DNA of 64,000 nt from Blastocystis sp. Blastoise (lineage: Eukaryota > Protista > Bigyra: Opalinata). The number at the start of each line of letters is the position of its first letter. Position 1 is the first letter of the stretch. The translations under genes and the position numbers were made by a program. The notes below the pieces were generated by a model. The model saw only the letters and a program-made list of their open reading frames with translations. It did no database searches and was not told the DNA's origin. The stretch covers positions 1,240,001 to 1,304,000 of the forward strand of contig JBBPEB010000003.1 in the NCBI GenBank assembly GCA_039096225.1, written 5' to 3'. This document shows, one piece after another, positions 1-64,000 of the stretch.

Positions 1-344
1 TAAGAATGAAATTCATTGAATAATTATATATATATATATATGAATTAGAATGAAAAAAGAAGAAAAAAAGAAGATAATGAAATATAACAAATGTTATTGA
101 CAAGAAATATAATAATAATAAAAATAAAAAGAGCAAGCAAAATAAAATATATATATATATATATATATATTATATAATATCAAATATAGAATTATATATA
201 TATATAATAGTATTCAAGATAGAAATAAGATGAATAAAATATATAAATATGAATAATAAATAAAACAATAAATTAATAAAAGAAAAGAATTCTAATAGAT
301 AAAAATGAAAACTATATTAATATATATATATATATATTAATAAA

Positions 345-3441
<3,097 letters not shown>

Positions 3442-4080
3442 TTCTATTAATTAACTTATTATTATAAGATCTAATATTTTATATAATAAATAAATCTAAT
3501 TTAAAAAAAAGAAGAAGATAAAATATAATTATTATTATTTATTTAAAAAGAAATAAAAAAAAATAATTAATAAGAATAAAATATTATCTTCTTTAAAATA
3601 ATTTATTCAAACGAATCTTTTCTTCTATATCCCATCCAATCAAAAGAATTCTTTTACTTCATTATTATCTATTCTTATTTCATTATCAATTAACTTCGTT
3701 TCTTCATTTTATTCTCTTTTCTTATTATTATACTATAATAACTATTAATATAAATTTCTATCATTTTATGGATTTCTTCGTTGTTTCTACTTTTTCCTTT
3801 TAGTAGTTCTCTCTTTCTTTCTTTTCAAATTAATAATATTAATTTATATTCATAATTATTTATATTATTTCACTATTTATTTTATAAATAATTTATATTA
3901 TATTATTTAAATTAATCAATCCTCTTTTATTTGTATTTCATTTCAACATTATTATTTCTTCGTTCTTCTTTTATTTATTTATTTATTTATAACAAAACTA
4001 ATTATTTAATATATATATTATTATTTATATATAAAAAATTAAATAAATAAAAATTAAAATAAAAAATAAAAAAATAAAAA

Positions 4081-5085
4081 TCAAGCAATTGGATAAGTTG
4101 CTTGTGTATTTATACCACAAATACCTAAACCACTTGATTGATAAGCTATTCGTATATAACCATTCTCACCCCATTCTTTACCCCAACAATTACGAATTAA
4201 AATATATTCTTTATCATTCTCTTTACCATAACCAACTGCTACAACGGCATGATTTATTGAAGTTCCACATTCTTCAGAATCTAATATACCACTTGTATAA
4301 TGATGAAAAAACTCTGTACCAGCAGCTAAAGATAAAGAAACAGGCTGTTTTGATATAGCAATTCGTAACGATTCACCATCACCTTCAGCAATATTTACAG
4401 AATCACTTATTGTTAATATCTTATCACAACTATCTGATTTACACTCATCTTCACGATTTACATAAGGATAAGATTCTTCACTACATAAACCTATTTTCTT
4501 TATATAATTAAAAGCCCAAGCAACTACACCACCAGAACAACCAAAATTACCATGATCACAATCAACTAATTGTTGTTCAGATACTTTTAATAATTTATTT
4601 GTTTTTTGAGCATAAACACTTTCACAAGAAGAAACAGCGGAAAAAGCCCAACATGAACCACAATATATTTGATCTTGTATTTCATTAACAATTCCTTTAT
4701 CACGCCAATCTATACTTTCTGGAATATCTTCTTTATTTAATAATATTCTTGTATTATTATTATTATTATTATTATGTTTATTATTATTATTATTCTTATG
4801 AACTAAAGAACAACCACATAAACGAGATGAACGAAATTCTTCATTTGATATATCACTAAAACGAGTTAAACCTAAAGTAAAACTATGATTCTTCTTATTC
4901 TCACTATCTATAAAATCAATATTCTTTGAAAATACGGATAAACGATAATTATATTCTTTATCATCATATTTCTTATTATATTCTATCACATAATTCTTAT
5001 AATGTAACGAATAATATAAAGAAGAATGAACTAAACCATATACACAAGGCAATAATAATAGTAAACGTATCAATATCTTATTCAT
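4081..5085 (-). CDS. Papain-family (C1A) cathepsin L-like cysteine protease, intronless
   Basis: Signal peptide, I29 propeptide with ERFNIN-type pattern (EYNYRLSVFSKNIDFI), mature start IPESIDWR, catalytic [19 protein letters not shown] and RNCWG. Confidence 0.95.
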   Translation of the reverse strand: MNKILIRLLLLLPCVYGLVHSSLYYSLHYKNYVIEYNKKYDDKEYNYRLSVFSKNIDFIDSENKKNHSFTLGLTRFSDISNEEFRSSRLCGCSLVHKNNNNNKHNNNNNNNTRILLNKEDIPESIDWRDKGIVNEIQDQIYCGSCWAFSAVSSCESVYAQKTNKLLKVSEQQLVDCDHGNFGCSGGVVAWAFNYIKKIGLCSEESYPYVNREDECKSDSCDKILTISDSVNIAEGDGESLRIAISKQPVSLSLAAGTEFFHHYTSGILDSEECGTSINHAVVAVGYGKENDKEYILIRNCWGKEWGENGYIRIAYQSSGLGICGINTQATYPIA

Positions 5086-5659
5086 TATTTATTATTTTAT
5101 AATGATATTCAATAAATATTTATTCTATTTTTTTCTTTGTAATAATCATAATAAATTCTCTTTTTCTCTCTATTTTTTCTCTTTATTATTTTTATTTTTT
5201 TTTTCTTGAGAAAATTCTACTCTCTTTATAATCGTAGAAAATATTATTTTTTTTTTATTATTTTTTTTTATTTATTCATTGTCATATTTATATATTCTTT
5301 TTTATTTTTATATTCATAAAATCCTATTTATAATTATATATATATATATATATTTTTTTTATAAAAATAAATTTTTATTTTGTTAATTTCTTCTTTTTTT
5401 TAAATGTAAACAACAAATTATATCCTTTTATTATCATTCTTTTATTTATATATCAATTTATTCTACTTTTATATATCTTTTTCTTTTTTCTTCTTTATAT
5501 TAAAAGAAAACAATAATTTTAAAATAATCTAATATACTATTTAAAACATAAATTATAATCAAAATAATAAATATTCATTCATATATCTTATTATTACTAA
5601 TCATTAAAACTATTATTAAAAGAAATATATTTATATTCTTATAATTAAAAAAATAATAG

Positions 5660-5709
<50 letters not shown>

Positions 5710-5841
5710 TTATAAAAAATACAAACTATTTTTCACATATAATTATTTATATTATGAAAAAAAAAAGGATACAAAGTATATACATATAAAGTATATATAT
5801 ATTGCTAAAAAAATAAAAAAAAAATATATATATAAATTCAA

Positions 5842-5946
5842 TTATTTATTAAGTTTCTCTTTTAGAGACACAATTTTTTTCTCTAATTCTTCAATTTCTA
5901 TTTGTATATGTTGACATTTTTCTTCAAATGGCTTGACTTTTGTTAT

Positions 5947-5985
<39 letters not shown>

Positions 5986-7157
5986 TAATATTTATAAAAA
6001 TAAAAAAACAAAAAAATAAATGTATATACATTTTTGGTTAGCTGGTCAACACATTTTTGGTACGCTTTTTTTTGGAGAGATTCAAATGCTATTTCTCTTG
6101 AAATAGTCTTTAAATATAATATAAAGATTATAATTATAATAATAAAGATAATAATAATTATTTAATATATATATATAATAAATAAACTTATATATATATA
6201 TATATATACAGGGTCTTTTCTTAATAATACATCAATTTGTGCATTTACTTTCTCAATAGCTTGTGGAGAAGATAATAATTTATGTGTTTCTGCATCAATC
6301 TTTTCTTTTAACGCTTTATTAACCTATAGAATTATTAGAATATTAATTTAGATTGATTAGTATAGATTATTTGATTCAAGAAATAGTATAGTTAATATAT
6401 ATATATAATAAAATATAAAATAAAAATCAGTTAATACTTATAGACCGTTATCCAATATAAAATGAAAAAAATACGGATTCTAATTCTGATTGGGCCTTTT
6501 GAAGATGACGTTTCTTTGTTTCCATTAATATATTTATAGATCTATATATAATTATGCATTTATTTTAATATATAAAAATAAATTAAAAATAAAAATAAAT
6601 AATTATATATACTCTATTTCTGTTTCTAATTCTTTATTTACTTGTTTGTCACTGTCTTCATCTATTTCAGGAATCGTCGGTTCCCCGCGGGAACGCTCTT
6701 CTTCTTCAATCGTAATATCTTCTACTATTTCATCTAGGTCTTCCTGACTGATGTCCCCAATAGAAGGTAATAATAAAGAATGAGAACTTGTTTGAGATAC
6801 TACACTTGTTGCATCTGTTAATAACGAAGAAGTATTGGATTCTATTGGATTATTATAATTCTCATTGGCTAATTGTACACTACGTCGACCTGCGTCATCA
6901 CAAACATTGGTAACGTTAAGATTTAAACTACTTAATGAGATATTATATAATGAACTCATATTTAACATATTACTCTGTAAATCATTGATATTTATATTTG
7001 AATCGTTACTAACGTTACTTTTAACACTGGTATTTAATAGAGTATCTGGAGTTATATTTATATTTGAATCCTCTTGAATATTATCTTCTTGAATAGGCGA
7101 ATATACATCTATGTACTGATTTTTCTCTTCTGGAGAAATAGCAATTGCTTCAGGAAG

Positions 7158-7224
<67 letters not shown>

Positions 7225-7960
7225 GTAGGTATATGAATAGACATAGGAGTAGGAATAGGAAGAGGAGTAGAATTCATATTAATATTTGAATTTGAAATAG
7301 AGTTCGGTATATGAATAGAAATAGGAGTAGAAATAGGAAGAGGTGTAGAAGTAGAACTAGGTGTTTTTGGAGGTAAAGGAATGGCTATAGAGATTGAAGG
7401 AATAGATGGTTGTAGATCGTATAGTAATCGTTGTTGTTCTTTATATTGTTTATCTTTATCCTGTTCTTCTGGAAGAAGAGACACTTGTGGCTGTATATAT
7501 AATGAATTTATTGTAATAGATGAAGAACGAATATTGTAATCATTTTCTAAGATGTCTAAAACATTATTAAAATCACGATTAATACTATAATAAAAAGTCT
7601 CAAATTCTTTTCGAAATTGGAGTAATGACTCAATAATAGGAGTAAGATATTGAATAGTAGCAACAGAGACACAATTTAAAAGAATATCAAAAATTGTTTT
7701 ATTATCATTTGAAATAAGAAATAGATCGGGATGAAATTGTAATATATAGAAATAACAGTCAACAGCGCTACTCTTAATTGACATCATTATAGGTGTATAC
7801 CCCATTCTTGTTCTTATATTTATATCTATAGGATTCTTTAATAATAATTTTAATATAGATAAATTATCTTCTAATATAGCCAAATGAATAGGGCAATACC
7901 CTATTTTATCCCACAAACGGGTATATAATGGAGAATTCTGCTGATTCACTAAAATATCAA

Positions 7961-8028
<68 letters not shown>

Positions 8029-10244
8029 AATATATTTGTATAAGAAATAGTTCTCAAGATATAGAAATATAGACAGGTGAATAAATATTATGGAATATAA
8101 AATAAATTAATTAATAGTAATTAAAAATTATTAGAAAAAAAAAAGATAAAAATAGCTATAATAATGATAAATAAAATATATATACAATTTCTGTATTATT
8201 ATTTTTGACAGCAACATGAAAAACAGAATTAAATTCTTTATCTGTATCACATCGAATTAAATTATAGATTTCAAATTGTTTGACAACATCAATATTATTT
8301 CTATATATAGCCCTAAGTAAAGGCGTACAGCCCGTATTATCTTTAATATATATAAGTGAAGGACAGTAAGATAATAAAGTAGATATAATAGGTATAGAAG
8401 GAGAAGGAGTATTAATTGCCATATGTAATACTGTTTCATTAGTAATTTCTTGATTATTATAATTCGATTGTTGAGTTACTTTTGGATTATGTTTAATAAA
8501 TTCATTTAATGTTTCAAATACAAGTTGAGGTGTTTTCTCATTTATTTTATTTGTTGAAAACATACCATTATTATATAACATTAAATAATGAAATACAGTA
8601 AGTCCTTCATTATTTTGAATAGATAAATCACCTTCTTGCTTAGCCATTAATATTGCATCTTCTAAATATCCTTCTTTAATAATACTATGTAAAGAACTAT
8701 TTCCTTCATTTTTATCAACAATACTTATTAATTTCTCACAATGAGGTATAAGTATAATATCATGTACAAAATCGAAATAACCGCGGTTAATTGCGAGTTG
8801 TAAACATGAATATCCTTCTGTATCTAAATCATAAAATTGATTAATTGATGTATATGCTATTTCTTTTCCTAATATAAATAATCCTTTCTTAATAATTTGA
8901 TGTATTGATTTATCTTTTTCACAATTCTCTATATTCCAAGAAACTGTAGATAAATTCATAACTAAAGGTTCACGCCTATAGATTAATAAACATAAAGATT
9001 CATCTTCTGCTTTTATACTTAATGTAAATATTGAATCATTATCATTAGATTCTTGTAATAAATTAATAGAAGTATTTAATTCAAATAAATAACGAGATAA
9101 TGTATATAAGGATGTCTTAATAGAGAGATGAAGAGGAGTATTATTATATATATCTAAGAATTGAAGACAGGATATACTTTGCAATAATATTCGATAACAT
9201 AAATCAATAGCTCCTAATTGAATAGATAATTGCAAAGGAGATTGATTATTATTATTTAAACATAAAGTAGCAAAAGGAAGCAATAATTTAGCTACATTAA
9301 TCTTAATATTCTTATCTTTTATAAATGAACTTATTAAACACATATGAAGAGGTGTGTTTCCATCATAACTTTGACTATTAATAACAGGACCCAAACGAAT
9401 ATAATCCTGTTTATGATCAAATATATATTGAATATCGCTTTCACAACCATAATAACATAGATAATGAAGAATAGTATATTTACCATCATCATCAGATAAG
9501 GTTTCTAATGGAATATTCCATTCTTTATAAAAACTAAATAATAATGAAGGATTAATCAAGTTTTCTTCTACTATATATTGCCAACGTAATAAGAAAGAAG
9601 GTAATAAATTCTTTTCAGTTATTAAATATTTTAATATAGTATATTGTTTTTGAGATAATAAGGAATAAAGAATTGTATTGGGTAATGATTCTGACGCAGC
9701 AACCGTCAATTGTGCACCTGTATCTAATAAACTATATATATATATATATACATAGATTATATATATATATATATACTGTTTAAATAATTCTTCATTTATA
9801 CAATTATAATTACATAAATAAAGAGCTACAATTGTTGAAAAGGTTGATTTTAAAAACCTATAATATAATAAGTAGAAGAAAAGATATATTAATAATAAAT
9901 GACTTTAATAATTATATATATATATATACTCAGAATCTTCTTCATCAGCACATTGAAACACAATTTGTTCTCCATCCGATTCTTGTATACATAATAAATA
10001 AGAATCACCGTTTCTATTGTCCTATATATATGTGTGTTATATATATATCATATGTTGTATATATATATTAAATGTTATATATATATATATTATATGTTAT
10101 ATATATTAAATGCTAGCTATGTTATATATATATATGTACAAAATCACTTATAGAGGCTACATCTTTATAATAATAATATTTACTATTATTATCAGCCTCA
10201 ATCTTATTTGATATCACAAAACAATCCTATATATATATAGTTAT

Positions 10245-10278
<34 letters not shown>

Positions 10279-11139
10279 TATATATATATACAGGTTGAAA
10301 TTCAACATATTTTAAATGTGATTTTGTAAATTCTGAGCGAGCTATCTGTATACAAATAATAATAGAAATGATAATATATATATATATATATATACCATTT
10401 TACACAATTGATATGTATTATATTCAAAGAATTGTGTTTTGGGGATTGACGTGGTTCTAGGACCATGAGCAGTATTTATAGCTATATATAATAATAATAA
10501 TAATAATACACATAATAATAATAATACACATAATAATAATAATAAACCATAATAAACAAAAAATATATGTACTAGTGATTTCTTCTTTATTAAAACAACT
10601 TTTAACACTAATATCAATATCAGGATGAGGCAATCTATATAATAAAATATTTATAAAATGAACTTAAGTTGAAATATAAAAAAAGAACTACAAAAAAAAA
10701 AAAAAAAAAAAAAACAAATAATTTGAATAATAAAAGATAAAAAAACAATTATACAGAAAATAAAAACAATTAGCATATAAAATGAAAATAAAAACTCAAT
10801 TAATAAAAATAAATACTTTTGATAAATACTAAAAAAAGAATCAAAACTGGTAAATGCATCTGGTTTTTCATCAAACAATTTCAATTCCTCAGGTGTTGGT
10901 TCGAAACCATTTCTTAAATACTACAACATACAAAAAATAAATATCTCTTATAAAAATTATATACAATCAAAAGATATCTTAAACTTTCAGGAGTCAAATA
11001 ATCTGACTTGTATTTCTGAAGTGTAAAATCATATTCGTGTTTTGCTATTTTCCGAAAATATGGAAATTCTGCCAAAGGACATGGATCTATACTACTAAAA
11101 AAGAGTTAACAAAAAATATTTGGTACATTTGCAATTCAT
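5842..11139 (-). CDS. Large multi-exon ankyrin-repeat protein with possible N-terminal PH-like region and C-terminal coiled coil
   Basis: Many ankyrin motifs (GNTPLHMC, NNTPLHLS, GNSSLHSI, GCTPLLRA, GYCPIHLA, GYTPIMMS) in exons 8156-9709 and 6603-7949. Spliced C-terminus ...EELEKKIVSLKEKLNK-TAA ends at 5842. The start near 11139 is tentative. Confidence 0.75.
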
Positions 11140-11278
11140 CTTATATAATGCGGGGGTATAAAACTGTTTTAAAGTCTTATATTAACGAACAGATAACTTA
11201 CGTAATAACAATTATGTGATCAAATGTTTTTTCCCTTCATTTTTTAAAAAGAATACTGATTATTTGTGTTTAGCAGAG

Positions 11279-11420
11279 GGGATAATTTATGCTCAGCATA
11301 GTATGACGAAAAAATTCATGCTCAGCATAGTATGGCCAATAGGCTACCCGCCTATTGGCCTGGTCTACTATGCATACTCTAAAGAAAACACCTTCTACTA
11401 TGCTGAGTGTGAATTACGCC
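11279..11420. mobile_element. 142-bp MITE-like non-autonomous DNA transposon (Mutator-like by TSD length)
   Basis: Flanked by direct repeat TTTAGCAGAG (11269-11278 and 11421-11430). Imperfect 25-bp TIRs match at 20/25 (GGGATAATTTATGCTCAGCATAGTA vs revcomp GGCGTAATTCACACTCAGCATAGTA). Central perfect hairpin GGCCAATAGGC-taccc-GCCTATTGGCC. Confidence 0.8.
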
Positions 11421-11920
11421 TTTAGCAGAGATTCCATTGTTCATAATCTTTTTTATTTTGAAGACGTCGTTTATTGTAGTTCATAATGATTGATGTCGAA
11501 AGATACGATATCATCATAACGGAAGACTAGATGAACATATATATGAATTGATTCATGCCATACTAACAACTCTCATTATGTATGTATATAATTATCTAAT
11601 AATTCAAACATTAAAATTATCTAGACCTAACTAAAAATGCTATATACATGTGGATATATATAAGATATTTGTATATAATGCGTATATTTTGAATTATATC
11701 TTCATTTCTATTTCTCTCTTCAGTCTCTGTAATTAGCCTTTAGATGGATTCGTACATATAGCTAGACTTTGCCGTGTACCCTCTTGATGTGAATATGAGA
11801 TAATTCGTGTTGATAATCTTGATGCTGTATAATCTGTGAGCGCTCTATCTTCACCTGTGACTTCGGTGAGTTCTATTTGAATTGAAATACATAATAAAAG
11901 TATCCACTTGAGTGAATATC

Positions 11921-11957
11921 AAAAAAAAAAAAAAAATAGAAAAAGATAAAAAGAAAT
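11921..11957 (-). terminator. Original Pol III oligo-T terminator/trailer of the interrupted tRNA-Lys gene
   Basis: Minus strand directly after the tRNA 3' remnant reads ATTTCTTTTTATCTTTTTCTAT followed by a long T run. Confidence 0.7.
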
Positions 11958-11981
11958 CGCCTGATAGGGGGATCGAACCCC
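11958..11981 (-). repeat. Downstream copy of the 24-bp target duplication (3' end of tRNA-Lys: T-arm/B box, acceptor 3' strand, discriminator)
   Basis: cgcctgatagggggatcgaacccc on the + strand is identical to 20549-20572. Confidence 0.95.
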
Positions 11982-12812
11982 AAGTGTTAGCCAATTAAAG
12001 TAACCATTTGTACCAGAGAGAACGGTACACAAACAGAAAAAGAACATAAAAAAATTAAAATAAATTTAAAATATCATTTAATAACTTTTGTTCATTTTGT
12101 TTTGTTTAAGTATGTTTTACCACGGGGATATCACAACACATGTATTTCATATGCACCTTAAAATAACCAATAGGACTCTCTGAATGGGATTTGTGTACTG
12201 ATACCAGATCTAGTAACACAATTTTTACACCTCCCAAGCATTTCTGGGATATAGCTGATGTATAGGTACAATATACCTTTCATATCACGACTATATATAT
12301 GTAATTAATATAATTTAATTGATTTAATTAATATTAAAGGTTAATAAGTAGTAGAATAATTTTTTAAGTAATATTTTTAAGATAAGAGTTTAATAAATAG
12401 TAAGTAAGAGAAAAAGAGAAAATTCAATCTATAAATATATAGATATTCAATCAGAGCTGATTATAAATTCAATCAGTATAAATAAGTTTTCATTAAATAG
12501 AATTAGAATAAGATATAAAGAAAAGATTTCAATAAAAAGATATATATAAAAAGTAGTAAATTATAAAATCAAGTAAAAGTAATATATCCAATATAATATA
12601 TAGAGGATAGGGAGTAGATATATATAGTAAGTATAATATAAAGTAGAATTATTAATATAATATCCATTGTAATATGTAGAGGATAAGTAGTAGATAAATT
12701 TCATCAATATAGTATAAGTAGAAGTAGTATATTCAATATAGTATATGGAGGATGAATAGAAGTATTATAGAGGATAATTAGTAGTATATATTATTCCATA
12801 TAGTAATATATA

Positions 12813-15800
12813 TTATTCAATATTTCGTTGAGTTAGTTCAATATGAGCAGCAGAAGAATGTAGTCTAGAAATATTTTTTGTAATTAGTCTAGAATCAGAA
12901 AGAGATAGTCTCCAATACTTATAGGCCCATTCTAAGACTATATCATTAATTTTTGATATTAAAAAGTATAAGTATCTTCCTTTGAGTTTTGAGACTTGAG
13001 ATATATTATGAATAGTAGATTCAGGAATTGTCCCAGAGGCACCAAGTATAACAGTATAGTAGGAGATTTGTTTATTAGGGAAATCATGTTGTAATTTTTG
13101 TATAGCTTCATCATATGAATGATCTTTAGTATGTTTCATTTCTAAGATAGTATCACGAGTTCCATCTACTTGTTCATAAGTAACACCAATTTCTACCATT
13201 CTTATTTCTTTCTCACTTGTAATTATAATATCTGGACGACGATTAGCCCATTCCTCTTTATTCTTACCATCATATAGAATAGTATTCATTGATTTTTCTT
13301 GATTGACTTTATAAATAGTATAAGGAAGAGCTTTTGCCAAAGATCTAGTTAAACATTCTCGTATTTCATTATGTCTTTTGCTAATCAGATCGTGTCCATT
13401 TTCATTTCTAGAGATTCTAGCACAAGTAGTCATGATGTGTGTTTGACTATGTATTCTTGATTCATTTTTAGTTTTCAAACAATAAGGACATAAAGCGACA
13501 GTATCATGTAGAGTAGGTTTCTTTCCTTTCGGATCTTGTCTTCTATAAGCCATCTCACCAGTATATAGGGTTCTCATTCGAAGATTCAATAAGGCACAGT
13601 ATTTTGAAGGATTAATATGTTTTGTTTTGTATATCCATTTGTTACACGATATATTATTATTCAAATATTTAGTATATTGCAAATAGGAGTATTCTTTCAG
13701 CATAGAAGCATGTCTTATTTTCAAAGATTCATTTAATAATTTACACATCTTACGTTTCACATCTTTCGCTTCTATAAATTTCGATATACTATTATCAGTA
13801 CTTCTTATTCTTATTCCAGCTCCATTTTTCGGATTATTTTCATAGTAACATATGTCCATGTTTAAAGCAACTATAGCATCAATTGCTTTTCTTATATAAG
13901 GGAAGGGATGGTTCAGTGTAGTAAAGTCTATATCTAGAGGAATAATAGTATTATTTTCTTTCTTTGCTTTTAAGGGTTTGTTAATATTGTTGATAGATAG
14001 ATTAAAGAATACCAAATCTTTCTTTCTAGTTTCAGGGATTTCAGTAGGAATATGGCCTCTCATATAGTTTATTGGATCATTAATCACATATAGAGAATTT
14101 TGTAGAGTAGTATATCTAAGAGCATAATATAAAGTATTTCTAATATTTATATCATTTGAATTAGCCATTCTTACCAGTAGAGAAGCTTTACCAATATAGT
14201 ACCTATCTAACAACGAAGTAACACCAAGTCCACCATCTCGTATTGAAGTGCTATAAAAGTCTTTAGGCCAGACAGAAGAACATCCATTCCAATTCTTAAC
14301 ATTATTTCTTATTAGTACATCCAGTTCTTTTATTTTAAGTATATTAGTATCACCATTTCTAGCCAAGAATTCAATACAAGGAATAATATATTGACGAAGA
14401 GTTATTAATTTTTGATGAGGACTAATAGGAATAGTATTTAAAGAATTTATTTTTTCTTTGATTTCATCTAACGTATTCACCCAGAATTCTCTTCGTTTAG
14501 TAATGGATTCACCCATAGGACATCCTAAATATCTTTGGATTTCAGTATCTTTAAGTAGAGTAATCACTTCATTATTATAAGTAGGAGGAGGAGGAGTATA
14601 CGTAAGTTTTCTATTTCCATCATTGGAATATTTCATCGCTAAACACTTACATTTATTAACCGATAGTTTCATATGATATATATTAAGTATTTCTTTTACC
14701 TTTCCTAAAAGAACTTCCGTATCTTCTTTATTGTTAGCTAGCAGGACGATATCATCTGCATAAGCATAAGCATTACTTTCTGATATAACAATAGGATTAT
14801 TAGGAGTAGTGTTATCTTTAATATTCATCATCATGGCTTGATTATTGTTCAGGTAATTCAATAAAGGATTAAGTATAATATTGAATAGAAGAGGAGATAG
14901 GGGATCACCTTGTCTTATTCCACGCTTTAAGTATATAGGATCTGTATATGAATTTTTGGTTAATCTTATAACAGTATTAGCAGAAGAGTATAAGGATAGA
15001 ATAATATTTCTGAAGTCTATAGGGAAGTTCATATATTGAAGAATTTGATGCATTAATCTTTGAGGTACCGTATCATAGGCCTTCTCCAAGTCGAGGAAAG
15101 TAAAATAGGCAGCAGTTTTAGCTCTTCTAGATAGTTTAAAGTTAGCTATGTAGTTTTGTAGTATGAAATTAAGTTCTTCACAACCAGGTATTCCAGATAT
15201 AAATCCTTTTTGATATTTTGACATAAAGTTTTGTTTATTGTTTAGTTCATTCATGTAGGTAACCATTATAGAAGAAAGTATTTTTGATTCAGTATTTTGT
15301 AAAGCCAAAGGTCTCCAGTTTCCTAAGCTACTAGGATCCGATTTATTTTTGTCTAGTAGGCAAGTGATAGAGGAACTCCAAGATTTTAGAGTAATACCAT
15401 TCGAACGACATATTTCTAATATATAAGCCAATAGAGAACAAGCAGAAGAGGAGTATTTGTAAACTTCATAAGGGAGACCATTAGGACCAGGAGTACTGTT
15501 ATTTGGTAAAAATTTTAATGCATGTCTAATTCTTTCATAGGTTATCTTATTAAGGGCAGGAGGATTTAGTAATTGTTTAGTATTTGATTTTATAATATCT
15601 GGAAGTAATATATTATCTGAAGTTTCTTGTGAATCATATAGTTTCGTAAATTGTTCTTGTAAATCCTTAGAAGGTATTTCACAATATCTAGGAGTAGTTT
15701 TAGAGAATACTTTACTTCTTAAGAAAGCTTTAGTATTCTTATCAAATTCGGATTGTATTTTCTTAGCATCATTAATAGAAGTAATTCTTATTTTAGCTTC

Positions 15801-18800
15801 TTTAAGTTGGTTAATATTCCATAAGCATGATTCTATCTCATTCATTATAAGATTTAATATCTCTTTCCATTGTTCTAGAGTAAGTAGAGGAGTATTATTA
15901 TTTTCATTATCTTTCTGTAAGATATTTAATATATTTATTTTTAATTCTTCATCTTCATCAAAGAGTGTAATAGATTGTAGTTTATTTTTCCAATTAAGGA
16001 TAGACTCAGAAAGAGTAGAAGAGATAGTATAGGATTCAGTTTCAGGAATATTAGGTAATATAGTATGATTCAAATCGTATTTTAGAGTATCTAGATTACT
16101 TTTTAGATTATTATAGTATTTCTTTAAAGCTTCAATTTCATTATCCGTAGATTTTCTGAAAGGATTATTATCAAAGAAATCATCATTCGTTTGTTTGAAA
16201 TTATTATTCATATGTATAGTGTTAGTATTATTAGTAGGAGTAGTAGTAGTAGGAGGAGGGGAAGTAGTAGGAGGAGAAGCAGTAGAAGGAGAAGTAGTAT
16301 CAGTAGAGGGAGTAGTACCATTTATAGTAGTAGATCGATTAGTAGTAGTAGTAGTAGAAGGACTTAAATCCATATAGTTCTTATATTTTTTATTCTTTTT
16401 ATATTTGTTTTTATTACTATAATTGTTTATAGGATGATTATAATTATTCTTTCTTCTATTATATCTATGTTGATTATAATCATGATTATTTCCAGGAATA
16501 TTTTGAGTATCATATCGATTTTGAGTATTCCCATGATTATTCTGAGAAATATCATGAGTATTCATAGCATCCGTATTATTAGTAGTATTCTGAAGATTAT
16601 TAGGAGAAGAACCAGTATAGTTTTGATTTTGACCATAACCGCGATTATTTTGAGAAATATCATGCATATCCATATACTTCTTTCTATATTGATTATTCTT
16701 TCTAGTATATGTTTTCTTTAAGTTTCTATATTGGTTATTTGATCTATATGAATTGCTATTTCTATTTTTTCCAGCATAAGAATATTTATTTGAAGAATTC
16801 TTATCATTATAGTTATTCCTTTGAGAAGGAGAATAACTATTATTCTTTCTGTATATAGTATTATATTTCTTAATAGAACTGTTGTTATTGAGATTATTAT
16901 TACGCCAAGATCTATAAGTAGGAGTAGAATTATTATATATCCAATTATAGAGTTCATTTTGAATATAATCACATATATTATTGAAGGAATTAATCATTTC
17001 GTTATTCATCTGTATAGTATTCGATTCATCAGAGGAGTTAGGGAAAGGAGTAACAAGAGGTATGAGTTTATCTTCTATAAATTTGTTAAATCTAATGAAA
17101 CTTTTCCAATTTCCTAATTTATGTATAGCCATGGAAGAAAGTCGTCTTTTAGGAGTATTATCTACTTTGATAGTTTTTGAGAATTGTATAGTTTTCTGAA
17201 TATTAATAGGAGAGTAAGTAGAAAGGAGATCTTCAGTATTAGGAATTCGAGGAGCCTTTATATAATCATCATATTTTGATTTATTCTTAGTATTCTTATT
17301 TCTATTTCCTTTTTGTGTAGAATTCTTTTTATTCTTTTGAGTTGAATTATTTGTAGAAGTATTTTCTTGAGTATTAGAAGATTCAATATCCATCATAGTA
17401 TCATTATTAGTATTCATAGTAGTAGAAGCTATTTCTTCTTGTATTTCCATAGTATTCATAGGAGTATTTGTTTCAGAATTACTCATGTTTTGATCTATAT
17501 CTATATCAATATCTATAGTATTATTATTGTTTAAAATTTCATTCGTATTGATAGGAAGAGGAGTAGTAGTAGTTTCTATAGTAGTAGTAGTTTCTGTAGT
17601 AGTCTTCTTAGATCCATTTATGTCTTTTTGAGTAGAATTAAGTGGAGTAAAATTAAAATCTATATTCGAGAGACTTATATGATTTTCAAGAGGAATAGGA
17701 GAATTCATAGGAGAGGTAGTAGTTGAAGTGGATGTAGAAGAAATATTAATTATCGATTCATCAGAAGATACATCATAGTATTCATTTCGATTCTGTATTG
17801 TAGTTGTATTATTCATTTGAGTATTAGTTTCATCAAGATTAATAGTATTTCTCTTATTTTGTGTATTTTCTTCTTCATTAGTTATAGATGTAGTAATCTC
17901 CTTGTTTGTAGTAATATTCATAGTATTATTTACTAAATCCTTATGGATAGATTCCTTTTGCTGATTAATATTATTTGTATTAGAATCGATAGTATTCAAA
18001 GTAGAAGGAATACTATTAATATCTATATCTAATTCCATATCTATATTTTCTATAGAACTATTAGGAGACAATTGAGTATTATTTATAGAAGGAGAAGATA
18101 TAATAGTATTGTTTATTATATTGGTATTTATTTGATCTATATTCATAGAAGAAGATAAGTTTGTTGAATCTATATTAGAAGGAGATTCTATAGATATAGG
18201 AGATTCTATAGTAGAAGAAATATTGACTGTAATAGGAGATTCTATAGATATAGAAGATTCTATTATAGTATGATCATCTGGATTTATAGTAGTATTCATG
18301 ATAATAGGAGTATCAATATTATTTGTAGTATTTGTAGAAGAAGAAGAAATATGTATAGGAATAGAATTAGAATTAATTATAGAATTTGAGATAGAAGGAA
18401 TAGTAGGTTCAATAGTAGTTATAGAATCAGAAGGAACAGGAGATAAAAAGGTACCCATATTAGTATGTGTATTATCCTCAATTTCATTTTGTATATAGTT
18501 ATTTGTTGTATCACTTGGAGTTATTCTTTCTTGTATAGGGATTTCATTTTGTTTCGCTACTTCATTTATTGGAGCACTAGAATTTCTATGTTTATTTGAA
18601 TAAATATTTCTGAGAGTTCGTAGTAAGTAGAACAGTGTATTCACACTTGACTGAGGGAATAACATGGAGAATGCTTTTTGGCGGGTAATTCTTTTTTGAA
18701 TTCTAGGCCTATTTTTTCTTTTCTCGTAGATAAACATTAAAGTGAAGTGATTTATAAATTCCTTTAAGGATTCTATATTATTCCATTTCTTTCCATTTTT

Positions 18801-20519
18801 ATGTTTTTTTATTGTGTTATAACCAATTAGAAATTCAGGTTTTGCCGGGAAAAGCCAATTAAATTTAGTAGGAAAATCTTTAGGAGGAGAAGTAATAGTA
18901 TATATATTAGTAGGAAAAGAAAGAATAAATTCATTATTTTCAATAGTATTTAGTATAGTTTCATTTGTAGGAATCTCATTTTCATCTATTATATCATTAG
19001 GAGTAAGTATAGGTATTTCTATATTAGAATCAGAATTCGTATATATATCTTGATCCTCTTGTTCGGTATTATTTAAATTGATAGAAATAGGTTCATCTTC
19101 AGAGGATAAAAGGGAGGTAGTTTGTATAGAAGGATGAATAATTTCATTTCCAATAGGAGTATTATTTGTAATTGTAGCAGTATCTATTATAGTAGTATTT
19201 GAAGATGTAGATAAAGAAGGAGATAGTTCTAGTGTAGGATTTCTTGCCCAAGAAGGAGGATTCGTATCATTTGGGAATATTCTATTGTGTAGTAATTGAC
19301 TAAGTGTAGGAGTAGGAGGAGAATCAGAAGATTCAGGAGAATTTATAGCATCAGGAGAGTTTATAGAATCAGAAGAATCCATAGAAAAAGAAGAATCCAT
19401 AGGAGCAGAAGAATCAAGAGCATTAGAAGAAACCATAGAAGCAGAAGAATAAATAGAATTAGTAGAATCAACAAAAGCAGAAGAATCAATAGCATTAGAA
19501 GAATTCATTAAATTAGTAGATTCAGAAGTATTTAAAACAGTAGAATTAGATTGTGTAATGTTAACAGTAGGAATATTTTCATGAGTAGAAATAATAGATA
19601 AATTAGTAGATTCGTTAGTAGAATTGTTCAACAGGGATTCTTTTGTAGAGGACACATTTTCAGGAGTAGATAACGCATTAGAAGAAATAATAGTAGTAGA
19701 ATTTTCATTAAGAGTGTTTGTAGCCACCGAAATAACCATAGGTACATCATTTTGTTGATTTAGAGTCGTATTTTGTGTAGGAAGTCCAAGATTGGTAGTA
19801 GATTTTTGAGTAGATTTCACGTTTTGTTTAGGATCATCATAATCAATCCAAATGTTTACATTAGTAGACCAAGACTTAGCAAAGGCATCAGAAGACCAAC
19901 CAGTAGAAGACCAAGATTCATCTTTCTTTTCAGAAGTATTTTCAGTAGAAGGTTTCAAAGGTTCAGAATTCACTTGTAGAGAAGAGTCAAGAGGAGGGTT
20001 CAAAGGAGTATCCACTCTTTTTCGAATAGACTTGTATTGTGTAGATATCGGAGACATAATTCGTTTCTTAGCCGAGGAAGTAGTATCTACGTAGAGGGTA
20101 TCACTTTCAGAAAGTACCCAGTTAGAAGAATTGTTTGTAGTTGTAGTAGTTGAACCAGTAAGAGATAAGTCTATTAATTCTTTAGTATTTAAAGAATAAT
20201 CTTGTTTATTTTGAGGATCTATTTTAGTAGTAGTAGAATCACGGGAGAACTCGGAGTTTTGTGGGATTTCAAATCCGGAAAAAACCAATTTTGATCTTGG
20301 ATCACCATTTTCATCATAATTTTTTTGTTTTTCGTTTTTCTCATCTTCCACAGATTTAATTCGTTTCTCGTTTATCTGTAAACTGTTCTCATCGCTAGGG
20401 CTAGGAGCAGAAGAAGACGCCAGGTTCGTAGACCCAGATTTATCTCTGATCTTCAGATCAACTTGGAGTTTTGACTCCGGAACTTCACCGTTGTTACTAA
20501 AATGGATTGCTGATTGCAT
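12813..20519 (-). CDS. Retrotransposon polyprotein, ~2568 aa: long low-complexity N-terminus, reverse transcriptase, CCHC zinc knuckle, restriction-like endonuclease
   Basis: RT motifs in order: STPGPNGLPY, NWRPLAL, QKGF, FLDLEKAYDTV, GIRQGDPLSPLLFN, YADD (14751-14762), KCK, YLG, then GGLG. After these come CPYC...HIMTTC, KRHNEI, RPDIII...VEIGV...K and VILGASG. The likely start is Met49 of the track ORF (ATG at 20519), the first ATG inside the element. Confidence 0.93.
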   Translation of the reverse strand: MQSAIHFSNNGEVPESKLQVDLKIRDKSGSTNLASSSAPSPSDENSLQINEKRIKSVEDEKNEKQKNYDENGDPRSKLVFSGFEIPQNSEFSRDSTTTKIDPQNKQDYSLNTKELIDLSLTGSTTTTTNNSSNWVLSESDTLYVDTTSSAKKRIMSPISTQYKSIRKRVDTPLNPPLDSSLQVNSEPLKPSTENTSEKKDESWSSTGWSSDAFAKSWSTNVNIWIDYDDPKQNVKSTQKSTTNLGLPTQNTTLNQQNDVPMVISVATNTLNENSTTIISSNALSTPENVSSTKESLLNNSTNESTNLSIISTHENIPTVNITQSNSTVLNTSESTNLMNSSNAIDSSAFVDSTNSIYSSASMVSSNALDSSAPMDSSFSMDSSDSINSPDAINSPESSDSPPTPTLSQLLHNRIFPNDTNPPSWARNPTLELSPSLSTSSNTTIIDTATITNNTPIGNEIIHPSIQTTSLLSSEDEPISINLNNTEQEDQDIYTNSDSNIEIPILTPNDIIDENEIPTNETILNTIENNEFILSFPTNIYTITSPPKDFPTKFNWLFPAKPEFLIGYNTIKKHKNGKKWNNIESLKEFINHFTLMFIYEKRKNRPRIQKRITRQKAFSMLFPQSSVNTLFYLLRTLRNIYSNKHRNSSAPINEVAKQNEIPIQERITPSDTTNNYIQNEIEDNTHTNMGTFLSPVPSDSITTIEPTIPSISNSIINSNSIPIHISSSSTNTTNNIDTPIIMNTTINPDDHTIIESSISIESPITVNISSTIESPISIESPSNIDSTNLSSSMNIDQINTNIINNTIISSPSINNTQLSPNSSIENIDMELDIDINSIPSTLNTIDSNTNNINQQKESIHKDLVNNTMNITTNKEITTSITNEEENTQNKRNTINLDETNTQMNNTTTIQNRNEYYDVSSDESIINISSTSTSTTTSPMNSPIPLENHISLSNIDFNFTPLNSTQKDINGSKKTTTETTTTIETTTTPLPINTNEILNNNNTIDIDIDIDQNMSNSETNTPMNTMEIQEEIASTTMNTNNDTMMDIESSNTQENTSTNNSTQKNKKNSTQKGNRNKNTKNKSKYDDYIKAPRIPNTEDLLSTYSPINIQKTIQFSKTIKVDNTPKRRLSSMAIHKLGNWKSFIRFNKFIEDKLIPLVTPFPNSSDESNTIQMNNEMINSFNNICDYIQNELYNWIYNNSTPTYRSWRNNNLNNNSSIKKYNTIYRKNNSYSPSQRNNYNDKNSSNKYSYAGKNRNSNSYRSNNQYRNLKKTYTRKNNQYRKKYMDMHDISQNNRGYGQNQNYTGSSPNNLQNTTNNTDAMNTHDISQNNHGNTQNRYDTQNIPGNNHDYNQHRYNRRKNNYNHPINNYSNKNKYKKNKKYKNYMDLSPSTTTTTNRSTTINGTTPSTDTTSPSTASPPTTSPPPTTTTPTNNTNTIHMNNNFKQTNDDFFDNNPFRKSTDNEIEALKKYYNNLKSNLDTLKYDLNHTILPNIPETESYTISSTLSESILNWKNKLQSITLFDEDEELKINILNILQKDNENNNTPLLTLEQWKEILNLIMNEIESCLWNINQLKEAKIRITSINDAKKIQSEFDKNTKAFLRSKVFSKTTPRYCEIPSKDLQEQFTKLYDSQETSDNILLPDIIKSNTKQLLNPPALNKITYERIRHALKFLPNNSTPGPNGLPYEVYKYSSSACSLLAYILEICRSNGITLKSWSSSITCLLDKNKSDPSSLGNWRPLALQNTESKILSSIMVTYMNELNNKQNFMSKYQKGFISGIPGCEELNFILQNYIANFKLSRRAKTAAYFTFLDLEKAYDTVPQRLMHQILQYMNFPIDFRNIILSLYSSANTVIRLTKNSYTDPIYLKRGIRQGDPLSPLLFNIILNPLLNYLNNNQAMMMNIKDNTTPNNPIVISESNAYAYADDIVLLANNKEDTEVLLGKVKEILNIYHMKLSVNKCKCLAMKYSNDGNRKLTYTPPPPTYNNEVITLLKDTEIQRYLGCPMGESITKRREFWVNTLDEIKEKINSLNTIPISPHQKLITLRQYIIPCIEFLARNGDTNILKIKELDVLIRNNVKNWNGCSSVWPKDFYSTSIRDGGLGVTSLLDRYYIGKASLLVRMANSNDINIRNTLYYALRYTTLQNSLYVINDPINYMRGHIPTEIPETRKKDLVFFNLSINNINKPLKAKKENNTIIPLDIDFTTLNHPFPYIRKAIDAIVALNMDICYYENNPKNGAGIRIRSTDNSISKFIEAKDVKRKMCKLLNESLKIRHASMLKEYSYLQYTKYLNNNISCNKWIYKTKHINPSKYCALLNLRMRTLYTGEMAYRRQDPKGKKPTLHDTVALCPYCLKTKNESRIHSQTHIMTTCARISRNENGHDLISKRHNEIRECLTRSLAKALPYTIYKVNQEKSMNTILYDGKNKEEWANRRPDIIITSEKEIRMVEIGVTYEQVDGTRDTILEMKHTKDHSYDEAIQKLQHDFPNKQISYYTVILGASGTIPESTIHNISQVSKLKGRYLYFLISKINDIVLEWAYKYWRLSLSDSRLITKNISRLHSSAAHIELTQRNIE

Positions 20520-20548
20520 GAGGATATAAAAAAAATGTAAAAAAGAAA
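20520..20548 (-). terminator. Element 5' leader doubling as oligo-T Pol III terminator for the rebuilt tRNA
   Basis: TTTCTTTTTTACATTTTTTTTATATCCTC lies between the tRNA discriminator base and the ORF ATG and contains T6 and T8 runs. Confidence 0.7.
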
Positions 20549-20620
20549 CGCCTGATAGGGGGATCGAACCCCTGACCACTGGATTAAAAGTCAAGCGCTC
20601 TACCGCTGAGCTAACCAGGC
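20549..20620 (-). tRNA. tRNA-Lys(UUU)
   Basis: GCCTGGT TA GCTC AGCGGTA GAGC G CTTGA CTTTTAA TCCAG TGGTC AGGGG TTCGATC CCCCT ATCAGGC G folds into a 72-nt cloverleaf with anticodon TTT and intact A and B boxes. There is one T.C mismatch in the anticodon stem. Confidence 0.93.
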
Positions 20621-22177
20621 TCTCTGAATTTTGATTCTTATCAATGGTAGTATAGAATACCATGCTAGAGAATTGAATACATGCTAAAGTTGTATATATA
20701 TAATTAATACTCTTTCTGAAAAGCTGATTTATTTTTTATTTATATGTATATTTGTATTGAATATACTGTGTTAGCTTAGTCTACGTGTTTAATATGTTAA
20801 TAGATAAAAATTGTATACAGATGGGTATATTCTTCGATTACTCTAAAGATGGACTTAAGATTTTTTATAAGGAATATTTTAAGTAGTAAAAAAAACAAAT
20901 TGTCAATATATGCATAACAATGAAAACTTATTATTATTCAAAAACATGACTATAACTTTCTTTCATACTAAAAGGAGTAGTTATAATATAAAAATTATTG
21001 TTAGGGTGATATTATATATATATAATTAGTTATGAATATAGATATCATTACATATCGTAATAGTTTTCAAATGAATAAAAATATATATATATCATTGTAT
21101 TTTAATTAATTAAATAATGTTTGTAAAATATATATTTGTTGTGTATAAAGTTTAATTAAAATAATATGACCATAATAAAAAGGAGAATTATAAATAAAAA
21201 TATGAAAATAAATATAAATAAATATAATGCTATTTATATAGTGTATAAAAAATGATATAAATATATTAGTGATTATTCGATTATAATCCTTTTTAGTATA
21301 TTATAAATAAAAAAGAAGAAATTATTATTGTATATAATGATATAAACCCCAAAAAGGTATATATATAGATATATCTTTCTTGAATATTTAATTATATATA
21401 AGTAAAATCTTTCTTTAATTAGTATAAATAGTAATGTATATATAAATCTTAGCCTTTTTCCATCACATATTCTTGATTTTATTCATCGTTATTTTAATAT
21501 TTAGGAGTTATAAAAAGAATGATTTGATAAAAATTTCACTTTTTATTGTTAATATTATTAAAAAAAGTGACAATTACTATACAGTATTTGATAAAACAAC
21601 TAGTTGAAATAAAAAGAAAAAAATATATCCATATTAATCTTTCTATTTTATATGAGTTTAAAAAAACTCTCTATTATTAAAGATAGTTGAAATAATGTGA
21701 ATAAATATAATAAAAGAATTAAAAAGAATTTTAGCATAAAACTGAAAAGAATATCTTGTATATAAACTACAATAAAAATATGTTTTGTGTTGTATTATTT
21801 GATATATTATAATATAGTTTATATAAAGTAATATAGACAGAATTAAATAGTAATTCATACAAAGTTAATTAATATTTGATATTTACATTAAAATATACTA
21901 ACAATAGAAAACAAAAAAAAATTGAAATCGAATAACTTTATTATTAATAAAAGAATATATATATATAGAATCAAGAAATAATAATATTTATGACCAAAAT
22001 AAGTATGAGATTTAAAAATACTATGATATTGTATTAATATTCTTGAAATAGAAAGAAATATATAAATAAAATAAAATATATATAAGTATGGAAAAGAATA
22101 AGAAAATTGAAAATATAAATTAAATGATATATATAATAAAAATGAATATATATATAAATGTATATATATAAATATGT

Positions 22178-27434
<5,257 letters not shown>

Positions 27435-28092
27435 TGTAAGAGTATGAATAGAAAAAACCTAAATGTTGAAATTATTTGAAAATGAAACTATAGAATAAAT
27501 TCCCATTATTATTTTTCATTATTAACTTGATTTTTAGATTTATCGCAAAATACTGTTTTTCAGACATTTTCAACCGGAGTATGTTTATATATGCTAAATC
27601 CTTAGTGTTACTTTTATTAAGTATTAATTAAACTCTATATTAGAATATAGAATCTTGGTATATGAATAGTCTTAAAATTAGAAGACAATCTTTTGAGTGA
27701 ATTAAAGTTGTTTCAATAAACAAGTAACAAATATATTAATATATAAATAATAAACAAACATAGAATATATCATAAACACTGCGTGGATATAATAAAGCAA
27801 ATCAATCAATAAATAGAGAATTATTAAAGAAAAATGGATAATTTGACTATAATAGAATAGTAAACTACAAAGAAATAGAGACTAGAACTTAATAAAGTAT
27901 AAAATTGATATAGGATTTGATTTTAAAAAAATGCAAAAGAAAACAATGAGAAAAGCAGTAAAAAATATAAATCATTGTAATGGGAAAAATACACTAATAT
28001 AAAAAAAGAGAATGAAAATAATAGAAAAACTATATAATATTAAAAAGAATAGATTGTTTTTAAAAGTTATATATATAATATATCAAATAAGT

Positions 28093-29664
28093 TTATATTT
28101 TTCCAATAATAGTATTATTAATATTATTATTATTATTATCATTATTATTATTATTATCATTATTATTATTATTCGTTTGAATATCATGGAAAGAATCTTC
28201 TGTGAATTCAGGAAGAATTGAAGGTTTAGCATTTAAAAGTGCGTCATTTTCCGTTAAAGAAAGAGGTTTAACAACAGAATATAGTGGGTCATCAATATAT
28301 CTCGACGGAACATTTGAATTCTTTTGAGAATAATGATTAGCAGGTCGTTTTTGACGATTATTTTTACAGATTTCTCTAAATCTTTGTGAACTAAGATGAG
28401 GTAGATTATAACGTATATAGATTTGTTTGTGTAAAGATTGATGATCTTTAGTATAGGAATCTTTTAAGAGTAAGGGTTTCCAGAAATGTTCAATTTTCTC
28501 ACAAATATCATTAGAAGAAGGACAAGAGCATAATTGAAGCGCTAATCGCGGTAAATAGACATATTCTGAGGGATATAACCATGTCCAATAATGAATATCA
28601 TCATTCCCTTTATTTTCTAAGAAATAAGTTGTTTTACGATGTTTTAAGAATAATTTGAATTCCTCCTGTATCTCTTTACCATTTTTTAAATGTGATAAAT
28701 AATTCATAACTTCTCTATTAAGATGTGTATCATTATATTCATTATCATATTTAATAGATATATAATAACCTAATAAATATAAAGGATGTTCAAAAAAAGA
28801 AGAATGTTTTTGTAAACAACGATTCATTAATAATAAGTAGGCATTATCTTTTATTTTAGAGAAACCTTCTTTATATATAGCGAATACATCACTTGCATGA
28901 GTATCAATAGCTTGAAATTTTCTTTCAATTAAACTTGATATTAATAAGATATCAGCAATTTTATTTAAGGATTTAATGAATGAATCTTGAAGGATAATAG
29001 AACGTACCTTATCGATGTCATCTAACATATTATTTTGAGGATCGTTAATAAATGAAATACAACTAGTATAATTATCACATACATATTGTATATTTGTATA
29101 TTCAGTAAAATAATCAATTTTAGAATTATTATTATTATCATTAGTCGTACTACAAGACGAAGAAGAATAAGGTATATAATATTTTTGTAAGAAATTATAA
29201 TATGTTCTATAATTTTCTAATAATAGAGGAGGCGATAATAAATTATAGGTACTTGTTTCTTCAGTAGAAAAAGTAGATTTTAAAAAGTCTTCAATTAATA
29301 ATCTTGTTTCATATACAGAACTACTTATATATAACTTCTGAATACTATTTTCAGAATTATCATTATATATAGTATTTCCTTCTATTTCAGAAACAATTCC
29401 TTGTATTTTTTGATCTCCAATTTGTTTATATACTTGTTTCTCCATGATTTCGATATTTTCAGGTGTTTTCTGAAGTGTGCTGAAATCATAAGTATCATAA
29501 TAATACGGAGTATTATCAGCTATTATACCGACATTCACAAAATTATTATGATTCTTTATATCTGAACCTATATATATATATATATAGATATAGATTATAA
29601 AGAATATAAGTTAATATATATAGAGATTTAAAAAATAAATATAAAACATAAGAAATAATGATAA

Positions 29665-29720
<56 letters not shown>

Positions 29721-30451
29721 ATTATGACACATGAATACAGTATTTGAGGATTGTATATCATCGTCAACAAGAGTCTTCACATTATCATAACATATATTTA
29801 AATATTTATTCTTATCTTCTTCCTTAGTAACTGGTCTATAGCTAGGTGACCCATGTTTTATAGCTTCTACTAAATATTCATCATTCACATGATTATAATC
29901 AATACCTAGATAGTATTATCATTAGTATTATTTTATTATTATTATTTTATTTTATTTTTTTTATAATAATAATAATAAAAATAAAAATAATAATTATTAT
30001 TATATAAAAACAAAAACATAATAAAGAGAAATCATCATAAAAATAATAATAAAAAAAAAAAACACACACACATATATATACCATTTTTACTAAAGAATAA
30101 AAATAGATTTTCACTAATGAGTTCATTGTCACAAACATCTTGATTAGGAGATACAGCTATATGATTCTTTTCTAAAAAGTTATGAGCTTGTTTTCGTTTT
30201 ACATTTTCATAGTAATTACGAACTTCAGTGAGAAATTCATTCCAAAGTGTTTCATCAATAGAAGCAGGACAAGGAATATCGGAATGTTTTGCTAAATGTT
30301 GTTTCAATTTTGAAATATTATATTTTACATTTGCACTGGGACCATCAAAATTCTTACAAATATAGCAAAAGTAACCTTTCTGAGGATTTTCTTCATTTGT
30401 TTTAAATAACTTTAAAATTTCTGCATATTTATTTCTTGGGATATCAGACAT
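28093..30451 (-). CDS. hAT-transposase-derived protein (BED-finger-like, DUF659-like and hAT dimerisation-like regions), 3 exons
   Basis: CYIC...LKQHLAKH BED-like finger, SPSYRPVT motif, and C-terminal WTW...LPRLALQLCSCPSSNDICEK...IYIRYNL. Introns at about 30081-29906 and 29719-29568 splice in frame. Confidence 0.75.
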
Positions 30452-31411
30452 ATTGCAAAGATCTATATAAATAAAGAGATGTTCACTTGGTTTCAGAAAT
30501 CTATGTAAAAAAATACATAAGTAAAGGTGTCAAATACAAACAAAAAATAAAGCTTTATACTTTAGGATTTCCTGACAAATTTCTATAACCATGAAATTTC
30601 TTGAGAAAGTTCTTCTTTTTTATTCATAGAAATTTATGAGAAATAACCAATAATTTTGCATCTTTTTAAAAGAATTCGCAAAGAAATATGGAAAAAGACG
30701 AATGATCATTTTTTTTTGAGAAGAAAAAGAAATTCAATAGAAAAGAAAAGTCTTTTAATTATTTAAATAAGATGTTTATTCTTTGGTGAACTACTCTGCT
30801 GATATGAATCATGAGGATTCTAAGAGAATCTGATGACTAGATGTATTTTATTTTGAATTTGGAAGAAGAATGTAATGAATAATTTATAACATTATGTGAT
30901 ATTTCTCATAATATTGTGGTGAAACAAATGAAATGATTGTTTGGGAATGTAGAGAATGATTTTAACTTTTGATGATTTAATAAAGAGTATTTTAGTAAAT
31001 GTGCTTTCTTTAAGATTGGATATTATGAAGATATTTACCCAAGAGTTGCAGTCAGTTTATAGACAAAAGATGAGTTTTTATTTTGTTATTGAAAAGGTTT
31101 AGGATGGTCGATAATTGAGTTAAAAAGGATGAATACAATATTGATTTATATATTTATATAATAAAATATATTTATGAATATCAGTGATCAATTATATTGT
31201 CCTCTTTTGAAATGGATTAGTGTGGTATAATTGTTTTTATAGAATTAGAATAAGAATATGATGATATTCAAAAAAATATTTATTTATTTGAAAATTTGTA
31301 ACAAAACAATGTTTTTATAAATAGATATAGCTATTAAGATAATGAATTAAATATATATATATATATATGGTAAAAAAAGATGAATAGATAGAGTATACTG
31401 TATATAAAGTA

Positions 31412-31503
31412 TTAATTAGTAAGTTTATCTAAAGGACTATCTTCATCACTGAATATATTATTATTATTATTATTATTATTATTAGTAGTAGTAATATTAT
31501 CAG

Positions 31504-31573
<70 letters not shown>

Positions 31574-32701
31574 TTGTTCTAAAGATTCATTTTGATTGGA
31601 TGATTCTACGGTAGATACATCAAATATCTGGTTTCCTTCTTCTAAGAATTTCTTTTCTAGGTGATTTTTAATACAAAAACTTGATATTGTTTCATTTAAA
31701 TCGATATGTTCTGCAGCAAGACGACTTGACAATTGTAAACCTATTTATATACTAATTATATTTATTATTCTAAGAAAATAGTTTTTTCTAAAGGAATATT
31801 TTTAAAAAATACTTTATAAATGAATATTATATAATAAATAATAATAAATAAGATAATAATATAATAATAATAAAGTATACTTTTTAAAGGAATAGTAACA
31901 ATTTCATCTTCATCTTGAGTAATGATTCCTTTCAATTCCAATAAATTCACTTGACGTAAATATTCAACACGATTCAACTTTTTTGTATGAGCAGGTAAAT
32001 GCATCTATATATATATATATATTTTGTATAAAAATAATTGAATTATTCAACTAATAATAATAAACATATAATAATAATAAACATATAATAATAATATTAA
32101 TAATAATAAACATATAATAATAATAAACATATAATAATAATAAACATATAATAATAATAATAATAATAAACATATAATAATAATAAATAATTACAAGACT
32201 CATATAATTATCAAAGCCTTTTCTATTTTCCATTTTATTTGATTTTGTTTCTTGAGCAACCAACCATAATGATAGTAAAGTGTAACAAGTTTCACTTTTA
32301 TTTGGAGGTATATACGATGAGACAGATGTACTCTCTTTTGAAACCAATTTAGGCTCATTGTTTTCATCCTTATCTTTTGTTGATGATTTTGAAGGCTTCT
32401 TCTTCTCATTAAAGATCTCAGCTAGAACAAGCATAGTCCATCGACCAACTCCTGATATATCAGCAAATTCTTTTGATGAAACATATTTCTTTTCAGATCT
32501 AAGTTAAATAAAATAATATATTATGATCACTATATCAATTAAATCATAAATATACTTCGCAACAATGTTAATTACTCGTTGAAGTGTCTTGACCATAAAT
32601 GGCTTATTATCTGACTCAGATTTCTGCTTTCTAGCCATCAACTCCATGTATAAGAAATCATTTTCATGATTCTTACAATTTGTTTCTTTTATCTCTGACA
32701 T
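31412..32701 (-). CDS. MUS81-N-terminus-like protein (HhH and winged helix), no ERCC4 domain seen
   Basis: Spliced product CKNHENDFLYMEL...KTLQRVINIVAKSEKKYVSSKEFADISGVGRWTMLVLAEIF...YIPPNKSETCYTLLSLW resembles the MUS81 N-terminal HhH and WH domains. Stop at 31412. Confidence 0.65.
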
Positions 32702-33931
32702 ATCAAAACTAATAAAATAAAAATATCATAAATTTTTTCGTGGGTTTTTTTTGTTCTTTAATTACGTTACTATAAAATTCTGAAATAAATCATAAATGTA
32801 AACCTTACATGATCTCATGCAATGTGTCAATCGTATGAAATTGTTTGTCTATGCAATTCATTACATATTTTTTTTTAATCTTATAAATCTATACTCGCCA
32901 GATTCAACTAATATATGAAATTCTATTTAGGGATGAACTAAGATGGATTGTATATAAAATTCATTAGTCAATGGAACCTTTTCATTATTCACTGTTTATA
33001 AATGATTGCAAACAATATTTTCGCTATCTAGAACTGATTGAAAAACATATTCTAATCACAGATTTGATTGAAATATATAATTGATTGTCATATACCGTTT
33101 CTTTTTATTGTCTACTCTTCAATATTATAGGAAATGAGTGCTAATGATATTATAAGTATCAATTGCTGCTATAATTGCAAGAGAATGATGCTCTATCTAC
33201 TGTTAAATGGTCATGAGTAAAATAAAACCTGCGTTTCTCCTTTATAATGAATGAAATATATTATATGGTTCTCCTTATGTCATGCATGTTTTAAAATATC
33301 TAAAGATTCTTCGTTCTTCATTTTACAACTTGTATATCTTTAAAAAGTGAAGAAGAAACACAACATGATTAAAAATTGAATTGATTCTTCGCTTTTTAAA
33401 ATATTATCTGGTTTTATTTTTAAAACTGTGTTTGAAAAATTGCTAAGATCATTGGTTTCATTGATTGATCTAAAGATTGGTTCAACCAATAGTCTTTTTG
33501 TTTGATTTATTTTGAGCTTATGCTTTAGATTGAATGAATTTGAATGGTTACATATATAACAAATCGCTCTATAAGGCATTTGCAAACTCTTATGTTGAAA
33601 AACAAATTCATGATGAGAAGAATATTATTAGTGAATCATTGTCGTTTAACTTCTCTTGGTCTTCCATTCTTTCAAATAATTGAACTCTTAGTGGAAGAGA
33701 GCGAATTCTGCTATATTAAATGAAGAATCATGAGTAAAAACGAAGAAAATCAAAAACGAAGTTTTGCTAAATTCAAGTTTTAGTAAATGAGGAAAATGAA
33801 ACTGGATTGTTTCACTATAGAACGAAACTGGGTTTTGATGTCCTTTTTGTTTTTTTTAATATTGCCAATGAATTCATATTTATTTTATTTTATTTTAAAT
33901 AAATAATAAAGAATATACTTCTTCTTTAAAG

Positions 33932-36900
33932 ATGAAAGCTTTTTTATTGTTTCCATTCCTAATTAGTCTTGCATTTGCTATTAATGGTATGAATAAATAC
34001 TTCAATATATATAAAGTCAAACTCTATAGTCAAGAACACATGCTCCTATCCGCTGACACCTATTCTGGTGAGAATTCGTTCTGAACATAATATTGATTAT
34101 ATGTTTGATATTTATCAAGGATATAATAATAATCTTACTGAAGGGAAATATGTTATGCGATATGCTGGTGGAGAACATGAACTGTATACTGAAAGAACTT
34201 GGTCCTTATGTATTCAATATGAAAAGATATATACTTTGAATGTGACTACTTATGCGTATCTATAAATATTATAATTATTTTATCATTGATTCTATATATA
34301 TATAGAGATTATAGATGGTATGAAACTGATGCTGTATCAGTCACTCACATGGGAAAACTTATTTGGTATGGTAATAATTATTTGTATCGTTTCTCTGCTT
34401 ATACACTCTTCCTTTTCAGACGTATATATATGCTATTTTTTATTTTATTATTTTTTATTTATTATTTTTTATTTTTTATTTTTTATTTATTTATTATTGT
34501 TTTTTATTTATTTATTATTTATTTATTATTATTATTTATTATTTATTATTATTATTTATTATTTATTATTATTATATATTATTTATTAACTATTATATAT
34601 TATTTATTAACTATTATATATTATTTATTAACTATTATATATTATTTATTAACTATGATATATTATTTATTAACTATTATATATTATTTATTAACTATTA
34701 TATAGTTCCAAAGCCATCTCGTATATATTCTTCTTTATATACAACAGCTGCTCAATTCTCTGATATGTGGCATATGAATGATTATTTTTATGAACATTAT
34801 GAAGAACCTCCTTATTTTGGATGGCCAGAGTACTCAAATCATTTAAATTATACTTCAAATGTTATTACTACTTATTTTAAATATTCTTTTGATAATCCTA
34901 TTACTTACAGATATTTACGTTTTGTTATTGAAACAAGATTTAGCTTTATTTTATATGCTGGTGATTTAGAAGTTTTCAGATACGGTCTTCCTATGTATAT
35001 ATATTATTATATAAAATATTATTATTATATATTATTATATATATTGTATATTATATATTATTATACTATTCTATACTATTATATATATATATATATAGGG
35101 GTGAAATAACACCATTTACAGAAGGTACTGAATGTTCTGATACTCCTAGACAAGTCATGTATATCTATATAATAACTATTATTTTGTTATTTTCTACTCT
35201 ATTTATATATATTATTATATAATAATTTTTTTTTATTTAAAAATATAATCTATATATATAATATATATATAGTGTGGGTGTTCCTTTCTTCTACTGGAAG
35301 CATTGGGATTATCCTGATTTAACTATAGATATAGAAACCCATCGATGCCAGAAACCTGCTCCAGGAACAAACTCTACTGAATCTTTTACTATTACTATTG
35401 ATGCTATGAAACTTGAAGGAGGTATATATTTATAATAATAATAATAATTATTATTATATATATATATATTTCAGTCAATATTCTAAATATATACACTACT
35501 TTTTATAATAAAACTAAAAAAATAATTTATTCACTCTATATATATAGAATTTGATATTGAATATTATGAGCCTATTAGTCCAGTTTCTGTTACAGCCACG
35601 TGTACTCCTGATTCTGAAGAATTCGAAGAACGTTGTTTACAAATAACTTCTTTATGGCCTATAACTCATTATTATAATCGTGTTACTCCTTCTGCTACTG
35701 TTATATTAGAATTCCAAGATAATGCTTATTTATATTTTAATGCTTATAGTTTTATGAAAGATGATCATTTTAGAAACGAAAGTGCTCCTACTGCTTGGGA
35801 AGTGTATGGATATAATGTTACTTTAAATTCTTGGATTATTCTTGATGCTGAACGATTCATTGATTTAAATCAAAATGTTACTTTCTATAATACAAAAGTA
35901 TTACATCAAATTTTCCATAAAATTAAATTTATATTTACTGCAAGTGCTAGTGGTGTAGATATAGCTATTCCTCATATAAAATTCTGGTTTGATCATGTTT
36001 ATGATACAGTTTTAGGAGGTCGTCCTGTATTTAGTTTATTCCATCGTAAATTTATTGGTTATTCTCATCATTATCACGGAGACCCACGTTATTATGGAGA
36101 ACAAATTGTATTATTCCCTGATAAGGAATTCTTTACTACTCCTGAAAGTTTAGAATATTTTGTAGATTTAGATTACAGAACCAATGTTTTAATGCCTGGA
36201 GATGATCCTATACCTTTTAGAATGAGTCTTGCTTTCTATTGGGATTATTTATATGATAGACTTATTCCTGCAATAAGTGATCTTTGTACTAATTGTACTC
36301 TTGCAGAAGTTGACGAATTAATGAAAAACCAAACTGCAAGCGGCTCAAAATGTGAAGTTCGCGTCCCACAAACTTTTACTGGCACTATTACTGTTACTAG
36401 TAATTGTACTGCTATTTATCGTGATAAAAATGGTGAAATTATTTATCCATTCAATACTATAAGTAATTCTGAATCTAATAATGATAATTCTGAATCTAAT
36501 AATAATAATTCTGAATCTAATAATGATAATTCTGAATCTAATAATGATAATTCTGAAGATACTAGTACTACAGAAAATACTACTAGTCAGTCTACTACAG
36601 AAAATACTACTACAGAAAATACTACTCCTGAAAGTACTACTACTCCTGAAAGTACTACTACTCCTGAAAGTACTAGTACTACTGAGTCTACTACTACTCC
36701 TGAAAGTACTACTCCTGAAACTACTGAAACTACAACAACTACTACTCTTCCTGAGTCTACTACTACAGAAAATACTACTACTGAAACTACTACTTCTGAA
36801 AATACTCCTGAGTCTACTACTCCTGAAACTACTACTACTACTACTTCTGAAACTCCTGAGTCTACTACTACAGAAAATACTACTACTGAAAATACTACTA

Positions 36901-37061
36901 CTGAAACTACTACTACTGAAAATACTACTACTGAAACTACTACTCCTGAAACTCCTTCTACAACTGCAACTACTAATGCTTCTCTTCCTACTTCAACTTT
37001 AGTTTCTACACCTGAAGAAACACAAAATCAAGTTCAAAATGCTCGTCATCTTCGACACTAA
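33932..37061 (+). CDS. Secreted multi-exon protein with mucin-like Thr/Glu/Pro/Ser C-terminal repeats
   Basis: Signal peptide MKAFLLFPFLISLAFAIN, GT-AG introns, last exon ending in TTPES/TTEN repeats. The N-terminal region resembles the neighbouring gene at 38250. Confidence 0.75.
34575..34703. repeat. Intronic 21-bp minisatellite, about 6 copies
   Basis: Tandem TATTATATATTATTTATTAAC units. Confidence 0.8.
36465..36960 (+). repeat. Coding tandem repeats (NSESNND x4, then TTPES/TTTEN units)
   Basis: Visible in DNA (ACTACTCCTGAA, ACTACTACTGAAAAT) and in translation. Confidence 0.85.
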
Positions 37062-38249
37062 TGTAAAAGAATCTATTTTATTTATATGTATATACTACTT
37101 TCAATATTCTTCTGATTTCATTTCTTTTTTTTTTGTTTTAATTTCTATATTTATCATAATTTTATATATTTATATTAATAACTATTTATCATTATAATTC
37201 TCATACAACATTCTATTTCTTTATTAAAAATCTTTGATATTTATTAATACCATTTCTGATTTTATCTTCATTCTATATATATATCACATAATAAAGATTT
37301 CTTTTCTTGTTTTTTTTAACAACGAAAACTATATGATTTCTATTTTTTTTCTCTCTATTTTTTATTCATTCATTTATATATACTCTCTATATGACTTATT
37401 ATATCATTTCAAACTTATTTAGTTTCTATGATTCTTCTGTTTAAAGTCTTTATTAAAAGAAAATAAAAGAGTTTTGTTTAGTGTTTTTTTTTTCCAAAAT
37501 AATATATTCTTATTGATTTACAATTTATTAAAACACTTAAAAATAGAATAAGAGACAAAATAAAGTACTAATAAATTAAAAATATTCAAAAGTCGTGGAA
37601 ATCACTTTTTTTCTTCTTTTGTTTATCCTCATCATTCTTCGGAACAGAATAATCCACTGTTTATATACAAGATATGAGGGCACTTTTTCCTTGAAAACTT
37701 TTTAGTATTGTCATTCTCAAAAAAATAAGTTTATCTTCATATGAAAAAAACTACTTATTCTTTTGAAGAGGGAAGACACATGAATAGTTTATCATATATA
37801 TTGATTTTGATCTATATTAAGAATGAAAATGAATAAATGAATCATCAAACTAGAATAACCTCAAAACAACACTTCTTCAGAAATACTAAAAATGATTTTC
37901 ATTAATATTGAGTGTTTTGTTATAATCTATATATCATCATAAAGACAAAGAGATTCTACTCTGTGTATACATAAAAAAAATAGAAAAATATATAAAATCA
38001 ATGAATAAATCAATGATAAATACAAAATAAACGAAGAAAAAAGAAAAATGACAGAACCTGTAGAAGCTAGGATTCCTCGAGGAATTTCAACAATTCTATC
38101 ACATTTGACTTCGTCTTTTTAGTAATTATTCTTTGATTGAGAGAAGAAACAATAATATTTTATAAGTTATACATATTGACTCTAGTTGGTCTATTTTAAT
38201 TTTAAGTGTTACTACACTTCTTTAGATCTATAGGAGTCCATATACAAAC

Positions 38250-41200
38250 ATGCGCGCGTTCACAATTATTCTTTTTTACGTTGCAACTTGTATATAAATC
38301 AATATATTCTATATAAAGATTTATAACAGGTTGCTCTATTTGTATATTTCCCAAAGAGGAAATGCAACTTGTTTTCAATGTGAAACAAGAATCCTCACTA
38401 AATATCACAATATCGAAAGAATATGATGCTATGGAGAATGAAGGTATTATTCTTTTCTATTCCAAATTGAAGAAAGAACCTCATTCTTCACCATTGACTG
38501 TTTGTTTAATTCCTAATAATACATATATCATCTCGACATCATTCTCGTATTTAAATGTTTATATATTCTTATTCTCATTTAAACTATCTATTTTTTTTTT
38601 ATAGTGATGTCTCATCAAATGATACTGCGCCTCTTCTCTCTCTTTATTATCATTCACATTTGATTGAAAAGTTAATTATACCTATCTCGAACTATTCAAA
38701 CTCGTATTCATCATCTCTTGTTCATAGTATATAATATATATTTTTATTATTATGTTTTTTTTTTATCATTATTATGATAATTATCTTTATTATTATAATT
38801 ATATTATTATTATAACTATATTATTATTATAACATATTATTATGATAATTATCTTAATTATTATTATCTTTATTATTATAACTATTATTATTATAATTCT
38901 ATTAATATTATAACTATATTTATTCTTCTAATAGTTCCTTCTATATTGCCTCTATATTCAAAGTTATCAAATTTTCAATGTACAACATTTACATTATATT
39001 TCAGTTTTTCTGAACATAGAAAACCTACTTCTTATTCTATCTTGCAATATCCATCATTCAATTTATTATTTAATGATACTATACCTGTAAATCAACTAAA
39101 TTATGAATTTACATATTGTTTAATTTCTGATGATTATATATTATATATACTTTCAGATATTGGAGAAACATGGGAAAATAGTTATATAACCATAACCTTA
39201 GAGAATGGTATAAATATACTAAGAGAATCATTAGAAAGAGGACAAATTGAAGATTTTATTCCTTTCTATTTAAATCCTTTTATTCAAAAAGGAGAACAAA
39301 TATGGTCCTATTGGAATACTATTACAGATCCCCCTCCTGGGTGGAACACAAATGGCTTTGATGATACTTTATGGCCTAAAAGTTTCTCTACCCAATTCCC
39401 TAGTCCTGAGGGATCCGTACAATATTATCGAACTTCTATAACTCTTTCTTCTTCTGTTTATTCGTCAATATTAGCATTAGATTTGATTTTTTATATTTAT
39501 TCAGGTATAATTGTGTATTTGAATAATATAGAAATCTTTCGATTTAATATGAATGTAAATGATAATCATTGTTACACATATATAAATAATAAGAATAAGA
39601 ATATATATATGGAAGATATAAATGAGTATTTTGATAATACTCTTTCTGATTCTTCTTCTATTTCTTCTTCTTCTATTTGTGTTACTAAAGAATATCAATA
39701 TACACATATAGTAAGAACTACTATAGATCTACATAATCGTAATCTTTGGAAACAAATTGAATCCAGTACTAATCTGATTTCTGTTGAATTACATAAATAT
39801 CAATCTTTACCTAAATATAATGATTTTGATATTATTATTAATCCAATGGGTTCAACAACGAAACCTACTTTTCTACCTATATATACAATTACTTCTTCAT
39901 CTCAACCTGTCCTGACAACTACTCTTACTTCTCTTCTATCTACTTCTTTAAATACTACATATATAACTTCTTCTTCTTGTGTTGGTCTAACTATATATCT
40001 CTCTTCTACTCAAGGTCAACAATATATAGTGACTCAATATACTATTATACTTGGACATTTAAATTATATATATCCTACTTCATGGACTTTAGAAGTATTT
40101 GATAGCATTCATAATAATTGGAAAACTATACATTCTATATATAGTTATTCTATAGTAGAAGATCAACAATCGATTACATTCTCATTTCCTAATGATTTAG
40201 CTTCTGATCAATATAGAATTATTTTCTATAAATGCGAAAGCAAACAAATGTTATATGATGATAATAATAATAATAATAGTAATATCTCAGATAATAATAG
40301 TAATATCTCAAATAATAATAATAATATCTCAAATAATAATAAAAATATCTCAGATAATAATAATAATGACGATAATAATAATATACAAGCAACTACATTA
40401 TATACTGAATTAACTAGTATACAATTTTATTATACATATATACCTAAAGATTGTGAAGGTATAGATGATTTTTCTTCTTCTACTAATAATAATCTATCTT
40501 ATAAATCATGTCCTTTTGGATATATAGGTAGTTATTCTCGTTTATGTATAGGAAACCACTTAGAAGATACAATTAAAACAAATTGTATTCTTTCTCCTCC
40601 TTATGATCTTTCTATACCTAATACTTATTCTACTAAAACATATATGTGGATATCTATTCCTATTACTATTCAAGGTCTATATATGAATATTACTATTACT
40701 CCTTCTCTTCCTTCTACACTCACATTTTCATTAGAACAACAACTTTTATATGGATATATTAAAGATTATTCTTTTACTAAATATATATTTACATTTTCGA
40801 ATCCCGCGGGAATGATTCAAAGTACATTATCGTTAGTAGCTACAGAATTAAATTGTAGAGCTGATGGCATTTGGCCAGAATCACATGTGAATTCTACTAT
40901 TCAAACATCATGTACGGATGATTCATTCGAAGGATATATACAACGCACGTGCTTTCTAGATGATACTAACCAATCAAAATGGTCCTCAATTATTTCTTAT
41001 TGTATGCCTAAAAAACCTTCTATCGCTTATTCTACTTCTATATATACATTTTATTTACATGTATCCATTTCTCCATTATACCCTATATTTTCTCATGGTT
41101 TAATGGCTACATTCTTTGTTACTCCTTCTCTTCCTGAAGGATTATCATTAAATACAACAACGGGTGTTATTTCTGGTATACCCAATAATCTTATGGCATC

Positions 41201-43019
41201 TACTCCTTATTTAGTACATATAAAGAATGCAGGAGGAACAGATAGTATATTATTAAGACTACAAATAGTAAAAGCTATATGTAATAAAGAAGGTGAATGG
41301 GTTGCTACTATTGTTGGAGAAATTGCTACTGCACCTTGCTTAGAGAGTAATCAACAAGGAAATAGGATACGTTTCTGTCAAGATACAAATCCCCCTCAAT
41401 GGAGTTCAATTACAGATACTTGTAAACCTTACACTCCTGTATTATTATATCCTACATATGGTATAGAAGGTATATTGAAATCTCCATTAAAACCACTGGT
41501 ACCATCATTTCTATCTACAAGTATTCTTCCACCTCAAATTAAACCAGAACTCCCCGCGGGAATCACAATAAATAATACATATTGTATATTTGGTACTCCT
41601 AGTGTTTCTCTTCCTCTTACTACATTTTATATTACTATTCGTTTAAATGATATTACTACTACAATTCCTATTACTATTGTTATTAAGAAGAATATGTGTG
41701 CTGCTGATTCTCCATGGAATAGTATTTCTACTGGTGAAACACAAACGATTCCCTGTTCAAATTCAGAATTATATACTGGATATCAATCACGTGATTGTTT
41801 AGAATCCCCCACTCCTCATTGGGGAAACATTACTGTTAATTGTGTTCCCAAACCTCCAACAGTATTTTATCCTGAATCTAGTATTATAAGTACTGTTTTA
41901 TCTCCTTTGAAACCACTTATTCCTATATATACAGGTGCAGAATTATCTCATTATACAATTGATCCTCTTCCTCCTTCTTCTCTTCATTTTAATATTTCCA
42001 CGGGAATTCTTACAGGAACACCACAAGAAGAAATTCATGATATATATACAATACAATTAATAAATGTTAGAGGGGATCAGACTTCATTTATTATTTCTAT
42101 TTCTATCTCTTATATTTATTGTGAAAAAGATAATATTTGGGATAAGACGCAACGTGGAGAAACTATATATTTATCATGCCCTTTAAAACAATATGGTATT
42201 CAATGGAGAACATGCCATTCCCGCGGGAATGAGGCTTATTGGGGTCGAATAGAAAATTCAAATTGTCAAGAGACTACATTCTTTGAGTTAAATCAAAATG
42301 AAAATGCTGTGCTATTTATTAAATTAATATTAAATAATATAACAAGAAGTCAATTCGAAGATCCTTTTACTCAATATCAATTTATTTCTTTATTTGATTT
42401 ATTTATGAATCAATTAACATTTCCTTTAGGATCTTTATATATTACTAATATATCTCCTTATCAATCTATATATACACATTCGTTATTAATTACACTAAAC
42501 TTAAAAACATTTCAGAAAACTTCAGAAACTCTCCTTGCTGCTTTAGTGCAATATATAAATCAAAATAATAATACATTTATTTCAATATGTAAAGAAAATC
42601 ATTATATATATTTACAACATCTTCAATCTATAGAATTATCTTCTTCATCTCTTGTTTCTTCATCAAATTTCTCTTCTATTTCTATACTTATTTATTGTAT
42701 TATAGCTGTTCTTCTTCTTGCTATTCTTATTCCTTGTTGTATATCGATATATAATCAAACAACAGAAAAGAAGAATAAGAATAAGAATAAAAATAATAAT
42801 ATAATTGATATATGCTTCTGTTTACCAAAGAAAATACATTCTTATAATCATATTCATAAAGATGATATTCAAAATATAGAAGAAGAAAATAATCATGGGA
42901 ATAATAATGAACATATTCATAGAAACTCTATTCCTCATGAAGATAATCGCGGGAATATAGTTCAAATGATTCCACTTCAAGTTATTCCTGATAAAGAACA
43001 TATTTACCCTCCTTTTTAA
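38250..43019 (+). CDS. Large type I membrane/surface protein with alternating Cys-rich HRM-like modules and He_PIG (putative Ig) domains
   Basis: Spliced signal peptide MRAFTIILFYVATCCS. Five C-x-W-x-C-x-R-x-C modules alternate with PSLPEGLSLNTTTGVISGIP-type He_PIG motifs. TM helix ISILIYCIIAVLLLAILIPCCISIY near the C-terminus. Confidence 0.8.
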
Positions 43020-43514
43020 ATTATTATTATATATATATATTTTTTTTATTTCTTAAATTTTTATATGTATATATTTATATTTGCTACATATGTGTATATT
43101 TTGTATTCTATGTATATATGATATATATGTATATATTTATATATATATATATATTTTATTTTTGTTTTCTTACTTCCTATCTGTTTCAATGATTCATTAA
43201 ATATAAATAATAAAATTTTTGTATATATACAAAAATAAATAGTTTATATTGTTATATATTAGTTTTTATTTCATTTCAATTCATTTTGAATATTCTGTTT
43301 TTCTTTTTTTATAATTTTTGTTTTGTTAATAGATAGATTCTCAAAGAAAATGCCAAAAAAGTTAAAAAGTAAAAGAGAAAAAAAAATATATTGTTTTTTT
43401 AACAAAATATAAACTATACATAGAATATATAGAAGACAAAAAAAAAATAACACATATAAATATAAATAATGAAATAACAATATAAATGAATGACGGACAA
43501 CACAAATTTCAATT

Positions 43515-44741
43515 TTAATTCTTCTTTTTATTCATAAATTTTTTCTATAGAAATAATAATTTTTATTAATAATAATATATGTTTAATAGTGATTAGAAAT
43601 AGAATAACTTTTTAGTCTAATGTATCAAATAAACATATATATATAGTAATATTGGTTTTAATATATATATAGTGTATATATATATATATAATGTTTACCA
43701 AAATTACATAATTAAAATATTATTATAATTATATACTTGAACAGGCTTAGATTGTTGAACTGGCTTAGATTTCTCTATATATATGTATATATAATATATA
43801 ATAATAATATATATATATACTTTGTGTATTCACTTTATTATTTTGCTTAAAGTTATTATTCTTGTTATTCTTATTATTATTATTCTTATTATTCTTATTC
43901 TTATTATTATTCTTATTATTATTTTTATTATTATTATTCTTATTTTGTTTATTAAATTGATTAGATTTTTGTTTCTTTATTTGTTTTGAAACAGGCTTTT
44001 TAACTTCTTCTTCTTCTTCTTCTTCTTCACTATTATCATCATCTATCATTTCTTCTTCTTCATCTTCACTATTATTACTATCTATCATTTCTTCTTCTTC
44101 TTCTTCTTCTTCTTCTTCTTCTTCTTCTTCTTCTTCTTCTTCTTCATCATCACCGCTATTAATACTTTCAAAATCATCAGCTAAAATACCATCACTCTCT
44201 TCTTCTTCTTCTTCTTCTTCTTCTTCTTCACTATTATTATCATTATCCATAATCAATTCTTCTTCTTCATCATCATCTTCACTATTATTATTATTCTTTT
44301 GTTGTTTATTATATTTCTTATTCTTATTTGGTTTTTCTTGGACTTTATCTTCTTCATCTATTTCACCTGTAACACGTAACATATCATTTATATCAAACTA
44401 TATATATATATATCATATTACTAGTATATATATATATATATATATACACCATATTCATTATCATCATCAGCTTCTTCAGGTTCCTCATTATCTTTCTATA
44501 TATATAATAATAATAAATATAATAATAATAAAAATATAATAAAAATTAAAATATAATAATAATACATATAAAAATATACATCAGTTCCTTTATTATTTCT
44601 CTTAGCAATCTTAGCTTGAGTTTGAGCTAAAAGTTTTTTATATTTTCTACCATTCACATGAGCTTCAACTTCTTCAGGAATCTAAATAAAAAATATATAA
44701 AAATAAAAATAAAAATAAAATAAAATAAAAACAAAAATAAA

Positions 44742-44772
<31 letters not shown>

Positions 44773-44782
44773 TAAAAATAAA

Positions 44783-44813
<31 letters not shown>

Positions 44814-45198
44814 TAAAAATAAAAATAAAAATAAAAAATAAAAATAAAATCACCATACTTTATTTAAAATTTGTTTTGTAATAGTACAAAATAACTTCTT
44901 ACTATCTTTCTTGTGAGGAATAATCCATGGTTCATATTTTGTAAAATCTTGAGAATACCTAATAAAAAAGAAAAACAAAAATAACATAAAATGTAAAAAA
45001 ACAAGTATATAATAAAAAATAAAGAGAAATTTACCATTCTTTAGCTTTTAAATATTTCTTAGTTGTCATATATTTATTGACTTCCTCCATTTTTAAAGGT
45101 AAATCATGACCTGTTAATTTACAATGGACTTTTCCATTAGGTCCAAATTCAAATTCACTACTACTCTCGACAAACTTCAATAATTCAGCCTCTACCAT
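43515..45198 (-). CDS. SURF2: Surfeit locus protein 2 homolog
   Basis: Spliced N-terminus NGKVHCKLTGHDLP...KKYLKAKEWYSQDFTKYEPWIIPHKKDSKKLFCTITKQILNKIPEEVEAHVNGRKY, then an acidic tail. The 3' end is approximate. Confidence 0.85.
44696..44850. repeat. Intronic (TAAAAA)n hexamer microsatellite
   Basis: Directly visible inside a SURF2 intron. Confidence 0.85.
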
Positions 45199-45386
45199 AT
45201 TCAATACCTTTCCTTTGAAAAGAAAATAACTATTATAGAATTATATATTTTTTGTTGGTTAAATTATGGAAATCCGAATAACCACGGTAATTTTTGGTTT
45301 ATTAGGCAAAATTAAATAAATTTACTTTTTTAATTAAACAGCACTTTTCATTCTTACTTGTTTCTTTTCGTGAAGGTTTTGTGATA

Positions 45387-46657
45387 ATGATTCGTTCTTT
45401 ATTCTCTTTGACAGCTACAAGAGTTCCTCAAGCTATAAAAGCATTTAGTTGTTGTAATGCAGTTCAAAGTAATTATGCAAAGTTTATGACACCAAGATTA
45501 TTTGCTTCTGAAGCAGAAACAGTTTCATTACCTTCTAATCTTAGTGTTGATAATGCAGAAATTTTTGTTAGAAAAGAAGAAAAAGTAATGGATCCTTCAA
45601 TGGTAAATGTTAAAGAAATGGATGTTTTACCGTTATTTAATCCTAATTACTCTGGAGAAACTAAGGTTATTTTAAACAATGAGATATTTGGTGTTCCCGT
45701 TCGTGAAGATATTATTCATCGTGTTATTGTTTGGCAATTAGCTAAAAAAAGAGCGGGTAATCATAAAACAAAATCAAGAAGTGAAGTTTCAGGAAGTAAT
45801 AGAAAAATACTTCAACAAAAAGGAAGTGGTAATGCCAGAGCTGGCCAATTTAGGTATATATATAATATTTTTTTTAATAATATTAACTCTATATATTTCA
45901 TATGTTTTTTATAATAATAACTATATATATATATATAGATCTAATATTCGTCGTCATGGTTATAAAGCTATGGGTGCACATTTAAGAGATTATGATTATA
46001 CACTTCCTTATAGAGGTATATAAAGGTTATTATTATATTTATTATATTTATTATATTTATTATGTTTATTATGTTTATTATGTTTATTATACTTATTATA
46101 CTTATTAATATTATACTTATTAATAATAATATATGTATATATATAGTTCGTGCATTAGGTCTTCGATGTGCTTTAAGCAGCAAATGGAGTGAAGGTCTTT
46201 TAACTATTATTTCGGATACTGATGTAGCTGTATATATATATTATATTCTATATTCTATATATTATATTCTATATTTTCTATATTCTATATATTTTCTATT
46301 TTCTATATTCTATATATTATATATAGACTCCTAAATCAAAGGATATAGTAAGTATATTAACTAAAGCAGGTCTCATTGAACATGAATTCTCTAAAACACC
46401 TTGTCTTATTATTGATGGTATATACTATATATTATATAGTATATATTATGTTTTATATATCATATTATATATTATATATTATATATATAGGACCTGAAAA
46501 GAATGATAATTTCACATTTGCTACACAAAATGTTCCTGTAATTAATTATTTACCTTGCCAAGGTATGAATGTATTTGATATTATTAAAAATAAACATTTA
46601 ATAATAACTAAAAAAGGATTAGAAGCTATTAACAAACGTTTAGAACCTTATTTATAA
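45387..46657 (+). CDS. MRPL4: Mitochondrial ribosomal protein uL4m
   Basis: Presequence-like N-terminus (MIRSLFSLTATRV...), IFGVPVREDIIHRVIVWQLAKKRAGNHKTKSRSEVSGSNRKILQQKGSGNARAG, RALGLRCALS and GMNVFDIIK; four introns. Confidence 0.92.
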
Positions 46658-47265
46658 ATATAAATATATATGTATATATAATTATTAATGGATTCTTTTA
46701 TTTTCTAATTTGTCTTCTCTTTCTATATTATTTTCAATAATATGAATCATGTTCTTTTTTCTCTTTTTATCATATATATATATATATATATTATTTATAT
46801 AAACATGTATTTCTATCTATTGGGTTCTTCTCTTAAAGAAAAAAATAGTCTAATTATTACATATCATTATCAACTTATTGCTGGATATGTCTTCTTTTAT
46901 TATTTATATATTGTATTTCAATTCATACAAATCGTTCTATTATAAGAACACAACCTAGTACTTCATTTATTGACAATTTCTATACATGACTTCTCTTTTT
47001 TTTTAAATCAGAGAAACCAATTTTATTCCATGTTTTTCGATTCCCTTGATTATAGTGGATAAATAAGTAGATTATTTTAACTCATCGTTTCTTTCGGGAA
47101 ATGACACGTCTCTAAATACAATTACTCATCCAATGACTTATTCAATTAAGTAATATAAATATAATAGTATTCTCTTTCGTTCCATAATTCTCTTATTTCA
47201 TGGTATGCGTCATCAATACATTCCTTATTGTTGTGTTTTCACATTACCATTCAAATTACAAAATA

Positions 47266-48561
47266 TAGAGATTTACAAAAAACCGTATATGAATATATCA
47301 CCGCTTTTTTTTTGAGAAAACCGTATATACGGTTTTTTCATTTCTCAGTCAAAATTCCATATTCGGTTTTAAAACCGTATATGAATTTTATTTTACTTAT
47401 ATAAAGTCAAATATTAATTTTTTAAAATTGTTTTTTGTTTTATAAGTGTTATATCAGGCTTATTCATATATTTAAGTTATTTCTTGATATTCTTTTAGAA
47501 ATATTTTATTATTAATTAGATTATATAGACAATAAAGAGATTTAAGCTTAATCTAGTCATATTACAAACATATAATAACTGTTTCTGATAATCTCAAGCA
47601 AGTTATGGGTAGATTAAACTCTATTGATAGTAATCACTTTTTGTCCATTTTGATTGAATCAGTTAATTGTTCTTATTCAATACTCTAATCTGCGTTTATC
47701 AATATAAAATGAAGTAACTTCTTTTGGAAATACAATGAATCCGTGACTATAACATTTTTTTACATTATCGGCTATATTTGACTCTATATTATAAATAATT
47801 ACATAATATGATATATATCATCACTTCTCAATGTATTTTATAATATTATTATAATTTCATTGAAATTTATCTATCATAAAATGAATGATGTTTTTTATTC
47901 TCTTAAATACTAGTTATAGCTATATTAAAAGCATGAAATATTTATATAGAGAGATATAAAGTATAAATGAATCATTACTACTATTAATGAGTCAAATAAA
48001 AATAGAATCAATGTACAATTAGTGAAAATGTAATATCAGTTATAATTTATGATATGTAATTATTTATGAAGATGTTGACATGATAGAGCACATTAATCTG
48101 AAAGATATTAAAAACATTTCACAGAATATGTAGTTTTTTAAAGCTCATCAAATGTTGATTATATTAGTTTATTGTGTATTAAATAGCATTTATAGTAAAG
48201 GAGAAATATTATAGTATAAAAAATATCAAATTAAATAATTAATTGCTTATAAAATAGTACTTATATCATGAGTATTTCAACAATATTAGTTTTTACATAT
48301 ATACATAACATAATTAACATTATCATAATATAGTAAACAATAAATTCGAAGATACTTTGTGAACAATGTCAACAAATGGAATTGTTTCTTTTTTTTCTAA
48401 GTTTCTTTCTATTACAACTATAATTCTTATGAATATACATAATTAATAAACAATAAAAAAAAAACATTAAAAGAGATATAAGTAAAATAAAAAACCGTAT
48501 ATACGGTTTTCTCAAAAAAAAACCGGTGATATATTCATATACGGTTTTTTGTAAATCTCTA
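47266..48561. mobile_element. Non-autonomous hAT-superfamily DNA transposon (1296 bp)
   Basis: 73-bp TIRs (47266-47338, 48489-48561) with one mismatch, TAGAG...CTCTA termini, perfect 8-bp TSD ACAAAATA (47258-47265, 48562-48569), repeated AAAACCGTATAT motifs, no internal ORF. Confidence 0.92.
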
Positions 48562-48638
48562 ACAAAATACACAAAAAAAAAAAATAAAACCCTATTTATT
48601 ATTATTTTTTTATTTATTGTTTTGTTATTAAAAAAGAA

Positions 48639-49616
48639 ATGAAATTTATATTATCTTTATTTTTAATTAGTGTAGCTCTCTCTTTAGCTCATAGTAATGC
48701 TTATTATCAAGCTCAATTTGGTGCTTATCTAGGTGCTCATCAAAAATCTTATGATGAAAGAGAATATAGATATCGTCAAAATGTTTTTGCTAAGAATTTA
48801 GATTATATTAATGAAGAAAATACCAAAGGACATTCTTATACTTTAGGTCTTACTCAATTTACTGATTTAACTAATGAAGAATTTAAAGCTAAAATCGCTA
48901 CTGGTCTTTTAAAAGATAATCTTAGAGCTAAGAAGGAACCTACTGTTTTACCTACTGATAATCTTCCTGAATCTGTTGATTGGAGAGAAAAGAATGCTGT
49001 TACTCCTATTAAGAATCAAGGTGAATGTGGTTCTTGTTGGGCTTTCTCTACTGTAGGTTCTATTGAAGGTGCTTATGCTGTTAAAACTGGTAAATTATAT
49101 AATCTTGCTGAACAACAACTTGTTGATTGTGATACTAGAGATCATGGTTGTTGGGGAGGTAAACAAACTTGGGCTTTTGGTGAACTTATGAATACTGATG
49201 GTATTTGTGAAACTTCTGAATATCCTTATAAAGCTGAAAGAGGTGAATGTCAAAAAGATAAAGTTACTCCTGTTGTTGCTATTCAAGATTATAATACTGT
49301 ACCTACTGAAAATGGACTTCAATTAAAGGCTGCTCTTGCTCGTGCTCCTGTTGCTGTTAGTATTTCTGCTGGTGATGAATTTATTCAACATTATACTGGT
49401 GGTGTTTTTGATAATGATGATTGCTTTAATATGCCTGATCATGCCGTCTTAGCTACTGGATATGGTATCTCTGAAGGTAAACCTTTTGTTTGGATTAAAA
49501 ACTCTTGGGGTGAAGATTGGGGTATGAAAGGTTATATGCAACTTGTTCTTGTTGAAGAAGGTGAAGGTGTTTGTGCTCTTAATGTTGATTGCTCTTATCC
49601 TATTGTTAAAGCTTAA
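48639..49616 (+). CDS. Papain-family (C1A) cathepsin L-like cysteine protease, intronless
   Basis: Signal peptide, ERFNIN-type propeptide, [29 protein letters not shown] and KNSWG. Confidence 0.96.
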
Positions 49617-50069
49617 AGAATGATAATTATTATTTATTTTTTTTTAATTTTTACTATAATTTATATTTTTATTCTTTAAAATAATTTTACATTGTATTCT
49701 TTGTATTTTTATTTCTTATTTAAATATAGAATAATATAATTAAATCGTCATATCTTAGTATTTCCAATTATTAATGGATCATTCACAAGATATTTTAATC
49801 ACTCTTTTTAATATTATTGTTTTGTTCATTGTATTCTATAAGGAATACATCTTTTGAATCGTTTTAAATAAATCACTTTTTTTTTGTGATCTACAATGGG
49901 GAAACTTTAAATTCCCGAAGTTATTTTGCTTTTTTATTATGAAAATTCTGAAATAATCATGAATGTAAAGGGAGACTTCTTTTTTGTATCTCATATCTTA
50001 GATCTCGAAATACAATACAACCCCTTTGAACGAAATGCTATTCTTTTTTTATTTGTGTAAATAAGAAAT

Positions 50070-53721
<3,652 letters not shown>

Positions 53722-54223
53722 TAAACAACCATTATTATATTATATATATAATATGATATTCTCGTTTTTCTTTGTTTTGTTTAATAAAAATATATTTTTT
53801 TGATTAAAAATGGATAATAAGCAGAATAAAAAGACTATTTTAATTGCTTTAAATAAAACTGGTAACAAATACTTAGTATTCCTGTTTTTATATACATATT
53901 GATAGAAAAGAATAAAAATTACAGTATTCTGTAGAATATAATGAAATAATTAATATCCTTAAATAGGGATTTTATTTACAAACAATACTAAACTCAATAA
54001 TATTATAAATAAATTTATTTCACATAAAGTAGTATATATAACATTAAATTTATTGAAAAAAAAATATTTTTTAAATAGCCACAAAATTAGGGTCATTTAA
54101 AAATAATAATATAATTTATTAAAAAAGTGATTACAATAGAAAAATTGAAAAGAAAAGAATTATAAATAATGCTAATTATATGTTATAATTATGAATAAAA
54201 ATTATATCTATAATTATAATAAT

Positions 54224-54260
<37 letters not shown>

Positions 54261-54489
54261 TACACATATTCATGAAATATGATAAAAGAAAAAAATAATA
54301 ATATAATATAAAATATAAATATAGAAATAAAGAGTGAAAAAGTATGTATGTATATAAATTGAAGGATATGTATGATTAATTTACTTATAGTACAGTTTAT
54401 ATAAATAATAATAATAATAATATTATATATATATTAAATATTATTCAAATGATATAAGATATGACATAAATAAATAATAATATATAATA

Positions 54490-61926
<7,437 letters not shown>

Positions 61927-62147
61927 GTATTTGTTTGATGGTTATTAAAACTTCGAAAACGACTAATAACAACACACAAATTTCTTTATAAAAAGAAATC
62001 AAAAATTTATATTATATGAATAAAGCGGATTTAATACGGAGGGTTTCATGATTATAAGCAATTATTCGCAACGTTTTCTTGAAACATTTGTTATTATTAT
62101 TTTTAAGATTTTTGAGTATAATAATTGTATTCATAGATTCATAAGAT

Positions 62148-63184
62148 ATGAGTTCAGGTGTATGTATAGGTATACAACAATTTCTAATGAGTTTATTGTA
62201 GTTTAATTGGGAAGATGTTCGTATGGACAAACAAAGAGATCATTATTTAGGTTGTTCAGTAAAGGCTCCTATAGGTTTCGCTAATAAAAGTATGTTGAAT
62301 ACTATTATTGATGCTAATTATTCATTTTTGTAATTATCTTTAGATAAAGATTTATTTTGGTATGCAAAAGAAAGAAAGAAGCCAACTCAAGAAGACTTGG
62401 AAATGATCAAGGTATGTTATTTGATGTGTTTGTTTATTAACTTTGAGAAATTAGTATTTTTTGAGTGATTTGTCATATTATGTAAGCAAAGGTTCTAAAT
62501 GTTGTATTTATATATAGAAGCAAGAAAAAATAGCATTATTAGAAGCACTTGGACTTCCTGTTCCTGATGAATTACGTGTACAGAAGAAATTAAATAATGA
62601 TGAAATGAAGATGCTTTTATCTCGTGAGAAAGGTACAGAAGATGACGGTGAACGTTTACAAGGACTTGGGTCTGCTCCTGTACCTCAATTTGATGTTGTT
62701 GACGAAGTATGTTGTTATTATTATTTATATATTATTCTATATATATAATAATAATTATTTATATATAATTATTTATATATAATTATTTATATATAATTAT
62801 TTATATATAATTATTTATATATAATTATTATTATTTATATTCAATATTATTTATATAAATTATACTTAATTCTCTTCTATATTATAATATATATAGCATC
62901 TAATAGAAAATCCTAAAAAGAAGACTTCCTCTTCTAATACCAAAAATATATCAAAAGAAGAGAATAAACAATCTTATAATACTACTAAAGCTTATAAATC
63001 ACATTCTAAATCAAGATCTATTTCTCGTTCTCCTTCTAAAACACAATCAATTACGCATAAACATTCTATACATCATCATGAACATTCTAGAGATCTGTCA
63101 TCGACGCGTCATCATCGACACAGTCGTCATCATCATCATCATTCCACATCAAGAGATTCATCTAGACATTTACATCATCATTAA
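62148..63184 (+). CDS. MMTAG2: Multiple myeloma tumor-associated protein 2 (C1orf35) homolog
   Basis: [25 protein letters not shown]...KDLFWYAKE...EALG signature; Ser/Arg/His-rich tail; three introns. Confidence 0.85.
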
Positions 63185-63247
63185 TATATACATATATATT
63201 TAAAAGATTATATTCTAAAACACAATTTTTTGTTTAGTTTCTTTCTT

Positions 63248-63453
63248 TTTTTAAATATATAAAACAATACATTTTTAATAAAACAATTATTTCAATTTTT
63301 AAATATATAAAACAATACATTTTTAATATAATAATTACTTTTTATTTTAAATATAAAAAACAAAACAATACATTTTTAATATAATAATTATTTTCTATTT
63401 TAAATATAAAAAACAAAACAATACAATTTTAATATAATAATTATTTTCTATTT
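63248..63453. repeat. ~50-bp minisatellite, 4 degenerate copies, between convergent genes
   Basis: Repeated TTTTAAATAT(A)..AAAACAATACATTTTTAATA core. Confidence 0.75.
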
Positions 63454-63691
63454 TTTTTTTACGATTCTCAAATAAAATAAATTTTGATTAATACATATAT
63501 ATTCAAATATACATATATTAATTCAATAAAACAATAATGATATATAAAAGATAATAAATATACAATTATAAAATAAAAAACAATAACAATAACAAAAAAA
63601 AGATATATAAATATTAAAAACAACTAAGAATATTCCATCTATATACTCAGCTCAATCTTAAATGGATTATATAAATTAAGTTTCAACAAAT

Positions 63692-64000
63692 TTAGTTCTT
63701 CTTTTCTTCTTCGATTTCGACAAGAAGATCACCAGTTTCCATCTTTTCACCCTTGACAGCAAGAATTCTCTTTAAAGTACCATTACAAGGAGCAGAGACG
63801 ATAGTTTCCATCTTAGCAGCCGATAAGATGACAAGAGATTGACCAGCTTTAACTTTTTGGCCAGGTTTACAAGTGATTTCAACAACAGCACCAGTCATAG
63901 GAGAACCAACAGATCCAGCTTTATCAGTAGCTTTTTCATTAACTTTAATAGTAACACCAGATTTAGTATCTTTAACAATAACAGATCTAGCTAAACCATT
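63692..64000 (-). CDS. PC: C-terminal biotin-carboxyl-carrier domain of pyruvate carboxylase (gene runs off the window)
   Basis: NGLARSVIVKD...EKATDKAGSVGSPMTGAVVEI...GQKVKAGQSLVILSAAKMETIVSAP...GDLLVEIE matches the pyruvate carboxylase C-terminus. Confidence 0.8.
   Translation of the reverse strand, partial: NGLARSVIVKDTKSGVTIKVNEKATDKAGSVGSPMTGAVVEITCKPGQKVKAGQSLVILSAAKMETIVSAPCNGTLKRILAVKGEKMETGDLLVEIEEEKKN

Follow-up and report, generated by a model that had tools for sequence, protein, structure and literature searches.

How can a retrotransposon sit inside a tRNA gene and leave that gene complete? The question is raised by a 64,000-nucleotide stretch of the genome of the gut protist Blastocystis sp. 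'Blastoise' (a tortoise isolate), hereafter the window, whose minus strand carries a whole tRNA-Lys(UUU) gene, then an 8567-bp element, then a 24-nt copy of the 3' end of the tRNA (Table 1). The first-pass annotation had read this as a young, probably sequence-specific retrotransposon with a restriction-like endonuclease (RLE), which had entered the tRNA gene and left it whole. The copies found across the genome establish that the element is a site-specific family for tRNA-Lys(UUU) and that it leaves a whole tRNA.

Table 1. Features of the element and of its target, in positions of the window
Feature	Position	Strand	Evidence
Complete tRNA-Lys(UUU) gene, head of the insertion	20549..20620	-	ARAGORN; Rfam RF00005, 64 bits
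Upstream copy of the 24-nt repeat (T-stem bases 2-5, T-loop, T-stem 3' strand, acceptor 3' strand, discriminator)	20549..20572	-	
29-nt leader, begins T3-C-T6	20520..20548	-	identical in all A-type units, five loci
Single ORF, 2568 aa, ATG 30 nt past the tRNA end	12813..20519	-	first ATG after the tRNA
Conserved N-terminal island, ~aa 535-655, candidate target-recognition domain	18555..18917	-	A versus B units
Reverse transcriptase domain (YADD)	14523..15341	-	Pfam RVT_1, E 3e-32; PDB R2 proteins, E 2e-41
CCHC zinc knuckle and PD-(D/E)xK restriction-like endonuclease core	13125..13490	-	alignment; fold search
831-nt 3' UTR, terminates ...CACTT, without poly(A) or microsatellite tail	11982..12812	-	
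Downstream orphan 24-nt copy, original target DNA under the TSD model	11958..11981	-	exact match
T-rich trailer past the orphan copy, locus-specific yet leader-related	11921..11957	-	

ARAGORN and Rfam agree on a single tRNA-Lys(ttt), whose A box, B box and discriminator G are all intact. Its anticodon stem has a U.C mismatch, common to the six tRNA-Lys(UUU) copies of the genome, which are identical. Repeat comparison reproduces both the exact 24-nt copy and the size of the element, the two copies being spaced 8591 bp apart; an exact repeat of this length at a tRNA boundary would be far beyond chance. The sequence reads TGGTCA/GGGG in the tRNA and CACTT/GGGG at the end of the element, so that the junction lies unambiguously after T-stem base 1 (A), where the 3' junction had been placed at first reading. 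Both 24-nt copies are followed by an oligo-T trailer and, because the two T-rich trailers resemble each other, the repeat reaches 42 nt at 88% identity (family D13 of the repeat search).

Sequence comparison and modelling assign the element to the R2-superfamily non-LTR retrotransposons, with a single ORF that encodes RT, CCHC and RLE. This ORF is uninterrupted from the first ATG after the tRNA, and the mechanical ORF 12813-20663 just reads through the tRNA. The RT is of the non-LTR type (L1 ORF2p in the PDB matches at E 1e-21). A phmmer search of the PDB with the RLE domain alone gave no significant match, and the domain was identified via an alignment-based model and a fold search. In the alignment with 25 relatives C38, C41, H55, C60, H77, P123, D124 and K159 are invariant, RHN included, and the C-terminal domain, modelled with AF2 at pLDDT 87, aligns with the R2 endonuclease region of structures 9dou, 9nl2 and 8gh6 (TM 0.60-0.66, E down to 9e-9). 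The RT, CCHC and PD-(D/E)xK motifs that had been noticed at first reading are thus borne out. As for an APE domain, Pfam gave no Exo_endo_phos match.

The N-terminal ~1570 aa of the ORF are mainly of low complexity, and the first Cys does not appear before aa ~1190. Pfam finds no domain N-terminal of the RT, and a phmmer search with the N-terminal 1700 aa against 390 fetched proteins gives matches only just ahead of the RT. The candidate target-recognition island is identical in A units and B variants, though the 5' part of B is otherwise diverged. A single-sequence AF2 model of this island is unusable (pLDDT 43), and an ESM-atlas feature search with it is uninformative (scores of 0.78 or less).

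A search for LTRs and terminal inverted repeats gave only the 24/42-nt direct repeat at the ends of the element. An LTR or DIRS element with a primer-binding site is ruled out by the sense orientation of the 24 nt, the lack of LTRs and the RLE type of the endonuclease. The last 153 nt do not have a tRNA-like fold (z = -1.2), just the T-arm hairpin and one small stem. An Rfam scan (E<=1) of 11700-21000 for an HDV-like 5' ribozyme gave the tRNA only, divergent ribozymes being able to escape this kind of detection.

The genome contains at least 12 units of the element, at six loci. In all 12 the 3' end joins the tRNA at one and the same point, between A and G of the T-stem, and none of them is at an unrelated site. 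Exact and pattern searches find only six tRNA-Lys(UUU) genes (the RF00005 search scored 63 of 1505 candidates); five carry the element and one, C1, is empty. At the head of each array stands a full tRNA that has its A box, its B box and a T-run terminator. The upstream flanks of the five filled tRNAs are unrelated over 1.5 kb, save ~47 nt common to C14 and C33, and the downstream flanks are unrelated between loci, except those of C10 and C1. The five array heads, having different upstream flanks, are therefore independent loci. The sequence specificity and the intact host gene that the first-pass annotation had proposed from one insertion are confirmed by these counts.

Within the arrays, which the first-pass annotation had not seen, the units run head to tail with a period of 8591 bp, and the internal junctions hold exactly the 24 nt. 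Eight copies have the same protein sequence over 862 aa (100% identity), and their DNA identity is 99.8-100%; the element is a young, active family, in agreement with the age first suggested for it. The units that adjoin a tRNA are 99.8-100% identical to the copy in the window, and the distal units on C14, C29 and C13 are 97.7%, 97.6% and 85% identical or degenerate. This polarity, the youngest unit being beside the tRNA, is what is expected if the tRNA at the head is re-used as a target.

It could be argued that only one or a few of these insertions are genuine, and that the others stem from a block made of the tRNA and the element which was copied by segmental duplication, unequal crossing-over or gene conversion, in which case the specificity is overstated. 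The units are indeed near-identical across loci and exchange between arrays is plausible; the ~47 nt that C14 and C33 have in common upstream of the tRNA and the duplicated downstream flanks of C10 and C1 also fit. However, the flanks are otherwise unrelated, the diverged B variant and the 85% old unit use the same junction as the A units, distant relatives have the same layout on other tRNAs, and crossing-over would not yield the polarity of ages. We consider this explanation very improbable.

Units of 8.6 kb that are identical at five loci are difficult for an assembler, and such repeats may have been mis-joined beside tRNA genes. The genome paper (PMC12129017), which does not mention the element, cites the long-read assembler Flye and notes a diploid k-mer signal. 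The downstream flank of the C10 array is also that of C1, whereas their upstream flanks differ, a discordance that could be a chimeric join. An artefact is nevertheless extremely unlikely: the same junctions are seen at 17 places, independent assemblies of other organisms have the same architecture, and a public sequencing run contains 93% of the element's words, with one contig that covers the leader and the complete tRNA across the 5' junction and extends into the unique upstream flank of the window.

The mechanism that we favor, and hold to be moderately probable as a whole, is target-primed reverse transcription (TPRT) from a nick in the T-stem, with a staggered cut of the second strand and re-targeting of the regenerated tRNA. 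The RLE would nick the antisense strand of the tRNA gene between T-stem base pairs 1 and 2, and the element RNA would be reverse-transcribed from the freed 3' OH. The sense strand would be cut 24 bp downstream, at or barely beyond the discriminator; a cut up to ~35 bp downstream would also fit, because the leader and the native trailers agree in their first 11 nt. Fill-in would then duplicate the 3' end of the tRNA, giving a complete tRNA upstream and an orphan 24-nt piece downstream, and the T3-C-T6 of the leader, the sole Pol III terminator on offer for the rebuilt tRNA, would serve as such. Since the tRNA at the head would again be a full target, later insertions would land there and push older units away, and repeated insertion at the head would build head-to-tail arrays with a period of exactly the element plus 24 nt.

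The distal ends of the arrays bear on this scheme. On C10 the distal trailer is the same as that of the empty C1 gene from the first base on, which indicates that the distal 24 nt and the trailer are native target DNA. The distal trailers differ among C33, C10/C1 and C13, and on C14 and C29 they are identical to the start of the leader, over 21 and 19 nt respectively. The distal ends on C13 and C14 also contain ~100-140 nt similar to the 5' end of the element itself, a feature not predicted by simple TPRT with a TSD.

These observations are relevant to the idea that the tRNA is never cut, the insertion taking place in the oligo-T terminator just past tRNA-Lys, so that the last 24 nt of a captured tRNA and its trailer form the 3' tail of the element. 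The repeat does run 18-21 nt beyond the tRNA into the trailer (D13), the trailers of C14 and C29 match the leader, and the 5'-only remnants on C13 and C14 are compatible with 3' transduction from tandem donors. On the other hand, a tail carried by the RNA should be uniform in copies that are 99.8-100% identical, and the distal trailers vary by locus; the identity between C10 and C1 starts at base one; and in the relative L062 the downstream trailer departs from the leader straight after the T-run. Insertion in the terminator is thus quite improbable.

The origin of the 24 nt is more delicate. As the two copies are identical everywhere, sequence alone does not separate a TSD from a copy borne by the element. 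It may be that there is no TSD and that the element RNA starts with tRNA nt 50-73 and the leader, if, for instance, it is transcribed from within the head tRNA or a tandem donor; the T-stem nick and TPRT would be as above, and the end of the cDNA would then pair with the upstream half of the cut tRNA, and the tRNA would be rebuilt from element-borne sequence. R2 RNAs that keep upstream 28S sequence, which leads to uniform 5' junctions, are a parallel. The leader does not vary, either between the five loci or among the internal units, which implies that at least the leader is carried by the RNA; since it also resembles the native trailers, part of the 'target' would travel with the RNA. Moreover, the ORF of the relatives always begins 10-240 nt past the tRNA 3' end and a T-run. 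But no known process would set the 5' end of an RNA at T-stem base 2, the cut of RNase Z being expected behind the discriminator, and the long duplications of published RLE elements have been interpreted as staggered cuts. We regard an element-borne copy as rather unlikely, and keep the staggered cut as the preferred reading.

We also consider, as a doubtful but possible extension, that the tRNA gene is a working part of the element: the cut made by RNase Z at the tRNA 3' end of a co-transcript would define the 5' end of the element RNA, a role which is that of the HDV-like ribozyme in R2, and the element would supply the Pol III terminator in return. In this reading a whole clade of R2-like elements, on tRNA-Lys here and on tRNA-Arg and other tRNAs in the relatives, would set its start codon 10-240 nt behind a regenerated tRNA every time. 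If this is true, the tRNA for the dominant Lys codon is encoded here almost entirely by genes that depend on retrotransposon sequence.

The layout is found outside this genome. Six of ten distant relatives (28-33% aa identity) in other public assemblies have it on other tRNAs: L062 is preceded by a complete tRNA-Arg(ACG) and followed by a 13-14-nt copy, and L058, L061, L065, L066 and L068 have tRNA 3' pieces and a T-run at the unit boundaries. The same layout in distant relatives from unrelated assemblies looks like a strategy of the lineage, not a curiosity of one genome. In a tree of 77 RT domains (database relatives, the named NeSL, R4 and CRE references being outside the set), the element lies near the base of the RLE group, with no resolved position, and a named R2 lies between two lineages that hold tRNA-linked elements.

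RLE elements specific to tRNA genes have already been published: NeSL-1_TV from Trichomonas (tRNA-Pro), LIN15_SM from planarian (tRNA-Arg) and LIN25_SM (tRNA-Glu) (Kojima & Jurka 2015, PMC4640811). The first-pass annotation, which knew of no described family with this target, was right as regards tRNA-Lys, for which we found no described RLE family in the literature, and none that is said to regenerate its target; it is the tRNA-specific RLE element as such that is not new. Like these three, the element is an RLE non-LTR retrotransposon in one tRNA gene species, with a precise 3' junction inside the tRNA (at one base in 12 of 12 cases, with five of the six tRNA-Lys(UUU) genes filled). It differs from them in its target, in its host, a stramenopile, and in having no N-terminal zinc fingers. 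In our reading of S6 Fig of PMC4640811, in LIN15_SM the 3' junction falls in the anticodon stem and a 5' junction in the T-arm, which implies a duplication of ~40 bp made in the same way; its upstream tRNA copy ends in the T-arm and is hence incomplete (one 5' junction is shown), whereas the upstream copy here and in the relatives always reaches the discriminator and gains a terminator.

The element resembles R2 in its single ORF with RT, CCHC and RLE, in the best sequence and fold match, in the precise 3' junction without poly(A) and, presumably, in the chemistry of TPRT. Unlike R2, it is not at the 28S rDNA site, all copies being in tRNA-Lys genes; it has no N-terminal C2H2 zinc finger or Myb, as judged from the position of the first Cys and from Pfam; its N-terminus is of ~1700 aa, its stagger would be 24 bp compared to the few bp of R2, and the target is regenerated where R2 disrupts it.

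Utopia, in U2 snRNA genes, and R9 are also RLE elements in a multicopy RNA gene, with a long TSD, occasional tandem insertion and arrays of element and target. The TSD of Utopia is 20 bp in reptiles, and that of R9, in the 28S genes of rotifers, is reportedly 126 bp. Their targets are different, and the constant regeneration of a complete, terminated gene copy is not described there.

Other mobile elements make use of tRNA genes in different ways. For TRE5/TRE3 and DGLT-A of Dictyostelium and Ty3 of yeast, as here, tRNA genes are safe havens in compact genomes, but these elements use an APE endonuclease or an integrase and are not sequence-specific: guided by the Pol III machinery, they insert outside a tRNA gene of any identity, at a set distance from it, whereas here an RLE makes a junction inside one tRNA species. 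Dada DNA transposons, which target tRNA and snRNA genes, are specific for particular tRNA genes, including tRNA-Lys (Dada-tK); they use a DDE transposase, make a 6-7-bp TSD in the A-box or anticodon-stem region, and split the copy they strike (PMC8869645).

AAA makes up 78% of the Lys codons in the host ORFs of the window, and of the six genes for the cognate tRNA five head retrotransposon arrays, an extreme situation that is apparently tolerated. Current tools for RNA-templated gene insertion are based on site-specific R2-type elements. Here a natural lineage places 8-10 kb in a tRNA gene while restoring it in a single step, which suggests another logic for safe harbours, with a target recognised without zinc fingers and a complete tRNA gene that survives in front of the element and can be struck again.

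Last, the genome contains a sister family (45-47% aa identity). A search for the B-box-plus-T-run pattern near its copies gave no match; they lie on C15 and C4, with a tandem spacing of ~10.1 kb.

The element of the window belongs to a site-specific RT-RLE family whose insertion leaves a complete tRNA gene. The only tRNA that ARAGORN detects across the 64 kb is a tRNA-Lys(ttt), which Rfam also calls (64 bits). Read on the minus strand, it is directly followed by T3-C-T6; as the first-pass annotation had described, an exact second copy of its last 24 nt recurs behind the element with a T-rich trailer after it. A repeat search of the window scores this pair as 42 nt at 88%, with a spacing of 8591 bp, because both trailers are related. 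The tRNA reads TGGTCA/GGGG and the element ends in CACTT/GGGG, so that the 3' junction (slash) is unambiguous and lies between the first and second T-stem bases. The T-arm beyond it, with the B box, makes up the 24 nt together with the acceptor 3' strand and the discriminator. The interval between the two copies is filled by one ORF of 2568 aa, whose ATG, the first after the tRNA, lies 30 nt behind it.

Positions of the features (window coordinates unless a contig is named; C, contigs of the same assembly; A, window-like units; B, variants with a diverged 5' part; L058-L070, contigs of distant relatives)
Feature	Position	Description
tRNA-Lys(ttt)	20549-20620, minus	
Anticodon stem	20579-20595	U.C mismatch, tRNA positions 29-41
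ORF start	20519	
Second copy of the 24 nt	11981-11958	
MITE-like short inverted repeats	11283-11416	20-21-nt arms, 86-90% complementary; also a 27-nt direct repeat; separates the distal flank of the element from an ankyrin-repeat ORF
X1 contigs, tiled	15500-21000	
X1 junction contig	20535-21000	skips 112 nt (20692-20803); C>T at 20565
Papain-family cysteine protease genes	4081-5085; 48639-49616	
C33 (window)		from tRNA: tRNA, A
C10		from tRNA: tRNA, A, A
C29		from tRNA: tRNA, A, B
C13		from tRNA: tRNA, A, A, remnant
C14		from tRNA: tRNA, A, A, B-like, interrupted region, old 85% 3' end, last 24 nt
C23		A-like (96.8%), then B; no head tRNA within the stretch examined
Distal remnant L051	C13:636243 onward	
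Distal remnant L049	C14:696877 onward	
Flank stretches L052, L057	C10:45001-55000; C1:370001-380000	
Second RT-RLE family	C15:724039-747344; C4:2409216-2422170; C23:75552-78086; others	
L062 (GC 48%)	575-647	complete tRNA-Arg(ACG), ATG 10 nt later
L062	7246-7258	13-14-nt copy of the tRNA-Arg(ACG) end + T6, behind the 3' UTR
L058/L059	contig start and end	same 30-37-nt tRNA 3' part + T5 at both
L065	circular or tandem	13-nt tRNA end + T6, then ATG
L066	terminal	near-identical 13-nt piece + T6
L061, L068	contig start	ORF preceded by T-arm, acceptor end and T-run
L063, L070	tandem	no recognisable tRNA piece

In the genome search, the last kilobase of the element matches 11 further strong copies, all of which continue through the 24 nt. 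The first kilobase finds a full tRNA-Lys ahead of the element at four more loci (C14, C13, C29 and C10), internal units with their start precisely at the 24 nt, and a single tRNA-Lys that carries no element (C1). The exact 72-nt tRNA-Lys occurs six times in the genome, and the same six genes are returned by a pattern for any tRNA with the same D-arm and UUU anticodon loop; the mismatch in the anticodon stem is present in 6/6 copies. When all 17 genomic occurrences of the 24 nt are tabulated, every element 3' end adjoins them, and every unit opens with the same leader (the 29 nt between tRNA and ORF) or a close B-type variant. The five filled genes have different upstream flanks, and BLAST of 1.5-kb flanks reveals no similarity between loci, with the sole exception of the downstream flanks of C10 and C1. 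The first-pass annotation had proposed, from one insertion, a young and probably site-specific family that keeps its host gene whole, and each part of this is borne out: the T-arm junction is shared throughout, the tRNA is complete at all five filled loci, and identity over 862 aa is 100% in eight copies (98-99% in three). The reading frames are open in most copies; one copy of C23 has a shortened frame, and the B unit of C23 has a stop at codon 768.

The public sequencing run X1 contains 93% of the sampled words of the element. One of its contigs links the leader, across the entire tRNA, to the unique upstream flank of the window, which supports the 5' junction. The summed depth is 70-511 in the element vs 3.6 in the flank past 21016, and on the plus strand the skip in the junction contig is bordered by GT..AG. 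On these grounds X1 may consist of RNA and show expression of the element, keeping in mind that the contigs carry neither ends nor strand. The skip suggests splicing of a transcript that runs antisense to the tRNA and starts in or near the 5' end of the element. The same contig carries a substitution in the T-loop (G57>A) that is unlike any assembled copy.

Since the 3' junction of an element made through target-primed reverse transcription (TPRT) marks the first nick, synthesis would start from an antisense-strand nick within the T-stem; that the nick is instead in the terminator is very improbable. The sense strand would then be cut 24 bp downstream of the T-stem nick; as the first 11 nt do not differ between leader and native trailers, the distance could be as much as about 35 bp. 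We read the 24 nt as a target-site duplication (TSD), because the C10 array ends in a distal trailer that exactly matches the one behind the empty C1 gene, and long duplications have been published for LIN15_SM (as read from S6 Fig of PMC4640811) and reptile Utopia (PMC4640811). It is unlikely, in comparison, that the upstream 24 nt were copied from the element RNA. That the leader is the same at five loci means that it moves together with the element; it would provide the terminator of the rebuilt tRNA. Its identity to the distal trailer of C14 over the first 21 nt suggests a tRNA-Lys trailer that was captured. That the 5' end of the element RNA results from putative RNase Z processing of a co-transcript is an attractive idea.

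Adjacent units of the arrays have exactly one 24-nt piece in common, hence a period of 8591 bp. The units proximal to the tRNA are the youngest (99.8-100% identity to the window copy) and the distal units are diverged, as predicted if new copies keep inserting into the head tRNA each time it is regenerated; unequal exchange on its own would not produce this polarity. In C13 and C14, the last 24 nt of the array are followed by about 100-140 nt of element-like 5' sequence, which align at about 80% to the leader and the first 25 or so codons, with unrelated DNA beyond. We take these 5'-only pieces to be left from an older member of the family. Best kept in them is a GGAGU-CAAA-ACUCC hairpin, located inside the first 25 codons and likewise conserved in A and B units. 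Abortive TPRT cannot account for 5'-only pieces; an old unit may have been deleted, a long duplication may have captured a native flank in the distant past, or 3' transduction may have taken place. The downstream flanks of C10 and C1 are 100% identical over 4.6 kb from the insertion point, whereas their upstream flanks are unrelated: it could be that a heterozygous filled/empty locus was mis-joined via identical units, or that a true exchange between arrays took place.

The ORF that the first-pass annotation had credited with RT, CCHC and PD-(D/E)xK motifs keeps all three. Its RT domain matches Pfam RVT_1 (E 3e-32), and the closest solved RT structures are R2 proteins (9nl2, E 2e-41), L1 ORF2p ranking behind. 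In the alignment of the C-terminal 262 aa with 25 database relatives, the C, C, H, C, RH(N), PD and K columns are invariant and read as the CCHC + PD-(D/E)xK signature. For the AlphaFold model built from this alignment (pLDDT 87, pTM 0.83), the top matches are the R2Tg, turtle R2 and R2Bm endonuclease regions (TM 0.60-0.66, E 9e-9 to 6e-6), followed by viral PD-(D/E)xK cap-snatching nucleases. The N-terminal part, about 1570 aa, is mostly of low complexity. It contains no cysteine ahead of aa ~1190, and thus lacks the N-terminal zinc fingers found in R2, NeSL and Utopia. An island at about aa 535-655, in which A and B units are the same although the 5' part of B is otherwise diverged, is a candidate target-recognition region.

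Apart from the genome's own protein, a HMMER scan of 1.8 billion representatives returns no relative closer than 28-33% identity. Among contigs of ten such distant families (those of L060 and L067 end short of the flanks), six have a tRNA 3' piece and a T-run at the element boundary. These tRNA-linked relatives come from unrelated public assemblies with a GC content of 24% to 48%. The RT tree splits the tRNA-linked elements into at least two RLE-group lineages, between which a named R2 is placed; the window element has no firm placement. The Blastoise genome also hosts a second RT-RLE family (45-47% protein identity), whose copies on C15 and C4 lie about 10.1 kb apart and are therefore tandem too.

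Retrotransposons of the RLE group specific to tRNA genes (NeSL-1_TV, LIN15_SM, LIN25_SM), long TSDs and occasional tandem insertion are on record (PMC4640811), so this kind of element is known. As far as we found in the literature, what is new is the use of tRNA-Lys(UUU) as target by a stramenopile element, the constant end of the duplication at the tRNA 3' end, which therefore regenerates the gene, with re-termination by the element, the near saturation of an essential tRNA gene family (among Lys codons of the window's host ORFs, 78% are AAA), the polar arrays, the absence of zinc fingers and the recurrence of the layout in distant relatives. Tortoise-clade isolates have large genomes rich in low complexity, with a diploid k-mer signal (PMC12129017); that Blastoise genome paper mentions neither retrotransposons nor tRNA genes.

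Elsewhere in the assembly, high-scoring tRNA genes cluster densely within the initial ~27 kb of contig C9 and ~19 kb of contig C12; mitochondrion-related organelle genome copies are the probable explanation. The two papain-family protease genes of the window have paralogues in the genome, at least eight of which show about 46-49% mutual identity.
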